Shown here: positions 1 through 64,000 of the stretch, piece after piece
How the letters are laid out: the number at the start of each line of letters is the position of its first letter
How positions within the stretch are numbered: position 1 is the stretch's first letter
Sequence record: LC727695.1
Direction: 5' to 3' (one strand)
Length of the DNA stretch: 64,000 nucleotides
Notes under the pieces: model-generated
Databases searched by the model: none
Seen by the model: the letters and a program-made list of their open reading frames with translations, nothing else
What the model was told of the DNA's origin: nothing
Program-made: the position numbers and the translations under genes

Positions 1-201
1 GATGAGATCACCAGGTGCAATACCAATACCTGAACAATACCGTCTAAAGTTATTACACGGTTGACATGCTTTCTTTTCAACGATATTTAATTCAAAGCAA
101 ATATTGCCACGTGAATCTAGAATGGATATAAATGCTTTGTTACCTGTTACGCGATATGTCTTACCGAATACAACAGTTGTTTTATATGCAAGGCTATTCA
201 T
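1..201 (-). CDS. hypothetical protein, runs off the window edge
   Basis: AAAGGA RBS then ATG at 201; open to position 1 (MNSLAYKTTVVFGKTYRV...). Confidence 0.6.
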   Translation of the reverse strand, partial: MNSLAYKTTVVFGKTYRVTGNKAFISILDSRGNICFELNIVEKKACQPCNNFRRYCSGIGIAPGDLI

Positions 202-268
202 GATTATTCCTTTAACATGGATTATTATCATGTTTGTAATATAGCCTTTAAATGTATTTAAATATTTA

Positions 269-556
269 TTAAACCCCATAGCGATGAGCTATATATGTTT
301 TTAATACCTCATATGCCTTATCAGTTGCCATGGAACTATTGACAAAATCAGAATGATCAATCTTAATAATCTTACCGAATGAATCATAATCGATAGTTGT
401 AACTGCTATTCGATCACTATCACGGATCAATAGTTTATTTTTATTTAAAACAAAAATATTCCATTTCTCGCCATCGGCTAAAATAACATCCTCATCTTTA
501 AGATTAAGACGAACAAACTGTTTTACATAAATACTTAACTGAGCAACTGTTGACAT
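269..556 (-). CDS. hypothetical phage protein
   Basis: 95 aa ORF in a tightly packed minus-strand operon. Confidence 0.7.
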   Translation of the reverse strand: MSTVAQLSIYVKQFVRLNLKDEDVILADGEKWNIFVLNKNKLLIRDSDRIAVTTIDYDSFGKIIKIDHSDFVNSSMATDKAYEVLKTYIAHRYGV

Positions 557-867
557 AATGATTTCTCGATATCTGTTAATGAAATAATCATATCTTGGAC
601 ATTGATGGTAATAACATTTTTATAAGTTAAATAAGTTGGATATGAACCCATAAATGTAATAGTCCCACAGATATGATTTTTATATCTAATATCAACACAT
701 CCGTCATATCTCCAGATAAAATCAAATGATCCTTTAGTGTGGTGTTCAAGTGAAAGAATAGAACCACTAACTAATTTAGGATATTGTTCAAATTCAGACA
801 TTACATAATCTGCCAGTTCCTTAACCTCAGGATAATCAATCAATAATAGCATATACGTAAATCTCAA
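535..867 (-). CDS. hypothetical phage protein
   Basis: 110 aa ORF overlapping both neighbours. Confidence 0.7.
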   Translation of the reverse strand: MRFTYMLLLIDYPEVKELADYVMSEFEQYPKLVSGSILSLEHHTKGSFDFIWRYDGCVDIRYKNHICGTITFMGSYPTYLTYKNVITINVQDMIISLTDIEKSLCQQLLS

Positions 868-1337
868 TTAGTTAATATAACACCCCATCCAGGGTGGACT
901 CTTTCGAAAAATGGTAATGTATTATTTCGTATACTGTCTGCATCAATATTTGGAATGTGGATGGTACAACAGTGGGGGTTACTGTCAATCTTGAAATAGA
1001 AATTATCTTTTAAATCTTCAACCTTGGATGTTTGCAATGGATATAAAATACCATTCCCCCAAACATACCAACGTCTATACAGCTTATCGTTTAACCGCTT
1101 CTCAATAACCGAATGCGATTTGAAACGAGGAACTCGCAAACGCATCCCGTTTACTTCAGCCCATTTGTCTACCCGATCATAGCTAATAATTCCATCCTTA
1201 ACCATTACAAAGATAAATCCCTCAACTATGTTGGGGAGACGAACTACGTGTTTCAGAACCATAGTAAACGGAGATAACGTCAGATCAAGTTCAGCTGCCA
1301 TTTGCTCGTCGAGCTTTTTAGCAGTGTTCTTTGCCAT
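864..1337 (-). CDS. hypothetical phage protein
   Basis: 157 aa ORF, GGAG RBS. Confidence 0.75.
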   Translation of the reverse strand: MAKNTAKKLDEQMAAELDLTLSPFTMVLKHVVRLPNIVEGFIFVMVKDGIISYDRVDKWAEVNGMRLRVPRFKSHSVIEKRLNDKLYRRWYVWGNGILYPLQTSKVEDLKDNFYFKIDSNPHCCTIHIPNIDADSIRNNTLPFFERVHPGWGVILTN

Positions 1338-1376
1338 CAGTTATCTCCTAATATACAGATTATTAATTATCGCTAG

Positions 1377-1859
1377 TTATTTAATATCTGCAAAATTCTG
1401 ATTTACTTTACCCATAAAAATACCATCTGCTCTATCGTCATAATAAAGCTTCCCTGCTTTAGCATTACATAAAACTCCATAAATGTGACCATTGTAACCA
1501 TCAAAATTAAATAAAGATGGATTATACGGTACGTGAATGAATCCCATTTTATCGCACAGAAACTTAGCTACAGCAGCCGATCGGCTAATACCGGCCTCAC
1601 AGTGTACGAATAGGTGTTGATCCTTACCAAGAGCTTCACAGAACGAAATAATACGTTGTGCATGACGATGATCAAATAGATCATAAGAAGAATCAACATA
1701 ATCCTCAATGTCGTCAACATTGATACGTAAATAATTAAGATGTCTTGCTGAATAAAGTGGGACTCTACCTTTCTCCAGTAGACAGATCATATTTCTAGGG
1801 GAATAAAATGATTCAGCTACATGTAAAGGAATATAAGTAACTGTATTTACTGGCTTCAT
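1377..1859 (-). CDS. dual-specificity/tyrosine phosphatase-family protein
   Basis: CX5R active-site loop VHCEAGISRSAAV; GAGG RBS. Confidence 0.85.
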   Translation of the reverse strand: MKPVNTVTYIPLHVAESFYSPRNMICLLEKGRVPLYSARHLNYLRINVDDIEDYVDSSYDLFDHRHAQRIISFCEALGKDQHLFVHCEAGISRSAAVAKFLCDKMGFIHVPYNPSLFNFDGYNGHIYGVLCNAKAGKLYYDDRADGIFMGKVNQNFADIK

Positions 1860-1887
1860 ATTACACCTCGTTACAAAAAAAATAAAA

Positions 1888-1905
1888 GGAGCCCCGAAGG
1901 GCTCC
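1888..1905 (-). terminator. intrinsic terminator after phuZ
   Basis: GGAGCCC-CGAA-GGGCTCC followed by a T-run on the minus strand. Confidence 0.85.
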
Positions 1906-1912
1906 AGTTATA

Positions 1913-2896
1913 TTAATCGAATACAAGACCACTACTAGTCGCTTGGTCATCCACATCTAGAGTAGACTGACGCTTACGCATATTAGCTTTGGCTCGATTC
2001 ATCATTTCACGACGTTCTTCTAATCGTTTTCGAATATCTTCAACAGATAGACTAGTGATCACAAAATGCATTTGATCGAAATCATATTTCTCGGGATCAG
2101 CATAACCAGTAGTACGAGTTAAAACAGTGTTAATGGATACTTCGCGATCAGGGTCAGTGTATAGTGAAGCAATAGAAATTGGATCCAGAATAGCCTGGGC
2201 TTCTTGACGATCAAAACACACGTGTAATTGGACAGTCTGTACAGGTACATCATGGTGTTTATGGAAGTGTGCCCAGTTAGTGATATCCATTAGATCAAGA
2301 CTTTGGTGTTCTTGATTAAATAGAGTTACTAGTGCATCTAGCACTTCAAGAATGTTTTGGTTCACCATTGACTGCGGTACACCTTCAACATTCTCATGGT
2401 AGTTAATAATCATCGGAACTTTACTAACAGAGGAAACCCCTTCAAACGTCTTAAGGCTACCACTACTATTTCGAAGACTAATATCACTGTCGTAAGATCC
2501 AATGACTACACTTACAACTACTTCACCTTGTTGTTGTAGATGACTAACAAGGGAAGGATCAATAGTTGAACCAGAAGCGCCACCCATTGAATACACTACA
2601 ATGTTAGCATCCCCTGCTGGGAAATGATGGGCAATGGCAGGAATGTGTGAAGAGATTAGTTCTGCGGCTGCCTTACGATCTTTACCCATACCGATAGCCC
2701 GTTTACATGCGGTCTGGTCAGCTAGCTTAGTATCCGCTTCAATAATGATCGTATTATCATCAGTATTATGTTTGTGTTTATTTTGTACACTGGTATCAAT
2801 GTAGCAAACATCCTCATGATAACCATGGAATAGTTCACCAATACGGAAACCAGCACCACCACAAAAGTAAATTCGAGTTTTTACTTTAGACATCAT
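1913..2896 (-). CDS. phuZ: phage tubulin PhuZ (spindle protein, phiKZ gp39-like)
   Basis: GGAG T1 loop, GGASGST T4 loop, DLMD T7 loop, acidic C-tail ending GLVFD; 327 aa. Confidence 0.96.
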   Translation of the reverse strand: MMSKVKTRIYFCGGAGFRIGELFHGYHEDVCYIDTSVQNKHKHNTDDNTIIIEADTKLADQTACKRAIGMGKDRKAAAELISSHIPAIAHHFPAGDANIVVYSMGGASGSTIDPSLVSHLQQQGEVVVSVVIGSYDSDISLRNSSGSLKTFEGVSSVSKVPMIINYHENVEGVPQSMVNQNILEVLDALVTLFNQEHQSLDLMDITNWAHFHKHHDVPVQTVQLHVCFDRQEAQAILDPISIASLYTDPDREVSINTVLTRTTGYADPEKYDFDQMHFVITSLSVEDIRKRLEERREMMNRAKANMRKRQSTLDVDDQATSSGLVFD

Positions 2897-2946
2897 TACA
2901 CCTCATTGTGTTTAATATAAATTCATATACCAACTTGTAAATGGTA

Positions 2947-3459
2947 TTAGTGCTTAAAAGTAACGATCTCTTCATGAGTTCGTTCTTGATGAACAATTAA
3001 TTCATTAACCACTTTACCAATATCTGATTTAAATTCAATTGCAAGCTTATCTCGACACATATAGGTTTGCCAAGTGCCACCGGACTTAACACAATCAATA
3101 ATCATGTTTAGTACATTCTTAACTTCAATCTTACTGACTTTATAACGGTAAATACTTAGAAGTTCAGTAAGCCATTTCGTTTTTGGGATTTTGGCATTTT
3201 TACGTTCTTTAGAAATATCAAAAGGAATTAATGCAATGATCTCACCATCTTTGTTAGTGAATTCAAATACCATACCTTTTGTGTTAGCTAAAGGACGAAT
3301 GTTATAATTACCTTTAACACTGCATACTTCTTCAGATAACTTAACTAACCTATCTAGTTGAACATCAGATGCATGAATGTTATCTTCTTTAAATGCTTTC
3401 TTTAGTTCATCATGAGTTAGTGGAGTACGTACTAGAGTGTAATCTTTCTGTTCAGTCAT
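2947..3459 (-). CDS. hypothetical protein (gp38 position)
   Basis: 170 aa ORF between dip and phuZ. Confidence 0.75.
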   Translation of the reverse strand: MTEQKDYTLVRTPLTHDELKKAFKEDNIHASDVQLDRLVKLSEEVCSVKGNYNIRPLANTKGMVFEFTNKDGEIIALIPFDISKERKNAKIPKTKWLTELLSIYRYKVSKIEVKNVLNMIIDCVKSGGTWQTYMCRDKLAIEFKSDIGKVVNELIVHQERTHEEIVTFKH

Positions 3460-3706
3460 TTTTCATTTTTTCCAATTTTTCTATTTTCAAATTAAACGGT
3501 ATTGGCTTTTTATAGCCAATCCCTTATTACTAAAAGTAATAGATTCTCGAACTAAGGATGGGTTATACCCCTTCTCTAATAATAAGGAATATTATATGGG
3601 ACCCCCCCAAAGGGTCCCCCCCACATAATATACTATTTATATAATTTTCTTTTTAGAAGAAAAGAGATAAATAAGAGAAATACAGTCTATTAAAGTAATG
3701 AATTTC

Positions 3707-4528
3707 TCAAAAATTAAATAGTACACCGCGCGTCCGTTGCGTCGGATTGGCCTGCCGGACGATGGTCCGGATGTGCGGTAATAGCGGGTTTTTCAAAAAT
3801 ACTTGCATCGCGGTTGAATTGAGCGGTTGATTATAACGTGTGATCTTAATAGTAAATAGAACTTCTTCAACATCTGAATGACATCCTTCGAAACTAAAAT
3901 ATACTTCAGTCCGATCAATAAACTGATACATTTCTACAGCTGGTTCAGCTGGATCTTTAAAGGCCAGCTTATTAGCGAAATAATCAGTATGGGCTAGAAT
4001 TAATTCTTTTACATTAATTGCATTCTTCTTATCAACAAGGAATTCAAACTCTTCAAGGTTATCTGTTTTGAAAATACCTTGATAAGATGACGACTCGATT
4101 AGTTCATCACTGATATCATCAACATGAACGCCTGGCATAAATTCAATGACTGGTAGAATAAGCTTGTTACCTCCTACGCCGTCAGCGATATGAATTCCAA
4201 TCACATTACCATCACTAATGTATTCGTCATTACCGCAAATAACGGCACCAGCCGCTAGATATAAATTATCAACATATTTCAGATTATCGGCAATAATGCG
4301 AGATAGTACATATTCTCGCACCATGGCATCATCTGGACTTGACTGCGGTTTAAAAGTATAGTGGGTGTTATGACTACTCATGGTCGCACATGTAACAAAA
4401 ACTGAAATATCTACTGGATTAAATACCCAATGAACGGAGATATCCTCTAATTTATGTGGATGATGTAAACCATCTAGCTTAGATAGGGCTTGGAGTTGTT
4501 CTTCCCAGGTGATGTTAAATTGAGTCAT
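3707..4528 (-). CDS. dip: Dip, RNA degradosome (RNase E) inhibitor, phiKZ gp37-like
   Basis: MTQFNITWEEQLQALSKLDGLHHPHKLEDISVHW matches remembered gp37; 273 aa from the second ATG, which has a GAGG RBS; synteny with phuZ. Confidence 0.88.
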   Translation of the reverse strand: MTQFNITWEEQLQALSKLDGLHHPHKLEDISVHWVFNPVDISVFVTCATMSSHNTHYTFKPQSSPDDAMVREYVLSRIIADNLKYVDNLYLAAGAVICGNDEYISDGNVIGIHIADGVGGNKLILPVIEFMPGVHVDDISDELIESSSYQGIFKTDNLEEFEFLVDKKNAINVKELILAHTDYFANKLAFKDPAEPAVEMYQFIDRTEVYFSFEGCHSDVEEVLFTIKITRYNQPLNSTAMQVFLKNPLLPHIRTIVRQANPTQRTRGVLFNF

Positions 4529-4564
4529 TTTTTCTAACCTCTTCATTTATTAAAAATAATACAC

Positions 4565-5377
4565 TTATTTTACTTTAGCAGTTGATACTTCACATACATT
4601 AACTAATTGTTCAAATAACGGTTCATTATCTGGATCATTAACTAATTTTGATGTATTAATAATAATACCAGAATACAGCATATCAGCTGCATCTCGATCA
4701 CTTGTTTTGCTGGTTACACCTTCCCACTTCCATCCATAGTAAATTAAATCAAATGATGAACCAATGTTAAAGGTTGATTGAATAAATTTGCATGTACCAT
4801 TTTCTTTTAACCAATCAGGCCTATATGGTTCATTTTTATAAAATTCATGCATGAGTACTTTAAAATCAGTTTTAATGTTTTCATGAATAATGCAATCAAT
4901 AGAATTAAGAGCTTCATCAAGAGCTGATTTAGACTCAATAATGATTTCTGATACATTGGCAGATTTTAGTGTAATCATGCCTAGTTCATCTGAGTGTGCT
5001 CTTCCGATTTGAAATACATTGAGCTTACCAATTGGTAAGGTGGCTTTTAATGGCAGATTAGTATAGTGAGATACATCGCTTTTATAACTGTCTTCATATG
5101 ACTCAATTAAATTAAGCCATGCTCTTTCAATACGTGTATTCTCAAAATGCTGTTCTTCTTCTAGTAGTCTAGAAATTAGATGATTAATGTATTGAACATT
5201 ATGGCCAGTACCGGTAATTGAATTATATTTCGTATTACCGGTAATTCCCCATTTATTATTTTCTTTATTTATCCAACCGTAGATTACACTGTTTTTAGGA
5301 TATTTATTTTTAAAATTATCGTATATTTCTTTTAGATGTGGATTAGGGGTAAAACTAAAAGTAGTTGATTCAGTCAT
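4565..5377 (-). CDS. hypothetical protein (gp36 position)
   Basis: 270 aa ORF, AGGT RBS. Confidence 0.75.
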   Translation of the reverse strand: MTESTTFSFTPNPHLKEIYDNFKNKYPKNSVIYGWINKENNKWGITGNTKYNSITGTGHNVQYINHLISRLLEEEQHFENTRIERAWLNLIESYEDSYKSDVSHYTNLPLKATLPIGKLNVFQIGRAHSDELGMITLKSANVSEIIIESKSALDEALNSIDCIIHENIKTDFKVLMHEFYKNEPYRPDWLKENGTCKFIQSTFNIGSSFDLIYYGWKWEGVTSKTSDRDAADMLYSGIIINTSKLVNDPDNEPLFEQLVNVCEVSTAKVK

Positions 5378-5449
5378 TATAGATACCTATTTGAATATTG
5401 TTTATTATTGCAAATTAGTAATATAGATCTTAAACTTTTTTTAACTCAG

Positions 5450-5479
5450 CATAAAGCCTCCCCTAGGGGAGGCGATATG
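5450..5479. terminator. GC hairpin flanked by CATA...TATG
   Basis: GCCTCCCC-TA-GGGGAGGC at 5456-5473. Confidence 0.8.
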
Positions 5480-5480
5480 T

Positions 5481-6296
5481 TCATTTATCTATTTCAGCGT
5501 TTGGATCATACCAAGGTAATAAACTTAGTAGTGCCGGTTGTTGTTTCTTCATATCCTCTAAGATTGTTGCTTCACTTGCACCTTCTAACATAGTGGTGAA
5601 AGTAATCATGTTCTTAGAGTTATATATCGGACGTAGACCATTACCAAAGAATTTCACTTGTTGAACCATTATTTTGAAATCAGGGTTATCGACTACATCT
5701 GGGATATAGATACCAGGTGGCGCACTGAAATAACGTTTAATTAACTCAATAGCCCAATACGTTGGTAAATCACCAAACTGTGATTTCACTGTAGCTAGGT
5801 TTAATTGGAATGCTTTAGGTTCTTCAGGCGGCGGTTCCACCGGATCAATTGGATCAGTGGGTTCTTCAGGGCCAGTAGGTTCAGTAGGCTCTTCAGGATC
5901 CTCTGGATCGCCTTCTGTTGGCTTTTCTTCAGATGTGCCACCATCAGGGTCACTTGAACCATCATCATCTTCAACGGGCTCCTCAGGCGTTTCTATAGGC
6001 TCCTTCGGATCTTCCTGATTCTCCGATAGATCGGGCTCTTCTGATTCCCCATCTCCATTTGCTTCAGTAGAAGACGTGTCTTCTGATTCTTCATCTGTTG
6101 TCGAGTCAGTTGTGGCTGTGTTTTCTGAATCGGCAGTGGTATTTTCATTTTCACTTGATTCAGTAGAAACAATTTCAGTAGGAGTGGTTTCAAGTTCATT
6201 GACACTATCCTCTGCATTAGTTACTTCATTAGGGATTTCACTAATTTCTGATAATGTTACCGGTGCACTTACTGCGCGAGCTTTTCGTTTAGCCAT
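5481..6296 (-). CDS. head protein with acidic Pro/Glu/Thr-rich low-complexity N-half (gp35-like capsid vertex protein)
   Basis: EPTEPTGPEEPTDPIDPVEPPPEEP repeats, folded C-terminal domain; gene order. Confidence 0.7.
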   Translation of the reverse strand: MAKRKARAVSAPVTLSEISEIPNEVTNAEDSVNELETTPTEIVSTESSENENTTADSENTATTDSTTDEESEDTSSTEANGDGESEEPDLSENQEDPKEPIETPEEPVEDDDGSSDPDGGTSEEKPTEGDPEDPEEPTEPTGPEEPTDPIDPVEPPPEEPKAFQLNLATVKSQFGDLPTYWAIELIKRYFSAPPGIYIPDVVDNPDFKIMVQQVKFFGNGLRPIYNSKNMITFTTMLEGASEATILEDMKKQQPALLSLLPWYDPNAEIDK

Positions 6297-6305
6297 GGTT
6301 GTACC

Positions 6306-7085
<780 letters not shown>

Positions 7086-7171
7086 CTACAATTATATTTG
7101 AGTTATTGTACTACAGATGATAAAAGAGAAAATACATCATAAGCCCTCTCCTTATGGAGAGGGCATTATAT

Positions 7172-7375
7172 TTACATAGTGTTAAAACACGCATTAAATT
7201 TAGATAATGAGCAGCCAGTATAAATTAATGATTGCTCTAGTTGTATGATGACATCGCCATTACTATCAAAATCAGCAGCAATAAAAGTAGATTCAGTTAT
7301 CTTAAAAGTAGATGGCAGCATTTCTAAATAATTAAATATTGCTTGATTATCGATGTCATGAGGATTTAAATCCAT
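7172..7375 (-). CDS. hypothetical protein
   Basis: 67 aa, AGGT RBS, followed by the terminator at 7143-7164. Confidence 0.6.
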   Translation of the reverse strand: MDLNPHDIDNQAIFNYLEMLPSTFKITESTFIAADFDSNGDVIIQLEQSLIYTGCSLSKFNACFNTM

Positions 7376-7382
7376 ATGTTAC

Positions 7383-8252
7383 CTATACATGGATAGTTAT
7401 GGACCAAATATTAACAGGACTGCATAAGACAATTGTGATTAAATCTCTATGAGTTCTTTGATAATGATTGGAACACATAACTTTGATTAACTTTAATTTT
7501 TTAGTTTCTTTATTTTGAATTTCTTTGATAAGCGATTCAATAAGCTCATTAGTAATAAGTGAATGTCCATCAATAAATGGTTTTATACTTACTAGCGAAT
7601 CTTTGTTAAATAGAATTGCATCATCATATTCGCATGTAGCTGCGGTCTTGTATATGGATGCAACTTTATTAACTTTGTCATTAGTGACTATAGAAAAATT
7701 AAATTCACTCTTAGTTTTACTTAACGATGTTTCAAATAATTTATATTTATCAATAATAGTTTTATTATCAATAAATGATTTCATCCCAATATTTAAATCT
7801 ATGTCCAGTGTGTAAGAATCATGTATTAAACCAATTGATAGTTGAGTCTCATTACCACTATTGTTAAACTTAATATTATTAACTGAACATATCTGATTAT
7901 TAATAAACGATAATAATAGTTTAGAAATAGTTTTAATAACATTAACTTCATAATCATTATTAGTACAAGCAAGTGCAGTTGTCATGTATCGACTAACTTG
8001 ACTAACATCTAGTTTCTGATAGTTACTACCACTATCTACCCATGGGTCAATATTTAAAAAAATCCTTAGACTAGCTAGAATATCAGAAGATGTTTCAGAA
8101 TAAATGAAAAACACATTATTATTAAGATCATCTTTTAGCCAACCACTAGTTCTAAGATTTTCTAGATCTTTTTCATTAGATACCGATTGACTTAATTGCT
8201 GAATTAAACTAGGGTTAGCTAGGTTTAATAAACTAATCATTTTATAAACCAT
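7383..8252 (-). CDS. hypothetical protein (gp33 position)
   Basis: 289 aa, very AT-rich, GAGGA RBS. Confidence 0.7.
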   Translation of the reverse strand: MVYKMISLLNLANPSLIQQLSQSVSNEKDLENLRTSGWLKDDLNNNVFFIYSETSSDILASLRIFLNIDPWVDSGSNYQKLDVSQVSRYMTTALACTNNDYEVNVIKTISKLLLSFINNQICSVNNIKFNNSGNETQLSIGLIHDSYTLDIDLNIGMKSFIDNKTIIDKYKLFETSLSKTKSEFNFSIVTNDKVNKVASIYKTAATCEYDDAILFNKDSLVSIKPFIDGHSLITNELIESLIKEIQNKETKKLKLIKVMCSNHYQRTHRDLITIVLCSPVNIWSITIHV

Positions 8253-8342
8253 TTTATTATCCTCTAATTTATGTAATTACATGGAATAAATAACATAAGT
8301 ACTTTTATGACTTATGATTTGATTCTCCAGGAGGTTTTCCCA

Positions 8343-9581
8343 ATGGCAACTATTAAAGAAGTCCTTGATAGAAATTTTAAGGATGTTCAATTTGATCGCG
8401 ATTTATGTAAAAGAATTATTGACTTTACTATCAGTTTTATGAATAGGAATGCTGATCACTCTGCTTTCTTTGGTGGTGTATTACTAGGTGTACAACAAGT
8501 TAAATTCTTCGATACGGATCGTGAGATTTGGTATGATGATGTTTTACGAATTGATGAAGCGCTGTTAGTCCAAGATTTTAAGTCAGTTGAATTCATTGAC
8601 CCTAACCATCGTGTAATGTCAGATGTATTCAATCATCTTCCTGCCTATATTTGTTCTAGGCTTTTAAAAACAACTAATGTTCCTTTGAATATTAGACATG
8701 AAGCAATGGTTAGTTGTTTCATGGTGTTGCATTTTAAATATCTAACATCTTTACTTGTACCACGCTTTAAATATCCTGCACGTAAAGAAGTAGCCGAAGC
8801 TGCATTCGCCGCACTCAATTATCGATTTGACATTAAGACAATTGGGTCATGGGAGAAACTATTTAGGCAACGGGCTGAAGGTATCATTGCACCTGATTCT
8901 ATTTATGCACCTTTCTTAACTGGTAAAACACAAGAACTGGATTATTGGTCTGGTCGTGTGGTATCTGATACTCAAACACGTCTACGTGAATTAATCAACA
9001 AGTACTATGATGTTTATATCAGAACACTGCAATCAGGTGGTAAATTAGTTATTTCATCGGATATGGCTGTTAATTCTGATGGTGAGCAGATTCTACGCGA
9101 TAAGTCTACTGGGTATCGCTCATATCTTACTTATATCCATCAAGTTGCGCAACAAGAACAAAATTTCATTAGACCTGAGCTAGTCGGTATTATTGAAAAG
9201 ATAATGCCCACAATGCCTCCAGAAATGTTCATGGCAACGCTTAGACACCTTTCCCGTAACATCGGTCAACCTAGAGCACAAAAGCTTGAGAAACTCGTAG
9301 ATGAGTGCTTATTGTATGCTTTCGATTATATGCAATCACTCCGTACAATGGTTGCTAGAAATAATGATCTACAAACATTGCTTGTAAAAATACGAGCAAA
9401 GATAATGGCATCTAAAACAGAAAATGCTCAAGTTATTTTCATGCGTGAAGAAGGTGAGAAGTTAGTTAGGGATGCGACTAATTCTAGGGTACCTGCATAT
9501 ATCGCAGCAACTAGGACTGGGTTGATGTTGTATTTAATTCTACGTGCTATGACTAAGAATTACTATACAAAAACAAAATAA
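8343..9581 (+). CDS. conserved virion structural protein (gp32 position)
   Basis: 412 aa from the ATG after GGAGG (ORF track opens at 8307); ends at terminator 9589-9609. Confidence 0.75.
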   Translation: MATIKEVLDRNFKDVQFDRDLCKRIIDFTISFMNRNADHSAFFGGVLLGVQQVKFFDTDREIWYDDVLRIDEALLVQDFKSVEFIDPNHRVMSDVFNHLPAYICSRLLKTTNVPLNIRHEAMVSCFMVLHFKYLTSLLVPRFKYPARKEVAEAAFAALNYRFDIKTIGSWEKLFRQRAEGIIAPDSIYAPFLTGKTQELDYWSGRVVSDTQTRLRELINKYYDVYIRTLQSGGKLVISSDMAVNSDGEQILRDKSTGYRSYLTYIHQVAQQEQNFIRPELVGIIEKIMPTMPPEMFMATLRHLSRNIGQPRAQKLEKLVDECLLYAFDYMQSLRTMVARNNDLQTLLVKIRAKIMASKTENAQVIFMREEGEKLVRDATNSRVPAYIAATRTGLMLYLILRAMTKNYYTKTK

Positions 9582-9582
9582 A

Positions 9583-9614
9583 CATAATGCCCTCCCGCAA
9601 TGGGAGGGCTTATG
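9583..9614. terminator. bidirectional terminator between convergent genes
   Basis: GCCCTCCC-GCAAT-GGGAGGGC flanked by CATA/TATG. Confidence 0.85.
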
Positions 9615-9627
9615 CTGTTAAGTAACA

Positions 9628-9990
9628 TTAGCTAGATTGATCATTACATAAATTTTTCAGAGCATCGTAAATAGCCACATAAGTAAAAATAGTTAAACTA
9701 TCTTTAATTTCCTTACGTGGGGTGCCACTGAATCCACCCCATGATACATTTGTATTACTAACACATACAGTGCTAATAGCTGGCTCATGATAGCCACCAT
9801 CTACTTTACGCTTTGCATAAACCTTAGCCGTAATTTCTCCACGTAACTTTTTGAAGAAAACTAGAGCACCCGGAACGACTATACGTTTATTACCAATCTT
9901 CGTAATAAATTCTTTACGATTAGTAAAGTGCTCTTTTAATAAATCATTAATAATTTTAGTTAAACTATCAATTTCATTCTTCATCGACAC
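9628..9990 (-). CDS. hypothetical protein
   Basis: 120 aa, overlaps the stop of the upstream gene. Confidence 0.7.
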   Translation of the reverse strand: MSMKNEIDSLTKIINDLLKEHFTNRKEFITKIGNKRIVVPGALVFFKKLRGEITAKVYAKRKVDGGYHEPAISTVCVSNTNVSWGGFSGTPRKEIKDSLTIFTYVAIYDALKNLCNDQSS

Positions 9991-11177
9991 GTTGTTAGTT
10001 CCTTACAAATAAACTTGATAACGTGATCACTTACAAATTTCAATGGACCAGAACAATTAGATTTCTCAATAGCGGTTTCAGTGTATGAAATTATTTGATT
10101 TCCACTTAAGGATAATGAATCAAATAATTCATAAGAGTTATTATTTTTATTCTTAAAGGATACTGCATATTGACTATTTTCACTATTGATGCAAAATAGG
10201 TTAATAGCTGGGATAGATACAGAGTTATCTGAAGTATGGCTATTTTCCGTAATATTCCAATTACTGTATACAGTGAAAATATTTGCAGCTAGTAAAAGGT
10301 TGGCATTAACCGTTTCTAAACTAACATACTCCACAGAAGTACCTTTATGCCAATATAGTTCAATTGGATTAACCCAAGTATACCCAATGGTTTTATAGAA
10401 GGCATGCATTACATATTCTCGCCAACGTGTGGGTTTCTTATTATCAGTTAAAACACACGTAATATTGCCTGACGGATAAATGTGGTGGATGCTACATGCA
10501 TTAATTTCATCTCTAACATTAGTTGTTTCAGTAATATTAGAATGATCCTGTTTGAATAGCCATTTTAAATGACTATTAGTTGTGTCATCACCTTCCCCAT
10601 TTGCAATGTCATTTTCTAACCACTTTTCAAATGTAGCTTGTCTATCAGGTGTTGGCATTCCCCAATAGGTAGCTAAAATGAAACGATAATAGTATCGAAT
10701 AATATCATCATCGTTAAGAATATTTTTATCCAGTTTCCAGTGATGTTGATACTCGTATACTTCGCTTGGAATATTATTTACTTGATACCATGTATTAATT
10801 AATACTTGAATTGTTAATTGCCGAATACTCTCACTTGTTAGAGTGTAATATTCCCTGCTATGCGGCTCTTCAATTGTCACTTCTTGATCAGTATAACCAA
10901 TGTATTTAGGTTTACCATCGATGAGTGCAAAATTAACATTCCATGATGTATCATTACTAAAAGTGATATTAATAAAACCTTGTTCAAAGCTAGGCTTCAC
11001 TACGAAACTGACATCATCCTTCTGATATGTCATTTGCGTTAGAATACCAAAATTAATTTTAGATGTAAATTCTTTATCGAAGTTATGTTTATAAAGTAAT
11101 CCTAGTAAACAATCAATTTTATTAATAGTGTGGTTTTCTAATAATAAATCAGTATTTGTAAGTTCATTAATTTTCAT
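9981..11177 (-). CDS. hypothetical protein (gp31 position)
   Basis: 398 aa, GAGG RBS, upstream TATATTAC early-type promoter. Confidence 0.75.
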   Translation of the reverse strand: MKINELTNTDLLLENHTINKIDCLLGLLYKHNFDKEFTSKINFGILTQMTYQKDDVSFVVKPSFEQGFINITFSNDTSWNVNFALIDGKPKYIGYTDQEVTIEEPHSREYYTLTSESIRQLTIQVLINTWYQVNNIPSEVYEYQHHWKLDKNILNDDDIIRYYYRFILATYWGMPTPDRQATFEKWLENDIANGEGDDTTNSHLKWLFKQDHSNITETTNVRDEINACSIHHIYPSGNITCVLTDNKKPTRWREYVMHAFYKTIGYTWVNPIELYWHKGTSVEYVSLETVNANLLLAANIFTVYSNWNITENSHTSDNSVSIPAINLFCINSENSQYAVSFKNKNNNSYELFDSLSLSGNQIISYTETAIEKSNCSGPLKFVSDHVIKFICKELTTCR

Positions 11178-11230
11178 TTTAACCTCTCTAAAATTTACAA
11201 TCTAGTTTTACTTATTGAATAAGCAAACAT

Positions 11231-11250
11231 GTAATATATATCTTAATTAT
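11231..11250 (-). promoter_or_regulatory. early (vRNAP) promoter core
   Basis: GTAATATA on + equals TATATTAC on -, the phiKZ early consensus. Confidence 0.6.
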
Positions 11251-11304
11251 TTTTTAGCATAGTTTTTAACAACATAAAGCCTCCCCGAAGGGAGGCGATA
11301 TGCT

Positions 11305-11486
11305 TTAGCTTTTTTGGTTAGTACCGACAGTCTGCTCATTCTTTTCAGTTTGAGCATTTCGCCGAAGTTGACTAACCAGACCATTGTCAGCCGCAACTAC
11401 ATCGGGAGAAAAGAATGCATTGATATCAAAGTTCTGATCTTGGTTGCGAGTCTTCCCAGGTGGGACCATCGGATATACTTTTGCCA

Positions 11487-11487
<1 letters not shown>
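11305..11487 (-). CDS. small protein translationally coupled to the tail tube gene
   Basis: TAATG stop/start overlap at 11487; stop immediately before terminator 11279-11296. Confidence 0.65.
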
Positions 11488-12371
<884 letters not shown>

Positions 12372-12399
12372 ACTTTTCCTCATTCTGAAAGCCACCCAC

Positions 12400-14490
<2,091 letters not shown>

Positions 14491-14614
14491 TTAATTCTCC
14501 CAAGTTGGAGCTTTGAACTCGATGTTATGAGTGTTAACTAACAGTCAATCATAGATATTAATCATAGTTGACCATACTAGTTATTTTTTACTATCCATTT
14601 AAGGAGTAGCGGTA

Positions 14615-19945
<5,331 letters not shown>

Positions 19946-19952
19946 ATATACT

Positions 19953-19977
19953 GCCCCCTAGGAATCACCTAGGGGGC
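19953..19977 (+). terminator. intrinsic terminator
   Basis: GCCCCCTAGG-AATCA-CCTAGGGGGC then TTT. Confidence 0.85.
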
Positions 19978-20084
19978 TTTATAACGTCTTTTAACACATT
20001 ATCCATATGAGACTATACTTTACAATTGCCGTTCAATACGGCTTTATTATGGCACATTAAAATAAGTACCTTAAAGGGCAGTGT

Positions 20085-22238
20085 ATGGACGTTATACTTT
20101 TCAATAGTGATTGGGATAAATACTACAGCGCTAGTGTTGATCTTACTACTAAAAATAAATCTTTTATAAAGTTAGCCTTGACTTATAAAAAGATGGGTAT
20201 TAAAAATTACAAATTTATACTAGCTATATTGGACCAAGGTTTAATTGGGGTGGATCCATATGACCCTAATCTTAGCGAAGAAATGAAGTTCCGTATTAAC
20301 ATGGAATGCAAATATAATCCTTGGTATTTTTTTAGGGAAGTGGCAAGAATCCCCCCTAACTCGGGTAATAACCCAATTCCATTCCAAGCTAACCGTGGTA
20401 ATATTGCTTTATTCTGGTGTTATTTCAATCACGTAGATTTTGGTTTATTACAGCCTCGTCAGACAGGTAAGTCCGTATCAACTGACGTGCTCAATACAGG
20501 CATGATGTATATCTGGGGTGAGAACACTAAGATTAATCTTATTACTAAAGATAACAAACTACGTAATGCTAACATCGAGCGTCTAAAAGTAATGCGTGAT
20601 TTGTTACCAGAGTATATCCACTATACTGATCCATTAGATGCGGATAACTCCGAATTGATGACATGTATTAGATTAGGTAATAGGTATCTAACAGCTGTTG
20701 GTCGAAATGATGTTAACGCAGCTGATAAATTAGGTCGTGGTCTTACTGTACCAAATATGCACTTTGACGAACTTGCATATATTAACTTAATTGGTGTTTC
20801 ACTACCTGTTGCACTTGCGTCAGGTTCAGCAGCTCGTGATGAAGCTCGCCGTGAGAACCAGCCTTATGGTAACATCTATACAACTACAGCTGGTAACATC
20901 ACTACCCGTGATGGTGAATTTGCATATCACTTCTTAACAGGTGGCTGCCCATGGTCAGAGGAATTCTTTGATCTACCAGATCAGAAAACTCTACATCGTG
21001 TTGTAGAAAAAGGCACTACTGGAAAGAAACCTCTAGTTTATGGTGCATTTAACCACCGTCAATTAGGACGTACCGATGAGTGGTTATATAACACACTTCG
21101 TGAATCAGGTTCATTCGGTGAAATTGCCGATAGGGACTTCTTCAATATTTGGACAGTTGGTGGTGAAGGTTCACCCTTATCATCAGATGAGAAAGATAAA
21201 CTTAAAAACAATATGCGTGAGCCAAGCTGGACAGAAATCACGGATGATGGTTACACACTTCGTTGGTATATACCAAAAGAAGAAGTAGCCTCACGGATGA
21301 TGAAAGGTAGGTTCGTTATGGGTACCGACCCATCTGAACTTCTTGGTGAAGATAATGACGCCACCGGCACAGTTGTAGTTGACGTAGAAACACATGAGGT
21401 TATGTGTGTTGGTAGATACAATGAATCATCAGTGCCATCAATGGGTAATTTCTTTGCAACAATGCTATTGAGATATCCTAATATTCTTTGGATACCAGAA
21501 CGTAAATCAATAGGTATATCGTTAATTGACCATGTTATCTTGATTCTACATACTAAAGGAGTAGATCCATTCCGGCGTATCTTTAACAGAATTGTCAATG
21601 AATCATCAGAAAGAGAAAATGATTTCAGAGACATTCAAACTCCGTTATCAGCAAGACAACCATCGTTCTATGATAGGTTTAAACGTTATTTTGGCTATGC
21701 AACGTCAGGTACTGGCGAGTATTCTCGTGATAATCTATTTAAGGTGGCATTACCATCAGCAATGCATTATGGGGTAAGGACCATCTATGATAAACCACTT
21801 AGCACGGAGTTATTAGCACTTACTATCCGTAATGGTAGAATTGACCATGCTAAGGGGAACCATGATGACTTAGTGGTATCATTATTATTAGCCCATTGGT
21901 TATTAATACAAGGTAAGAATTTATCTTATTATGGTATCAATGTTCCCATCTTAGGTAAATCAAAATTACGTGATAAAGAACCAAGTCAACTTGAAAAATA
22001 TCATGAAGAGAAAGAACAGCAAGGTCGCAAAGAATTTGAAGAGATAATTGAGCAGCTTCGCGGTGAAAAGAACCCGATGATTGCAGCTAAATTAGAAATG
22101 CGTTTGAAACAATTGTCTAAACGTGTTAATATTGATGATAGCAGTGGTGTAGGTATTGATGCCATGTTAAATCAAGCTCGTACAGAGCGTACACGTAGAG
22201 TGCGTATTAACAGATATTCTAGAAATAGTTGGTATTAA
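20085..22238 (+). CDS. terL: terminase large subunit (gp25-like)
   Basis: Walker A PRQTGKS, Walker B HFDE, nuclease GTD...D and HDDLV; 717 aa. Confidence 0.95.
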   Translation: MDVILFNSDWDKYYSASVDLTTKNKSFIKLALTYKKMGIKNYKFILAILDQGLIGVDPYDPNLSEEMKFRINMECKYNPWYFFREVARIPPNSGNNPIPFQANRGNIALFWCYFNHVDFGLLQPRQTGKSVSTDVLNTGMMYIWGENTKINLITKDNKLRNANIERLKVMRDLLPEYIHYTDPLDADNSELMTCIRLGNRYLTAVGRNDVNAADKLGRGLTVPNMHFDELAYINLIGVSLPVALASGSAARDEARRENQPYGNIYTTTAGNITTRDGEFAYHFLTGGCPWSEEFFDLPDQKTLHRVVEKGTTGKKPLVYGAFNHRQLGRTDEWLYNTLRESGSFGEIADRDFFNIWTVGGEGSPLSSDEKDKLKNNMREPSWTEITDDGYTLRWYIPKEEVASRMMKGRFVMGTDPSELLGEDNDATGTVVVDVETHEVMCVGRYNESSVPSMGNFFATMLLRYPNILWIPERKSIGISLIDHVILILHTKGVDPFRRIFNRIVNESSERENDFRDIQTPLSARQPSFYDRFKRYFGYATSGTGEYSRDNLFKVALPSAMHYGVRTIYDKPLSTELLALTIRNGRIDHAKGNHDDLVVSLLLAHWLLIQGKNLSYYGINVPILGKSKLRDKEPSQLEKYHEEKEQQGRKEFEEIIEQLRGEKNPMIAAKLEMRLKQLSKRVNIDDSSGVGIDAMLNQARTERTRRVRINRYSRNSWY

Positions 22239-22260
22239 ACAAAAAAAAATAATAATACGT

Positions 22261-22285
22261 TACCCTCTTCGCAATGAAGAGGGTA
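22261..22285. terminator. bidirectional terminator
   Basis: TACCCTCTTC-GCAAT-GAAGAGGGTA between convergent genes. Confidence 0.85.
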
Positions 22286-22292
22286 TTTGAAG

Positions 22293-22559
22293 TTAAGCAA
22301 CTCTAGCGAACAAAAGATTACTGGAGTTAGAATTAATATGATAGTTAGACGATCCGTCAATCCATTTAGCATCGGAAATCTTGTTTACAAGCTGACCATC
22401 GCCAATGTAACCTAGGAAAGTTTTATTATCATATACAGCAATTTTGATTAGCTCATTTCGTCCGTAGACTAGTGGCTTACCATTGAATGCTGTTACTTCT
22501 AAACCAGACATGTATCCATAAATTGGATCAGGTCTGGAACTTGTTTCAAAGACTTTCAT
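22293..22559 (-). CDS. hypothetical protein
   Basis: probable start MKVFETS after GAGGAG (ORF track opens at 22577). Confidence 0.65.
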   Translation of the reverse strand: MKVFETSSRPDPIYGYMSGLEVTAFNGKPLVYGRNELIKIAVYDNKTFLGYIGDGQLVNKISDAKWIDGSSNYHINSNSSNLLFARVA

Positions 22560-22624
22560 TCGAAGTCTCCTCTGCAAGAAAGCCCATTTTGGGCAAAAAT
22601 GTCAAGCTTAAACTTGACGACATA

Positions 22625-22652
22625 TAGCCCTCCTGTTGCACCAGGAGGGCTA
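22625..22652. terminator. strong hairpin/terminator
   Basis: TAGCCCTCCTG-TTGCAC-CAGGAGGGCTA. Confidence 0.8.
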
Positions 22653-22842
22653 ATCTTTTCAGAACGTACGGTGTTGTTATAATATTACTAGCGAAAATAC
22701 CCATGATGGGTAAGTAGCTAATCCGCAGTTCTCTTGGATGATACCTACTGACAGTGTAGTCGCGAATGCGCTGTTTGGAACCCCACTGGTTTAGCGGCCA
22801 GTGGGAATTCCTTTTATGCCGTCTCGACCTTCTTTACTGAGT

Positions 22843-23058
22843 TTAGGAAAAATTGAAAACGATTTCATTATCATGCCATTCCCAGGTGGCCACAATGATA
22901 GATTCATCACTCCGCTTCAACAGCTTACCCTGACCAAGTACATGTTGGTCGATCCACGTCAGTGGTCGACCTTCTTGTTCGGCCAATGCATTTAATACGG
23001 CTCCATAAGTACCAGCCTTATAATTACCATAAGGACCATTATACATTTTCATTGACAT
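22843..23058 (-). CDS. hypothetical early protein
   Basis: 71 aa, AAGGA RBS. Confidence 0.65.
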   Translation of the reverse strand: MSMKMYNGPYGNYKAGTYGAVLNALAEQEGRPLTWIDQHVLGQGKLLKRSDESIIVATWEWHDNEIVFNFS

Positions 23059-23135
23059 GAGTTAATTTCCTTTAACAGCTACAAATGGTCTTGTTACTGA
23101 ACTCGAAGATTGAATGCATCTTGTCCATGATGACC

Positions 23136-23471
23136 TCAGATATTTACCATGTTCATGAATTCGGCGTAGTTATAGCCAGTATTCATGTCGAGGTAGTCTT
23201 GTTCGACCATGTCGTCATTCAGGTACTTGACGTAAGCCTCGGCGTGAGCAGTGGCTACCGACTTGGTGAAGAAGTAACGAGCGTGTTGACGGTTCTGTTC
23301 GAATCGACGCAGATTAGTAGTGGCCTGACCGCCGAAACCATTGACCTCCATTACCCCGTAAACAGTACGATCATCCAAAGTAGTGATCTGTGCAATCACT
23401 ACACGAGAAGCATTTTCCGAATGGTCGATGAACGTCATACTGTAAATCTCGATTTCTTTGAAGTCTTCCAT
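23136..23471 (-). CDS. hypothetical early protein
   Basis: 111 aa, AGGA RBS, host-like codon usage. Confidence 0.7.
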   Translation of the reverse strand: MEDFKEIEIYSMTFIDHSENASRVVIAQITTLDDRTVYGVMEVNGFGGQATTNLRRFEQNRQHARYFFTKSVATAHAEAYVKYLNDDMVEQDYLDMNTGYNYAEFMNMVNI

Positions 23472-23617
23472 TAGAATTTCCTGTTAAGAAATGAATAGAC
23501 AATCCCTACCCGAAGGGAGGGGCCTTATATCGTTACTTGCTGTGAAGATTTTTCTCGCGTACAGCGTCTGTTAACTGACGTGGCGGGTTGAGTTGATCTG
23601 ACAGGAGCTTCCGGAGG

Positions 23618-23875
23618 TTATCCAGACCGATTACTTTCTTCTTGGATATTGAGATTATTCTCTTTAAGTAATTTGTTGAGGTGGTATTTAACCTCCACCC
23701 ATTCTAACCTACCCACGTCAATCCACTTCCGATAACCAGGAGCAGCAGGTTTGAGGACCTGGGTTTTCCAGCGCTGAAATCGGAAGTTGCCGACACGGAT
23801 ATCGGTGCTCTCAACAAAGCGAGGTGGGAGTATACCGAGGTCAGTCAGTATCCCTCGTAGCTTGTCAGAGTTCAT
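23618..23875 (-). CDS. hypothetical early protein, possibly frameshifted (continuation to 23533)
   Basis: 85 aa; TGATG coupling to the upstream gene; see finding. Confidence 0.6.
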   Translation of the reverse strand: MNSDKLRGILTDLGILPPRFVESTDIRVGNFRFQRWKTQVLKPAAPGYRKWIDVGRLEWVEVKYHLNKLLKENNLNIQEESNRSG

Positions 23876-24015
23876 CAGTAAGAACGCCTTGAGTTTCGAA
23901 CACCGAAATGATCGATCATTCGTTGGAACAACTTGCCAAACGAGAACTTTTCATACTCGCAGTCGATATGGAGGACATCAACGGTGTCCACCGGTGGATT
24001 ATAACTACTGCTCAT
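23875..24015 (-). CDS. small hypothetical protein (46 aa)
   Basis: start MSSSYNPP after AGGAG; coupled on both sides. Confidence 0.6.
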   Translation of the reverse strand: MSSSYNPPVDTVDVLHIDCEYEKFSFGKLFQRMIDHFGVRNSRRSY

Positions 24016-24343
24016 TGGCCATCTCCTTACGTTTGTTTTTGGCCCAGTTCTTTTCATAATCGGAACGGATGAACTTAGCGCCGGCGGCATTTAGCCAGTA
24101 ACGCTCCCCTTTGAAATAACGTTCTCGTTTAGCACGGGTCAAGCGAAGAGGATCGAACATATCTTGTTCCTGACACATGAATCGATTACGCAAGAAGCAG
24201 TTATCATTCAGGATTCGAACCGAGTACAGTTGACCAAGCCGGCAGTTAGCCAACTCAGCTTTCTCGGTACGTAGCCGAGTTTCGTATTTCTTTGCATCTT
24301 CGTGATGATTGCGAGGATGTTTCTTTCCAAGTTTCCTAGACAT
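24005..24343 (-). CDS. basic hypothetical protein
   Basis: 112 aa, Lys/Arg-rich, AGGA RBS. Confidence 0.65.
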   Translation of the reverse strand: MSRKLGKKHPRNHHEDAKKYETRLRTEKAELANCRLGQLYSVRILNDNCFLRNRFMCQEQDMFDPLRLTRAKRERYFKGERYWLNAAGAKFIRSDYEKNWAKNKRKEMANEQ

Positions 24344-24354
24344 TATGTTTTTTC

Positions 24355-24660
24355 CTATTCTGTTGTTTTACGAAAAATCTTATCATGGAACGTCATTGCC
24401 AACACGACGCCTATCGAACCACCTAGACCGCTGGATATGATAGCAGGAAGACCCACTATTACAAATAGTCCAATGGTGGTCAACTCAAGGGTACTGATAC
24501 CCCATGAGGTGAAGAAAGCAGCTTTTTTGTACCCATGAAAGATGTTTCTTTGTTGAAAGGTTTTTACAAAGGCATAGATGAATGATGTAGCTGTACTTAA
24601 CAGTAGTAATATCCAGATAGGTAGATCATGATTAATGTTAATCACTTCTCTTGTTCCCAC
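24355..24660 (-). CDS. small multi-pass membrane protein
   Basis: three to four hydrophobic helices, KTFQQRN motif. Confidence 0.7.
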   Translation of the reverse strand: MGTREVININHDLPIWILLLLSTATSFIYAFVKTFQQRNIFHGYKKAAFFTSWGISTLELTTIGLFVIVGLPAIISSGLGGSIGVVLAMTFHDKIFRKTTE

Positions 24661-24710
24661 ACGGTGGGCTCACATTTAGTATGTTGGACATTATGAATAT
24701 CTTCCAGTTG

Positions 24711-24998
24711 TTAGATATTGTGTTCCTTCGTATCGATGGCCGCCAGCGCCACGATTTCGACATGATAAGGATGATCCACATTATGGCTGATACATGCCTC
24801 GCATTTGAAGATACGCCACATTCCATACGAAGGTAGTTCACGGTTTTTCAAATAAGCATAATCGTGAGCGGCCGCAAGATATTTTTGTTGGATGGAAAAC
24901 TCACAAGTAATGTAACCTTTCTCACGAATGAATTCTTGAGTCATCTGATCAAAAGTCTGTTTGAGTTCATCAGTAAGAGCGACTTGGGTTTCGAACAT
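24711..24998 (-). CDS. hypothetical early protein
   Basis: 95 aa, AAGGA RBS. Confidence 0.7.
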   Translation of the reverse strand: MFETQVALTDELKQTFDQMTQEFIREKGYITCEFSIQQKYLAAAHDYAYLKNRELPSYGMWRIFKCEACISHNVDHPYHVEIVALAAIDTKEHNI

Positions 24999-25055
24999 TG
25001 AAATATTCCTTTTGATATATTAAATAGTTTTGATTATTTCGGAGTTATTGAATAT

Positions 25056-25274
25056 TTAGGTTACCATCTGCTCTATATAGACTCGGCTGATTTCATTTAA
25101 GTAAGCGAGTGCCAATAGAATACCAGCCCAAATAACAATTTTTCGAGTAGTCTGTTTTTCTATTACATCTGGGTGTGATTCACGAATACTACGGTGACAA
25201 AATACATAAAACAGACATAGACTCATTGTAACAAAGATAATGGTAAACCATCCCAGATAGATCATTTTCTTCAC
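25056..25274 (-). CDS. small two-TM membrane protein
   Basis: two hydrophobic helices in 72 aa. Confidence 0.7.
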   Translation of the reverse strand: MKKMIYLGWFTIIFVTMSLCLFYVFCHRSIRESHPDVIEKQTTRKIVIWAGILLALAYLNEISRVYIEQMVT

Positions 25275-25294
25275 CTATTTTTTATAAATAGAGT

Positions 25295-25624
25295 TTATAG
25301 TTTAGTTAGGCGGATGATTTCTTCTAAAGCTGCATCAACTTGATAATACGGCCATGAATCAACACGAGGTTCGTTATCAAAGTATGTCCAAAGTTGAATA
25401 CCTTGGAGTTTATTGTAGAATACATTGATTCTGATTCCTTCATGGCCAACAAGACCTTCAATGTAAGCTGCACCATGCACATACGTAACATGTAGTGCGT
25501 ACTCGCTATCTTCACCAATGTATTGTATAGGTCTGGAGTAGATGAAGGAATATGGATTAAATGGATCAGCCTGAGTGATATGTTCGAAGAATTCTTTCAA
25601 ACTAGATTTTTTCATATTGGACAT
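25295..25624 (-). CDS. hypothetical protein
   Basis: 109 aa, GAGGA RBS. Confidence 0.7.
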   Translation of the reverse strand: MSNMKKSSLKEFFEHITQADPFNPYSFIYSRPIQYIGEDSEYALHVTYVHGAAYIEGLVGHEGIRINVFYNKLQGIQLWTYFDNEPRVDSWPYYQVDAALEEIIRLTKL

Positions 25625-25686
25625 TATATTTTCCTCATGATTTATTAAGTATACCTCCTAGAAGATAGACTTAATACTATTCGATG

Positions 25687-26079
25687 TTATTTTAAGACAC
25701 CTGCCTTGTAACCTTTAACAACAGTTCTAGCTTCTAATGCACTGATTTCGCCAATGTGTTTACGCAGTGCTTTAATAGCGTTGATGGTAGGTTCATTATC
25801 CGCGATATGTCGCCAGTTTCCCTTACCCTTAATGAGTTCAACATCCTGGACATATGGACCATCTTTAACTAGATCCATTGTTTCTACCAACTTTTCGACT
25901 TCTTTAGTTAGATGCGTATGAAGACTGGCGAGGGACATGTCAGTCATTTGATGCACATCATAGAGAAAATCCCTATTATCAGAAGACGATAAAATTTCTT
26001 TGGTGAGTTTATTTACAGTGTCAATGTTTGCTGCAATTGAAACTAGCAGTGCAGCATATTTCTCTGCATTATAATTCAT
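25687..26079 (-). CDS. protein with a ribosomal L7/L12 CTD-like C-terminus
   Basis: TINAIKALRKHIGEISALEARTVV resembles the bL12 motif KI.AIK.VR..TG.LGL.EAK..V. Confidence 0.5.
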   Translation of the reverse strand: MNYNAEKYAALLVSIAANIDTVNKLTKEILSSSDNRDFLYDVHQMTDMSLASLHTHLTKEVEKLVETMDLVKDGPYVQDVELIKGKGNWRHIADNEPTINAIKALRKHIGEISALEARTVVKGYKAGVLK

Positions 26080-26107
26080 TAATACGTATTCCTATTTAAA
26101 ATTGGAT

Positions 26108-26251
26108 TTAGTGTAATGCGGTAATACTGCGAATATCTAATTCATGTAAATCATATTTCTTTAGGAACTCATTCACCGCTTGCTGAATGGTGTACCCACT
26201 CGGAGATTCCCACTGAGTACCATTAAAAGCAATAATACGATAACCTACCAT
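26108..26251 (-). CDS. small protein (47 aa) missed by the ORF track
   Basis: GAGGA RBS; MVGYRIIAFNGTQWESPSGY...ITALH*. Confidence 0.65.
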   Translation of the reverse strand: MVGYRIIAFNGTQWESPSGYTIQQAVNEFLKKYDLHELDIRSITALH

Positions 26252-26278
26252 TTTTTATTCCTCTAATCACAAAATAAA

Positions 26279-26298
26279 TACCCTCCCGAAGGAGGGTA
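26279..26298 (-). terminator. intrinsic terminator
   Basis: TACCCTCC-CGAA-GGAGGGTA. Confidence 0.85.
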
Positions 26299-26307
26299 TT
26301 TATATCG

Positions 26308-26787
26308 TTACCAATTGATTACAGCGACAAACTCAAATACCCGACACAATTCTTTATCACGATGGGCATGATGAAAAGATTTACCTTCAATACCGCAATA
26401 CGGATAAAACAATTTTCGGTGTTCCGTGTCGCCGAACCAGAAGGTGGTGTTATTGGAATCAACCACACCATGGATAGCCACATCACGAATGTACTGAAAT
26501 ACATGAACTGCCTTATCAGTGATCACTCGAAGTTCTACACCGTGTTCCTTCATCATAGCCAGGATGTCTTCCTTGGTGTAATCTGCTTGTTCAGCATTGG
26601 TCATGATCTTGTGAGTCAGAGAACGCTTTTCCTTGTCACCGAAACAGATACAGACCAATTGCACCAACTGACCTTCTACCTTGAGACCACTGGTCGGTTT
26701 TAGTAGAACGAACTCATCATATTTGTAATCATTGGTGACAATCAGTGCCGACTTATTGCGAGTGACAATGCCTAGGTTATACGACAT
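26308..26787 (-). CDS. hypothetical early protein
   Basis: 159 aa, GAGGA RBS. Confidence 0.75.
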   Translation of the reverse strand: MSYNLGIVTRNKSALIVTNDYKYDEFVLLKPTSGLKVEGQLVQLVCICFGDKEKRSLTHKIMTNAEQADYTKEDILAMMKEHGVELRVITDKAVHVFQYIRDVAIHGVVDSNNTTFWFGDTEHRKLFYPYCGIEGKSFHHAHRDKELCRVFEFVAVINW

Positions 26788-26799
26788 AATTAATCTTCC

Positions 26800-27801
26800 T
26801 CATTTTAGAATATGTTGAACCTTGTGGATGTCTTCCAGGCTATGACCAAGACCAGTGGCTTTGTAAGAATGTTCCTGATCAACACGCTTGTGATATGCAA
26901 GCAGTGCATCTACTGGATGTTCAGCGAAGAAGTATTCAGTGTTGTTGCAGTCCCAAGCGAACTCCCATTCACCATCACGAATCTCTATTTTGTTAGCACT
27001 GAGGTAAGTGATATTGATGGTATTTACAGTGGCATTACCACCAATGAGGTAGTACGATCCTTCATTGCTACGAACATCGATCCTGCCGCCATCGATAGTA
27101 TCCTGATAGTAGAAACCACGGTCGAAGAATAACTTCAGCATCGAAGTGAAGTAGCTGTTCAATACAGCTTGAGCATCTTTCTCTTCGACCACCCATTTTC
27201 CATCAACGATGTTATTCAGGTAATTACGATCATGATTGATCCCGACATTATCCACGATGTCAGCGTAGTTCTTATGGAACTTAGCAATCTCGTACAAACG
27301 TTCCAGAGCAGCAAAACGGAAAGGGCTGGTGGGATGCAGAGCCAGAATGATCCGACCTACGCTCCACAAACCGGTCCCGTTGACCTCGTAACTTTCTTCG
27401 AGGTAACCTTTGATACCACAGTTAACTTCAAGTTCATCTGCTGGGAAACCGGTGCGGAGCCGCCTACGGATAGCCAATAGTACCGATTCGGATTCTTCCG
27501 GATCGAACAGGTCTATGCCGAAAGTAATCCAGCTACCACGTACTTTGTGCTGGTATGCCAGGCGTACAGTATCACCAAATGGAGAAATGAACCAGCGTTC
27601 GTCTTCCGATACGACCAAATGGCAACCACATTGCCACAGGGTACTTAGAGGATCGTTAGAGGCGAGAATGCGCTTGGTGTCGTTCATATCCGACGAAGTA
27701 GCATCTGGACTGCCATGTAGGTGTGTCAGAATAAACAGAAGCGATGATTCTGTAGTTTGAGCACTCAACATTGCGCGAGTGATGGTTGCATTGATGATCA
27801 T
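26800..27801 (-). CDS. hypothetical early protein
   Basis: 333 aa, AAAGGA RBS, raised GC. Confidence 0.8.
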   Translation of the reverse strand: MIINATITRAMLSAQTTESSLLFILTHLHGSPDATSSDMNDTKRILASNDPLSTLWQCGCHLVVSEDERWFISPFGDTVRLAYQHKVRGSWITFGIDLFDPEESESVLLAIRRRLRTGFPADELEVNCGIKGYLEESYEVNGTGLWSVGRIILALHPTSPFRFAALERLYEIAKFHKNYADIVDNVGINHDRNYLNNIVDGKWVVEEKDAQAVLNSYFTSMLKLFFDRGFYYQDTIDGGRIDVRSNEGSYYLIGGNATVNTINITYLSANKIEIRDGEWEFAWDCNNTEYFFAEHPVDALLAYHKRVDQEHSYKATGLGHSLEDIHKVQHILK

Positions 27802-27872
27802 GAGATATCTTCCTTTTTACAGTTTATGAATATATTGCTAAATAAAAAAATATTACGATGTAGAAAATAAAA

Positions 27873-27890
27873 GGGAGTCCGAAGACTCCC
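27873..27890 (-). terminator. intrinsic terminator
   Basis: GGGAGTC-CGAA-GACTCCC plus T-run on minus. Confidence 0.85.
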
Positions 27891-27905
27891 ATTATTGCGT
27901 GTAAT

Positions 27906-29018
27906 CTATTTGATGATAACCGCTTTAGAAAGAGTTTCCATACTTCCAATAACTAATTTGGATTTCTCTTCTTCAGGGTTCTCCATTGCTTCACGCAGGA
28001 GTTCACCAATAGTTTTGGGTTGAACACCATCACTGATTTCACGCGAGCATGCCGAGTCGTCGTACATATCAAACACATTCAGATCATCATCATCCAGGGG
28101 CGTGCTGTCATTCCATGAATAGCTTGATTCATCCGAGGTATCATCAGACTCACCATACTGTTCACTGAGGTCACGGTCCAGTTCAGCCTCATACATCTCG
28201 CTAATTGCTTTATCGTCTTCTTCTTGCGCCTTACGACGAGAAGTCTTGTAGAACGGAAGCAGGCGTTGCAGGACTTTATGGAACTTCTTCTTGCTGATCA
28301 ACCAGCTAACAGAGTAGCGAGACAGCTTTACTTCAGCTGCTTTGATAGTCGGATCGGAGTACAGCGCCATGACTAGCTTGTCCAGTTTGTGCAGATGATC
28401 TTTAAACGAGTTTGCATAAGCAGGATGTTCCCGAAGAGTGAACATCACAAACGAACGCATGTCAGTGATATAGTACTGACTGTGATGTTTGTTGATTTCG
28501 ATGTATACCGGATCTACTGCGCGGTTATAATCGAATTCCTCTGCCCAGGTAAGGCTACGTACTTTAGTAGGACGAGGACCTTCTGCCCAACGAACAGTCG
28601 GATGTTTCTCACGGATGTTCCAACCATGATTGCGATCATACTCGGTTGACTCTTCTTTGAACCAGGTGAAATTACCTTCACCGCGCGATACAATACCACG
28701 GCACCAACTGACGTTGATTGCCTTGTTACGGCTTTCAGTAAGATCACAGGGCATGTCCAGAATAGCGACATAACTGTTATGACCATTGGCCACAACGCCG
28801 AGAACAGTAGCTTCGAATGTCTCGTAGCGCTGTCCAGGATACACACGTTCATTCTCATCCAGGTAACGAAGGGAGCAGGATTCGAAGATAGCACGAGTAC
28901 CGGCAGGGAAATGGGCACGACCGAAAGGTTGTTCGGCCTTTCTTTCTTTACGACGGCTGATAACCCATTCCAGTTTTTCTTTGGTCAGACGGGTTACGGG
29001 TTCACGATATTGTTTCAT
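27906..29018 (-). CDS. early protein, probably the phiKZ014-like ribosome-binding factor
   Basis: 370 aa, basic N-part and acidic disordered tail; size and position fit gp14 by gene counting (inference). Confidence 0.55.
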   Translation of the reverse strand: MKQYREPVTRLTKEKLEWVISRRKERKAEQPFGRAHFPAGTRAIFESCSLRYLDENERVYPGQRYETFEATVLGVVANGHNSYVAILDMPCDLTESRNKAINVSWCRGIVSRGEGNFTWFKEESTEYDRNHGWNIREKHPTVRWAEGPRPTKVRSLTWAEEFDYNRAVDPVYIEINKHHSQYYITDMRSFVMFTLREHPAYANSFKDHLHKLDKLVMALYSDPTIKAAEVKLSRYSVSWLISKKKFHKVLQRLLPFYKTSRRKAQEEDDKAISEMYEAELDRDLSEQYGESDDTSDESSYSWNDSTPLDDDDLNVFDMYDDSACSREISDGVQPKTIGELLREAMENPEEEKSKLVIGSMETLSKAVIIK

Positions 29019-29167
29019 GGTGTATTTTCCTTTTTACGATTAATTTGGATTATGTACATCCCAATGCATCCTTTCCAAGATACATTGGGATGGAGTCTCC
29101 GAAGAGTCCCATCTTTTATTCCTGGGTCAGTTCTTTGACAGTACCCTCGGGCGCTGGTTTATTCATA

Positions 29168-29575
29168 TCACAGAAGCTGAGAGAGAATTGGTAGCATGAA
29201 AGTCTTTATCTTATTGCGATACATATTTACCCATGCATTGGACTCATCCACGTGAGTGGATGTGTACTCAGCTACCTTAATATATTCTAAAAAGCCAACA
29301 GCATCCGGGCCTTGATCAACATAGACCATCTTGTTGAAAAGACCTATACCAATGAGCGAGAGACGCTCTGCTTTTATGAAGGCGATAGTATCTTCGATGA
29401 TAATCTTTACTAGGTCCCTGTACTTAACATGGTCGTTATGGATCAATGCCAACATGTCATCAACCTGTACAGTCAACAACATGTCTTCATTACGACGGTT
29501 GACCAGTTCATTGGTCTGTTCTTGGGTGAACACATGGTCCACGTTTTGGAAGACTCTCGACAGACGACTATCCAT
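29168..29575 (-). CDS. hypothetical early protein
   Basis: 135 aa, GAGGA RBS. Confidence 0.75.
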   Translation of the reverse strand: MDSRLSRVFQNVDHVFTQEQTNELVNRRNEDMLLTVQVDDMLALIHNDHVKYRDLVKIIIEDTIAFIKAERLSLIGIGLFNKMVYVDQGPDAVGFLEYIKVAEYTSTHVDESNAWVNMYRNKIKTFMLPILSQLL

Positions 29576-29749
29576 TTATTATTCCTCAGTAATAGTAAAT
29601 ACAAACATAGTACATTTCGGTTTAGCCGGCTGTTGACACCATTCCTTCGAAACCTTACCTTCGGGTTTGGTCAGTTCATAATAGAACTCACTACCAGCAG
29701 TAGTGAGTTCTATTATGAACTGCAAGAAAACCTACCACTATTTTGGTTT

Positions 29750-30148
29750 TCACTTAGTGATGATCCGTTGCACGAAATGTTGGAGATTTGCAACCAGTCG
29801 ATCGAACTCTTCCACGGTCAGCTGATCACGATGAGATTCCAGAAGTACTTCTACCTCTGGAAGAATGTTGAGCGCGATGTCCAATTGGGTCCGTGAGATG
29901 AACTCTGCGACATCCAACTCGTGATCTCGACGAAGATGATTTACCAGCTTGCGATGTTGTTCACTGTTACGGTAGGTGGAGATCTTATCGATAAGAATAT
30001 CAGAGATACTGCTTTCGATCTGTTCGGCTACAGCCTGACCGTCTTCCTTTACGGTAGCTTTGACCGCGAGGATGGCAGCAACGGCTGTTGCGCCAACTGC
30101 CAGTGCAATAAGACCAAGACCAAGTGCGTTTTCTTTGATGAAGTTCAT
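29750..30148 (-). CDS. membrane-anchored helical protein
   Basis: N-terminal TM helix ALGLGLIALAVGATAVAAILAV. Confidence 0.75.
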   Translation of the reverse strand: MNFIKENALGLGLIALAVGATAVAAILAVKATVKEDGQAVAEQIESSISDILIDKISTYRNSEQHRKLVNHLRRDHELDVAEFISRTQLDIALNILPEVEVLLESHRDQLTVEEFDRLVANLQHFVQRIITK

Positions 30149-30153
30149 ATTGA

Positions 30154-30495
30154 TTATCCTTTCAAAGTTGCATCATCATTGAAGATATCAGGACCCACCG
30201 AGAGACTTCCCAGAAGATCCGGAGCAATGTAAACAGAGTTGAGGGTTTCGTATACACCGGTAACAGCATCTACGTTAACCAGGCTAGAACTGCGCATGGG
30301 TACCCATTCACCGTTACGGAAGGCTTCACCGACCAGTACACGAACATCATCTACGTCAGTGCGGTTCGGCCATAGATCCTTACCTTCTACTATTTTTACA
30401 TTACGAGCATGGTAGACCAGTTTACCATTCATGCGAGCAACGATATTCGGACGGCACATGTTGTCGATTACTTTAACTGCTACGGACTTTTCCAT
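30154..30495 (-). CDS. hypothetical early protein
   Basis: 113 aa, packed between neighbours. Confidence 0.75.
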   Translation of the reverse strand: MEKSVAVKVIDNMCRPNIVARMNGKLVYHARNVKIVEGKDLWPNRTDVDDVRVLVGEAFRNGEWVPMRSSSLVNVDAVTGVYETLNSVYIAPDLLGSLSVGPDIFNDDATLKG

Positions 30496-30505
30496 TTTTA
30501 TTTCT

Positions 30506-30655
30506 CTATTTAGTTACGAGCATTTCTTGACCATTGGGACCGATACGATGACCGAGGATAACAGTTTCATTAGAAATAGTTTGCTCTTCAAACTTAGCGT
30601 TTACAAACAGTCCACCAAAAGTCAAACCAATAACCACTAGTGCGAATGCTTTCAT
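30506..30655 (-). CDS. small membrane/secreted protein (49 aa) missed by the ORF track
   Basis: first gene after an early promoter; MKAFALVVIGLTFGGLFVNAK...LVTK*. Confidence 0.7.
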   Translation of the reverse strand: MKAFALVVIGLTFGGLFVNAKFEEQTISNETVILGHRIGPNGQEMLVTK

Positions 30656-30665
30656 TTTTAAAGTC

Positions 30666-30729
30666 CCTTTTTACATTAATTGAAGGTTAAATATCAAGTT
30701 AGTAATATACTGTTTAAAATGGTTTGAAT
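30666..30729 (-). repeat. 64-bp promoter+leader+RBS cassette, copy 1
   Basis: identical to 32517-32580; contains TATATTAC and AAAAAGG on the minus strand. Confidence 0.95.
30702..30729 (-). promoter_or_regulatory. early vRNAP promoter
   Basis: ATTCAAACCATTTTAAACAGTATATTAC on the minus strand. Confidence 0.85.
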
Positions 30730-30745
30730 AAGGGAGTAGTAGTTA

Positions 30746-31006
30746 TTACATATCGTGCAGGTAGGTCTCATCAATGATGGCACGGGCTAGCTCAATGAGA
30801 CTATCTTCATCAACAACAATGTTACCATCTTTCCAGGTAGCGCTATGGGATAACCAGTTACGGTAATCCTTACCTCGTACAGGATTGATGCATACCTGAC
30901 GAGTAGCTGCATCACGGTCACCACGGAAACCCATGATAGCACGTGCACGACGGATTGCTTCTTTCTCCAAGTCTTCGTCAGATTTAAAAGTCAGGAAAGT
31001 TGTCAT
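30746..31006 (-). CDS. hypothetical early protein
   Basis: 86 aa behind promoter 31052-31079. Confidence 0.75.
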   Translation of the reverse strand: MTTFLTFKSDEDLEKEAIRRARAIMGFRGDRDAATRQVCINPVRGKDYRNWLSHSATWKDGNIVVDEDSLIELARAIIDETYLHDM

Positions 31007-31051
31007 AGTTTGATTCCTTTTTACTGATTTAATAGGTTTAATTACACTGTT

Positions 31052-31079
31052 GTGATATACTGGTTAAAATGGTTTGAAT
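31052..31079 (-). promoter_or_regulatory. early vRNAP promoter (variant)
   Basis: ATTCAAACCATTTTAACCAGTATATCAC. Confidence 0.8.
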
Positions 31080-31087
31080 GTATTATT

Positions 31088-31420
31088 TCATTTCCACAGA
31101 CGACAATAGTCATCTACATGTCGAGTGATTTCTGCAACAGCCCTGAGTCGCCGGCGGCCAGTTAATTTAGAGCAGTGTTTATTAACTAATGTATCAACAG
31201 TTTTACGTAACCTAACACAGCGTTCTTCATTAGGTATATCTTGTTCGATAAACAGGCTAGTTAATTTATGGATTTCCATATGGATTTTCTTACATACATC
31301 GTTAGCCGATTTTTCTTCATTTAATTTGTTGTATGATTCGACTAACTTAACAATAGTTGTAGCAACAGTAGTTGCGGCAACAAAAATTTGAATACCATTG
31401 ATAAAATTTTTATTAAACAT
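31088..31420 (-). CDS. hypothetical protein with N-terminal hydrophobic helix
   Basis: 110 aa, GGAG RBS. Confidence 0.7.
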   Translation of the reverse strand: MFNKNFINGIQIFVAATTVATTIVKLVESYNKLNEEKSANDVCKKIHMEIHKLTSLFIEQDIPNEERCVRLRKTVDTLVNKHCSKLTGRRRLRAVAEITRHVDDYCRLWK

Positions 31421-31521
31421 TTTTAAACTCCAACTAATGTATTAAAAAAATATGTCTATATTGAAAATAAAGCCCTCCCCGAAGGGAGGGTGTATGTCGC
31501 CAATAAGTGTTACTAATTTAT

Positions 31522-31734
31522 TTAGTTAGTTTGACCATACGTTCTTTCAAAGTTGTTTACATCATAACCTGAGTGGTGTGTTGCAGAACCACCTGAAGTA
31601 GTATCTATAATCTTAACTACCACTTCATCATTTTCAATGTAAACCGACAGTTTATCTCGCATAAAATCCACGTGGTCATTTCGAGAACGTAGATATTTCA
31701 TTACAGCTTCGCCACTGATTTTACTGTTAGCCAT
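31522..31734 (-). CDS. hypothetical protein
   Basis: 70 aa, followed by terminator 31472-31491. Confidence 0.7.
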   Translation of the reverse strand: MANSKISGEAVMKYLRSRNDHVDFMRDKLSVYIENDEVVVKIIDTTSGGSATHHSGYDVNNFERTYGQTN

Positions 31735-31736
31735 TA

Positions 31737-31973
31737 TTATTTCCTCGATTGATTCCAGTTAAAATTATCTTTTGCATTTTTAGTGAAGAACCCGTTACCC
31801 CAACCAAATGAGTATCTAAAGTCCTTGATTACACCAACATCCGAATCGATAACCTTATATTCAATGACTTTATCACTATTCTCCAGAATGACTAAGATCG
31901 CGATAAGATCTTTAGGATCACCTACAGTCAATTCATGTCTTTCAGACTCGTCTCTGTGGATAACGATGTACAT
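31737..31973 (-). CDS. hypothetical protein
   Basis: 78 aa, GAGGA RBS. Confidence 0.7.
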   Translation of the reverse strand: MYIVIHRDESERHELTVGDPKDLIAILVILENSDKVIEYKVIDSDVGVIKDFRYSFGWGNGFFTKNAKDNFNWNQSRK

Positions 31974-31990
31974 GGTACTTTATCCTCTAA

Positions 31991-32506
31991 TTATACCCAT
32001 TTAGTTACTGGGAGTTCGAAGGTTTCACACAAGTCGAGTACTTTACGATGTTCCAAGTTATTTTCTGGATAGAAGGTAATGGGTGTAGTCGGACTACCCC
32101 AATTAACACGACATCCAGTTTCTTTATGGATTTCGCCAAGTACAGTATATGCACCTGCCCCATCTGCATAACCCATTTGATTAGGGTTAACGCAGATTTG
32201 AGTAAAACGCTCCGTCAATACTCGATTAATAGTGATGGTCAAGAGACGAACGAACTCACGAGTCTTCTCGATGTCGTCTACCCAGAATTCCAGAAGGATC
32301 CATTTCCCATGAGGGTTATCATGCCCACCTTGGAAGAATACACAGAAACCTTCTTTTGCCTTATAAAACTCGTGATTGGTAATGTTACATTCAACCATTT
32401 GTTTCACTGCATGCCATACACGCTCGGTGACATAATCACCATAAAGTTCGATGCAGTGACCACGGCCAGGGAATTGTTCTTTTTTAGAAAATTTAATTTC
32501 GAACAT
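31991..32506 (-). CDS. hypothetical early protein
   Basis: 171 aa, first gene after cassette copy 2. Confidence 0.8.
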   Translation of the reverse strand: MFEIKFSKKEQFPGRGHCIELYGDYVTERVWHAVKQMVECNITNHEFYKAKEGFCVFFQGGHDNPHGKWILLEFWVDDIEKTREFVRLLTITINRVLTERFTQICVNPNQMGYADGAGAYTVLGEIHKETGCRVNWGSPTTPITFYPENNLEHRKVLDLCETFELPVTKWV

Positions 32507-32516
32507 GGTATAGATT

Positions 32517-32580
32517 CCTTTTTACATTAATTGAAGGTTAAATATCAAGTTAGTAATATACTGTTTAAAATGGTTTGAAT
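32517..32580 (-). repeat. 64-bp promoter+leader+RBS cassette, copy 2
   Basis: identical to 30666-30729. Confidence 0.95.
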
Positions 32581-32600
32581 GTATTATCGGTAGGGGAGGG

Positions 32601-33005
32601 TTACCCTTTTAACTTTTTAATACTGTTGGATAAGTACATGACACTACGGAAAATTTTGAATCTTGAAAAGTATTCACGTACTTCTTCTTTAGTCAATACA
32701 AGTCTTCCATCTTTATTTACATTATCACCAAAGACAATTTCCTGAGTATTTTTCCATAAAGATCTATAAAGATAACAGCCATGTGGTGCATCACACCAAT
32801 CATAGATCTTAAGTTCAAATTCAACTTTGTCGACAATATCGTCATCAAATAAAATAGTATTTCCTTTACTATTTAACTCCATTAACTCATTTGCACAATT
32901 TATTGCAAACTCAACCGCTGCCCAGGTTCTACCACCACTGAACATATCTTTACTTAATTTACTTAGATCGATTGCATTATAAGTTGTTTTCTTAGAGTTT
33001 TTCAT
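32601..33005 (-). CDS. hypothetical early protein
   Basis: start MKNSKK after GAGGAG (track opens at 33014 on GTG). Confidence 0.7.
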   Translation of the reverse strand: MKNSKKTTYNAIDLSKLSKDMFSGGRTWAAVEFAINCANELMELNSKGNTILFDDDIVDKVEFELKIYDWCDAPHGCYLYRSLWKNTQEIVFGDNVNKDGRLVLTKEEVREYFSRFKIFRSVMYLSNSIKKLKG

Positions 33006-33056
33006 GGACTGCACTCCTCAATAATAAATAGAATAATCTATATTTAATTCACCTTT

Positions 33057-33084
33057 GTAATATACTGTTTAAATATGTTTGAAT
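33057..33084 (-). promoter_or_regulatory. early vRNAP promoter
   Basis: ATTCAAACATATTTAAACAGTATATTAC. Confidence 0.85.
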
Positions 33085-33095
33085 ACATGACATAA

Positions 33096-33117
33096 AGCCT
33101 TCCCCTGGGGGAAGGCT
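33096..33117 (-). terminator. terminator after DHFR
   Basis: AGCCTTCCCC-TG-GGGGAAGGCT. Confidence 0.8.
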
Positions 33118-33121
33118 ATTA

Positions 33122-33643
33122 TTATGTTTTAATCCAATGGGTATATGTACATAGGTCAGTTTCTTTAATAATGGTTGATTTCCATTTATCCCATTTAATG
33201 ATTTCTTTAGGGAAATAAACACAACTACTATTATCTATTTCCATCTTGACAGTAGTAATGTACATTTCGTCTAAAATATCCTTTTCAATGACTTCTTTAT
33301 AAAGTTGAGAACCGCCAATGATCCATACATCCTTTCCAGTTTCTTTATTGAAATGAGTGGCATAAACAATAGCTGCACTTAGATTAGGGAGTACACCTAA
33401 TTTATTATCATAGGCTACTGGATAATTACCGTTACGATATAAACTTGATGATACAACAATGTTATTACGATTAGGTAACGGTTTACTACCTAAGGATAAG
33501 AAAGTATTTTTACCCATGATAACACAGCAACCAGTTGTCATTTCTTTAAAGAAAGCTAAATCCTCAGGTATATGCCAAGGTAATAGATTATTATATCCAA
33601 TGACACCATTTAGGTCATGGGCAACGATTAATTTAATAGCCAT
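33122..33643 (-). CDS. folA: dihydrofolate reductase
   Basis: IVAHDLNGVIGYNNLLPWHIPEDLAFFK, IMGKNTF, PLPNRNNIV, WIIGGSQLY. Confidence 0.97.
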   Translation of the reverse strand: MAIKLIVAHDLNGVIGYNNLLPWHIPEDLAFFKEMTTGCCVIMGKNTFLSLGSKPLPNRNNIVVSSSLYRNGNYPVAYDNKLGVLPNLSAAIVYATHFNKETGKDVWIIGGSQLYKEVIEKDILDEMYITTVKMEIDNSSCVYFPKEIIKWDKWKSTIIKETDLCTYTHWIKT

Positions 33644-34149
33644 TAATTTTCCTTAGGCCAGAATTTACAAGATACTTCATTATCTTTAAATTCAATAGCC
33701 CAACTACAGCAAGTGAAATTAGTTTTAAACTTAAATGTAGACGCTAATAGGTAATTAATTTGAGCCATTTGTAATAGCGTTAATTCACCATATACTTTCT
33801 CATCAATCAATACACCAGGTCTTTTATGTTTAATAACTAATTCATTCAACTTAATATCTTGTTCAATATAGAGGTATTCCACTTCGCCTTTTTCTAGTAT
33901 AGGCATGTCCCAAAGAATCAGACTAATCTGTTGTGTGAATTCCTCAATACTAGTTGTAATATCTAGTCCTTCATAACCTATCAATAGATTTATAAGTACT
34001 TGTAGACTAATCAGATTAACAGGTAAGTCTTTTAAATCGTCTTCTTTAATAGTTGTTCTAAAATAAACAGTGCCATCTAAGTTTTTAACTAATAATCTAT
34101 TTAATAGATGATTGACTTCTGATTTAATCTGATAATCCAGTTTGATCAT
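33643..34149 (-). CDS. hypothetical protein
   Basis: 168 aa, coupled to DHFR. Confidence 0.75.
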   Translation of the reverse strand: MIKLDYQIKSEVNHLLNRLLVKNLDGTVYFRTTIKEDDLKDLPVNLISLQVLINLLIGYEGLDITTSIEEFTQQISLILWDMPILEKGEVEYLYIEQDIKLNELVIKHKRPGVLIDEKVYGELTLLQMAQINYLLASTFKFKTNFTCCSWAIEFKDNEVSCKFWPKEN

Positions 34150-34708
34150 TAGCTAACTCCTTGAGTCTAGTCATGCCATTACTAACTTCAATAATGTAAC
34201 TAAAGTCAAAACTATATTTCATCATTTTGAATTCTTCTTTAAAGTTAGCGATATTTCCAGACAGAGCAATTTGTTCAAATCGACTAAAATCAGTAATAGT
34301 TTCATCGAACATTAGTTCTCTTGCGGTAATATCTGGATCATAGTTAGGATGATCAACTACAGTACCTTCGTGGTTTAAAGTACCTTGAAAATTCAAAGTC
34401 TTTTTAACATGGTCTACAGTTATTTTCCAACTAGTTGCAATATACCGAGCTTTAACTAAATTAGGAGCATACCTGTAAATACACCATTGTAATGGAGTGC
34501 CAACAGTTTGCGTATCATGCGTGGCTTTTATAACTTTAATAAAATTCTCAAGTTGATCAAATGTAACATTCCTAGTTACACCATCATTAGTGGTTATATT
34601 AAGAGATGGTCGAAGACCAGTACCAAGATCATTGGTGATGATTATATCCTCAACTAAAGCTTCATATAACTTTAGTCCTTCTTTTCTGGATCCAACATCA
34701 TTACCCAT
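34124..34708 (-). CDS. hypothetical protein
   Basis: 194 aa, GAGGA RBS. Confidence 0.75.
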   Translation of the reverse strand: MGNDVGSRKEGLKLYEALVEDIIITNDLGTGLRPSLNITTNDGVTRNVTFDQLENFIKVIKATHDTQTVGTPLQWCIYRYAPNLVKARYIATSWKITVDHVKKTLNFQGTLNHEGTVVDHPNYDPDITARELMFDETITDFSRFEQIALSGNIANFKEEFKMMKYSFDFSYIIEVSNGMTRLKELANDQTGLSD

Positions 34709-35061
34709 TGTTTAGCTTCCTCTTTTGTTACCAGTTGATAAAGTTTATTAAATTCACGTTGACGCATTAATTTGTAATCTAGTATACGCCCATTATTTTT
34801 ACGAATTAAAATAATAAAATCACCCGGACAGACAATTTTATCTTTATCTGGGCCTACACGTAAAATACCATGACTAGATTCAGTTAGATTACATAATGGG
34901 CAAATCGCATTACTAAGAGTAGACTCTTTAGTAGGTATAGCATAACCAACAATAGCACCTTGGTTGATATTATTGATAACGCCATCACCAGGTATATCAC
35001 CGTTCTTTTTCCATTCGATTGCTTCAATTGGATCGGTGTATTTCGGTAGATAAAAAGACAT
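34672..35061 (-). CDS. small protein with an IEA...PGD.II...F..LY pattern and a Cys/His insert
   Basis: motif pattern read by eye; see finding. Confidence 0.7.
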   Translation of the reverse strand: MSFYLPKYTDPIEAIEWKKNGDIPGDGVINNINQGAIVGYAIPTKESTLSNAICPLCNLTESSHGILRVGPDKDKIVCPGDFIILIRKNNGRILDYKLMRQREFNKLYQLVTKEEAKQWVMMLDPEKKD

Positions 35062-35094
35062 TCTTAATTAACTCCGATAAATAATAGTAGTATA

Positions 35095-35349
35095 GTAAAA
35101 AGCACTTAGGTATATTTCTATTTTAAGCTATATTGTTGATAAAATAAAACCTAAGGGTACATAGTGGGTTATTATTTAAAGCTCTTAAATAGCATGGTAG
35201 AACGATATTGGACTATATAGCTGTAACCCTTAAGGCACTAAGGCTACAGAGGTTTTTAAGATAAAGATATCCAATGTACCATAATATGCTTTTACAATAG
35301 ATCAACTAAATTCATTTAAAATGGGTCGTAAAAATACTTAGTTGATCTA
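35095..35349. ncRNA. candidate multi-branched structured RNA upstream of nrdA
   Basis: six or more nested or adjacent helices including a perfect 12-bp stem; strand unknown. Confidence 0.45.
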
Positions 35350-35405
35350 AAGATATGTTGAATACTTTTTCACATGAACTTACGACTCACAATTGGAAAT
35401 TAACA

Positions 35406-37694
35406 ATGTTAAAAACTATCATTAAACTAGACGGTACTGAAGAAGCATACTCACCTGCTAAGATTAATGGTTGGGGTGAATGGGCAGCCCAACATCTTGG
35501 CGATAAGGTGGATTGGAGTAGTGTTGTGATGGATGCTGTTCAAGCTCTTGGTGATAAAACTTCATCACAAGAACTACAATTACAACTTATTGAAGAATGT
35601 TTAAATCGTAAGACATGGTCTTATTATCTAATGGCTGGTAGACTATATGCGATTTATCTTCGTAAGAAGTTCTATGGTCTAAATGGCATCCCAACTGTTA
35701 AAGCGCTTCAAACCAGGATGCGTAAAGATGGTATCATTGTTAAATTAGATTATAGTAGTAAAGAATACGCTCAGATTGAAAAGATCATTGATCACGATCT
35801 TGACCTACTTTGTCCACATTTTTCACTTCATCACATTCGTGGAAAGTATGCTCTACGTAATCGTAAAACTGGTCAAGAATATGAGACTGCCCAGTTTGTA
35901 TATATGCGAATGGCAATGGCTCTAGCTGAAAAAGAGCCAGCTGAAACTCGCATGACTCATGTGGAGAATTACTATAAACTACTTTCTAATAAAATTCTTA
36001 GTGCGCCAACACCTAACTACGTTAACCTAGGTACTAAGCTTCGTGGTTTTGCATCATGTTGCCTATTTGCTTCTGGTGATAATGGTGTATCACTGGCAAT
36101 GGGCGATTATATTGCTAACATCATGACCCAATCATCAGCAGGCATTGGTGTTAACTTAATGACTAGGTCAATTGGTGATCCTATCCGTAATGGCCTAATC
36201 ATTCACCAAGGTAAGAAACCATACATCGATGTAATTGGTAAAGCAGTAAGGGCTAACCTACAAAATGGTCGAGGTGGTGCTGTTACGTGTTACTACAGTG
36301 CTTTCGATCCTGAAGCAGATATGATTACTCAGCTACGTAATCCACGTTCTACTGAGGATAGGAAGAACCGTGATCTTCACTATGCATTCCTAAGTAATAA
36401 GTTCTTTGCTAAGAAAGCGGCTCAGAAAGATGGCATGATCTTTGTATTCAATCCATTTACTGCTCCAGATCTACATGATGCTTTCTATAGTGGTGATATT
36501 GATAAGTTTATTAAGCTTTATGAAAAATATGAAGCGGATCCTAAATTTGAGAAAACTTATGTAAATGCTCGGGATCTTCTCAAATCAATGCTAGTTGAAG
36601 CATATGAGACTGGAACCATCTATTCAGCTCAAATTGATGAACTCAATCATCATACACCATTTAAAGAACCTATTTACAGTTCTAACCTATGCCTTGAAAT
36701 CGCAGAACCCACTAAGCCTTACTATCGAATGGAAGATCTTTATTCTAGTGAGGATCACGGGCGCGGTGAGATTGCTACTTGTTCACTGGCTGCTATTGCA
36801 GTGGATAACGTTCCTGATAAGCAAACTTATGAAATGGCGGCTTACTACGCACTTAAGATGATTGACTATTGTATCCTTAATGCAGAGTATGCTTTCCCAC
36901 ACCTTGCACTAACCGCTAAGAATCGAATGAGTGCTGGTGTTGGTATCATGGGTCTAGCCACACATATGGCACGTGCTGGCCTTAAATATAGCAGCGATGC
37001 TGGTAAAGCTGAAATCCACTTCATTGCTGAACGGCATATGTACTTCCTTATCAAGGCGTCACTTAAGATTTCTAAAGAACGCGGGAATGCGCCTTGGATT
37101 CATAAGACTAAATGGCCAGAGGGATGGACTCCACGTAAGACTTATAATAAGTCAGTGGATACTATCATTGAAGGTGGCTTTGAAGAACTTTATCCATGGG
37201 ATGAGCTAGAGAAAGAAATTAAGGAGAATGGTGGTATTGCACACTCCGTACTAGCTGCATACATGCCTGGTGAAGCATCATCTAAGGCACTAGGGTCAAC
37301 TAATGGTCCATACCCGGTACGTCGTCTAATTCTTAATAAGACTGATAATGGTGCACGTGTGCTATGGGCTGCTCCATATGGAGATGATGACTCCTATGTG
37401 TATGAATCAGCTTATGATATCCCCACTAAAGATCTTATTGATTGCTATGCCATTATTCAAAAGTGGACTGATCAAACAATCAGTGCGGACCTCTACCGAC
37501 GCATTGTAGGTTCTGAAAAGATCTCTTCTAATGAAATGCTAGGTAATCACTTCTACATGGTGAAACGTGGAATGAAAACCCGGTATTATGTAAATCTAGA
37601 AACAGCAGCAGGACTTGATATTAAATCACTTGAACGTGCTGTTGAGGTAACTAATACTGAAGTTGGGTGTGCAGGCGGTTCGTGCACTCTTTAA
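35406..37694 (+). CDS. nrdA: ribonucleotide reductase class Ia, alpha subunit
   Basis: APTPNY, ASCC, SNLCLEI, GVGIMGLA, PGEASS, C-terminal CAGGSC; start moved from 35355 to MLKTII. Confidence 0.96.
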   Translation: MLKTIIKLDGTEEAYSPAKINGWGEWAAQHLGDKVDWSSVVMDAVQALGDKTSSQELQLQLIEECLNRKTWSYYLMAGRLYAIYLRKKFYGLNGIPTVKALQTRMRKDGIIVKLDYSSKEYAQIEKIIDHDLDLLCPHFSLHHIRGKYALRNRKTGQEYETAQFVYMRMAMALAEKEPAETRMTHVENYYKLLSNKILSAPTPNYVNLGTKLRGFASCCLFASGDNGVSLAMGDYIANIMTQSSAGIGVNLMTRSIGDPIRNGLIIHQGKKPYIDVIGKAVRANLQNGRGGAVTCYYSAFDPEADMITQLRNPRSTEDRKNRDLHYAFLSNKFFAKKAAQKDGMIFVFNPFTAPDLHDAFYSGDIDKFIKLYEKYEADPKFEKTYVNARDLLKSMLVEAYETGTIYSAQIDELNHHTPFKEPIYSSNLCLEIAEPTKPYYRMEDLYSSEDHGRGEIATCSLAAIAVDNVPDKQTYEMAAYYALKMIDYCILNAEYAFPHLALTAKNRMSAGVGIMGLATHMARAGLKYSSDAGKAEIHFIAERHMYFLIKASLKISKERGNAPWIHKTKWPEGWTPRKTYNKSVDTIIEGGFEELYPWDELEKEIKENGGIAHSVLAAYMPGEASSKALGSTNGPYPVRRLILNKTDNGARVLWAAPYGDDDSYVYESAYDIPTKDLIDCYAIIQKWTDQTISADLYRRIVGSEKISSNEMLGNHFYMVKRGMKTRYYVNLETAAGLDIKSLERAVEVTNTEVGCAGGSCTL

Positions 37695-37700
37695 GTGTAT

Positions 37701-37726
37701 ACACCCTCCCTTAATTGGGAGGGTGT
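37701..37726 (+). terminator. hairpin between nrdA and nrdB
   Basis: ACACCCTCCC-TTAATT-GGGAGGGTGT; core repeated at 39377-39398. Confidence 0.8.
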
Positions 37727-37794
37727 TATTCCCAATTTATACTAACCTCTATTATTTATTGTAAGAAATATTTTTAAATTGTAAAGGAACTGAT

Positions 37795-38958
37795 ATGTCT
37801 ACTAAATCTCAACTACCAAAGAAAATCTTCAATGTTGCTAAGAGTGATTATCATCTACCGGAAATTATTCTTGGAGATGATCCAGGTCTACTAGATTCAA
37901 TCCACACTCATTATCCTAAAATGTGGGAGCTATATAAGCGTCTAAAGATGCTTGATTGGGATGAGCTAGAATTTGACTTTTCCACTTGTCTAGTAGAATT
38001 TGAAACGTGTGATAAATCAACTTATGACATGATGATTAAGACACTGGCCTGGCAATGGGAAGCTGACTCTGTAGCCAGTCGTTCCATTGTTAATATTCTA
38101 TCACCTGTCATGACAGATTCACGAGTATGGGCGGGATATGTACGTATTAATGATAATGAAGACGTACATGCTTTAACTTATTCTGAAATTGTACGTAATA
38201 GCTTTAAAGATCCTAAAGTTATTCTAGACGAAATTCTTAGGGTAGAAGAAGCACAAGAACGAATGGTTGCAGTAGCCCGCACTATGGGTGAAGCACATGA
38301 CGCAGTTCATGCGTATGCTCTTAATCAGGTACCCAATGATCAAGAACTTTACAATAAAGTATTCATGTTCTTCATCGCTCTATATTTCCTAGAACGTATC
38401 CAGTTCATGGCATCCTTTGCAGTAACCTTTGCTATTGGTCGTACTGGTGCATTCCAGCAAATTGCAGCCGCTGTTAAGAAAATTGCCCAAGACGAATTCG
38501 AAATCCATGCACAATATGGACAAGAAGTTATTCGTGCACTACTGGCAACTGAACGCGGTAAACTCGCTTACAGTCAATGTAAAGATAAAATCATTGAACT
38601 ACTATGGGAAATTGTAAAGACTGAAGTTACCTGGATTAATTATCTATTCTCTGAAGGTCGTGAACTAACTGGTGTTAATGCGACTAAACTTATTAACTGG
38701 GTACTTTTCAATGCTAATGCCGCAGCAACATTCCTAAGTATTGAAAATGATGTTGTAGAACAGTATCAAGTGGAGTTTAAAGAATCAGCTGGATTTGATT
38801 TTGTTTGGCCAGAGAAGAACCCACTTCTTTATATGGAAGACTACCTAGATATTTCATCAACCCAAGCATCTCCTCAGGAAGAAGAGAAGCCTGATTACAT
38901 GGTCAACGTTGTAAATGATGTTGGTGAAGAAGAAGAATTTGAGGTTGACTTCTTATGA
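37795..38958 (+). CDS. nrdB: ribonucleotide reductase class Ia, beta subunit
   Basis: di-iron ligands EADS, NEDVH, LERIQF, DEFEIH; radical Tyr in HALTY. Confidence 0.96.
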   Translation: MSTKSQLPKKIFNVAKSDYHLPEIILGDDPGLLDSIHTHYPKMWELYKRLKMLDWDELEFDFSTCLVEFETCDKSTYDMMIKTLAWQWEADSVASRSIVNILSPVMTDSRVWAGYVRINDNEDVHALTYSEIVRNSFKDPKVILDEILRVEEAQERMVAVARTMGEAHDAVHAYALNQVPNDQELYNKVFMFFIALYFLERIQFMASFAVTFAIGRTGAFQQIAAAVKKIAQDEFEIHAQYGQEVIRALLATERGKLAYSQCKDKIIELLWEIVKTEVTWINYLFSEGRELTGVNATKLINWVLFNANAAATFLSIENDVVEQYQVEFKESAGFDFVWPEKNPLLYMEDYLDISSTQASPQEEEKPDYMVNVVNDVGEEEEFEVDFL

Positions 38959-39368
38959 TTAAGATTATCGCATTCGTAGTTTTAATGTGGTCCACTGTCC
39001 TATTTGCAGCAACTGAAGTAAAATCAACTACAGATGGTATTATTGCACATTCAGAATGTCAGCTAGTTGCTAAAGATAGTAGTGTTGTCGGCACTACTGT
39101 TGGAGGTGCGGTTGGAGCCACCGCAGGCGCTGTATTAGGTCGAGCAATCTTTGGTAAATCTGGAGGTTGGGTAGGTGGTTTAATCGGTGGTGCCGCAGGC
39201 GGCGCAGTCGGTAATAATGTTAGTGCTACTGAAACATTTCAATGTAAACTGATTGTTAATACAGATGGCAAGCAGTACATGGTTCAAACAGTTACCAATG
39301 AAAAACCAAAGGTTGGTGATAAAGTCACTGTTGTTGAAATGAATGATGGTACACGAGATATAATGTAG
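38955..39368 (+). CDS. glycine-zipper (SlyB/YcfJ-like) exported membrane protein
   Basis: signal peptide; GTTVGGAVGATAGAVLG...GGLIGGAAGGAVG. Confidence 0.8.
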   Translation: MIKIIAFVVLMWSTVLFAATEVKSTTDGIIAHSECQLVAKDSSVVGTTVGGAVGATAGAVLGRAIFGKSGGWVGGLIGGAAGGAVGNNVSATETFQCKLIVNTDGKQYMVQTVTNEKPKVGDKVTVVEMNDGTRDIM

Positions 39369-39453
39369 ACATAATGACCCTCCCTTAATTGGGAGGGTTT
39401 ATGCTAACAATTCTATAGCACTCTTATTAACAGTCATCAACGAGAGAGTAGAC

Positions 39454-41394
39454 ATGAATAAAATGCTAAACTTCCTAAACCGTACGCTATATAGCGGTAC
39501 TGAAAAAGTATCTTCAAAAGCTACACCAAGTCTAGAACACTTTAAAACAAATGTTGAACAAGTAGATAAAAAGATTCTACAACCCTTTAGTACTAAATTT
39601 AAAACCATTCTAAAAGAATGTTACAGTAATGAGGAGTGGGTTGAAGAACAATCATTTATTGAAGAACCTATTGATCTTGGTTCAGCTGCACGCGGTCTTA
39701 CCGAGCGCGGTATTATGCGTGGTGATTGGGGACGCTTAGCGCATTCCACTATTAAAGAAGCAGAAGGTATGATGCGTACTTATAGTGGTCGTCTAAATGA
39801 AGATATGGAGGCATCTGAAATTAATGAAGTAATTCAAGATATGCCTTATAACTTCACAGCTGGCTCAGCTAATACTAGCCGTTTAGAAGAAGATGACTCT
39901 ATTTTTGTTGAAGCAGATACAACTGTAGTTGAACCTCTGTCTAAGCAGACTCTGCCAAAAGTAGCAGAGCTTACTAATCAATTAGTGGAAGTCTATAACC
40001 GAATTACTGAAGAATTTACAGAAACTGGTATTGCTAAAGTTGAACAAGTTGAACAGCCAGCAGTTCTTTTAGCACTTGGTGAGATCATTAGTAGTTTTAA
40101 TAAACTAATTGATTTATCTTGCGGTGCTCTACCAGTGGAAGAAACTGTTATTGTAGAGGAGGATCCGTTACCTGCCATTGTTACTGGTCCAACTACTGAA
40201 CCCATTGATGGTGAAATTCTACCGGTTGATGCTATTAATAATTCTGCGGCATTAGAAGAATTCATTGAAGAAGTATTAAGTACTAATCCAGAATTCATTA
40301 AATATCAAAGTATGAATGATAGTAATATTGATTCATATCTAACTGGGGATGACTGGATTATACTGAAATTCAAAGATGGTTCTTATTATTTATACAATGC
40401 CCAAAGTGCCGGTGAAACGAATATAGAAATCATGAAAGATATGGCCGAAACTGGTAGTGGTCTTAATGGTTTTATAAATCGGGTTATTCGTGGCGGGTAT
40501 GTAGAGAAGTCCATCATTAATACTCCCGGTTTTATACAAGTCTCAAATGAAGGTCTTATCGATTCAATCAAAAAAGTTCTTGGCATTTCTAATCGAGGTG
40601 ATCAGAAACGTATCTGGCGTTCATCGTCCAGTGCAAGAGGATTTCTGGAACAACTAGAATCTACATTTGGCAATCCACAATGGCTTAATAAGCAGGTATT
40701 CGTTACTGGCGATATCAATAGTAATGGTATAGCTAACGTACTGAGTATTAATGGTAAAGTCAGTATCGAGGATGCCATTCGTGCAGTAGAACCATTCTTC
40801 AAACTCGAAGAAAAGTCTAATCGCGAAATGGAGTCTTACAGGCAGAAGACTAAACCTGCATTGGATCTACTCATTAAGAATGCACATAACCTAGACGCTA
40901 ACGTATACAAAGAAGCAAAGGCTATCGTAGACAAGGCACGTGCTGGATTCAAGACTAGTGTTAAATGGCCTGCCGGTACTATTACAGGTAAGGGTACCTA
41001 TAATTCACCTCGCACCGTGGTCGCGAAATATCCATCTACTGATAGTAAACTCAAAGCTCTTACTGAAGAAGAAGCAGCTAAGGCCATGAACTTAATTATA
41101 TCGGCATTGGAACGTCAGATAACTCTTAGCTTCAAGTTCCCTGATTTACCAGATCCACTGGAAGGACTAATCTACGATATGTTGGATAACCCTAGTCCAA
41201 TAGCTGGTATCGATTACTATGATTGGAATGATTTGTTATTCGCATGCTTTGGCCCTGGGATTGATGATGATGTGATGGAAGTTAATAAAATGCGGCAATA
41301 CCACTCATTCATTGATATCATGGAGGCCGCCGCAAAATGGGTAGATCGGTCTATAAAAGGTAGGTTAGCAATGGGTAATGAAAACTACCAGTAA
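39454..41394 (+). CDS. internal head/ejection protein (gp303-like)
   Basis: 646 aa; S/A/G-X-E prohead protease sites (ALE, SNE-GLIDSIKKVLG, C-terminal GNE); gene order. Confidence 0.7.
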   Translation: MNKMLNFLNRTLYSGTEKVSSKATPSLEHFKTNVEQVDKKILQPFSTKFKTILKECYSNEEWVEEQSFIEEPIDLGSAARGLTERGIMRGDWGRLAHSTIKEAEGMMRTYSGRLNEDMEASEINEVIQDMPYNFTAGSANTSRLEEDDSIFVEADTTVVEPLSKQTLPKVAELTNQLVEVYNRITEEFTETGIAKVEQVEQPAVLLALGEIISSFNKLIDLSCGALPVEETVIVEEDPLPAIVTGPTTEPIDGEILPVDAINNSAALEEFIEEVLSTNPEFIKYQSMNDSNIDSYLTGDDWIILKFKDGSYYLYNAQSAGETNIEIMKDMAETGSGLNGFINRVIRGGYVEKSIINTPGFIQVSNEGLIDSIKKVLGISNRGDQKRIWRSSSSARGFLEQLESTFGNPQWLNKQVFVTGDINSNGIANVLSINGKVSIEDAIRAVEPFFKLEEKSNREMESYRQKTKPALDLLIKNAHNLDANVYKEAKAIVDKARAGFKTSVKWPAGTITGKGTYNSPRTVVAKYPSTDSKLKALTEEEAAKAMNLIISALERQITLSFKFPDLPDPLEGLIYDMLDNPSPIAGIDYYDWNDLLFACFGPGIDDDVMEVNKMRQYHSFIDIMEAAAKWVDRSIKGRLAMGNENYQ

Positions 41395-41407
41395 TGTATC
41401 TAATATT

Positions 41408-41545
41408 ATGTAGAAATAATCCCTCCCCCTTGTTTCTACATTAGTCATAATAGATCGGAGCCAGTCCCCCTTCCAACTGGCTCCCAGAGAGTAAAACTCT
41501 TTGCTGGGCATTAATGACGATATATCGCCTCCCTTCGGGGAGGCT
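41408..41545 (+). ncRNA. candidate sRNA with C-rich anti-SD loops
   Basis: TATG start motif, two 9-bp hairpins with CCCTCCCCC / CCCCCTTCC loops, closing terminator 41527-41544. Confidence 0.55.
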
Positions 41546-41607
41546 TTATATTTTGTTTTTACGTATGTATATTAAAATATGTATAAACAACATAGAGTAA
41601 TTATAAA

Positions 41608-42060
41608 ATGATCAAAAATGAACTTTTACCAGGGCTAATCTATGCCCAAAAAGAATTTGATAAAATTGCAGCTAATGTAAAAGACTATGATAAGTATAAA
41701 AGACGCGAAGCTGGTAGGGCAAGTGCCGTTTTAAGAAGTCTAGTGAGCAATATTGTAAATCAGAATAAACCATCCTCACTTGAACATGAAGGCAAAGTTA
41801 GTACTACTAATACTAATGAATATTTAGAAGAAGTTAATAATTACTTCTTTAACATTAATAATATTAAATTAATTTCTCCTAAACTCATAAAAGAGAAATT
41901 AACAATTGATCTAATGAATATTTATGTTAAATGGAATATGATTGGAGTGGCTGGCCGAAATGATGTTCCAATTATTGAACACAGAATTAATGATTGGTGC
42001 GAAGTGACCGATGTCTACATTAATGGTAATAAGATAACTTCTTTACAATGGCCACGTTGA
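41608..42060 (+). CDS. hypothetical protein
   Basis: 150 aa ORF. Confidence 0.7.
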   Translation: MIKNELLPGLIYAQKEFDKIAANVKDYDKYKRREAGRASAVLRSLVSNIVNQNKPSSLEHEGKVSTTNTNEYLEEVNNYFFNINNIKLISPKLIKEKLTIDLMNIYVKWNMIGVAGRNDVPIIEHRINDWCEVTDVYINGNKITSLQWPR

Positions 42061-42118
42061 ATTTAAAATAAGTTGTAATAAAATACCTAGCATTACATGT
42101 TATGTATTGAAGCACAAT

Positions 42119-42203
42119 GCCCGAATGGTGAAATTGGTAAACACAGAAGACTTAAAATCTTCCGGCTACGGTCTTGTCGGTTCGAATCCGACTTCGGGCA
42201 CCA
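42119..42203 (+). tRNA. tRNA-Leu(UAA)
   Basis: cloverleaf GCCCGAA/TTCGGGC, anticodon TAA, long variable arm, CCA encoded. Confidence 0.97.
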
Positions 42204-42212
42204 ATTTAAATA

Positions 42213-42288
42213 CGGAGTGTAGCGCAGTTGGTAGCGCGCCTGCTTTGGGAGCAGGATGTCGGGAGTTCGAGTCTCCCCACTCCGACCA
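42213..42288 (+). tRNA. tRNA-Pro(UGG)
   Basis: CGGAGTG/CACTCCG, CCTGC-TTTGGGA-GCAGG, CCA. Confidence 0.97.
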
Positions 42289-42309
42289 TTTTAATAATAG
42301 GTAAATAGG

Positions 42310-42603
42310 ATGGATAATAAATGGATATCATGGGAACATCAAATTATAGGAACAGCTCTTTACGCTATTCTTAGTGACCCTGAATTAACTAATATTCAAT
42401 TAGCTCAAGGCTTACACTATCTAACAGAAGCAAAGTCTTCTGTATTACATGTTTGTAATAACCATATTACATTCACTGTAACCTATCCACATGGCACATT
42501 TAGAACCAATGTAATTAGAGAGTGCCCTGCTAGTGATACAAATACATTCAAATGGTCAGGTGTATTAGTCCGTCAAAAAGATGGAACATTCTTACCAGAA
42601 TAA
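42310..42603 (+). CDS. hypothetical protein
   Basis: 97 aa inside the tRNA cluster. Confidence 0.7.
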   Translation: MDNKWISWEHQIIGTALYAILSDPELTNIQLAQGLHYLTEAKSSVLHVCNNHITFTVTYPHGTFRTNVIRECPASDTNTFKWSGVLVRQKDGTFLPE

Positions 42604-42610
42604 ATAAAAA

Positions 42611-42687
42611 GGGCCTATAGCTCAGTTGGTTAGAGCAGGCGACTCATAATCGCTTGGTCGCAGGTTCAAGTCCTGCTGGGCCCACCA
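42611..42687 (+). tRNA. tRNA(CAU), most likely Ile2 (lysidine-modified) rather than Met
   Basis: AGGCGACTCATAATCGCTTGGTCG arm matches remembered enterobacterial ileX. Confidence 0.85.
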
Positions 42688-42739
42688 TATACTAGCCTCC
42701 CACTTGGGGGAGGTTTTATACTGTCTCATTGAGGAAAAC

Positions 42740-42961
42740 ATGAATACAGTAATAATGTTGGTATTATCTATCAAAGTTGGATTATTTGGTTTCATTTCGA
42801 CTAATGAAAGTAATATCCTATTTGAAAATAGGGAACAGTGTATTTCTCATCTGGATATTCTGGAACATAAATACAAGTCTCTTGAAGTTATTCGAAATGA
42901 GAATACTCTAAAGATAACCGAAAGAGATAACCATTCTATTTATATTTTTAAATGTCTCTAG
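42740..42961 (+). CDS. small protein with N-terminal hydrophobic helix
   Basis: ATG after GAGGA (track opens at 42704). Confidence 0.65.
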   Translation: MNTVIMLVLSIKVGLFGFISTNESNILFENREQCISHLDILEHKYKSLEVIRNENTLKITERDNHSIYIFKCL

Positions 42962-42969
42962 GAAAATAC

Positions 42970-43257
42970 ATGGAACATCAAGAACAAAAAGAACTATTGA
43001 GACAACCATTACAAACACTTTATAATCTTACTTTTAGTCCCCGTTTACGTAATGGAGCGAAGGCTCCCGATTGGATTCACCTGACCGATGAAGTAACCCT
43101 ATTCCCAAACGGATTAGATATTACAATCAACGCTGTTACACGTTGCATCAAATGGGAACTTATCGGCGAGGATGTAAGTAACATTACTTATGTTGAAGCT
43201 ATGTTCTTTAATAAAGGTCTTAAAGCAGTTAAAGCCTATCTCAAACATACGGAGTAA
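42970..43257 (+). CDS. hypothetical protein
   Basis: start MEHQE after AGGA (track opens at 42952). Confidence 0.65.
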   Translation: MEHQEQKELLRQPLQTLYNLTFSPRLRNGAKAPDWIHLTDEVTLFPNGLDITINAVTRCIKWELIGEDVSNITYVEAMFFNKGLKAVKAYLKHTE

Positions 43258-43259
43258 AT

Positions 43260-43607
43260 ATGGATCATCTAACCCCAACGCAGAGCGCTGTATATTTCAC
43301 ATTTATTAGCCCTGAGTTTATAAAGCTAACTCTTGTTGAATCTTTTGTAGCGATCCACAAGAAACATCCAGAAGTAAAGCATTGCGTTAAGAAAAAGATT
43401 AGTGCTAATGAAACGCAGTTTATCTTTATCTTCAAAGATGGGACTGATAATTTAATCATTACACGTAAAACTGAACCTTGCCCTGAACTGGATAGCCCAG
43501 TAGGCGATAGTATTAAGTTGTCCGGCGAAGAACTTAAAAATATTCTTGCTAAGTACGATCGTCCCAAGGATGGTAACTATTTCAAGCACTGGACTGATCG
43601 CCCGTAA
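43260..43607 (+). CDS. hypothetical protein
   Basis: 115 aa, GGAG RBS. Confidence 0.7.
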   Translation: MDHLTPTQSAVYFTFISPEFIKLTLVESFVAIHKKHPEVKHCVKKKISANETQFIFIFKDGTDNLIITRKTEPCPELDSPVGDSIKLSGEELKNILAKYDRPKDGNYFKHWTDRP

Positions 43608-43659
43608 TAAAATATTACTGGTTATGTAATACTATGTAGGAAGTCATGTCCATACGTTT

Positions 43660-43736
43660 GCGCTCATAGTTCAGTTGGTTAGAATACCCGCCTGTCACGC
43701 GGGTGGTCAGGGGTTCGAGTCCCCTTGGGCGCGCCA
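43660..43736 (+). tRNA. tRNA-Asp(GUC)
   Basis: GCGCTCA/TGGGCGC, anticodon loop CTGTCAC, CCA. Confidence 0.97.
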
Positions 43737-43742
43737 TTTAAT

Positions 43743-43818
<76 letters not shown>

Positions 43819-43824
43819 TATTCT

Positions 43825-43848
43825 AAAGAGTAGCTTCGGCTACTCTTT
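43825..43848 (+). terminator. terminator after tRNA-Asn
   Basis: AAAGAGTAGC-TTCG-GCTACTCTTT. Confidence 0.9.
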
Positions 43849-43902
43849 TATGTTGCCATGGGTTATCTTATGAATTAAAATGATTTACTTGAGAGCACAC
43901 TC

Positions 43903-44910
43903 ATGTTTGAATTACTATTATCGCCAGATATAGGCGAAGAGTTACCCTTGGTTGGATTTAATGAAATTATTAAATTAGGTGATCTACCTGTAGCGTTAGC
44001 TGGTACAATGTCATATGTGGATGGAAATACACTGTATGTTGGATCTGGTCATCATACTGAAGGACAAACAGCTGCAACTGTGTTCAGACGTTTTACCATA
44101 TCGCCATTTGCCGATATAGGTGCAACTGCTTCTGGAACATTCTTACCAGGGGTATCTTTAGGATTTGGGACATTACATAAGAATAACTTTATTGTTTATG
44201 GCGGTATTACTGGATGGAACTCGGCTGGTAATGGTGGTACGGGAACATCTAACTTTATACAACATTTTGATATAGCTACAGGCAATAGGGTTGAGCGATA
44301 TAGTGGTCCCGTACCACTTTGGGGCACAGCCTCCGCATCAGATGGTAATGATCTTATTCTATGCGTTAACCCAATTGGCGTAAACGCAATGCGATTAAAA
44401 CCATCAAGTAAGTCTTGGCTTAGCGGGCAAGACTATTCAGGTGGTGCTCGTTCAGGTCAACAGTTATTCTTTTATAATGGTTACTTTTACCATTTTGGTG
44501 GTTGGGATAATACAAAGAACATACCTAATCTTGAAGTTTATCGATATAATGCAACTACCTTAATATGGGAGCAAACACCTTGGATGATTATACCTGCTGA
44601 TAAAGGAACAATCTGGCAAGGTAATGGTTATGTAGATGGGGACTATTTTAATTACCTTAACGCTGTTGATGTCGGCGGTGTAACTAAAATGTTTGCACAA
44701 CGTTTTAATATTAGGCGCCGGAAATGGGCTGAACCATTTGAACTAGGTATCGGATTCCTTAATATTTCATCTATAGCTAAAGGTCCGGATAATAGCATGA
44801 TCATTGTAGGTGGATCTAAAATGCCAGTTGGTGGTGGAGCATATATGTTGAAAAGCCAATTGTTATCAGGTATCTATCAGGTAAAACTAGCACCATTAAT
44901 CATTGATTAA
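43903..44910 (+). CDS. Kelch/galactose-oxidase-type beta-propeller protein
   Basis: repeated LYVGSG, FIVYGGI, FYHFGGW, MIIVGG blades followed by Y/W. Confidence 0.8.
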   Translation: MFELLLSPDIGEELPLVGFNEIIKLGDLPVALAGTMSYVDGNTLYVGSGHHTEGQTAATVFRRFTISPFADIGATASGTFLPGVSLGFGTLHKNNFIVYGGITGWNSAGNGGTGTSNFIQHFDIATGNRVERYSGPVPLWGTASASDGNDLILCVNPIGVNAMRLKPSSKSWLSGQDYSGGARSGQQLFFYNGYFYHFGGWDNTKNIPNLEVYRYNATTLIWEQTPWMIIPADKGTIWQGNGYVDGDYFNYLNAVDVGGVTKMFAQRFNIRRRKWAEPFELGIGFLNISSIAKGPDNSMIIVGGSKMPVGGGAYMLKSQLLSGIYQVKLAPLIID

Positions 44911-44959
44911 AATAATAATATTTATAACTATTTAGATAATTATACTGGCACGATGATAT

Positions 44960-45170
44960 TATGTAAGAGTACTATAATAAAGTATTCTTAAATCTATCCA
45001 CTAAACACACTCGGTGGTAGAACTTATTATAGAGTGTGTCTAAATGCCAGGGGTTTGCCACCCCTGGTTATATTCATTGTTACTATTATAAATTCATTTA
45101 TAGATGAGAAAAGGTTTTATCACCTTTTCAAAATCGGCATTTAATTCCAGTTAAAAAACTGAATCTATGC
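44960..45170 (+). ncRNA. candidate structured RNA/leader
   Basis: TATG followed by five hairpins of 7-10 bp. Confidence 0.4.
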
Positions 45171-45194
45171 TACATTGTAATAAAGGAGTCTATT

Positions 45195-45707
45195 ATGACT
45201 AACTCTAATCAGTTTGTAAGAACTATTGTAAAGTACCAAGATATCCTAGATGCTTTAATTCAAAAAACGAATGAGAACTGGGTTAATTATCGATCTAATT
45301 CTATTGGTCATATTGTTATTCGTGAATACAGGACTGTTGGATTATTTGTAGGTCGGCAATGTGGTAGTACAACTGCATTGATTGAGTTTGCTAATCGTCA
45401 TCCTGGCGAATGTCTAGCTGTATTTGTAGAAGATAAAATTAAACAGGCTGTACTGGCTAAGTTCCAGAATGCTAAAGATAATATTGTTTCTTGTTTAATT
45501 ACACACCAACTCCGTAAATATATTCATCAACCTGAGGAATCATCTATTCAAAAAGATATTAAAGAAGAATTAATATCGTCTGTAAAATATATTCTTGTTG
45601 ACAATGCCTCATTTAATCTGAACCTACGCGGTATCACTGATAAAGAATTTAACCAGTGGGTTGCAGATACTTTTGGTACAGAGGTAATGGTGGTTCGTTT
45701 TAGTTAG
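45195..45707 (+). CDS. hypothetical protein with a degenerate P-loop-like motif
   Basis: 170 aa, AAGGAG RBS, LFVGRQCGSTT. Confidence 0.75.
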   Translation: MTNSNQFVRTIVKYQDILDALIQKTNENWVNYRSNSIGHIVIREYRTVGLFVGRQCGSTTALIEFANRHPGECLAVFVEDKIKQAVLAKFQNAKDNIVSCLITHQLRKYIHQPEESSIQKDIKEELISSVKYILVDNASFNLNLRGITDKEFNQWVADTFGTEVMVVRFS

Positions 45708-45868
45708 AATTAGTAACTTTGATAGTTTCTAATAAGATTAACTACACGTTATTTACATAATGTCATAACAAGAAATAAATAATACTCAGATTGTAATAAT
45801 ATGTAGTTATTACATATCTATATTAGGTTGTCAGTAACTCATCTCTAATATAAAATCGCCATAATTCT

Positions 45869-45905
45869 TCCGTGATAGCTCAGTCGGTAGAGCAAGTGAC
45901 TGTTA
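45869..45905 (+). pseudogene. 5' half (nt 1-37) of a split tRNA-Asn
   Basis: identical to 43743-43779; ends after GTT-A. Confidence 0.95.
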
Positions 45906-45914
45906 CGATTTCAT

Positions 45915-46001
45915 TGGTAAGTACCCGAGTGGCAGCAGGGAGCGGACTGTTAATCCGTTGGCGAAAGCCCACCGTAGGTTCGAATCCTACCTTACCAGCC
46001 A
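45915..46001 (+). tRNA. atypical class II (long variable arm) tRNA with GUU (Asn) anticodon
   Basis: TGGTAAG/CTTACCA, G73, CCA; D arm CCCGAGTGGCAGCAGGG; GCGGA-CTGTTAA-TCCGT; V arm GGC-GAAA-GCC; GTAGG-TTCGAAT-CCTAC. Confidence 0.88.
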
Positions 46002-46006
46002 ATTTC

Positions 46007-46032
46007 TAAAAGTAGCCAGCTGGCTACTTTTA
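46007..46032 (+). terminator. perfect 26-bp palindrome/terminator after the nested tRNA
   Basis: TAAAAGTAGCCAG-CTGGCTACTTTTA. Confidence 0.8.
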
Positions 46033-46084
46033 TCTTGTTCTATAGATCGAACTAGCTATCTATTTTTTAAACCCTAGGTTCGAT

Positions 46085-46643
46085 ATGAAAGAAAAAAATA
46101 ATTAATGGTTATCGGGCTCTGTATTTACCTGAACATCGGCAGGCAAAAGCTAACCCCAAAATGTTTGGATGGGTATACGAACACCGTGTAGTCGGTGAAG
46201 ATACAATCGGAAGATCTCTTTACGATGACGAAGAGGTTCATCATTTGGATGAGAACAAACTCAATAACCATCCCGATAATCTTTTGATCCTCCCTCAATC
46301 ACAGCATCTAAAACTACATGCATGGATGAAACGACTGGGCATTGATCCAAAGAACTATCCTACAAAACTTTGTGGTGCTTGTGGTAGGGTAATGAATCAT
46401 AAATTGATTAAATTCTGTAACCCTGAGTGTTCTGCCAAAGGTCGACGTAAGGTTGATCGACCATCTAAAGAACAACTCGTCCTTGACGTTACATTGTTAT
46501 CTCTTGTGAAAATAGGAGAAAAGTATGGGGTATCGGATAATGCAATTCGTAAATGGTGTCGGTCATACAAAATCAATATTCCAGCTAGGTTTATTAGGGT
46601 CAGCACTAATGGGGGTATTAGCACCTTGGCCCCCACACAATAA
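46085..46643 (+). CDS. HNH homing endonuclease (HNH + CxxC/CxxxC zinc ribbon + HTH), frameshifted near the start; in-frame ATG at 46161
   Basis: YEHR...VHHLDENKLNNHPDNL; CGAC...CNPEC; GVSDNAIRKW; upstream GYRALYLPEH lies in the same frame but the ATG at 46085 is out of frame across an A7 run. Confidence 0.88.
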
Positions 46644-46679
46644 AAATATACTCGATGTAGATTAATATACAAAAACATA

Positions 46680-46718
46680 ATCACTGGGTCCCTGGTTCTA
46701 ACCCAGGTCACGGAGCCA
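46680..46718 (+). pseudogene. 3' half (nt 38-76) of the split tRNA-Asn
   Basis: 36/39 identical to 43780-43818; all three differences are in the T loop; CCA present. Confidence 0.95.
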
Positions 46719-46762
46719 ATTCATAGTTTTAGATTTAGTTATATTTCACTACTATGTAAACT

Positions 46763-46788
46763 ATAAAGGCAGCTAATGCTGCCTTTAT
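46763..46788 (+). terminator. terminator after the 3' tRNA half
   Basis: ATAAAGGCAGC-TAAT-GCTGCCTTTAT. Confidence 0.85.
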
Positions 46789-46849
46789 GTCGTCTTGTAA
46801 AAGTACCCAGTAGTTGAATCTTATAGCTGAATACAAATAGGGTAAAGAC

Positions 46850-47035
46850 ATGTCACTTAAAGCATTGCAAGATATAGTTAGTAGTGTTCCTACAAATGAA
46901 CAAAAGGAACGATTAGTTAAAGTTCGGAAAACGATGGAAGAGCTAAATGAGTCTATTAAGAATCAGATTCGTAATAAACGACCTAGTCAAGCTCTTCTCG
47001 ACAAAACGATAAACTGGGGTACCAAGTATGGCTAA
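46850..47035 (+). CDS. small coiled-coil protein
   Basis: 61 aa, overlaps the next gene. Confidence 0.65.
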   Translation: MSLKALQDIVSSVPTNEQKERLVKVRKTMEELNESIKNQIRNKRPSQALLDKTINWGTKYG

Positions 47036-47318
47036 GACATTAGTTCGTGCAAAGCTGATTACTGAAGCTGGTCAATGGATGTCGTCTGACTGGGAATGTG
47101 GTTTCCGTGCATGTCGATTCGTGAAACTTGGTAATGATCATGTAAACATAAAAGACTTTGAGGCTATGATCACGGCATTCGAAGTTGGTGACATGTTAGT
47201 GATTTGGCCAAATGGGCTTAGAACTTCGTATAGTGTGGATAATTTCAATAAGTACTTTTCCCATATCAAAGATGAATACCATGAGACTGATCTCCGTCCA
47301 CTCTTTTACCCCAAGTAG
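47028..47318 (+). CDS. hypothetical protein
   Basis: 96 aa; GDMLVIWPNGLRTSYSVDNFNKYF. Confidence 0.7.
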   Translation: MAKTLVRAKLITEAGQWMSSDWECGFRACRFVKLGNDHVNIKDFEAMITAFEVGDMLVIWPNGLRTSYSVDNFNKYFSHIKDEYHETDLRPLFYPK

Positions 47319-47534
47319 TTGAGCTTATGATAACTATATTCGTGTATAAATACATTACATTCGTTATACCCTTTAATTGATTGAAATCAAGCTACATAAA
47401 AGTGATTGAATGGTCCATGTAGGTGATAATTTTAATAAAGGTAAAGGATTTATCAGAGAATATCTCAGTGCATTTAGGTATTTTATCACTCGCCTATCTA
47501 AATCACATAAAGCCCTTTACCGAGGAATGTGAGA

Positions 47535-47630
47535 ATGTTGGTTGCGATTGATAATACTGGGACAGAATATGATGTCGACCCAACTGATGAAGTAGACGTA
47601 ATGTTTGTATTTAGACCCACACTAAAATAA
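47535..47630 (+). CDS. micro-protein (31 aa) missed by the track
   Basis: GAGGA RBS; MLVAIDNTGTEYDVDPTDEVDVMFVFRPTLK*. Confidence 0.5.
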   Translation: MLVAIDNTGTEYDVDPTDEVDVMFVFRPTLK

Positions 47631-47789
47631 CTTTATATGACTTAATACCCCTCTATATAGAGTGGTCTATTTATAAGTAAAATTATACATAGAGTTAATA
47701 TTATTTGTAGATTAGTTCTACACATAACTCAACTTGAAACCGGGTGTTAATAAAATTTAACACTACGGAAAACATAAAGGTGTATAAAA

Positions 47790-48419
47790 ATGGCTTTTCA
47801 TTTTACTGAAGTAGATTTAAATGATTTTATCAATGAATCAGGTAAAGACTTAAAAATAAATGTTGGTAAACAAACACTAGCAGTTTATGATATCGATAGG
47901 CTAAATATTGTTAATTCAACTATTAATAAACTAGTTTATAATGAACCTATAAGTGAAGAACACATAGATGCATCACTTACAGATAATTCATTAAAAGAGC
48001 TTAATGATTATTTACTAAATGTTGGTGTTACTGAAAGCGCTAAAATGATGATTGATGCTGTGTTAGAATTAAGCGATTATCATAAAAGTGATGAATACTT
48101 TAACCCAATGATGTATAAATTAAAAAGTATGCACACTAAAAATACAGATGGTGTTTATTTGATATTTTTACCAACGCCTACTATCGATGATCAAATTAAC
48201 ACCATGCAAGGGTATATTATCAATAAATCCGGTAATCTCATTAGGACTACTGTACAGTCATGGCGATTTGAGAAAATTGAATTCAAAGACTTAGCCAAAC
48301 ATGATAGACGTTGGTTATTTATTGAATATTACATTAATGTTAAACAAACGAAAAATAATATAATCAAAGAGCAACAAGATGAATTAACTAAATTTATTTA
48401 TTATAGTACTCTAAGTTAA
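47790..48419 (+). CDS. hypothetical protein
   Basis: 209 aa, AAGGTG RBS; ends at terminator 48443-48465. Confidence 0.75.
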   Translation: MAFHFTEVDLNDFINESGKDLKINVGKQTLAVYDIDRLNIVNSTINKLVYNEPISEEHIDASLTDNSLKELNDYLLNVGVTESAKMMIDAVLELSDYHKSDEYFNPMMYKLKSMHTKNTDGVYLIFLPTPTIDDQINTMQGYIINKSGNLIRTTVQSWRFEKIEFKDLAKHDRRWLFIEYYINVKQTKNNIIKEQQDELTKFIYYSTLS

Positions 48420-48475
48420 AACAAATAAAAAATAAATATAAGAGCTAGCCCCTAATGGGCTAGCTTTATGTTATC

Positions 48476-48613
48476 TTACTCTGCTACATCTTTTACATCA
48501 GGTTTATTATTCCAACGTACTGCTCTCGCAATACCATACGTAAGAATAAGAGCACCCACGGTGCCAATAGTGGTGCTAATAATAATGCCAAGAGTTTTTG
48601 GATCAATATTCAT
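48476..48613 (-). CDS. small single-TM early protein (45 aa) missed by the track
   Basis: MNIDPKTLGIIISTTIGTVGALILTYGIARAVRW...; own early promoter and AGGA RBS. Confidence 0.7.
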   Translation of the reverse strand: MNIDPKTLGIIISTTIGTVGALILTYGIARAVRWNNKPDVKDVAE

Positions 48614-48669
48614 ATTTAGTATCCTATTTACAATTAATAGAAAATATTACTTTTAGTAATATCACATTT

Positions 48670-48697
48670 GTAATATACCTTTTAAATAGGTTTGAAT
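48670..48697 (-). promoter_or_regulatory. early vRNAP promoter
   Basis: ATTCAAACCTATTTAAAAGGTATATTAC on the minus strand. Confidence 0.85.
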
Positions 48698-48761
48698 ATA
48701 ACTTTATTTATTATAATAAATTAAAATAATACTTTCATATACACTATATGTAGAAGATTAC

Positions 48762-48838
48762 GCCGCTATAGCTCAGCTAGGTAGAGCAACGCACTTGTAA
48801 TGCGTAGGTCCTCCGTTCGATTCGGAGTGGCGGCACCA
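48762..48838 (+). tRNA. tRNA-Thr(UGU)
   Basis: GCCGCTA/TGGCGGC, ACGCA-CTTGTAA-TGCGT, CCA. Confidence 0.97.
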
Positions 48839-48967
48839 AATTTACTGAGGTTTAAACTATTCTTAAATATATTAGTTAGGATGGGATTGAACGTGAAAGA
48901 CTCAGTAAATCATATTGCCCCTCCATATGGAGGGGCTTATGTTTGTCATTAATCAGGAAAATATAAA

Positions 48968-49144
48968 ATGAGTCATCTATTATTTATCATCCAAGAATAT
49001 ATTACTAATAAATTTGAGATAACACGAATTGACATGAAGACAGGCAATAGAATGTTACGTGTATGTGTATACGGTCAACATGATGGAAAAGGTTTCGTCC
49101 GTGTAGATTTATGGTCAGTTGGTTATCGTATTACAAAGAAATAA
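48968..49144 (+). CDS. small protein (58 aa) missed by the track
   Basis: AGGA RBS; MSHLLFIIQEY...GYRITKK*. Confidence 0.6.
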   Translation: MSHLLFIIQEYITNKFEITRIDMKTGNRMLRVCVYGQHDGKGFVRVDLWSVGYRITKK

Positions 49145-49186
49145 TACTCCAGATTATTTAATATGTATTGATCAAAGGAGTTTATA

Positions 49187-49597
49187 ATGAGTAATGAAAC
49201 TAACTATCTAGGTTATGAATGGAAAACAGATATAACTACTTCAAATCTTAATAGAGTAGTTGATTTATATACACTTGAATTAGCATGGCTAAAAGAAGAT
49301 TTTAATGATACTCTTTTTATAAAGTCTTATAAAGTACTAGAGGGTTTATTAGAAGAGCCATCTAGGGCAATCCATGATGATACAGTGTCCATTCAAAATC
49401 AATTAGATGAATTAAATACTGTTTTTAAATTAGTATTTGGAAAAGATAATGATGTAGAGTTATCAATTAATAATGATTCAATTATTGTAATCGGCACTAC
49501 ATATGCAACTAAAGAAAAGTTAGAAGTAGAGGTACGTGAGTTTGCATATAGGAAATCATTAATTGATGAACGTTATCCAGATATTGTAACGGATTAA
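49187..49597 (+). CDS. hypothetical protein
   Basis: 136 aa, AAGGAG RBS. Confidence 0.75.
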   Translation: MSNETNYLGYEWKTDITTSNLNRVVDLYTLELAWLKEDFNDTLFIKSYKVLEGLLEEPSRAIHDDTVSIQNQLDELNTVFKLVFGKDNDVELSINNDSIIVIGTTYATKEKLEVEVREFAYRKSLIDERYPDIVTD

Positions 49598-49677
49598 AAT
49601 ACTTACAGCTATCTAGTATGTAACTAGGCGGATTGCCATTTGTAAATTATCTATTTAATCAAACTGAGGAAATACTA

Positions 49678-50067
49678 ATGAAACAATTCTTTCAACTAAT
49701 TCTAAGTCTGCTTTTCAAGCTACCCATTCTATCACACATTGCTGAGAAAAAACGACTGGAGAAAGAGAAAAAGGAAGAAGAGAAACGCCAGCAGAAGCAG
49801 CGTCAGAAAGAACTACTTGAAGTCCTACGTCGGGAACAGGAAGATCAATATCGTAAGACTGCATATGCACGCTTAGCAAAACTTATTCATACCCGTTGGT
49901 ATGATGAATTTAATGCATATGAACGCAAACTAGTGGATCTTGCAGTATCTGGTGGTTACGCTATTAGTGTTAAATACGGTAAAGTAACTAAGATGCAACA
50001 CCCTCAACAATTTAAACTACTTAATGATTGGCTAGATGATATTCCAGTAGAAGATTATTCTAAGTGA
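49678..50067 (+). CDS. protein with N-terminal amphipathic helix and charged coiled coil
   Basis: start MKQFF after GAGGA (track opens at 49633). Confidence 0.7.
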   Translation: MKQFFQLILSLLFKLPILSHIAEKKRLEKEKKEEEKRQQKQRQKELLEVLRREQEDQYRKTAYARLAKLIHTRWYDEFNAYERKLVDLAVSGGYAISVKYGKVTKMQHPQQFKLLNDWLDDIPVEDYSK

Positions 50068-50089
50068 GTTTAAATAAAGAAAATAAAGA

Positions 50090-50122
50090 CATAGCCCCTC
50101 TCCATGTGGAGAGGGGTTTATG
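50090..50122. terminator. bidirectional terminator
   Basis: CCCCTCTCC-ATGT-GGAGAGGGG flanked by CATA/TATG; convergent genes. Confidence 0.85.
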
Positions 50123-50128
50123 CCGTAA

Positions 50129-50809
50129 TTATACACTTACTTTGATAAGATTTTTAATATCAGTAAAATGGGTATATGTTGCCTTTTTATCTTTGTGAAC
50201 CAGTAAGCAACAGGTACCTTCATTTACTGTATTGGTTTGTTTTAATGGGATATTTAAAGCATATTCAAACAGATCATCCATCCAGTTAAATACCATGAAC
50301 TTATTGATAAGGACATGATCGAAATCAATTAATCCAATAAACGAATCGATCTCAGATTGATAATACTCTACAACCATTTTAGACCATTCTTTGTTTATCG
50401 CCTCAATGACATTAGGATTATTTATTTTATTAAATAACTCAATACGTTCCTGAGTAGGTAAACTGAGGTAATAATTAATATTACTCCTAACGATATCTGG
50501 ATTAGTGATATCCATTTTTTCTGGTAAGTTATATTTACTATCTACATAATTCTTAGTTTCTGGTGTCATTCTCCAGCAACCATAATCAGCAGTAGTACTT
50601 GATGGATCTATTTTAGTCTCCACTACTTTAGAAAATACATCTACATATAAATTAACAGATTCGTATACATCAGGTCTGATTGGATTAAAGTTTAAACTTT
50701 TAATAAGACCCCTAACTGGCCGAGTACCAATTAGACAATGCAATTCAAGTTTAACATTTTCCTCTTTAGCCATCTTAAATATATCAGCAAAACTGAGCTT
50801 TTCTGCCAT
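50129..50809 (-). CDS. hypothetical protein
   Basis: 226 aa, AAGG RBS. Confidence 0.75.
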   Translation of the reverse strand: MAEKLSFADIFKMAKEENVKLELHCLIGTRPVRGLIKSLNFNPIRPDVYESVNLYVDVFSKVVETKIDPSSTTADYGCWRMTPETKNYVDSKYNLPEKMDITNPDIVRSNINYYLSLPTQERIELFNKINNPNVIEAINKEWSKMVVEYYQSEIDSFIGLIDFDHVLINKFMVFNWMDDLFEYALNIPLKQTNTVNEGTCCLLVHKDKKATYTHFTDIKNLIKVSV

Positions 50810-50977
50810 TTAGAATATACCTTTTATTAATTGGACAAATAGATTAGATACACATAGCAATAGAATAAACCATAAACCTAGTCTTTGTAATTTATCTATA
50901 CGCTTAGCTTTTTGTTTCCTCTTTAATCTAACTAATAATGTATTTTTAATATCATTCATTAAATTATCTCAGATTTT

Positions 50978-51508
50978 TTAGACGGTGTATAAACCCTCAG
51001 TATTACATGTTGTTATGATATTGTAAAGACGATGCCAATAGCGATCATACGTATTTTTACGTTTGTAGCTATTGGTGCGGATGACTAGATTGGCGACCCA
51101 GTGATTCTGATCAATGGTCTCATGTAGATGCCCGAAATAAGCCCCCAGTTCAATTTCGAATGGGATCTTACACTCACGCCCCTTACACATTGCTTCACGC
51201 AATAAACGCATTGCAGAATTCTCTGCATTGGTATCTTTAAATAAAAGACTAATGTATCCAGGGCTACCACCAGTTTCTTCATCAACATGGCCTGAACAGC
51301 AATAAATAGTTGCAACATTGATAAATTGATTAAACCATTTAATTAATGGCCTACATGCTTCATCAATAAGATCTTCATATTCAGGTTTATACATTACTTT
51401 AACAGTATCATCTGCACGTTGTTTCACATGATGAAAATATTGCTCCCAATTTACATTAGTGTAATATAGCATATCCATATTAGAATTACTCATACAAATC
51501 AACCCCAT
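50978..51508 (-). CDS. TYW3-like (tRNA methyltransferase-like fold) protein
   Basis: LIDEACRPLIKWFN...ATIYCCSGH resembles the TYW3 N-terminal pattern ID..I..L...IN.....T.SSCSG. Confidence 0.5.
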   Translation of the reverse strand: MGLICMSNSNMDMLYYTNVNWEQYFHHVKQRADDTVKVMYKPEYEDLIDEACRPLIKWFNQFINVATIYCCSGHVDEETGGSPGYISLLFKDTNAENSAMRLLREAMCKGRECKIPFEIELGAYFGHLHETIDQNHWVANLVIRTNSYKRKNTYDRYWHRLYNIITTCNTEGLYTV

Positions 51509-52230
51509 ATGTTATTGGCATATTCGCGGTCATTGAAAATGCGGGTAAGATCCATCCGCTTTTGAATGCGCGCTAGTATCCATTTTAGTTGTTTAGTTGA
51601 TAGTTCTTGATTTTGCTTGTACTCACCTGTAGCATGGATGTAATAATCAAATTTACGACTTACAGTAGTAGTATGTGCACATGCAATAGCAAATGCTTCA
51701 AGTGCAGTTAGTTTGGTTGATCCATTATCATTACAATTAGGGATAAACTCAAGTACACTATTAACTGCATCTACACCACTACCCAAATGAGCCCAATCTT
51801 TCTTGGTGATGTTGATACCCATGTCTTTAAGAATAACTGTATATATGTCACCATTCTCCATAGTGAACATCATAGAAGTATTACCATTAAACAACCTGCG
51901 TTCTATGACTGGCAAGATATTTACTTCAACTTTAAACCAATCAGCTAAATCAACACCTGCGGTAAGGGCATTCAATAGATCATAAACATTATCTATAGTT
52001 CCAGCAAAAGCCATAGTTTTAACACGTTTACCTTGCCAAGTAACTGTCGGATGAAAAATTATCTTGTGGCAATCATTGTAATATACATCTACACCTTCAG
52101 CTTTAGCAGTTAGATCAATATAACCGTTATCTAATACTGGAAGTCGCCCAATGCTATCAGTTGCATTATTCCGCTCAATTAATAGGCAGTCTGCAATCAT
52201 GACTTTACCATCATTTACGATATATGTCAT
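51499..52230 (-). CDS. hypothetical protein
   Basis: about 243 aa, AGGAG RBS. Confidence 0.75.
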   Translation of the reverse strand: MTYIVNDGKVMIADCLLIERNNATDSIGRLPVLDNGYIDLTAKAEGVDVYYNDCHKIIFHPTVTWQGKRVKTMAFAGTIDNVYDLLNALTAGVDLADWFKVEVNILPVIERRLFNGNTSMMFTMENGDIYTVILKDMGINITKKDWAHLGSGVDAVNSVLEFIPNCNDNGSTKLTALEAFAIACAHTTTVSRKFDYYIHATGEYKQNQELSTKQLKWILARIQKRMDLTRIFNDREYANNIWG

Positions 52231-52273
52231 TTTCACTCCTTATAATAAAATAAATAGGCTTAAGCGAAATAAA

Positions 52274-52293
52274 GCCCTCCCCGAAGGGAGGGC
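52274..52293 (-). terminator. intrinsic terminator
   Basis: GCCCTCCC-CGAA-GGGAGGGC. Confidence 0.85.
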
Positions 52294-52396
52294 ATTATCA
52301 ATAGGTGGGATCTCGGCGGCACCTTCATTTGCGGACGGGAACGCTGAAGGGAGATAGTCCGGGAGATCCCGATTTGGGTATTCTTTACATATGGTA

Positions 52397-52777
52397 TTAC
52401 TGCAAGTATTTGTTCCCCGCAGTATAATCACCATTGATCCAATTTTTGATTACAACACTGATCCCTTCATTTTCTTTAACGGTAACCCCCAACTCAAGAT
52501 CGATTGATTGATAAGCTACAGCCGCCAGTGTTAACCGAAGATAAACGGATCCATCTTTTTCGATATCGTAGGATACTACGAACCCGTCTTGTAGATTTTG
52601 TAGCTGGAATGTATTAGCATGTTGTGGGTGGAGACGATCCATATTGTACTCGACGACATCTAGTAGATATTGCCGAGTATCAGCAGCATTATCAAATCCG
52701 AGATCGCACAGACCGATCGGATAGCGAGCTTGCGTGCATGTAACTTTCATAGATACTACACGATGTTGTTTGCACAT
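52397..52777 (-). CDS. hypothetical protein
   Basis: 126 aa, GAGGA RBS. Confidence 0.7.
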   Translation of the reverse strand: MCKQHRVVSMKVTCTQARYPIGLCDLGFDNAADTRQYLLDVVEYNMDRLHPQHANTFQLQNLQDGFVVSYDIEKDGSVYLRLTLAAVAYQSIDLELGVTVKENEGISVVIKNWINGDYTAGNKYLQ

Positions 52778-52918
52778 TATATTTTCCTCTTAGATGTCAA
52801 AAACCCTCCCCGATCAGGGGAGGGTATCTCATTGGTACTTCTTCAGCAAAACTGAAACTAAGATAAAAGAGCAATCGTAAAGGAACTACATAGAATAGTG
52901 TATTTCTTTTACTATTTT

Positions 52919-53332
52919 TTACACAACCTCTTTAGATGGGGGTTCTTTATGAATCCAGTCTAAAGTTGTTGGTAAACTATTATCTGATCTGAAGGTACAC
53001 ACCGTCCGGAACCGAGAGTGATCAACTACAGATAATTGCCCGTTAATCGCAGCCTCATATTGCCTACACAACTTCACACACCTTTTCTCTAGATCAGTTG
53101 GTTCGTAACCTTCTTCTCTTGGTTCAGTGTATGGTCCATCCCAAAAGAATATTAATCTAAGATCAATCCCAGATTTATACTCCGCTTGGTATGAATATTG
53201 ATGAACATCAAAATCATCTAATTCTTCAACTAGATGTGATGTTATTGTTCTAGGGTGTTCATGAGTTAATTCACTGTATATATGTTTATTTCTAGGGTTT
53301 TGTAAATCAACTACGATAAGTTGACTAGTCAT
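52919..53332 (-). CDS. hypothetical protein
   Basis: start moved to MTSQLIVV, 1 nt after the upstream stop. Confidence 0.7.
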   Translation of the reverse strand: MTSQLIVVDLQNPRNKHIYSELTHEHPRTITSHLVEELDDFDVHQYSYQAEYKSGIDLRLIFFWDGPYTEPREEGYEPTDLEKRCVKLCRQYEAAINGQLSVVDHSRFRTVCTFRSDNSLPTTLDWIHKEPPSKEVV

Positions 53333-53333
53333 T

Positions 53334-53987
53334 TTAACTTTTATCCAGATGTCTATTACGAGTGCGTTCCACTGCTGTAGGTTCGACAGTGGCTCGCGGT
53401 AGATAAGTAATCTCCGGGAAAGTCTTATTAAGAGCATCTTCAATTAGCTCTTTAGCAATCTCTGCATCGATGTAATGGTTTAGAATAATACCACGATGAT
53501 ACAGGAAGAAGCTGTATTCATCATAACCATGGCGAAGACTTACTTTACCACGATACCCACCATAGGTTAGAGTATCTTCGTTAATTTCATTCCGATAAAT
53601 ATCAAGTTGGATATTATTTTGAAGATGCATTTGAATGAAGTCATTACTATCACCGCCGAATAGGGTTGGTCGTTTCCGACCAGTAACAACATCTTGGATG
53701 GAATCCATTAGTCGGTTAATGTCTGTTTCTAATCGTTGGATATCACATTGAGAATTCATTGCTTCATGGAAACGAGTTACAACTGCATTGAATTCTTCTT
53801 CAGTCCAACCACTGGTACGTTTTTCATAATCAACAATGATAATACCGAACCAGGCATAACCGTTAGAATGTTTTACTTTAACACATAGATGAGGTACATT
53901 ATCAGCACCTGACTGATGGTTAACAGTGTAATTATTATTACGGCTGATTACTAGTTTGATAAAAGGTAGACTAATGATTGACGCCAT
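53334..53987 (-). CDS. hypothetical protein
   Basis: 217 aa, AAAGGA RBS. Confidence 0.75.
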   Translation of the reverse strand: MASIISLPFIKLVISRNNNYTVNHQSGADNVPHLCVKVKHSNGYAWFGIIIVDYEKRTSGWTEEEFNAVVTRFHEAMNSQCDIQRLETDINRLMDSIQDVVTGRKRPTLFGGDSNDFIQMHLQNNIQLDIYRNEINEDTLTYGGYRGKVSLRHGYDEYSFFLYHRGIILNHYIDAEIAKELIEDALNKTFPEITYLPRATVEPTAVERTRNRHLDKS

Positions 53988-54135
53988 GGAAATATTCCTT
54001 TTGTATTTTTTAAATTAAAGTAGGAGTTATTATTGAGTTTCAACTCAATACATCAATAACTCCAGTATGTTTTCAAAATTAAATACATGTATTTACAGTT
54101 ACATTGTAACCAGTTAGTTTTGCCAACAATACAAA

Positions 54136-54324
54136 TTAGCGAACCTGTTCGATTTTTTCAGAAACAATGAAAATATGTGCAATACGATCCTCATCAACAT
54201 ACCGATATCGAAATGAGGTATAACTAGATGACACATCCGTATCGTTTAAATAGGTGATATTAAAATCATCTACTTCCCTACCATTAGCAGCCGCAACGGT
54301 ATTTAGAATGTTGAGTAGACTCAT
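54136..54324 (-). CDS. small hypothetical protein
   Basis: 62 aa, AAAGGA RBS. Confidence 0.65.
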   Translation of the reverse strand: MSLLNILNTVAAANGREVDDFNITYLNDTDVSSSYTSFRYRYVDEDRIAHIFIVSEKIEQVR

Positions 54325-54347
54325 TTTACAGATTCCTTTTTAGTATA

Positions 54348-55874
54348 TTAATATTTCAATAGACTATTGATAAAAGCATTAGGGTCATAACGGTTATTTG
54401 AAAAAGCCGCCATTACATCACACCCTGGCTGATCTTTAAATCTGATATCTTCAGGAATATCGAAGTCAGGGAACATTAGTTTAATATACTCCCTAACTTC
54501 TTGATCTCGTAGATATGGAATCTCCACCATGTAATCAACGCGACCTTTCCTTAGAAGTGCTTTATCAATATTCTCAGGATGGTTTGTAGTTAGAATGGTC
54601 ATAGTCTCATCTAGTGGAACAATGCCATCTAGCCCATTTAATAGAGCTGACAAAGTTAATCCGCTAGCTGGTTGTTCATACGTGATTCCATTCTTCATGC
54701 ACTTCTTTAATTTCCACCATCGGCGAATTGTGGTAAATAATGGATCTTTTTCATCGGCCCATTTTGAAACACCCAGTTCAGCCATAGCATAAGCACTTAT
54801 CCCAAAACCTTGATCATCGCTATTTTCATCAAAGATATAGATGGTGTCATTAAACCCAACTACAGAGTATCCTTCATAGTCATCTTTAAGATCAACCCAT
54901 GCAGACGGATATTTTTCAATTAAATCAATAAAAGAATATTTCCTCTCTAATTCCTTTATCTCTTTATCTAGTTTTACAGGATCATTTAAAACGCGATCTT
55001 TAACTGCCGGGGTATCATCGAAGTCCTCAATTAAAAGAATATTACCTTTAGGTAGTGTAGTAAATGCCCGCCTAAGACTATCATTAGTCATAGAGGCTAG
55101 TGATAGCGCACTAACATTTTTATTAAAATGTGAGGCAATTGCTTTACTGATCGAGGTTTTACCAGTACCAGGAGGACCTGTTAAAACACAAGTGAATTTA
55201 TAGGGTAGTCCACGATCATCGTACCATTTCCGATCAGAATAGAATTCTTCAATCTTATTAAGGAATTCTTCTTTGATCTCTTTACGCAAAATCACCGTGT
55301 TGATATCGCGTTTAGTAACTTCAATCTCATTGCCCCAACGGTTACCATCCCAATGTGAAATAGTCAGACCCCTTTCATTTGGGCGCCAATGGTAAGCATC
55401 TACTAAATCAATAATTAGTTTACTACTCCTAGATAATCCACGGATAGTAATATCCATCTGATCTCTACTGGCATTCTGATTATCTCTTCGTGCTTTTACA
55501 AACCAAAACAGTCGTCCTTTAAACATAAAAAAGTGTAAGCCAAAGCCAACACCAATTTTCTGTTTAGTTGCACTATAACTTTGTTCATCAACATTAGTTG
55601 AAAAACGTCGATTAAATCCAGCTAATGGCTGCTTAATATACCATTCCATGAAACAATCAAAGTTCTTCTCGTTCAGCCCATTACCCATGTTGGTAATATG
55701 TAGACTAACTGTAAACTGATTTAATGCGAACCTAGCTAGTTTACTTGGTAAGCCTCTTAGAGTGGTCCAGAATAAACCACCAATTGCCATTCCGATAGCT
55801 CCACCCATAACCATATTCTTCTGAGAGATATCGATGAACATGGCGTAATATTGCAATAAGGTTTCTATAATCAT
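54348..55874 (-). CDS. BCS1-like membrane-anchored AAA+ ATPase
   Basis: N-terminal TM; GPPGTGKTS; LLIEDFD; GLTLSALLNGLDG; TTNHPENIDKALLRKGRVD. Confidence 0.9.
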   Translation of the reverse strand: MIIETLLQYYAMFIDISQKNMVMGGAIGMAIGGLFWTTLRGLPSKLARFALNQFTVSLHITNMGNGLNEKNFDCFMEWYIKQPLAGFNRRFSTNVDEQSYSATKQKIGVGFGLHFFMFKGRLFWFVKARRDNQNASRDQMDITIRGLSRSSKLIIDLVDAYHWRPNERGLTISHWDGNRWGNEIEVTKRDINTVILRKEIKEEFLNKIEEFYSDRKWYDDRGLPYKFTCVLTGPPGTGKTSISKAIASHFNKNVSALSLASMTNDSLRRAFTTLPKGNILLIEDFDDTPAVKDRVLNDPVKLDKEIKELERKYSFIDLIEKYPSAWVDLKDDYEGYSVVGFNDTIYIFDENSDDQGFGISAYAMAELGVSKWADEKDPLFTTIRRWWKLKKCMKNGITYEQPASGLTLSALLNGLDGIVPLDETMTILTTNHPENIDKALLRKGRVDYMVEIPYLRDQEVREYIKLMFPDFDIPEDIRFKDQPGCDVMAAFSNNRYDPNAFINSLLKY

Positions 55875-56656
55875 ACTAGCATCCCTCTGGATAGCTTAGG
55901 AAAATATTGTCCACAGATCATGTATTCACGTTCTAGAAAATCTAGAGTATGACTTTCAAATATTTCACCTACATCTTTACCATAGATTTCCGTATACCCA
56001 TTTTTGAATACGGCCATTACATAAACATCAGACATAGTCATGCCGTAGTTATAAATTTGATTGTCTCTGTATTTTGGATGAAATAGGTCATATAAAAAAC
56101 GAGTCATTGAACTATTGGCAACAGTTGTCACCCCTTTCTGCTTTAAGGCATAACGTACTTGTTTAACCACATAGTTAACTTTAGAGCGCTCGCCAAATAC
56201 CGTCAGTTTATCTACATTGCAATTACGATATCCCATAACTTCAGGATTAGCTATCACGGTGTGTTTTGGAACACGTACATCAAAGATAATGCCATTAGGG
56301 GATAGAATAATCTTTTCATGGTTAAATAGAACATGAAATAAATGTCGTTCTGGTTTAGTGATTTTGATACTTAACCCAATCACCCCACTAATCTTTCTTT
56401 CTAGATCTTCTAGTGACTGCATCACCATGTGATATTGATTAAAGAAAGCATTATTCTTATATTTATCTAACTCAAAGTATTTCCAACTTCCACGAAAATG
56501 AATAGCATGACTTTTGGTATAACCTTTAGTTAATTTACTTTTGAGTTTTTCAAACCAATTTTCAAGATAACCTTCGACTGTAAAACCAAGTGGGTTATTA
56601 TTAATCAGTTTATTGGAATATGATAAGCTAAATCTGTACATAGTTCGACGATGCAT
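55871..56656 (-). CDS. hypothetical protein
   Basis: 261 aa, ATGA overlap with the ATPase gene. Confidence 0.75.
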   Translation of the reverse strand: MHRRTMYRFSLSYSNKLINNNPLGFTVEGYLENWFEKLKSKLTKGYTKSHAIHFRGSWKYFELDKYKNNAFFNQYHMVMQSLEDLERKISGVIGLSIKITKPERHLFHVLFNHEKIILSPNGIIFDVRVPKHTVIANPEVMGYRNCNVDKLTVFGERSKVNYVVKQVRYALKQKGVTTVANSSMTRFLYDLFHPKYRDNQIYNYGMTMSDVYVMAVFKNGYTEIYGKDVGEIFESHTLDFLEREYMICGQYFPKLSRGMLV

Positions 56657-56685
56657 TTTATATTCCTGCCAAATAAAGAAAAAAT

Positions 56686-56707
56686 AAAGGGCTCCGAAGA
56701 GCCCTTT
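56686..56707 (-). terminator. intrinsic terminator
   Basis: AAAGGGCTC-CGAA-GAGCCCTTT. Confidence 0.85.
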
Positions 56708-56712
56708 ATATA

Positions 56713-57585
56713 TTAGATTTTTACAGACCAGTGTTGCTCGAATTCCTGATATAGGAAATTGTCGGATGCATTATCCCAATTTTCTCGATCGGTTACACCA
56801 TAATAATGGAATTCTAGTTCAGTAGGTCCACCAACAAAACCATTCTTAGCATAGCTATAAACTTTGCCATTGGTTAGCTTAATAAGTACATCCACATAGA
56901 AACTATTACGGTTCCATATTTCATTGTGGATGTACTTAAATACCACACTGTGGATGTACTTAAATTGCGCACTTGGTTTTCCGAGTACACTATAATAGAA
57001 TTTACGGATACCTATTTCGGTCTTGAAATTAAACTCACCGTTGCGAATGTTGTTAGAAACAATACGTGTTAGTTTATTAACCCGATTTTCTTCACCGAGT
57101 AGATAGATCCCGGAAACACTACATCCATCTCCTATTGATCCATTATTAACTAGTGGATCAACACCATATTCATCAGTGAAAATGGTTTTGATAACCTCTT
57201 TACCTTCTCGACGCACCAACATATTCAGATGACCATCTTCGATATATGACATATGGCTAGGCTGAATATATTCACTTGTATCGACGATAACATCATTCGC
57301 CATTATATTAAACAGTAGATGGTTTACCAGATCACTAATACCTTTAAAACGAATGGCTTGGTTCGCTGTATTTAGATCGACATACACCACGACATCAACA
57401 ATGCCTTGTTTTAGTGATTTGTCATCTTTGTCAGTAGTTGTATCAATTTTTACGTAATTTTGATATAGTTCACTAAAACAAGATATGATGTCATCATGTA
57501 GTTTAATTACATCGTATCCATTTCGTTCAAGCGCTTTGTGCGATACGTTAAAACCGATACGAATTTTATTAGAACGACGTGCCAT
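56713..57585 (-). CDS. hypothetical protein
   Basis: 290 aa, AGGTG RBS. Confidence 0.75.
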   Translation of the reverse strand: MARRSNKIRIGFNVSHKALERNGYDVIKLHDDIISCFSELYQNYVKIDTTTDKDDKSLKQGIVDVVVYVDLNTANQAIRFKGISDLVNHLLFNIMANDVIVDTSEYIQPSHMSYIEDGHLNMLVRREGKEVIKTIFTDEYGVDPLVNNGSIGDGCSVSGIYLLGEENRVNKLTRIVSNNIRNGEFNFKTEIGIRKFYYSVLGKPSAQFKYIHSVVFKYIHNEIWNRNSFYVDVLIKLTNGKVYSYAKNGFVGGPTELEFHYYGVTDRENWDNASDNFLYQEFEQHWSVKI

Positions 57586-57626
57586 GGTTATATCACCTAT
57601 GTTAAATTAATGAATTATTTATTCAA

Positions 57627-57989
57627 TTACCGTACTACATCTGTGATTAGAATAAGTTCATCATCACTATTGATAACACTATAGCTTTTTACAATTTCGA
57701 TGCGCTTACTAATAATCTTATTCTCTAGATCTACTTTTACGATATTAACACGAATTACCTTATTCGATTGATCATGCATTTCTTTAAAAATGCATTCGAT
57801 ATTTTTACCAATGACAGCTTTTAATTTTTCAATGCTGTCAATGGATGAATATTTAAAACTATATGCTTCTGCCAGGGTTTTTGCATTACCCACAACCGTA
57901 GTTAGGGTACCCCAATAATCATAAACATACAATGCAGTATCACTATTGGGATTATCGATAATTTCAATTATAAAATCCACTTGTATCAC
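57627..57989 (-). CDS. hypothetical protein
   Basis: GTG start after AGGA; TATATTAC promoter at 58017-58024. Confidence 0.7.
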   Translation of the reverse strand: MIQVDFIIEIIDNPNSDTALYVYDYWGTLTTVVGNAKTLAEAYSFKYSSIDSIEKLKAVIGKNIECIFKEMHDQSNKVIRVNIVKVDLENKIISKRIEIVKSYSVINSDDELILITDVVR

Positions 57990-58044
57990 TCCTATTAGTT
58001 TATTGATAGTACACTTGTAATATAGATCTTAAATAAATTATGAT

Positions 58045-58509
58045 CTAACCATTTAAAATAGATAAAGCCTCTATATGCCAATGGTGTATTAGTTCTTCTT
58101 TACTAATAATATTATTGAAGTAGTTTAACCGATGTGATACCATTAATTTAGAATGCATATCGACTTCACTACTTACCTTAATCACCCCAGTCTCTAATAA
58201 TTGCAGAGAGCCAACATACGCAAATAAAGTTGGTTTTAAATACCAGTGTTCCCTATATTGTTTTTGATCAGGTACATTTCCTACAATGTAGTCAGTAGAA
58301 TTACTTCGGTATGCGTAAATAGTTGATTTAGAACCAAGTAAATTAAGATCGATATCATAACTCCCGCTTTTAGCTGCAATACATTCAATAACTGATGGAG
58401 CCACACATATACGGTTGGTTACACTGTCTTCGCCATCAGCTCTATTACTTGGAATATATGGCCTTAATAAAACATAATCCCCAAGGTATATTGTCGATAT
58501 GTGATACAT
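58045..58509 (-). CDS. putative ADP-ribosyltransferase-fold protein
   Basis: YHIS...LRPYIP...GED...RICVAPS...VPD...EHWYL pattern. Confidence 0.45.
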   Translation of the reverse strand: MYHISTIYLGDYVLLRPYIPSNRADGEDSVTNRICVAPSVIECIAAKSGSYDIDLNLLGSKSTIYAYRSNSTDYIVGNVPDQKQYREHWYLKPTLFAYVGSLQLLETGVIKVSSEVDMHSKLMVSHRLNYFNNIISKEELIHHWHIEALSILNG

Positions 58510-58524
58510 AATTAACCTATTTAA

Positions 58525-59040
58525 TTAAAACAGATAACGCTCTGTTACTGAACGGTATTGTGACATGATGTTTAATGGATCAACATCCACTGGTGCTTTA
58601 GTGACAGTTAAGCGAGCACCTTTTAAAAATTCACCAATATCTAGTTTCTTTACAGTAACATCATGGATAGTGTTTTTCGTAATCCACTCAGTATCAATGC
58701 TATTGTGAGGATTATTATTCTTAATCCATTTGTCAGAGTCCCTAAATGGAATGGTATAAACATACACAACCATTTTTAAAATATCGCTTTTATCGATATT
58801 ATTTTGACAATAGATCGTAATATCCCTATCAACAGTAGCATATCTATCACTATCAAATAACTTTTCGATAGCGCTACCAATACCTAAATAAGATGCATCT
58901 TTTTCAGATGACGTTGCATATAGGTATTGGTTAGACTCAATACCATCCCACATAACAAGTTCACCAGATCTTTTAAATCCTGGCATTAATTCGTCTTGTT
59001 TATACAGAGAACCATGGTAAAGTAATTCTGGTTTATTCAT
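58525..59040 (-). CDS. putative ADP-ribosyltransferase-fold (Arr-like) protein
   Basis: LYHGS...LMPG...LYATS...A.Y.G...VYVY...EW. Confidence 0.55.
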   Translation of the reverse strand: MNKPELLYHGSLYKQDELMPGFKRSGELVMWDGIESNQYLYATSSEKDASYLGIGSAIEKLFDSDRYATVDRDITIYCQNNIDKSDILKMVVYVYTIPFRDSDKWIKNNNPHNSIDTEWITKNTIHDVTVKKLDIGEFLKGARLTVTKAPVDVDPLNIMSQYRSVTERYLF

Positions 59041-59140
59041 AATAAATTCCTTTTAGTGAATCTATATTGTGGACACTATAAATAATATCCACAATATAAA
59101 ATCCACTGTGCTTTATAAGGGTTATGGTTATCAATTAACT

Positions 59141-59497
59141 TCAAGGTAGTAGTGTGGCAGTATTGAAGTGATTGGTTACTGCTTCGATCAGCATTTGCTC
59201 GATGTTGATTTTGTAGTATTCTGGTTCTTCGTTCAATTCCCAAATAATAGTCGCACGTAATAGTGCAGGTGCTATGAATCTAACTACCTTACCATGTGTG
59301 TCAAACTCTACATTGAACATTGCATATTGTTCAGTAGTATGATTTTTATAGAAAATGAAATTACCAGCGTAACTGCGAACCTCTATTTCACCATGAATAC
59401 TGGAGTAGGTTTCCTGGTGGAATACTTTACCTTTAAGGCGTGTATTCTCTTCAATGATATTTACCAATTCTTTCAATTTGTCTTTATCTAGTTGCAT
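59141..59497 (-). CDS. hypothetical protein
   Basis: 118 aa. Confidence 0.7.
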   Translation of the reverse strand: MQLDKDKLKELVNIIEENTRLKGKVFHQETYSSIHGEIEVRSYAGNFIFYKNHTTEQYAMFNVEFDTHGKVVRFIAPALLRATIIWELNEEPEYYKINIEQMLIEAVTNHFNTATLLP

Positions 59498-59537
59498 TTG
59501 TAGGTTCCTATTAATAAATGTATACGATGGATATCTT

Positions 59538-59903
59538 TTACGATTTCCGGTGCTTATCCATATCTAGTTTTACATCAGCATATATCTTGAATCTATCAGA
59601 TAGACTATCCATATCTACACGCAATGCCCGAATATGCATATGAGTATCTTTTGGTTTACCTTCAGACTCCCATACGGCCTTTACGATATCAAATACCACA
59701 TTGTTCAAATAGTATTCGACTTCATGTTCATCAAGCAAAAGAGTGTCATGGAAACCAATACGTGATAAAATGGCGTAATCACGCTGATTAACATCTCTCC
59801 AACCTTTACGTACTAAGTAACTTTTACAGATTCCATCTTTTTTACAACTTTTACTAATAATTTCTATAATGAACTTATCATGCCATTTATAATCCATAAT
59901 CAT
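59538..59903 (-). CDS. hypothetical protein
   Basis: 121 aa, AAGGAG RBS. Confidence 0.7.
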   Translation of the reverse strand: MIMDYKWHDKFIIEIISKSCKKDGICKSYLVRKGWRDVNQRDYAILSRIGFHDTLLLDEHEVEYYLNNVVFDIVKAVWESEGKPKDTHMHIRALRVDMDSLSDRFKIYADVKLDMDKHRKS

Positions 59904-59910
59904 TACTCCT

Positions 59911-60423
59911 TCATTTAATCAGCTTCATTACTAGAGGAACAGATAGACTTATGCCATTGGCCATTTTAGCTAGGCTATGATAGACATCGTCTGCTTCTTG
60001 ATTATTGGTACAAGGTATAGAAATGGCATCACCATAGTAAGGACTGTAGTTAATACGGTCGCCATACACACCACTCACAAAACTATAATCTAATCCATCC
60101 GTAGTAGTCATAATAACTACAACATGATCATCCCCAACTATACCGGATTCTAAATCCTCACATAGTTCCAGTTTTTGTTGCACACCTCGTTGACAGATCC
60201 ATACCTCACGGTATTGATGATGGGGATATGGATTACATGCTACATCATTTTCACTAACGAAGTACATAGTCCCCCAGTTGTAAGACTGGAATTGGGTTGT
60301 TTGTTTGTGGGCTTCCCATACCTCCTCCATACAAAAGGTATGTTTGTTAACCCATAGACCATCGTTATTAAGACTATCAACGATCCCATCACGGACACGT
60401 ACTACACGGAGTGTTTTAGTCAT
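59911..60423 (-). CDS. hypothetical protein
   Basis: 170 aa, overlaps the upstream gene. Confidence 0.7.
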   Translation of the reverse strand: MTKTLRVVRVRDGIVDSLNNDGLWVNKHTFCMEEVWEAHKQTTQFQSYNWGTMYFVSENDVACNPYPHHQYREVWICQRGVQQKLELCEDLESGIVGDDHVVVIMTTTDGLDYSFVSGVYGDRINYSPYYGDAISIPCTNNQEADDVYHSLAKMANGISLSVPLVMKLIK

Positions 60424-60856
60424 CTACGTAACCCTCATCAGATACATAAGTGCGTTCAGGGCTGAACACATATTTGATGTTATTAATTACAGCTGTGATA
60501 TAAACCTGATATTCTTTTGAAATAGATTCCATCAGTTCAATAGATACGGAATTTGAACTCTGAATAAGTTTATTTACTTTCTTTAGTTCATCAAATTCTA
60601 ACCGACCGTAGATTACACCAACATCTCTGAAACTGATAACTGGATAGTGTTTCCAAATATAACAATTCAGTTTACCAAGATGAATTACTTGAATTGTTTC
60701 ATCGCACCATTGTTTCTTTTTCTTATTGTAGTATTCAACACGACGTTCGATGAAGACGCGAGTACCAGAAACAGAGGTGTACGCATTCAGTTCATAACCA
60801 TACTTATGGTCAACGTTATTTGGATCTTGGCGCCATTTTGGAATGAATGCTTTCAT
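60416..60856 (-). CDS. hypothetical protein
   Basis: 146 aa, AAAGGA RBS. Confidence 0.7.
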   Translation of the reverse strand: MKAFIPKWRQDPNNVDHKYGYELNAYTSVSGTRVFIERRVEYYNKKKKQWCDETIQVIHLGKLNCYIWKHYPVISFRDVGVIYGRLEFDELKKVNKLIQSSNSVSIELMESISKEYQVYITAVINNIKYVFSPERTYVSDEGYVDD

Positions 60857-60883
60857 TTGTATTTTCCTTTTTACGAAATAGAA

Positions 60884-60901
60884 GCCCTCCCGAAGGAGGG
60901 C
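60884..60901 (-). terminator. intrinsic terminator
   Basis: GCCCTCC-CGAA-GGAGGGC. Confidence 0.85.
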
Positions 60902-60914
60902 AATTATACCATTA

Positions 60915-61214
60915 TTAAATTACGAGTCTATATACTTCTTTTAATTTTTCACCAGGGGTAGCTAGATAATCTACATTATATTTAATAGCAATTACACCCA
61001 CAAGTTCTTTTCTCAGTAGCTGTTCTACCTGATCGCATAATTTATCAATAGCTCCATCTTCTACATCCTCGTATAATGGATATTGACTATAAATATTATC
61101 AGGTGTAAGTACAGACAGTTTCAATTCCCCATCTTTACCAATGACTGGGTGATATGTCTGTTTAAGACCTTTACAATGATAGTGATAGGTAATGCGCTGT
61201 TGTTTAGTGGTCAT
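60915..61214 (-). CDS. hypothetical protein
   Basis: 99 aa. Confidence 0.7.
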   Translation of the reverse strand: MTTKQQRITYHYHCKGLKQTYHPVIGKDGELKLSVLTPDNIYSQYPLYEDVEDGAIDKLCDQVEQLLRKELVGVIAIKYNVDYLATPGEKLKEVYRLVI

Positions 61215-61225
61215 GTAAAGATACC

Positions 61226-61747
61226 TTAAATAAACCGTTGGGTAGTTCCGTCTTTAAAGACAGTTAGTTGATTAACATCTTTCAATGAATTATCTGCAAT
61301 ATTCTTAGCCAATAACAATAGATCATCGTGATATGTTTTAATGAGAACTTTAAGCCTCTCCCTTTGTTTATATCGGAAACCTTTATTAATCACAGTAACT
61401 CCATCTGGATTATTTTTATAATTCAGTACAGTGATTGGTGTATTCGGTACAAAGACGGCTAGTTCGTCATCGAATACAATGTAAACCATCACTTTATAAT
61501 TATTAACCGATTCTTGGAATTGTTGTGTGATTACATTATAGTCTTTTGTGCGATGGCTAAGAAACAGCTCACTATTAGCTCGGCAGAAACTATGTCGCGC
61601 TTCTTTATCAGCACTCATAACAGCAATACCACGGATAATGAATTTATTATCTAAGGTATATTTTCTTTGAGACATCGCATAGTCGACTACATCAACATCG
61701 CCACCAAATAGCACGGCATTTTCACCATATCCACAAATAAGAGCCAT
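61226..61747 (-). CDS. hypothetical protein
   Basis: 173 aa. Confidence 0.7.
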   Translation of the reverse strand: MALICGYGENAVLFGGDVDVVDYAMSQRKYTLDNKFIIRGIAVMSADKEARHSFCRANSELFLSHRTKDYNVITQQFQESVNNYKVMVYIVFDDELAVFVPNTPITVLNYKNNPDGVTVINKGFRYKQRERLKVLIKTYHDDLLLLAKNIADNSLKDVNQLTVFKDGTTQRFI

Positions 61748-61761
61748 TTATAATTACCTAT

Positions 61762-62121
61762 TTAAAAATTATATTCAATAAATTGAAGAGTGAATAGTTC
61801 ACTACATTCCCATGTACGACTTGCTAATTTATATTTACCTTTAACAGGTAAGTCAAAATAACGTAATGCTTTTTCTACTGAACCAGCCTCATGATTAACC
61901 AATAGAACATCCCTAGCCTTCAGAATATTTGAACAATTTACAAGTTCATAATCATCTCGCTTAGGTGTCAACATAGCTACATTAGTGCCTGGTTTTCTAG
62001 CATACCAGAGCACCTCATGGCCCTCTGGATTAATAATAGAGATATATAGCTGACGTTCAGCGGGCAACCACAAGTTACGTGGATCATACTTTCCATTAAC
62101 ATCAAAGAATTTAAATATCAT
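61762..62121 (-). CDS. hypothetical protein
   Basis: 119 aa, ATGA overlap. Confidence 0.7.
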   Translation of the reverse strand: MIFKFFDVNGKYDPRNLWLPAERQLYISIINPEGHEVLWYARKPGTNVAMLTPKRDDYELVNCSNILKARDVLLVNHEAGSVEKALRYFDLPVKGKYKLASRTWECSELFTLQFIEYNF

Positions 62122-62357
62122 AGAGTTGGAACCGGTTTTGATGGATCAGCAATTAGTGCAGATTCGTCTACATAAACCATTGCAAAGTTTTCACCTTCTT
62201 TACGAATACCAGTAGAAGGTGTTTTCGATGGATCATAAACGATAATTTGGCACTGCTGTCCAGCTGTTAAATAAGTTGGGCCAGTTAATGCATTGGGTTT
62301 TGGATGAGGAATATCAATTTTAGTAATACAATATTGACCAGTACGAAACTCACGCAT
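62118..62357 (-). CDS. hypothetical protein
   Basis: 79 aa, GAGG RBS. Confidence 0.65.
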   Translation of the reverse strand: MREFRTGQYCITKIDIPHPKPNALTGPTYLTAGQQCQIIVYDPSKTPSTGIRKEGENFAMVYVDESALIADPSKPVPTL

Positions 62358-62369
62358 TATATTAACCTC

Positions 62370-63056
62370 TTAATGAATAACTGTTGCAGAAGGACGACAT
62401 TTCATAGTTTTAAAAATGTCAGTAGGATAGATATTACCAGCTTGTCCGAAAGGTTTATCGGCTAGAAGAAACTGCGGACAAACTGTTTGTAGATAACCAC
62501 TATCAGTGGGTAGGAATCCTTCAATATCACTGATGAGAATTTGCCAGATGGGCAATTGGTTATAATAGTCATCCATATTGTAGTATGCGTGGAGTTTACC
62601 ACCAAAACCATATACAAATTGACGAGTATCAATTAGGCGAATACCAAATTTAGGTTGGCGTCCCATCCGTTGATCTTCTTCAAATGCACTCAGTAAATCT
62701 GCAATCTCTACGCCACCCGTGATCTGTTTCACTTCTTTTAATTTTTCAAAAATGGCGTAAAAGGTATTTACTGCCGATTCCTTAGTAATGCAGGCAGTGA
62801 TCACCAGTTCAGGAAAGAGTGGATCTTCTTTATTACATCCACACGTGTAATAAACAACATTGGAACCAATATCACCTTCTCGTTCAACCACGGCAAAAGG
62901 TTTTTTGGATAGTTTCATTTGCTTTTCAATTAACTGTCTGCTATTCTCACGAATAGATTCATATTCGTGACTGGCCTTAAAAATAGGTGCTTTGTAATCT
63001 ATCTCTTTTGGTTCTACTAGATCACTTGCCGATTTGATAACTAATGGATTACTCAT
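62370..63056 (-). CDS. hypothetical protein
   Basis: 228 aa, AAAGGA RBS. Confidence 0.75.
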   Translation of the reverse strand: MSNPLVIKSASDLVEPKEIDYKAPIFKASHEYESIRENSRQLIEKQMKLSKKPFAVVEREGDIGSNVVYYTCGCNKEDPLFPELVITACITKESAVNTFYAIFEKLKEVKQITGGVEIADLLSAFEEDQRMGRQPKFGIRLIDTRQFVYGFGGKLHAYYNMDDYYNQLPIWQILISDIEGFLPTDSGYLQTVCPQFLLADKPFGQAGNIYPTDIFKTMKCRPSATVIH

Positions 63057-63102
63057 TGTATATTTCCTTTTCTTATATAAGAAAAGGGAGGTATTACCCT
63101 CC

Positions 63103-63438
63103 CTAATTAAGCATTAAATATTTAGGTTCAGTAGTGGCTCGGATCTTAGCAATAAGTGCTTTTTGATCACTAACCTTACTAATGGGATATTCTAATAAAC
63201 GTAAATCCATGTCCCGATGTACTAAACCTAACATTGCCTTATTTTGATGACTATTATTACGTAATGCAGCGATATGTTTATCAACTTCATTACTAACAGT
63301 CTTTGAAAGCCCTACCAAATACTTCCCAGTTGCAATGTGTTCAATAACATAAACACCTGCTCCAACTATTTCGCTTCTTTTCCCACGACCGTGCGAAGTA
63401 CTTGACCAACTATAACACTTATCATCAACTATAAACAT
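63103..63438 (-). CDS. degenerate GIY-YIG nuclease-like protein
   Basis: GVYVIEHIATGKYLVGLS...H...LRNNSHQN; the catalytic Arg appears absent. Confidence 0.6.
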   Translation of the reverse strand: MFIVDDKCYSWSSTSHGRGKRSEIVGAGVYVIEHIATGKYLVGLSKTVSNEVDKHIAALRNNSHQNKAMLGLVHRDMDLRLLEYPISKVSDQKALIAKIRATTEPKYLMLN

Positions 63439-63481
63439 GGTTAATTCCCGTCCTATAACTATCTAATTGGACGGTCAAGTA

Positions 63482-63844
63482 TTAGCTACCAGTCCATGAA
63501 TACTTATCATAAACTAACCACATTGAATGGATCTTATTGATGATATTGAAAATAGGTTCTTGGACCTCTTCAAAATCACCTAGGTTAGCTGCCAGATTGG
63601 CCATGTATTGGAATAGCCACTCAATTGACACATCCACTAGATTGGTAAATGGGATACTGGCATATGGGATTTGCTTTGACATACCAAACTGATAAACCTT
63701 AGCAAACCATGCATCCAACATTGCAACATCTGCTTTAAGCATCCAATTAATTTCAGCAGGATGTGCGCCATAGGTGATGTTAAATAAATCACCAGTAACT
63801 GTTTTAACAAGCATTTCCACTTCAGTCGCATTAAATTCAATCAT
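63482..63844 (-). CDS. hypothetical protein
   Basis: 120 aa. Confidence 0.7.
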   Translation of the reverse strand: MIEFNATEVEMLVKTVTGDLFNITYGAHPAEINWMLKADVAMLDAWFAKVYQFGMSKQIPYASIPFTNLVDVSIEWLFQYMANLAANLGDFEEVQEPIFNIINKIHSMWLVYDKYSWTGS

Positions 63845-63845
63845 C

Positions 63846-63998
63846 TCAACCCACCTTTAGTTTACTGCAATATAGTCTAAACTTAAGAATATCCTCTACT
63901 AAGTTAGACCACAGGGTATACCTATTTCGTGATGCATTTACTTCTTCAATCTTAGCATTTATATTTTGGCGAAGAACTTTGTAATGCTGATACGCATT
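63846..63998 (-). CDS. 3' end of a gene entering from outside the window
   Basis: open frame ...NAYQHYKVLRQNINAK...KLKVG*. Confidence 0.5.
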   Translation of the reverse strand, partial: NAYQHYKVLRQNINAKIEEVNASRNRYTLWSNLVEDILKFRLYCSKLKVG

Positions 63999-64000
63999 AG

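Follow-up and report, generated by a model that had tools for sequence, protein, structure and literature searches.

The window, by which we mean the whole 64,000-nucleotide stretch of DNA analysed here, belongs to a phiKZ-like jumbo phage of Pseudomonas aeruginosa. Phage Brmt (LC727695) is 100% identical to it, with matching coordinates, and the reverse strand of phiKZ is 99.8% identical; the base composition of the window is 36.9% G+C, with C alone at 18.7%. An intergenic gap of 213 nt (41395-41607; phiKZ 273952-274164, minus strand) separates the homologues of PHIKZ303 and PHIKZ302. The former (39454-41394, plus strand) is a virion structural protein, while the latter (41608-42060, plus strand) consists of 150 amino acids, is of unknown function, and is the first gene met by read-through transcription. 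Genes for tRNA-Leu, tRNA-Pro, tRNA-Met, tRNA-Asp, and tRNA-Asn lie 3' of PHIKZ302, all on the plus strand. The gap itself holds a small RNA (sRNA) of 141 nt at 41410-41550 on the plus strand, which corresponds to phiKZ TU237 ending at T131 (approximately NC_004629 274009-274149, minus strand). An ARAGORN search identified no tRNA or tmRNA at the sRNA locus.

The transcript as such is already published. ONT-cappable-seq revealed an abundant RNA of 141 nt, TU237/T131, upstream of PHIKZ302, which was confirmed by northern blot and is accompanied by longer read-through transcripts with the identical 5' end (Putzeys et al. 2024, microLife, PMC10914365). That study read the locus as a case of conditional premature termination, gave no structure, motif, or function, and mentioned only sequence conservation within the genus (PMC10914365). 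In our literature search, we found no paper that assigns the sRNA a function or mentions its C-rich loops. TU237/T131 of phiKZ and the sRNA of the window are alike in locus, strand, length (141 nt), and promoter-proximal terminator. The discrete plus-strand RNA of about 135 nt anticipated by an earlier note on this sequence thus has a counterpart in the published, northern-confirmed 141-nt species, which fits 41410-41550.

The promoter core is a TATG at 41407-41410 on the plus strand, in agreement with the consensus for late promoters served by the non-virion RNA polymerase (nvRNAP) of the phage, in which the terminal G is position +1 (Yakunina 2015). From this G (41410) to 41550, just past the sole terminator in the gap, the sequence measures exactly 141 nt, and from the published length we infer G41410 to be the probable transcription start. 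The same logic was checked on the other published non-coding RNA, whose 5' end at phiKZ 270595 (window 44964) lies a single base away from the G in a ATATTATG motif of identical sequence. This second RNA, the 3' UTR of PHIKZ298 at approximately 44963-45074, is the other known non-coding RNA in the window and has no C-rich loops. The TATG is kept without change by 8 of 8 Phikzvirus representatives and by five distant homologues, all of the latter sharing the promoter G(A/T)TATG. Further upstream, centred at -25, AAAACTACC (41381-41389, plus strand) matches the phiKZ middle-promoter motif AAanTTACc at 8 of 9 positions; in relatives, a TTAC core is located at -21 to -18 instead. Some phiKZ middle promoters also carry TATG (same source as the consensus, Yakunina 2015). 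The middle-type element renders the promoter class, middle or late, ambiguous: the TATG behind the designation of a late RNA in the earlier note is present, but the designation was drawn from this motif only, and AAAACTACC would equally fit a middle RNA. The sRNA was not reported in dRNA-seq at 10 min, suggesting that it is not early.

A terminator scan places the intrinsic terminator at 41527-41560 on the plus strand, with a GCCUCCC/GGGAGGC stem, a UUCG loop, and an interrupted U tract. The hairpin GCCTCCC-TTCG-GGGAGGC spans 41527-44 and is followed by the T tract, which puts the RNA 3' end near 41550. Its pair probabilities are 0.99-1.0 even in a 271-nt read-through context with 130 nt of downstream sequence added. 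Terminators of this stereotyped modular type are found throughout the genome. The 3' tail at the mapped end reads UUUAUA, a poor Hfq-type U tail and a point against a trans-acting role. In the interval between terminator and PHIKZ302, a second TATG (41578-41581, plus strand) is conserved in 8 of 8 relatives; judging by this motif, PHIKZ302 and the tRNAs may have a promoter of their own there. A further TATG, at 41564-67, lacks such conservation. The locus thereby yields a discrete short RNA with its own promoter and terminator, as expected of trans-acting base-pairing sRNAs, and constitutes an independently transcribed sRNA gene of the phage.

Structurally, a well-supported model of the sRNA consists of a 5' hairpin, a three-way junction with two hairpins, and the terminator hairpin. 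The TATG, hairpins 1 to 3, the GTCAT/ATGAC helix, and the TTCG terminator all lie where the earlier note had placed them, with two corrections to the hairpins. Hairpin 1 has the arms ATGTAGAAA/TTTCTACAT (41408-16/41433-41, plus strand) and forms 12 bp in the DNA, or 10 bp in the RNA (41410-41439, plus strand) if G41410 is +1. It had been drawn with a loop of 16 nt; three extra pairs reduce this to the C-rich 10-nt loop UCCCUCCCCC at 41420-41429, and the extra A-U pair is backed by an A-U to G-C double change. Hairpin 2 comprises 9 bp with the arms GGAGCCAGT/ACTGGCTCC (41457-65/41476-84, plus strand). Its loop, CCCCCTTCCA in the DNA and CCCCCUUCCA in the RNA, occupies 41466-41475, and its last eight bases are CCCUUCCA. 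Hairpin 3, previously given as AGAG-TAAAA-CTCT, is present as well, but is in fact 8 bp long, with the arms CAGAGAGU/ACUCUUUG and an AAA loop (41485-41503, plus strand). In the predicted fold, GUCAU (41444-48) and AUGAC (41514-18) close hairpins 2 and 3 into the three-way-junction domain at 41444-41518 on the plus strand. This closing helix is predicted in the 141-nt RNA and has a probability of only about 0.06 in the read-through context.

The minimum free energy of the 141-nt RNA is -51.6 kcal/mol (z = -5.56), and 0 of 200 shuffled sequences are as stable. A 166-nt fold reaches -55.8 kcal/mol (z = -5.85), with the opposite strand weaker (z = -4.07). Both C-rich loops are unpaired with a probability of about 1, the read-through context included. 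As the earlier note had remarked, the loops are conspicuous: they contain 8 of 10 and 7 of 10 C in DNA of 18.7% C (binomial tails 4.7e-5 and 5.7e-4), and these two hairpins are the only ones in the 278-kb genome, on both strands, that combine a stem of at least 9 bp with at least 7 C in the loop. Taking identity and structure of the sRNA together, we regard the assignment as nearly certain.

Among eight representative Phikzvirus genomes, the sRNA differs at only 12 columns. The changes in stems comprise one A-U to G-C double change (hairpin 1), three one-sided changes with wobble pairing kept, and one broken end pair. Only two substitutions fall into loops, both C to U (loop 1 of reference phiKZ; loop 2 of PA7-MZ444140), a change after which the base is still able to pair with G. 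This set alone has little power for separating loops from stems. In most Phikzvirus genomes, the upstream gene is swapped for another allele right up to the promoter, leaving the sRNA as a conserved island; in T2P, the sRNA is identical at 140 of 141 positions, compared to 77.5% identity for the adjacent PHIKZ302.

A covariance model was built from the eight Phikzvirus sequences. In the genome of the window, it finds the sRNA as a single copy (190 bits); no paralogous sRNAs were detected there, all remaining matches being to the terminator module only. Beyond the genus, the model scores 46-55 bits (E ~1e-10 to 1e-12) at syntenic sites of BRkr, phiLBG22, PS119XW, HPP-Temi, and PhiPA3. The site in BRkr (46 bits, E ~1e-10) follows RNR-beta, a gp304-like gene, and a virion gene, and lies upstream of tRNA-Leu/Pro; a blastn search with BRkr against the phiKZ-likes gives about 72% identity, with E from 4e-4 to 2e-7. 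The sRNAs of PA1C, phiHQ, and HHBS36_1 are identical to that of BRkr, and those of phiLBG22, PS119XW, and HPP-Temi (Pawinskivirus) are 90-92% identical. PhiPA3 (Miltoncavirus) carries a homologue as well, and the homologues beyond BRkr score 52-55 bits. A structured RNA family that occupies one genomic place in Phikzvirus, Pawinskivirus, and PhiPA3 is therefore well supported; its site follows the RNR-beta/gp304/gp303 genes and usually precedes the tRNA cluster.

The family varies mainly at its 3' side. Pawinskivirus and PhiPA3 have an extra 3' domain before the terminator, predicted to be mostly unpaired, with UCUCCUUGUUGUGUUGAUG in both and CCCCUCCUUUC in Pawinskivirus only. In the phiKZ lineage this domain is deleted, and the loops are more C-rich instead. 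Possible shortened relatives, suggested by sequence features, are located downstream of RNR-beta in 201phi2-1 and Viktualia. These candidates show a TATG start, a 5' hairpin, a UCUCUCCUUU stretch predicted to be mostly unpaired, a shared GUGUUGGUUG stretch, and a terminator, and are without hairpins 2 and 3; the evidence for them is weak, with 19.6 bits for the 201phi2-1 candidate and 88% blastn identity between the two phages. Pattern searches in larger collections added no further members. A loose two-loop pattern in IMG/VR gave 119 loci, all noise, with no covariance-model match in the 100 of them that were searched; an 18-nt loop-plus-stem pattern in JGI metagenomes returned 14 chance matches and no homologue; a pattern specific to hairpin 2 in IMG/VR recovered PhiPA3 and PA7 only; and relatives of the PHIKZ302 protein in IMG/VR were found in PA7 only.

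The predicted structure is supported by covariation. Statistics were obtained from a MAFFT alignment of 10 sequences, using the structure of the three hairpins. Under this structure, 95.5% of cells are paired, and five pairs (16 cells) are altered on both sides. The covariation score is 0.282 versus 0.186 in shuffles, 0 of 500 of which reach the observed score, and in a control with partners slid by 1-3 columns only 38-48% are paired. Considering 13 sequences, namely the eight Phikzvirus representatives and the five distant homologues, hairpin 2 keeps 9 of 9 pairs in all 13. Its stem occurs as five haplotypes, and two of its positions show compensatory changes, one being G-C, A-U, or C-G and the other U-A, U-G, or C-G. 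Hairpin 1 covaries across homologues, and hairpin 3 shows one compensatory position along with several changes that keep a wobble pair. Manual inspection of the sequences shows a closing helix that differs in every lineage but stays complementary throughout, occurring as GUCAU/AUGAC, GAUCACA/UGUGAUC, GACCACA/UGUGGUC, AACCGCA/UGCGGUU, and, in PhiPA3, CUCGG/UCGAG.

The loops behave differently. In 13 of 13 sequences, loop 2 ends with the same eight bases, CCCUUCCA. Loop 1 retains a CUCC core in 12 of 13, as UCCCUCCCCC, UCACUCCU in Pawinskivirus, or CCUACUCCU in PhiPA3; the exception is reference phiKZ, with a CUUCC core and CCUUCC in place of CCUCC. The loops of relatives read UCACUCCU, CCUACUCCU, and AACCCUUCCA. 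The comparison of loops among relatives proposed by the earlier note bears out its expectation, in that loops are kept and stems drift with compensation across three genera. We infer that the strongest selection acts on the unpaired C/U-rich stretches, that is, the CUCC core, CCCUUCCA, and, in relatives, CCUCCUU/CUCCUU. New here are the extension of the family across genera, its covariation, and the conservation of its C/U-rich loops.

These stretches invite comparison with the 3' tail of 16S rRNA, which we take to be CACCUCCUUA. Every homologue has accessible CU runs in which 5-7 consecutive bases are as in this tail, loop 2 excepted, and the extra CCUCCUU/CUCCUU stretches of relatives, predicted to be mostly unpaired, share 6-7 nt identity with it. 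The invariant CCCUUCCA of loop 2 matches the tail over 4 nt only and is not a canonical anti-Shine-Dalgarno (anti-SD) sequence. The description of the loops as anti-SD in the earlier note consequently applies in part: accessibility, the CUCC core, and the 16S-like runs in relatives agree with it, but CCCUUCCA and the CCUUCC of phiKZ do not. As C-rich sequence is also the stock material of phage terminators, part of the motif resemblance may be compositional.

The conserved unpaired C/U-rich stretches and their resemblance to the 16S tail indicate that the sRNA most likely works in trans. Conserved loops on covarying stems provide the conserved, accessible, single-stranded seed that is expected of a trans-acting sRNA. 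We tentatively favor a trans-acting sRNA with C/U-rich seeds against purine-rich sites, which is the best-supported reading. Initiation by nvRNAP at G41410 and termination of most transcripts at the intrinsic terminator, which together give rise to the abundant 141-nt RNA, are well supported. According to the trans-acting model, the C/U-rich seeds of this RNA would then pair with purine-rich sites of the GGAG/GGAAGG type, such as Shine-Dalgarno (SD) regions, where pairing would block ribosome access.

On the phage side, scans of ribosome sites as loop targets gave no convincing target. Within the window, GGAGG occurs at 1 of 94 annotated starts, compared to AGGA at 49 and GAGG at 24; genome-wide, GGAGG is found at 7 of 362 annotated starts and a GGAAGG SD at none. 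Predicted duplexes of the loops with start regions (-5.4 and -5.0 kcal/mol) are marginally better than those with random coding windows (-4.05 and -4.5 kcal/mol). Since strong SDs are few among phage genes, early phage mRNAs, one of two target classes named in the earlier note, are unlikely targets. Strong complementarity to both loops is found in the 3' arms of phage terminators of the form (G)CCCUCCC-loop-GGGAGGG(C), which number in the dozens and are already paired; the only strong complement in the phage that is not a terminator is one G-run leader. Phage SDs, being mostly short or weak, would be spared by an anti-SD RNA, which fits a role directed at the host; the sRNA would most likely act on host mRNAs or on a limited set of phage mRNAs. 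As an argument against silencing of the host, a middle or late RNA may come too late to matter.

A more specific form of the trans-acting model holds that the sRNA is an abundant mimic of the 16S anti-SD tail, conserved among jumbo phages, that masks the strong GGAGG sites commoner in host mRNAs. We consider this unlikely. If true, the mimic would bias translation towards phage mRNAs, nearly all of which have short, weak SDs. It would also represent, in nucleus-forming Pseudomonas jumbo phages, the first anti-SD sRNA from a virus, and it would be to RNA what RegB of T4 is to proteins.

Alternatively, the RNA might bind protein, its C/U-rich loops titrating or recruiting a host or phage factor; candidates are ribosomal protein S1, a factor for the 16S 3' tail, and a factor for the CCCUCCC 5' arm of phage terminators. 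Such a decoy would account for the rigid display of the loops on long stems and for eight invariant nucleotides, which are stricter than a short seed requires. It would further fit the abundance of the sRNA (Putzeys et al. 2024, PMC10914365) and the terminator-like character of the loops, in that dozens of phage terminators have a 5' arm equal to loop 1 and a UGGGAGGG 3' arm that pairs with loop 2. Against this, no known protein suggests itself, the sRNA matches no known protein-binding RNA family, and multiple dispersed copies of CUCC(U)U are more typical of base-pairing seeds, so that we rate a role as decoy as fairly improbable.

The published interpretation of premature termination leads to another alternative, in which the sequence is a cis-acting 5' leader or attenuator that meters transcription into PHIKZ302 and the tRNAs, the short RNA being mainly a by-product. 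Short and full-length transcripts indeed share one 5' end (Putzeys et al. 2024, PMC10914365), and in phiKZ, Pawinskivirus, and PhiPA3 the tRNA cluster lies downstream of the sRNA. The terminator stem, however, is paired with a probability of 0.99-1.0, and the 271-nt read-through context shows neither an antiterminator fold nor a competing helix. The C-rich loops are not complementary to the PHIKZ302 ribosome site, and a TATG conserved in 8 of 8 genomes lies between terminator and PHIKZ302. The downstream partner also varies among family members, being PHIKZ302, tRNA-Leu directly, two small ORFs, or, for the 201phi2-1 candidate, a convergent gene. An attenuator would moreover leave the invariant loops and covarying stems unexplained. 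The varied downstream genes, the uncontested terminator, and the downstream TATG together favor an independent RNA gene over a dedicated leader, and we judge attenuation to be distinctly unlikely as the main role. A function of loop 1 as antiterminator on the 3' arm of the terminator was also considered and rejected, as this 3' arm has an equally good complement in the 5' arm next to it and the stem is approximately 100% formed.

Far less probable is a pairing between two phage RNAs, in which the loops bind the G-run leader at the 5' end of the PHIKZ038-PhuZ transcript (about 3598-3624, minus strand) and tune this operon. This leader is the only G-rich stretch outside terminators on any strand of the 278-kb genome, and its predicted duplexes with the loops reach -18 to -19 kcal/mol. 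Cofolding of sRNA and leader nevertheless brings hardly any net gain, as the G runs are taken up by internal pairing, although cofolding is unable to model loop-loop kissing. In addition, the leader is present in Pawinskivirus, where the loops have only CCC, and is conserved in Psa21 and Viktualia, where sequence searches detected no full sRNA homologue.

The G-run leader is a feature of the window in its own right. Located at approximately 3598-3627 on the minus strand, in the interval between PHIKZ037 and PHIKZ038, it begins at a TATG followed by two G7 runs, with PHIKZ038 and then the PhuZ tubulin downstream. The G7 runs are compatible with either a GGGACCC/GGGUCCC hairpin or a G-quadruplex motif. 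In PA1C and Psa21, promoter and hairpin recur with hardly a base changed, and Viktualia has a variant of them; the genes they precede differ. As the leader also occurs in Psa21, for which no sRNA homologue was detected, and in Viktualia, where there is at most a short relative without C-rich loops, it must have a role of its own. We considered whether it corresponds to the published "5' UTR of p40" non-coding RNA and rejected this assignment, as the annotation shows the gene to be PHIKZ038.

That the gap holds no RNA gene at all, only a small protein-coding ORF or the 3' UTR of PHIKZ303 with its terminator, is barely credible: a minus-strand ORF of 48 amino acids (41365-41511; 40-48 amino acids across relatives) is open in all eight genomes and some GenBank records annotate a hypothetical protein here, but its substitutions are almost all amino-acid-changing while RNA pairs are kept, the plus-strand ORFs are not conserved (an ATG in only 4 of 8 genomes for one, loss in SL2 and PA7 for the other), which led us to reject small-ORF coding potential, the published transcript runs on the plus strand with its own 5' end (PMC10914365), and the cross-genus covariation supports an RNA structure.

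As a whole, one of 17 function-less phiKZ non-coding RNA candidates now has a structure backed by covariation, a family that extends over at least three genera, and conserved motifs. Returning to the trans-acting model, the conserved unpaired motifs suggest a mechanism that is cheaply testable, pairing with purine-rich ribosome-binding sites, and the loop sequences offer a defined handle on the sRNA. In jumbo phages, transcription takes place inside the phage nucleus, apart from translation, and host ribosomes are retooled; an RNA able to discriminate among mRNAs according to SD strength would be a new element of this ribosome takeover. Should the mechanism prove wrong, the family and its invariant CCCUUCCA loop would still stand as a well-defined, unexplained element.

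Compared to known RNA families, the sRNA stands apart. None of 4227 curated Rfam families matches the locus at the gathering threshold, and a search at E up to 10 gives sub-threshold matches only, with none to RsaE/RoxS or RNAIII. The best weak plus-strand match is ar14 (RF02344), at 19.7 bits (E = 0.076 in a 241-nt search) against a gathering score of 58.8, a gap that marks an analogy, not membership. The likeness to the cuckoo RNAs drawn in the earlier note holds to this extent. The ar14 'cuckoo' sRNAs, to which the CcsR RNAs of Rhodobacter are related, present tandem hairpins with C/U-rich loops of the CCUCC type, as does the sRNA. In contrast to these alphaproteobacterial RNAs, the sRNA is phage-borne, has other loop motifs (UCCCUCCCCC and CCCCCUUCCA, the ar14 loop motif CCUCCUCCC being absent), and has an additional three-way junction; the two resemble each other by convergence. 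RsaE/RoxS and RNAIII of Firmicutes use unpaired C-rich (UCCC) loop motifs to pair with G-rich SD regions and block translation initiation. They share the C-rich unpaired loops with the sRNA and are bacterial, whereas the sRNA is viral. Among phage systems, the T4 endoribonuclease RegB inactivates mRNAs via a GGAG Shine-Dalgarno sequence and shifts translation during infection; RegB is a protein nuclease that cuts, while the sRNA is proposed to mask, so that the likeness is functional only. T4 also encodes stable RNAs that sit in its tRNA cluster. Other jumbo-phage sRNAs have been described upstream of gp182 in phiKZ and as sRNA005 in 201phi2-1 (PMC11512511). These two and the T4 stable RNAs differ from the sRNA in locus and sequence, and none is reported with C/U-rich loops. 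Like the sRNA, they are short and structured, arise by promoter-proximal termination, and are conserved between giant-phage genera, and some of them adjoin tRNA genes.

The sRNA forms a conserved island with variable genes on either side. Its variable flanks, seen by comparison with loci L002-L007, occupy window positions 41350-41396 and 41608-42060. The PHIKZ303 homologue occurs as two alleles, and the breakpoint between them coincides with the promoter of the sRNA. In phage T2P, the sRNA is identical at 140 of 141 positions, whereas PHIKZ302 is just 77.5% identical. The sRNA is spanned by an antisense ORF of 48 amino acids (41365-41511, minus strand), for which several GenBank records list a 'hypothetical protein'. 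Because nearly all substitutions in this ORF change the amino acid yet follow the RNA pairing, it is probably a spurious call.

Judged by on-paper complementarity, the top accessible candidate partner for the C-rich loops of the sRNA is a G-rich stretch at 3598-3627 on the minus strand, located in the intergenic gap between PHIKZ037 and PHIKZ038. Here, GUGGGGGGGACCCUUUGGGGGGGUCCC follows a TATG start, and the stretch fits a G-quadruplex motif or, alternatively, a hairpin of GGGACCC with GGGUCCC. Outside terminators, this is the single G-rich stretch of the 278-kb genome. The promoter and the G-rich hairpin are kept, nearly identical in PA1C and Psa21 and in a variant form in Viktualia, and the genes downstream of them differ.

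Almost every C-rich or G-rich run in the AT-rich phage genome is a stereotyped terminator, and these elements explain the recurrent weak matches of the sRNA covariance model. Genome-wide, the intrinsic terminators are strongly uniform, consisting of (G)CCCUCCC, a loop of 4 to 6 nt, and GGGAGGG(C), as seen at 5457-5472, 31473-31490, 37704-37723, 39378-39397, and 52275-52292. They are frequently palindromic and therefore bidirectional.

A further published non-coding RNA, 3' UTR_PHIKZ298 (44960-45074, plus strand), is preceded by a ATATTATG motif identical to that preceding the sRNA and contains no C-rich loops. The authors who published it regarded it as a primary 5'-UTR transcript of PHIKZ297, a view supported by its 5' end, which lies one base off the G of ATATTATG.

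At 45915-46001 on the plus strand, ARAGORN calls an 87-nt tRNA-Asn with anticodon GTT, which exceeds the ordinary length of an Asn tRNA by about 10 nt. Its Rfam score of 53.7 bits is below those of the remaining tRNAs, and the annotation of phage BRkr includes a comparable 'tRNA-Asn' of 87 nt. The element may have an extended extra arm, or its assignment may be wrong.

Downstream of RNR-beta, possible short relatives of the sRNA are found in 201phi2-1 (L157:12609-12725, minus strand) and Viktualia (L160:1479-1582, plus strand). Both candidates comprise a TATG start, a 5' hairpin, and a terminator, with UCUCUCCUUU predicted to be mostly unpaired; hairpins 2 and 3 are absent. Intergenic sRNAs have been reported for 201phi2-1, and the copy in this phage may be among them.

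Follow-up and report, generated by a model that had tools for sequence, protein, structure and literature searches.

A tRNA-Asn gene of a phiKZ-type Pseudomonas phage interrupted by a probable homing-endonuclease cassette that carries a second tRNA-Asn

The DNA considered here, a window of 64,000 nt from record LC727695.1, belongs to a phiKZ-type Pseudomonas phage. An intact gene for tRNA-Asn(GUU), which we call copy 1 (site 1; 43743–43818), lies beside tRNA-Asp and is identified by ARAGORN, by Rfam (70.3 bits) and by alignment. Copy 2, also a 76-nt tRNA-Asn(GUU) gene, is broken in the anticodon loop between nt 37 and 38 by an insert of 774 bp. These and all features described below are on the plus strand. 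The original prediction had read the segments on either side of the insert as the two parts of a tRNA, and alignment with copy 1 bears this out. The 5' half (45869–45905) is identical to nt 1–37 of the intact gene and the 3' half (46680–46718), which includes the CCA end, is identical to nt 38–76 except for three T-loop bases (TTCTAAC compared with TTCGAGT). Exact matches of 37 nt and of 36 out of 39 nt cannot be due to chance. Put together, the two halves reproduce, base for base, the uninterrupted tRNA-Asn gene that phages KEN51 and PaSz-1 have at this locus. MFE folding of the joined halves gives no cloverleaf, and since the same is true of the intact gene we left such folding out of the evidence. 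The dinucleotide TA is present at both junctions, as had been pointed out. This leaves the exact point of insertion uncertain by 2 nt, and the junction may be placed at 37/38 or else at 35/36 or 36/37. The T-loop version TTCTAAC had been put forward as diagnostic of the split copy. It was rejected as a marker, being a copy-2 polymorphism of which both versions are found in split and in intact alleles. In the records read both tRNA-Asn halves are pseudogene fragments that carry no annotation.

The insert contains what was claimed for it, namely a tRNA with a GTT anticodon, a palindromic terminator and an HNH_3 reading frame. It opens with a 9-nt spacer, CGATTTCAT (45906–45914), the boundary of which is ambiguous by the TA dinucleotide; a homologous spacer is present in PA1C, Psa21 and OMKO1. 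There follows an 87-nt tRNA-Asn(GUU) with a long variable arm (45915–46001), identified by ARAGORN and Rfam (tRNA, 53.7 bits) and supported by covariation. Next, still between the tRNA halves, is a perfect palindrome with a stem of 11–13 bp and then a T-rich tail (46007–46032), which resembles an intrinsic terminator. A predicted hairpin, AUCGAACUAG...CUAGGUUCGAU (46046–46084), covers the ribosome-binding region and ends at the start codon of the HNH gene; both of its arms are conserved in PA1C. The reading frame of the HNH endonuclease (PHIKZ296; 46089–46643) encodes an HNH_3 domain, a CxxC...CxxC motif and a C-terminal helix-turn-helix, and the insert closes with a 36-nt right tail (46644–46679). 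A match to a sigma-70-like promoter, identified by consensus only, is located just 5' of the 5' half (45828–45856). Transcription in phiKZ is carried out by the phage's own RNA polymerases.

The nested tRNA sits directly behind the captured 5' half and the upstream region of the old gene, so placed that the 5' half now forms the leader of its precursor, and is followed by its own terminator. It has a U1-A72 pair, G73, an encoded CCA and an extra hairpin in the variable arm (GGC-GAAA-GCC). Among its 23 base pairs, 16 have changed on both sides, compared with 8.1 ± 1.6 in shuffles, and 94.9% of the cells in the alignment pair. Covariation of this extent shows that the nested tRNA is real, conserved and structurally constrained. 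Asparagine charging in P. aeruginosa follows the ND-AspRS/GatCAB route, for which identity rules have been described (PMC2330236); the U1-A72 pair and G73 would fit charging by this route. The scaffold is not an ad hoc one. It belongs to a wider family of phage tRNA-Asn with an extra variable-arm hairpin, members of which occur in T5-like phages, in Serratia phage CBH8 and in metagenomic phages.

The nested tRNA had been interpreted as compensation for the gene that was destroyed, built on a scaffold that the nuclease would not recognize. The same decoding specificity and the different scaffold are both present, and in several relatives it is the sole GUU tRNA: in the OMKO1 group and in 124.01/2PS, over the stretches read of OMKO1 and 124.01, no other was seen, and no second GUU copy was detected in PA1C. 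Compensation is not required in the window or in phiKZ, however, since the second, intact tRNA-Asn (43743–43818) remains. Nor is it self-evident that the nested tRNA is immune to the HNH enzyme, because it shares an 11-nt core, GACTGTTAATC, with the target tRNA-Asn gene.

PHIKZ296 matches Pfam HNH_3 (1e-9 to 1e-12) and phrog_15471 (4e-52), and all of the HNH and cysteine ligands are conserved across 23 relatives. A sequence search of the PDB with the HNH protein gave no match, and it was a fold search that found I-HmuI, as the top PDB match to an AF2 model with a pLDDT of 91; the sequence identity between the two proteins is about 21%. The protein is therefore modelled as I-HmuI-like, with an N-terminal HNH domain and a C-terminal helix-turn-helix, which is the combination of a site-specific endonuclease fold and a DNA-binding module expected of a homing gene.

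The start of the gene is damaged. The ancestral start region (46085–46105) retains the ATG at 46085–46087, the frame of which stops at TAA 46103–46105. A run of seven A residues (46092–46098) stands where PA1C has GAGAAAA, and this one extra A places the ATG at 46085 out of frame. Every phiKZ-type copy shares this frameshift, and in each the tblastn alignment begins at residue 2. The PHIKZ296 frame is open from 46089 and its first canonical start is ATG 46161, giving an annotated protein of 160 amino acids that is missing 25 N-terminal residues. PHIKZ296 as annotated is thus an N-terminally truncated ORF. Neither in the window nor in any phiKZ-type copy did we meet an intact, expressible nuclease ORF, and because the extra A shifts the start codon out of frame the nuclease of these copies, that of the window included, is probably inactive or made at trace level. 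In PA1C, Psa21 and L008 the orthologues are intact (61–88% identity) and all HNH and zinc ligands are kept; the PA1C protein has 185 amino acids and that of Psa21 has 188. The element in the window appears to be a young copy that is already degenerating, and PA1C and Psa21 carry older copies in which parts of the halves have been lost.

The arrangement is not an assembly artefact, since the same layout is carried by ten independently sequenced records, the 2002 phiKZ reference among them. At the same locus about 25 phiKZ-like records have the uninterrupted gene, so that the insert-free alleles that had been anticipated do exist. The empty allele is 427 bp, and the intact tRNA-Asn within it has the same sequence as the two halves combined. 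Comparison of the two alleles shows a presence/absence polymorphism with precise boundaries, and indicates clearly that the insertion was precise and that close relatives commonly have the uninterrupted allele.

The insert shows no differences over 773 nt between Brmt and 6B/124.01, and there are 106 differing sites in the right 5-kb flanks. This argument is weaker when set against the near flanks, where nine differences in about 2 kb lead to an expectation of about 3.5 in the insert. The insert is found on at least three flank haplotypes, each with closer insert-free relatives (e.g. KEN49 and PaSz-1); general recombination could produce the same picture, and phiKZ-like flanks are strongly mosaic independently of the insert. 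No SNP strictly linked to the insert was found among the genomes compared. One candidate, 47066A, seemed to be so when three empty genomes were considered, but the empty LC and KEN49 carry it too.

In 6B-type genomes copy 1 is identical to the target over all 76 nt, and in the window over nt 1–56, and Brmt, phiKZ and 6B all retain it without an insert. The OMKO1 group has the 5' half, the spacer and the nested tRNA in place of the 3' part of copy 1, an arrangement that we interpret as an ectopic conversion with its right crossover within similar terminators. In 124.01 site 1 is deleted.

We consider that the insert is an intron-less, free-standing homing-endonuclease cassette carrying a replacement tRNA, a variant of the SegB-type theme, and assign this reading a probability of roughly 0.7. 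The original prediction of a homing-type element that is not an intron is supported by the insert-free alleles, the precise insertion, the identical insert on divergent flanks, the decay that is seen only with the insert and the relatives in which the nested tRNA is the sole GUU tRNA.

The 37/38 position coincides with the canonical site of tRNA introns in archaea and eukaryotes, which invites the alternative that the insert is an unusual intron, self-spliced or protein-spliced, with 774 nt removed and the halves ligated into a working tRNA-Asn. The halves are perfect in Brmt, and at locus L088 a relative of the HNH gene seems to lie in a tRNA-Arg-like gene, within what is probably a group I intron, both of which would suit such an intron. 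Elsewhere the exons are not kept functional. The phiKZ 5' half has the uncompensated anticodon-stem change G28A and that of 6B/124.01 has G28A and A31G, likewise uncompensated; these substitutions are restricted to insert-bearing alleles (0 of 9 intact alleles). The OMKO1 5' half carries G34T, PA1C has lost about 7 nt of loop and stem, and a 3' half was seen neither in OMKO1 nor behind the HNH gene of Psa21 or L008. Taken together, the alleles compared show the interrupted gene as a decaying pseudogene that is not spliced back. A strong terminator-like hairpin stands between the halves, and what non-coding sequence remains besides the tRNA and the ORF could not accommodate a ribozyme core. Scans of 41500–49500 of the window with the group I and group II intron models of Rfam, RF00028 for the group I ribozyme core among them, gave no match at E ≤ 1, and scans of relatives were empty too; as a positive control, the same kind of search identifies the group I intron of an L022 tRNA gene with 62.4 bits. 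With the scans empty and the method working on L022, a group I or group II intron is rejected. The earlier observations on the insert ends hold as well: at the three possible junctions the insert ends in A, T or A and so lacks the terminal G of a group I intron, and it begins CGATT or TACGA rather than with the GUGYG of a group II intron. Its sole ORF encodes an HNH endonuclease, not the reverse transcriptase that is usual in group II introns. Pseudomonas is not known to possess a tRNA-splicing endonuclease. The protein-spliced intron that had been offered as an alternative is left without support by the decay of the halves and the terminator between them, and splicing of any kind is in our view very improbable.

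Two further explanations keep the halves or the ends of the insert in view and fare no better. Were the tRNA made in trans, as in Nanoarchaeum, each half would have a transcript of its own and complementary flanks would bring the two together for joining. The halves do share their orientation and the 3' half does retain CCA, but the flank duplex (-8.8 kcal/mol, compared with -6.8 ± 2.3 kcal/mol in shuffles) is equalled in 90 of 500 shuffles. The proposal is rejected on that ground, and as it also meets the decay described above we give it next to no credence. The TA at both insert ends is the pattern that a 2-bp target-site duplication would leave, as made by a DNA transposon of the IS630/Tc1-like kind or a non-autonomous derivative. 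A chance match of 2 nt is expected about once in 10–16 cases, though, and there are no terminal inverted repeats (14/40 at best, for the left end against the reverse complement of the right end) and no transposase, the HNH endonuclease being the sole ORF. A TA-duplicating transposon was rejected for want of the repeats and the transposase, and is extremely unlikely.

A more serious competitor to the homing-endonuclease cassette is movement by recombination alone, unaided by a nuclease. According to this explanation a block of tRNA plus HNH gene entered tRNA-Asn once, by an illegitimate or microhomology-mediated event, and was later shuffled by homologous recombination, while the HNH enzyme targets another site or is a passenger. 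The TA shared by the two junctions could represent 2 nt of microhomology, the mosaic flanks indicate that shuffling occurs regardless of the insert, the start of the HNH gene is out of frame in every phiKZ-type copy, and copy 1, although identical to the target, remains uninvaded in Brmt, phiKZ and 6B. Against it, dozens of unrelated phage contigs have an HNH relative beside or within a tRNA gene, which argues that tRNA DNA is the habitual target. The conversion at site 1 of OMKO1-type genomes and its deletion in 124.01 look like the traces of breakage at the other tRNA-Asn gene, and the intact orthologues in PA1C, Psa21 and L008 are conserved, with all their HNH and zinc ligands. We regard recombination alone as rather unlikely.

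If the insert is a homing-endonuclease cassette, its cycle would begin in a cell infected at once by phages with and without the cassette, where the HNH enzyme, as we infer, would nick or cut the tRNA-Asn gene that is still whole. Repair would then copy the cassette from the donor, with the tRNA halves and flanks serving as homology arms. The cassette allele would itself be immune because, as we propose, its site is split. The cargo tRNA would maintain AAY decoding and may add a benefit, for example if this form of tRNA-Asn withstands host nucleases that cleave tRNA; the analogy with the tRNA-Asn of T5 suggests that such an anti-defence role may exist. An active enzyme that recognizes only the tRNA gene would sit awkwardly with an intact copy 1 beside the cassette, and the survival of that copy (43743) is perhaps owed to the out-of-frame HNH start codons of phiKZ-type phages. 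Given the frameshift in every one of these copies, ordinary homologous recombination may have contributed more than nuclease-driven homing to the recent spread of the cassette among them.

The HNH relatives extend the picture beyond phiKZ. A first locus search with close HNH homologues returned only Psa21 and one metagenomic contig, and a broader alignment was then used. In IMG/VR, 55 of the 80 loci with HNH relatives have tRNAs within 1.5 kb, and 237 of these 239 tRNAs are on the HNH strand. At L022 a second tRNA gene is split by an HNH relative, with no room for a ribozyme. No split halves were seen around the HNH relatives that accompany long-arm tRNAs at L020, L024, L029 and L032. Variants with the extra GAAA-capped variable-arm hairpin occur for the Asn GUU, Lys UUU and Thr UGU tRNAs, and the PARIS nuclease AriB reportedly targets these same three isoacceptors. 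We tentatively entertain the idea, doubtful as it stands, that PHIKZ296 belongs to a widespread family of HNH homing enzymes specialized for phage tRNA genes, tRNA swappers that break canonical tRNA genes and install extra-arm variants together with themselves. Within such a family the extra arm might also protect the cargo tRNA gene from the homing enzyme. Were the idea correct, a selfish nuclease would be spreading nuclease-resistant anti-defence tRNAs through phage populations.

A literature search that did not take in the 2002 phiKZ genome paper found no published account of the split tRNA-Asn or of phage tRNA genes interrupted by HNH genes. The locus would be an uncommon example of selfish DNA that disrupts a gene and supplies a replacement for it. 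Homing endonuclease genes usually persist inside self-splicing introns or inteins, or between genes. The phiKZ cassette, located within a gene, with no splicing and with the damage offset by a substitute tRNA, would represent a third route to tolerance. It also connects two topics, SegB-like nuclease-driven exchange of tRNA clusters and the use of phage tRNAs against host defences that cleave tRNA. Since phiKZ is a model nucleus-forming jumbo phage and natural strains with and without the insert are already in collections, homing, interference in co-infection and the role of the odd tRNA are all open to direct tests.

The closest parallel is SegB of T4, a free-standing GIY-YIG homing endonuclease of the T4 tRNA gene cluster (PMC2330249; PMC13096335). 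In both phages a free-standing nuclease gene lies within a tRNA cluster. Expression of SegB is low, as that of the phiKZ nuclease probably is. The preferred cut site of SegB is within the tRNA-Asn gene of relatives that lack the nuclease, its homing co-transfers neighbouring tRNA genes and erases recipient markers, and tRNA cargo can counter a host tRNA-cleaving defence (Septu, tRNA-Tyr). SegB differs from the phiKZ enzyme, which is of the HNH type, in family and in being placed between tRNA genes, with no split tRNA gene in its own genome and no replacement of the same isoacceptor on a different scaffold. Cleavage and biased inheritance by SegB are experimental findings, whereas the phiKZ cassette is known from sequence comparison.

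Among the intron-encoded HNH nicking endonucleases, I-HmuI (PDB entry 1U3E) is the best structural match and has the same N-terminal HNH and C-terminal helix-turn-helix arrangement, and gp210 of PhiPA3 shows HNH homing enzymes at work between nucleus-forming Pseudomonas jumbo phages that share a host cell (PMC11620839). Both reside in self-splicing group I introns and their host gene still works, whereas the phiKZ insert has no ribozyme and its host gene is dead. Other HNH-type site-specific endonuclease genes are embedded in a phage tRNA cluster, and T5-like phages also have tRNA-Asn with the extra variable-arm hairpin, but these endonuclease genes are not reported to interrupt a tRNA gene.

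Insertion into the anticodon loop itself is a point of likeness to the group I introns of tRNA genes. Such introns occur in the anticodon loops of bacterial and phage tRNAs (e.g. tRNA-Leu UAA), some with a homing endonuclease ORF; L022 provides one example and L088 a probable one. The phiKZ insert differs from them in having no ribozyme, no terminal G, an internal terminator and decaying exons. Phages and islands also integrate into tRNA genes, by means of integrases and att sites, with the element restoring the 3' end. As with the phiKZ cassette, a tRNA gene is the target, and decoding is preserved by sequence that arrives with the element. Those elements rebuild the same tRNA, whereas the phiKZ cassette supplies a whole different one, and in place of an integrase its only enzyme is the nuclease.

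The split copy of the tRNA-Asn gene has the layout that the original prediction gave it. Residues 45869–45905 are identical to nucleotides 1–37 of the intact tRNA-Asn (copy 1; 43743–43818) and residues 46680–46718 correspond to nucleotides 38–76 except in the T loop (TTCTAAC compared with TTCGAGT). The 774 bp between the halves comprise a 9-nt spacer, a nested 87-nt tRNA with anticodon GTT (45915–46001; called by ARAGORN, 53.7 bits with Rfam), a perfect 13+13 palindrome followed by T's, a second hairpin that folding places with its end at the start codon, an ORF with an HNH_3 domain match and a 36-nt tail. TA is present at both junctions, which leaves a two-base uncertainty in the insertion point. 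Pseudomonas phage Brmt matches the region at 100% identity and reference phiKZ (NC_004629, 268659–269859, minus strand) at 99.7%. The phiKZ annotation lists the nested tRNA under tRNA-Asn (PHIKZ_t02) and calls the ORF HNH endonuclease PHIKZ296; neither tRNA half is annotated in any record that we opened. Since ten independently sequenced records share the split arrangement, an assembly artefact is ruled out.

Two further features of the region are noted. A 13-nt direct repeat (ACCGTAGGTTCGA at 45971–45983, ACCCTAGGTTCGA at 46071–46083) has one unit in the T arm of the nested tRNA and the other in the ribosome-binding region upstream of the HNH frame; it may be what is left of a further copy of the tRNA. 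Some 0.7–1 kb upstream of the split tRNA is the PHIKZ298–PHIKZ297 intergenic space (about 44900–45190), for which a Grad-seq study reported an abundant RNA of ~100 nt (PMC8545117).

The first check suggested with the original prediction was to look for alleles without the insert. About 25 phiKZ-like genomes match a 1201-nt query over just 427 nt in two pieces, which is the query minus 774. In KEN51 and PaSz-1 the locus is an uninterrupted 76-nt tRNA-Asn equal at every base to the joined halves. KEN19, LC and KEN49 have the same uninterrupted gene with the ordinary T loop TTCGAGT, and the insert is found in both T-loop backgrounds. Because intact alleles vary at the T loop, TTCTAAC is a polymorphism of copy 2 and cannot serve, as had been suggested, as a diagnostic of the split gene.

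Most Phikzvirus genomes have copies 1 and 2 both intact (state A). The cassette splits copy 2 in Brmt, NK1, phiKZ, 6B, 9-Ps-8B, 9Ps-7B, 14Ps5-6, 124.01 and 2PS (state B). In OMKO1, U1B, U5, T2P and phi9_PA9 (state C) the copy-1 site next to tRNA-Asp consists of the 5′ half, the 9-nt spacer and the nested tRNA, without the HNH gene and without the 3′ half; the right-hand join lies inside the terminator common to the 3′ sides of both tRNAs (GCCA-ATTCTAAA...). Copy 2 and its surroundings are absent from fnug, KTN4 and others (state D). Two state B phages, 124.01 and 2PS, carry a 185-bp deletion that takes out tRNA-Asp, tRNA-Asn copy 1 and their terminator (3140–3150 in the 124.01 sequence, L011, against 2960–3145 in the compared sequence L012). 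U1B, U5, T2P, phi9_PA9 and 2PS were placed by their matching BLAST pattern. Within the stretches read of OMKO1 and 124.01, the nested tRNA is the sole GUU tRNA, and the same holds for PA1C as far as blastn shows. The replacement at site 1 in the OMKO1 type and the site-1 deletion in 124.01 would fit scars of breaks in the other tRNA-Asn gene that were repaired either from the cassette or by deletion.

The insert shows 0 differences in 773 nt between Brmt and 6B or 124.01, and two relative to phiKZ. Brmt and 6B have 106 differing sites in their right 5-kb flanks, but the contrast is weaker over the nearer 2 kb, where nine differences imply about 3.5 expected in the insert. At least three flank haplotypes carry the insert, each with a closer insert-free relative: the nearest are PaSz-1 for Brmt and KEN49 for 6B, while the left block of phiKZ is common to KEN51, GUMS and PA02. 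This shows that the insert spread by recombination. The flank pattern would fit nuclease-driven homing and the frequent general recombination of these phages alike.

An alternative reading is that the insert is an intron, whether catalytic or, as the original prediction allowed, spliced by proteins. The Rfam group I and group II intron models gave no match at E ≤ 1. A similar search found a canonical group I intron in a tRNA-Leu(UAA)-like gene of the metagenomic sequence L022 (878–1126; RF00028, 62.4 bits), so the method would detect one in the phiKZ insert. Subtracting the tRNA and the ORF leaves only ~130 nt, too little for a ribozyme core, and the last base of the insert is never G at any of the three possible junctions. 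A strong predicted terminator lies between the halves, and no complementarity was found between the sequences adjoining them. The 5′ half carries G28A in phiKZ and G28A with A31G in 6B and 124.01, all uncompensated changes in the anticodon stem, and G34T in OMKO1; stem-breaking changes occur in none of nine intact alleles, C2T of GUMS giving a U–G pair. In the PA1C group (82% identity) the same cassette is bounded by a 5′ half with GCGACTG at its end and a 3′ piece that opens with CTGGGTC; part of the loop and stem is lost, and the right junction resembles that of phiKZ minus 33 nt. Psa21 and a 310-kb IMG/VR contig (L008) keep a degenerate 5′ remnant alone, and no 3′ half was seen downstream of their HNH genes. 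The halves behave as pseudogene pieces and the interrupted gene is dead.

Lacking a ribozyme match and a terminal G, and with an internal terminator and halves decaying through stem-breaking mutations, the locus is neither an intron nor a protein-spliced tRNA. The idea of a non-intron element carrying a replacement tRNA is upheld in its structural and evolutionary parts by the precise insertion into anticodon-loop DNA, the decayed halves and the relatives in which the nested tRNA is the sole GUU tRNA. As a separate observation, a conserved non-coding stretch of ~350 nt lies directly upstream of the tRNA and HNH cassette in Psa21 (L004, about 2170–2500) and L008 (about 1890–2330). A weakly tRNA-like element stands at its start (Rfam tRNA 32 bits in L008; ARAGORN 'tRNA-Gly acc' in L004), and the rest matches no Rfam family.

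We compared the nested tRNA across phiKZ-type phages, PA1C, Psa21, two metagenomic phages, a T5-like phage and Serratia phage CBH8. All keep the cloverleaf and an extra 3-bp variable-arm hairpin with a GAAA cap. Pairing is kept in 94.9% of pairing cells, and both partners have changed in 16 of 23 pairs (shuffles, 8.1 ± 1.6; slid controls, 1–3). The nested tRNA is genuine and constrained. It belongs to a phage family of tRNA-Asn with an extended variable arm and is not a one-off Tyr-like scaffold. Versions from Pseudomonas phages have U1–A72 and G73. P. aeruginosa makes Asn-tRNA by a non-discriminating AspRS and GatCAB, and U1–A72 is recognized by bacterial GatCAB (PMC2330236); the nested tRNA would therefore be compatible with the host charging route. 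The T5 tRNA-Asn is reported to contribute to overcoming the PARIS nuclease AriB (bioRxiv 10.1101/2025.02.04.636281). The tRNA-Asn of the T5-like phage Spc35 has the extra arm, and we assume that of T5 itself to be alike. Elsewhere, a long-arm tRNA-Asn is followed by a different HNH endonuclease of 245 aa (L105, 4119–5096, minus strand), and L106 has the same tRNA without any nuclease.

Intact orthologues of the nuclease occur in PA1C (185 aa), Psa21 (188 aa) and L008 (188 aa), with 61–88% identity to the phiKZ frame. They match HNH_3 and phrog_15471 and retain the His/Asn/His and four Cys positions. The nuclease has a homing-enzyme fold; the low TM-score of the structural match is expected for an extended multi-domain protein. 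Copies of the phiKZ type have a run of seven A's in place of GAGAAAA (four of the four copies read; others by tblastn), because of which translation from the ATG at 46085 would end after six codons. The HNH frame opens at 46089, with its first canonical start at 46161. PHIKZ296 as annotated (160 aa) is missing the 25 N-terminal residues, two β-strands in the predicted model. One may speculate that slippage on the A run yields traces of full-length enzyme.

We propose that the HNH enzyme would recognize the DNA of an intact tRNA-Asn gene and that repair from a co-infecting, cassette-bearing genome would copy the cassette in. The nested tRNA would be transcribed from the upstream region of the old gene, with the 46-nt remnant as leader, and released by RNase P, the transcript ending at the terminator. 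Expression of the HNH gene would then depend on read-through, its ribosome-binding site masked by a hairpin like those of other phage homing genes. The nuclease would since have been crippled in phiKZ-type phages, which may be why copy 1, identical outside the T loop, survives beside the cassette.

A pattern search with a six-protein alignment gave 80 IMG/VR loci. At 55 of these there are tRNA genes within 1.5 kb of the HNH relative, 237 of 239 on its strand, and at 30 a tRNA ends within 250 nt upstream of the nuclease gene. Among GenBank phages, Bacillus phage PBC2 has the relative within its tRNA array, following Asn and Asp. Salmonella phage 7t3 (L015) has an 82-nt tRNA-like gene (1865–1946) 15 nt upstream of a 37%-identical relative; it is annotated 'tRNA-TERM' and has no ARAGORN call, and L047 is arranged likewise. 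tRNA clusters are the habitat of this nuclease family. We also looked for orphan T arms with an acceptor strand that could pair with an orphan 5′ half further upstream, and this recovered phiKZ and PA1C as well as L022 and L088. About 300 nt beyond its group I intron, L022 has a second tRNA (1403–2075) split after U34, with the 5′ half and the T-arm/acceptor end on either side of an HNH relative and no space for a ribozyme. In L088 (1377–2110) a tRNA-Arg(UCU)-like gene is broken after U34 by ~650 nt with an HNH relative; the final base is G and there are P7-like motifs (GACTATA...ATAGTC), so this is probably an ORF-bearing group I intron missed by Rfam. By location, the family therefore falls into three groups: members that lie between tRNA genes, members that interrupt a tRNA gene with no intron and, probably, members carried in tRNA introns.

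Other arrangements were seen near these nucleases. In L040–L046 (about 1400–1467) a tRNA-like gene directly upstream of the relative (Rfam tRNA 40.7 bits) has acceptor, D and T arms, with a GAAA hairpin replacing the anticodon arm. L078 (1302–1965) has an intact tRNA-Arg(UCU), an HNH relative and then an orphan T-arm and acceptor 3′ piece, whose pairing with the 5′ acceptor strand of the tRNA is better than that of the current 3′ strand; a cassette may have replaced the 3′ half. Class I tRNAs with an extra GAAA-capped hairpin adjoin these nucleases for Asn GUU, Lys UUU and Thr UGU (L020 2010–2096, L024–L026 1854–1938, L032–L035 1293–1375 and the nested tRNA). The same three isoacceptors are the reported targets of AriB (bioRxiv 10.1101/2025.02.04.636281), an overlap that may be viewed as a suggestive coincidence.

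The locus is of solid interest, since it belongs to a model phage for which natural alleles with and without the insert are available. Among the papers available to our search, none describes the phiKZ split tRNA-Asn or an HNH cassette interrupting a phage tRNA gene. The PhiPA3 intron enzyme gp210 is an established case of HNH homing from one phiKZ-like phage to another during co-infection (PMC11620839). Among known systems T4 SegB comes closest; recent work shows it amplifying a tRNA-Tyr gene against Septu defence (PMC13096335). SegB is of a different nuclease class and, unlike SegB, the phiKZ cassette leaves a tRNA gene visibly split at 37/38 and carries a replacement tRNA of the same isoacceptor.

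Follow-up and report, generated by a model that had tools for sequence, protein, structure and literature searches.

Textbooks list only Leu, Ser, Tyr, and Sec tRNAs among the bacterial tRNAs with a long variable arm. The locus described here contains a tRNA gene with such an arm and an Asn anticodon. It raises the question of what this gene is, how it came to lie where it does, and which amino acid its product carries. The gene was found in a 64,000-nucleotide stretch of sequence record LC727695.1, which is called the window here. The window comes from a phiKZ-type jumbo phage of Pseudomonas aeruginosa. Over the region compared, it was 100% identical to phage Brmt and 99.8% identical to phiKZ. 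ARAGORN retrieved Leu, Pro, Met, Asp, Asn, Asn, and Thr tRNAs from the phage tRNA region around the gene. Asn codons made up 6.2% of all codons in the long open reading frames (ORFs) of the window, and 70% of these Asn codons were AAT, which gives the phage a reason to want an Asn tRNA.

An earlier note, made from the letters of the window, had described a class II tRNA on a tRNA-Tyr scaffold with an Asn anticodon and an Asn-type acceptor end. It proposed either a tRNA-Tyr that was retargeted to Asn, possibly evading host anticodon nucleases, or a mis-decoding tRNA that inserts Tyr at AAY codons.

A tRNA gene with a long variable arm

ARAGORN called a tRNA of 87 nt at exactly 45915-46001 (+), with the GTT anticodon at position 35. 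It scored 53.7 bits against the Rfam tRNA model (RF00005; E = 1.3e-9; gathering score, 29), with a long insertion in the variable region. It has the features that define membership in RF00005, which are a cloverleaf, a conserved T loop, U8, A14, G18G19, U33, and a score above the curated threshold. The minimum-free-energy fold of nt 1 to 84 was a cloverleaf with an additional hairpin.

The acceptor stem (TGGTAAG/CTTACCA) gives a U1-A72 pair and is followed by G73 and a CCA encoded in the gene. The D arm is CCC-GAGTGGCAGCA-GGG, with a 3-bp stem and an enlarged loop that contains extra nucleotides. The anticodon arm is GCGGA-CTGTTAA-TCCGT; this arm, GCGGACUGUUAAUCCGU, is presumably that of E. 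coli tRNA-Asn. The variable region is 14 nt long and forms its own hairpin with a 3-pair stem (GGC-GAAA-GCC). The T arm is GTAGG-TTCGAAT-CCTAC. The 87-nt cloverleaf, the Tyr-like D arm, the GAAA-capped long arm, GTT, U1-A72, and G73 that the earlier note had described are all present in the sequence.

RNA from this gene (PHIKZ_t02) was found in infected cells at an RPKM of ~4,400 to 32,000, similar to that of the ordinary PHIKZ_t03; the value is a measure of abundance and not of processing or charging (RNA-seq, PMC12571901 supplement). In relatives whose flanks are only ~82% identical, the gene is 95 to 100% conserved. This conservation above the level of the flanks and the covariation in the family (see below) indicate that the gene is more than a chance match. 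We conclude that 45915-46001 is a real tRNA gene and that its product is unusual, a class II tRNA-Asn with a long variable arm.

The class II tRNA shares GUU, the loop CUGUUAA, U1-A72, G73, and an encoded CCA with bacterial type I tRNA-Asn, including the intact copy at 43743-43818. It differs from type I tRNA-Asn in the rest of its architecture. The 14-nt variable region, with its 3-bp stem and GAAA cap, takes the place of a 5-nt loop. In the D arm, a stem of 3 bp carries an enlarged, Tyr-like loop, and the acceptor and T stems are unrelated. The type I architecture of a 4- to 5-nt variable loop and a standard D loop is thus absent.

The gene is part of a cassette in a split tRNA-Asn gene

The class II tRNA gene lies within a 774-bp insert (Table 1). 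The insert interrupts the second ordinary tRNA-Asn gene of the phage within its anticodon loop, between nt 37 and 38. When the halves at 45869-45905 and 46680-46718 are joined, they form a normal 76-nt tRNA-Asn gene. This gene is uninterrupted in phage 30-1 (L002 4270-4345), and the halves are also contiguous in about 29 other Phikzvirus records. Phages SL2, PA7, and KTN4 have an intact second copy. The alignment of cassette-free phages to the window ends exactly at 45905 and is 100% identical up to there. The contiguous halves in sister phages and the stop of the match at 45905 identify 45906-46679 as an insert.

Table 1. Features of the class II tRNA locus in the window
Feature	Coordinates	Strand	Basis
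Intact first copy, type I tRNA-Asn(GTT), paralogue of the split gene	43743..43818	+	ARAGORN, Rfam
5' half (nt 1-37, to A37 of the anticodon loop) of the split second type I tRNA-Asn(GTT) copy	45869..45905	+	Identical to nt 1-37 of 43743-43818
Inserted cassette, 774 bp, ends ambiguous by the dinucleotide TA	45906..46679	+	Missing from phages with 100% identical flanks
Spacer of 9 nt, CGATTTCAT, separating the class II tRNA from the dead 5' half	45906..45914	+	Sequence
Class II tRNA, GTT, U1-A72, G73, encoded CCA (PHIKZ_t02)	45915..46001	+	ARAGORN, Rfam tRNA, cloverleaf fold, covariation, RNA-seq
Intrinsic-terminator-like hairpin straight after the class II tRNA	46007..46032	+	Terminator scan: 11-pair stem, T-rich tail
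HNH_3 homing-endonuclease reading frame phiKZ296	46086..46643	+	ORF list, Pfam HNH_3, comparison with the PA1C orthologue
3' half (nt 38-76, with CCA) of the split type I tRNA-Asn; unusual T loop TTCTAAC	46680..46718	+	Exactly completes the 5' half

The cassette contains, in this order, the spacer, the class II tRNA, the terminator, and the HNH_3 gene phiKZ296. The spacer accompanies the class II tRNA in phages OMKO1 and T2P as well. The terminator-like hairpin resembles the hairpin behind the first tRNA-Asn copy. Judged from these alignments, the class II tRNA is cargo of the 774-bp cassette in this phage, and we infer that the 5' half is now a leader for it. Most of the local explanation comes from the split tRNA-Asn gene and the HNH cassette, both of which the earlier note had overlooked.

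Alleles of the locus in relatives

The full cassette was found at the second tRNA-Asn copy (site 2) in 10 phiKZ-type records. Eight records contain the 5' half, the spacer, and the class II tRNA at the first tRNA-Asn copy (site 1), without the HNH gene. The 3' junction of these site 1 replacement alleles falls in similar terminator regions. The search matched no further copy of the site in OMKO1, T2P, U1B, U5, and phi9_PA9. In the regions read of OMKO1 and T2P, the class II tRNA is the sole Asn tRNA, and the anticodon remaining in the 5' half carries a G34-to-T mutation. Most Phikzvirus isolates contain ordinary tRNA-Asn copies only.

A PA1C-type group of 4 records, with flanks ~82% identical, has the order 5' half, class II tRNA, HNH gene, 3' half. 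The halves have decayed in this group. The anticodon of the 5' half is gone, and an anticodon-stem strand is deleted from the 3' half. Identity to the window was 95% for the class II tRNA and 88% for the HNH protein. Phage BRkr encodes 7 tRNAs in total, and the class II tRNA is its only Asn tRNA. The Pseudomonas syringae phage Psa21 and one IMG/VR jumbo contig kept the pair of tRNA and HNH gene with the halves nearly erased; the identity of the HNH protein in these two was 63 to 65% of amino acids. Overall, the class II tRNA was the same or nearly the same in 22 Pseudomonas phage records and was 88.6% identical in Psa21. The class II tRNA is retained as what is left of the ordinary gene decays, a pattern that speaks for functional replacement and against splicing. 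Presence/absence polymorphism by itself does not distinguish gain of the cassette from its precise loss.

The 774-bp insert could instead be an intron. In that case, splicing would yield a functional tRNA-Asn from the split gene, and the class II tRNA would simply lie within the intron. The site between nt 37 and 38 of the anticodon loop is the classical position of tRNA introns, and both tRNA-Asn halves are intact in the window. Other phage tRNA genes also contain related endonuclease ORFs in their anticodon loops, accompanied by extended helices that are intron-like. Against this, an Rfam search of 41000-50000 at E <= 1 retrieved only tRNAs and noise and no match to group I or group II intron models. 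The insert does not start after a U and end in a G, the noncoding RNA left over is too little for a ribozyme, and a terminator lies behind the embedded tRNA. Cofolding of the exon-intron junctions found no helix joining the ends of the insert in the window or in PA1C, unlike in loci L190, L202, and L212, where such a helix is present. The halves are decayed or mutated in PA1C, BRkr, Psa21, and OMKO1, whereas the class II tRNA is conserved. The absent ribozyme model, the lack of a terminal G, the internal terminator, and the decaying halves rule out a group I or group II intron; the absent end-joining helix and the decayed halves rule out a protein-spliced or helix-type intron. Taken as a whole, a spliced, functional tRNA-Asn at this locus is very improbable.

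A viral family of long-arm Asn tRNAs

Relatives of the class II tRNA were searched by D arm and T loop with the anticodon left free. In IMG/VR, this anticodon-blind search retrieved 42 viral loci with 46 tRNAs, and all 46 had GTT. In one genome per species of 185,579 bacterial and archaeal species, the D-arm search retrieved only 5 loci, all of them tRNA arrays on MAG contigs. Each contig contained one such tRNA (GTT in 5/5).

The family alignment contained 40 distinct sequences. U1, A72, and G73 were invariant in 40/40. The stem cells were 99% paired, and 17 of the 23 stem pairs had compensatory changes on both sides. None of 500 shuffles reached the observed values of pairing and covariation, and shifted registers came nowhere near either. 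Acceptor pairs 2 to 6 vary freely across the 40 members and pair 1-72 is constant, as expected of an identity element. The 2-71 pair is not conserved (GC, 21; CG, 17).

These results bear out the earlier description of a class II body with an Asn-type anticodon and acceptor end, since GTT, U1-A72, and G73 are found in all 40 distinct relatives. GTT and G73 also proved invariant among homologues when the anticodon was left free. Homologues with GTA and A73, which would have made the gene a point mutation or an error, were looked for in the viral and MAG sequences of the anticodon-blind D-arm scan, and neither GTA nor A73 was found in any relative.

A less restrictive scan, which admitted every GTT tRNA whose variable region is long, retrieved at least 120 loci and at least 83 distinct long-arm Asn tRNAs of several D-arm types. 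Among the matches listed, long-arm Asn alleles were present in T5-like phages, rV5-like coliphages, Providencia phages, and T4-like phages of Serratia, Aeromonas, and Erwinia. U1-A72 was found in all Pseudomonas phage long-arm Asn tRNAs, which are a single lineage, and in Erwinia phage Cronus. The other enterobacterial and Aeromonas phage long-arm Asn tRNAs have G1-C72. We rejected U1-A72 as a marker of hosts that lack AsnRS; its distribution is consistent with this but not discriminating, as the Pseudomonas cases are one lineage.

Long-arm Asn tRNAs were also found in large arrays, defined as loci with at least 10 tRNAs that include a long-arm Asn tRNA (n = 72). An ordinary Asn tRNA was missing from 61 of the 72 within the stretch covered, and a separate tRNA-Tyr was present in 51 of the 72. 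Normal tRNA-Tyr and tRNA-Ser genes coexist with the long-arm Asn tRNA in these arrays. Long-arm Lys, Thr, Ile, Cys, Trp, and Met tRNAs were likewise found in phage arrays. The class II tRNA is a member of a large, old, and diverse lineage that is essentially confined to viruses and has fixed GUU, U1-A72, and G73 and covarying stems.

Resemblance to tRNA-Tyr

By alignment, the closest canonical isotype to the class II tRNA among phage tRNAs is Tyr, and the D arm resembles that of tRNA-Tyr, in agreement with the Tyr-like D arm of the earlier note. The class II tRNA shares a long variable arm with a short stem and a D arm of the CCCGAG..GG...GGG type with bacterial tRNA-Tyr. This is a resemblance of the body only. 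The tRNA has GUU and not GUA, G73 and not A73, and U1-A72 and not G1-C72. A search of the E. coli genome retrieved tRNA-Tyr as its sole match, which was marginal (E = 0.7) and says little on origin. BRkr contains the class II tRNA beside its own tRNA-Tyr (GTA, A73), and the two are unrelated in sequence, also in the D arm. A normal tRNA-Tyr likewise accompanies the long-arm Asn tRNA in 51/72 large arrays, which speaks against retargeting.

A recent or local retargeting of tRNA-Tyr, as the earlier note had it, does not fit a lineage that is old, diverse, and virus restricted and in which the D-arm scan never found a GTA member. It would also be hard to credit that the gene is a point-mutated or decaying tRNA-Tyr or a sequencing artifact without function. 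The change from GTA to GTT requires one base, and the D arm is Tyr-like. However, the same or nearly the same tRNA occurs in the 22 Pseudomonas phage records and, at 88.6% identity, in Psa21; GTT is found throughout (46/46 viral and 5/5 MAG tRNAs), the stems covary, and RNA from the gene is plentiful during infection (PMC12571901). A recent point mutant of tRNA-Tyr is ruled out by the anticodon-blind scans, the conservation, and the covariation.

Amino acid identity and charging

The determinants of AsnRS are the anticodon and G73 (PMC9976931). The nondiscriminating AspRS (ND-AspRS) differs from the discriminating AspRS mainly in accepting U36, and bacterial GatCAB requires U1-A72 (PMC9976931; PMC2330236). 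P. aeruginosa uses the route of ND-AspRS and GatCAB and has no AsnRS (PMC2330236). The class II tRNA contains GUU and G73, the determinants of AsnRS and ND-AspRS, and U1-A72, the GatCAB determinant of the indirect pathway. It is probably charged through ND-AspRS and GatCAB. The ND-AspRS of P. aeruginosa would aspartylate it via GUU and G73, and GatCAB would amidate the Asp via U1-A72. AAY codons would hence be read as Asn.

Two features of the tRNA may make this charging harder. Class IIb synthetases come at the tRNA from the variable-loop side, so the long arm could get in the way. The enlarged D loop also weighs against easy Asn charging, since an extra D-loop base in tRNA-Asp or tRNA-Glu is an antideterminant for GatCAB (PMC9976931; PMC2330236).

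Mis-decoding would follow if TyrRS or SerRS, or ND-AspRS without amidation, charged the class II tRNA and placed Tyr, Ser, or Asp at AAY codons. The D arm is Tyr-like, and nematode nev-tRNAs are a precedent for class II tRNAs with the anticodon of a foreign family. The 2-71 pair is important for SerRS. This pair varies freely in the family, whereas U1-A72 is invariant. Of the marks of tRNA-Ser, which are a long variable stem and G1-C72/G2-C71, the class II tRNA contains neither; it has U1-A72, an unconserved 2-71 pair, and a variable stem of only 3 pairs, with G73 present. It is the only Asn decoder in 61/72 large arrays and in OMKO1, T2P, and BRkr, and mis-decoding there would replace Asn across the proteome. 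Regular tRNA-Tyr and tRNA-Ser genes share the same arrays. SerRS ignores the anticodon and reads the long arm and G73 (PMC7609411), and the extra D-loop bases act against GatCAB (PMC9976931; PMC2330236), but a table in PMC9976931 gives G73 as an antideterminant of both TyrRS and LeuRS. Mis-decoding is improbable on this evidence. The insertion of Tyr at AAY codons that the earlier note had raised is unlikely, as G73 acts against TyrRS and most arrays have no other Asn decoder.

The HNH endonuclease and a homing model

phiKZ296 matched Pfam HNH_3 (E = 1e-9 to 1e-10). The first in-frame ATG of the reading frame is at 46161 and gives 160 amino acids; the PA1C orthologue has 185. Relative to PA1C, the A7 run at 46092-46098 contains one additional A, which puts the ancestral start (46085) out of frame. 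Through this frameshift, the frame in the window is short of its first ~25 codons. The C-terminal part of the protein resembles a zinc ribbon and a helix-turn-helix. Among relatives of the protein, especially of its C-terminal part, tRNA genes were located at most 2.5 kb away in 77 of the 80 viral loci fetched. In other phage tRNA genes, the DNA-binding part has relatives that are fused to PDDEXK_5 nucleases of the I-Ssp6803I type. Antisense knockdown of phiKZ296 gave a weak phenotype, and the gene was classed as noncore (PMC12571901).

The insertion context in the window is TGACTGTTA^ATCA. In locus L167, a tRNA-Lys(TTT) gene is interrupted after nt 37 by an HNH ORF with 43% identity, in the close context TGACTTTTA^ATCA. 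The same position and the similar context support site-specific homing into anticodon loops. The cassette also has two of the marks of a homing cassette, a nuclease of a homing family and presence or absence at one precise site where a conserved target is interrupted.

The reading that we favor, with moderate confidence, is a homing cassette that sits in an ordinary tRNA-Asn gene and brings its own replacement tRNA-Asn, probably charged via ND-AspRS and GatCAB. The HNH enzyme would cut the ordinary tRNA-Asn genes of coinfecting relatives near TGACTGTTA^ATCA. Repair off the cassette-bearing genome would copy the cassette into the cut gene and so destroy the target site and the resident tRNA together. 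The replacement Asn tRNA on the cassette would compensate for the lost one. It would be transcribed from the resident tRNA promoter, and RNase P would remove the leader formed by the dead 5' half.

The class II gene has only the 11-bp anticodon-loop core GACTGTTAATC in common with the target, and the extra arm alters the spacing to the T arm. The replacement gene would probably remain uncut for these reasons; its immunity to the endonuclease is plausible as a conjecture. The intact copy at 43743-43818 is a possible second target. It contains the target sequence through the T stem and was kept in 10/10 cassette genomes. Its survival suggests that the enzyme may be inactive, excluded, or more specific. 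With the frameshift also considered, the HNH enzyme of phiKZ may have a reduced activity or a narrower specificity than assumed. Compensation need not have been selected, since phages can often dispense with their tRNAs.

Possible nuclease evasion

In E. coli, tRNA-Asn(GUU) is cleaved between nt 40 and 41 by AriB, the effector nuclease of PARIS, and infection is rescued by variant phage tRNAs (PMC12409363). A41-to-C is one of two changes that give resistance to T5 tRNA-Lys, and T5 tRNA-Asn is functional in E. coli (PARIS study, PMC12409363). The ordinary phiKZ tRNA-Asn reads UAAUC-A41 across the cleavage position, as in the best AriB substrate, and the class II tRNA reads UAAUC-C41. Evasion of tRNases by the class II tRNA, which the earlier note had suggested, is plausible on this comparison.

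Evasion could further be the main reason for the class II body, with the HNH gene only its vehicle. This would be compatible with homing, and we consider it possible but doubtful. The cleavage of tRNA-Asn(GUU), the rescue by phage variants, and the A41-to-C change of T5 tRNA-Lys (PMC12409363) speak for it, as do the long-arm Lys, Thr, Ile, Cys, and Trp tRNAs of phage arrays. The anticodon loop is, on the other hand, the same in the class II tRNA and the ordinary tRNA-Asn, and most Phikzvirus isolates get by with ordinary copies only. The tRNA-Asn of T5 in the AriB experiments is an ordinary 78-nt type I tRNA. The class II allele occurs in other T5-like phages, and the T5 experiments were rejected as proof for the long-arm tRNA-Asn, as evidence from an ordinary gene is not transferable.

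In a wider form, long arms on phage tRNAs that are normally type I would be an escape adaptation in a tRNA arms race, and the cassette would be a poison-antidote drive of nuclease and tRNA. We hold this to be rather unlikely. At the DNA level, the extra arm would alter the spacing and sequence read by array endonucleases that insert between nt 37 and 38. In the RNA, the arm may impede host defenses that cleave tRNAs, such as AriB. The phiKZ cassette would then destroy a sensitive tRNA-Asn allele and install the resistant one that it has on board.

Relation to known systems

The cassette that we read as a homing element resembles the free-standing homing endonuclease genes (T4 SegB and the T5 heg genes, some named F-Tfl). 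Both have an HNH gene among phage tRNA genes, with presence/absence polymorphism in close relatives and neighboring markers carried along. SegB is located in the T4 tRNA region, and the annotation of the T5 tRNA region contains several heg genes. The phiKZ element differs in that it lies inside the anticodon loop of a tRNA gene and carries a complete tRNA of different structure with the same anticodon. Group I introns in tRNA genes with a homing endonuclease (tRNA-fMet, I-Ssp6803I) also have the endonuclease gene in the anticodon loop. In the phiKZ element, the ribozyme is absent, and any restoration of function would come from a second tRNA gene rather than from splicing.

Nematode nev-tRNAs and bacterial allo-tRNAs likewise combine a long variable arm with an anticodon outside Leu, Ser, and Tyr. 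They keep Leu, Ser, or Ala identity elements and mistranslate, whereas the class II tRNA has an Asn-type acceptor end and is unaccompanied by another Asn tRNA in most of the arrays where it occurs.

The class II tRNA gene has long been annotated "tRNA-Asn" in GenBank, and the phiKZ papers merely list it. In the full-text literature, a scope that leaves aside older papers on T5- and T4-like tRNAs, we found no description of a long-arm tRNA-Asn, of its family, or of the cassette. Within the same scope, no description was found of an arrangement in which an inserted element brings its own replacement.

A conserved and widespread phage long-arm tRNA-Asn would be a fourth long-arm family of the bacterial type and would surprise specialists. 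It raises the questions of whether AsnRS, or ND-AspRS with GatCAB, tolerates the extra arm, why phages favor the long-arm body, and whether the tRNA is a natural scaffold for orthogonal tRNA design. It would surprise specialists as well that a selfish nuclease gene can occupy an RNA gene without splicing by carrying a replacement gene. The tRNA-Asn alleles differ between phiKZ and OMKO1, which serve as model and therapeutic phages, and any link between allele and defense would bear on host range.

tRNA-Asn versions in the phiKZ-type phage

The ordinary tRNA-Asn (copy 1) carries U36-A-A-U-C-A41. This is the cleavage-site sequence of the best substrate of AriB, the PARIS defence nuclease. The class II tRNA, the long-variable-arm tRNA-Asn(GTT), has C41 at the position of A41. 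In T5 tRNA-Lys, two changes give protection from AriB, and C41 is one of them (PMC12409363).

The T loop of copy 2, the cassette-split paralogue that is intact in phage 30-1, is unusual: it reads TTCTAAC, and position 57 is a pyrimidine. The T loop of copy 1 is TTCGAGT. This difference may matter for endonuclease specificity; alternatively, copy 2 may be the weaker of the two paralogues.

In the cassette's HNH endonuclease gene, the A7 run at 46092-46098 is one A longer than in the relatives PA1C and BRkr, which puts the ancestral ATG at 46085 out of frame. The start of phiKZ296, as this gene is annotated, is an internal Met. The shift could be decay, or it could reflect slippage at the A run.

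Split tRNA genes and other array features

Insertion of endonuclease ORFs into the anticodon loop also splits other phage tRNA genes, including those for Lys (TTT) and one with a TGG anticodon. Noncoding sequence makes up only about 40 nt of each insert, and none of the four split loci tabulated had an Rfam match to a group I intron. In the three with PDDEXK_5 inserts, the insert ends base-pair with one another as well as with the anticodon loop, and so lengthen the anticodon stem. These three split genes look like intron-containing pre-tRNAs without a ribozyme.

One viral contig holds a full-length ROOL RNA beside its tRNA array. Several phage arrays contain possible amber and ochre suppressor tRNAs.

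Features of the phiKZ-type window and of other viral loci (L-numbers)
Feature	Location	Remark
Ordinary tRNA-Asn, copy 1	window 43743-43818
Class II tRNA	window 45915-46001
Out-of-frame HNH start	window 46085-46161
Copy 2	L002 4270-4345	T loop, window 46697-46703
Split tRNA, HNH	L167 465-1142
Split tRNA, PDDEXK_5 (I-Ssp6803I-type)	L190 1937-2818; L202 1893-2815	C-terminal domain as in phiKZ296
Split tRNA, PDDEXK_5 (I-Ssp6803I-type)	L212 4229-4979	NUMOD1
ROOL RNA	L202 3379-3968	Rfam RF03087, 320 bits
Possible amber suppressor (CTA)	L181, L198, L221, L223, L225, L226, L239	ARAGORN
Possible ochre suppressor (TTA)	L197 370-440	ARAGORN
T5 tRNA-Asn	L247 13953-14030 = NC_005859 33952-34029	78 nt, type I, mismatched anticodon stem
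Long-arm tRNA-Asn allele compared with T5	L006 576-658
Long-arm or at least 82-nt non-Leu/Ser/Tyr tRNAs	L008 600-689; L052, L047, L050, L045, L122, L054, L021

Long-arm tRNAs in other phages

The tRNA-Asn allele that precedes a shared downstream flank differs between T5 and some T5-like phages. SHSML-45 and many others have an 83-nt long-arm tRNA-Asn. Farther along from the T5 gene, T5.081 is annotated as "tRNA amidotransferase."

Phage arrays also hold long-variable-arm tRNAs with other non-Leu/Ser/Tyr anticodons, such as Lys CTT (CcrColossus), Ile GAT, Cys GCA, and Trp CCA. Their extra arms frequently have a GAAA cap. Met, Thr, and Glu genes of at least 82 nt, candidate long-arm tRNAs by their length, are present as well. 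The long-arm phenomenon extends past Asn.
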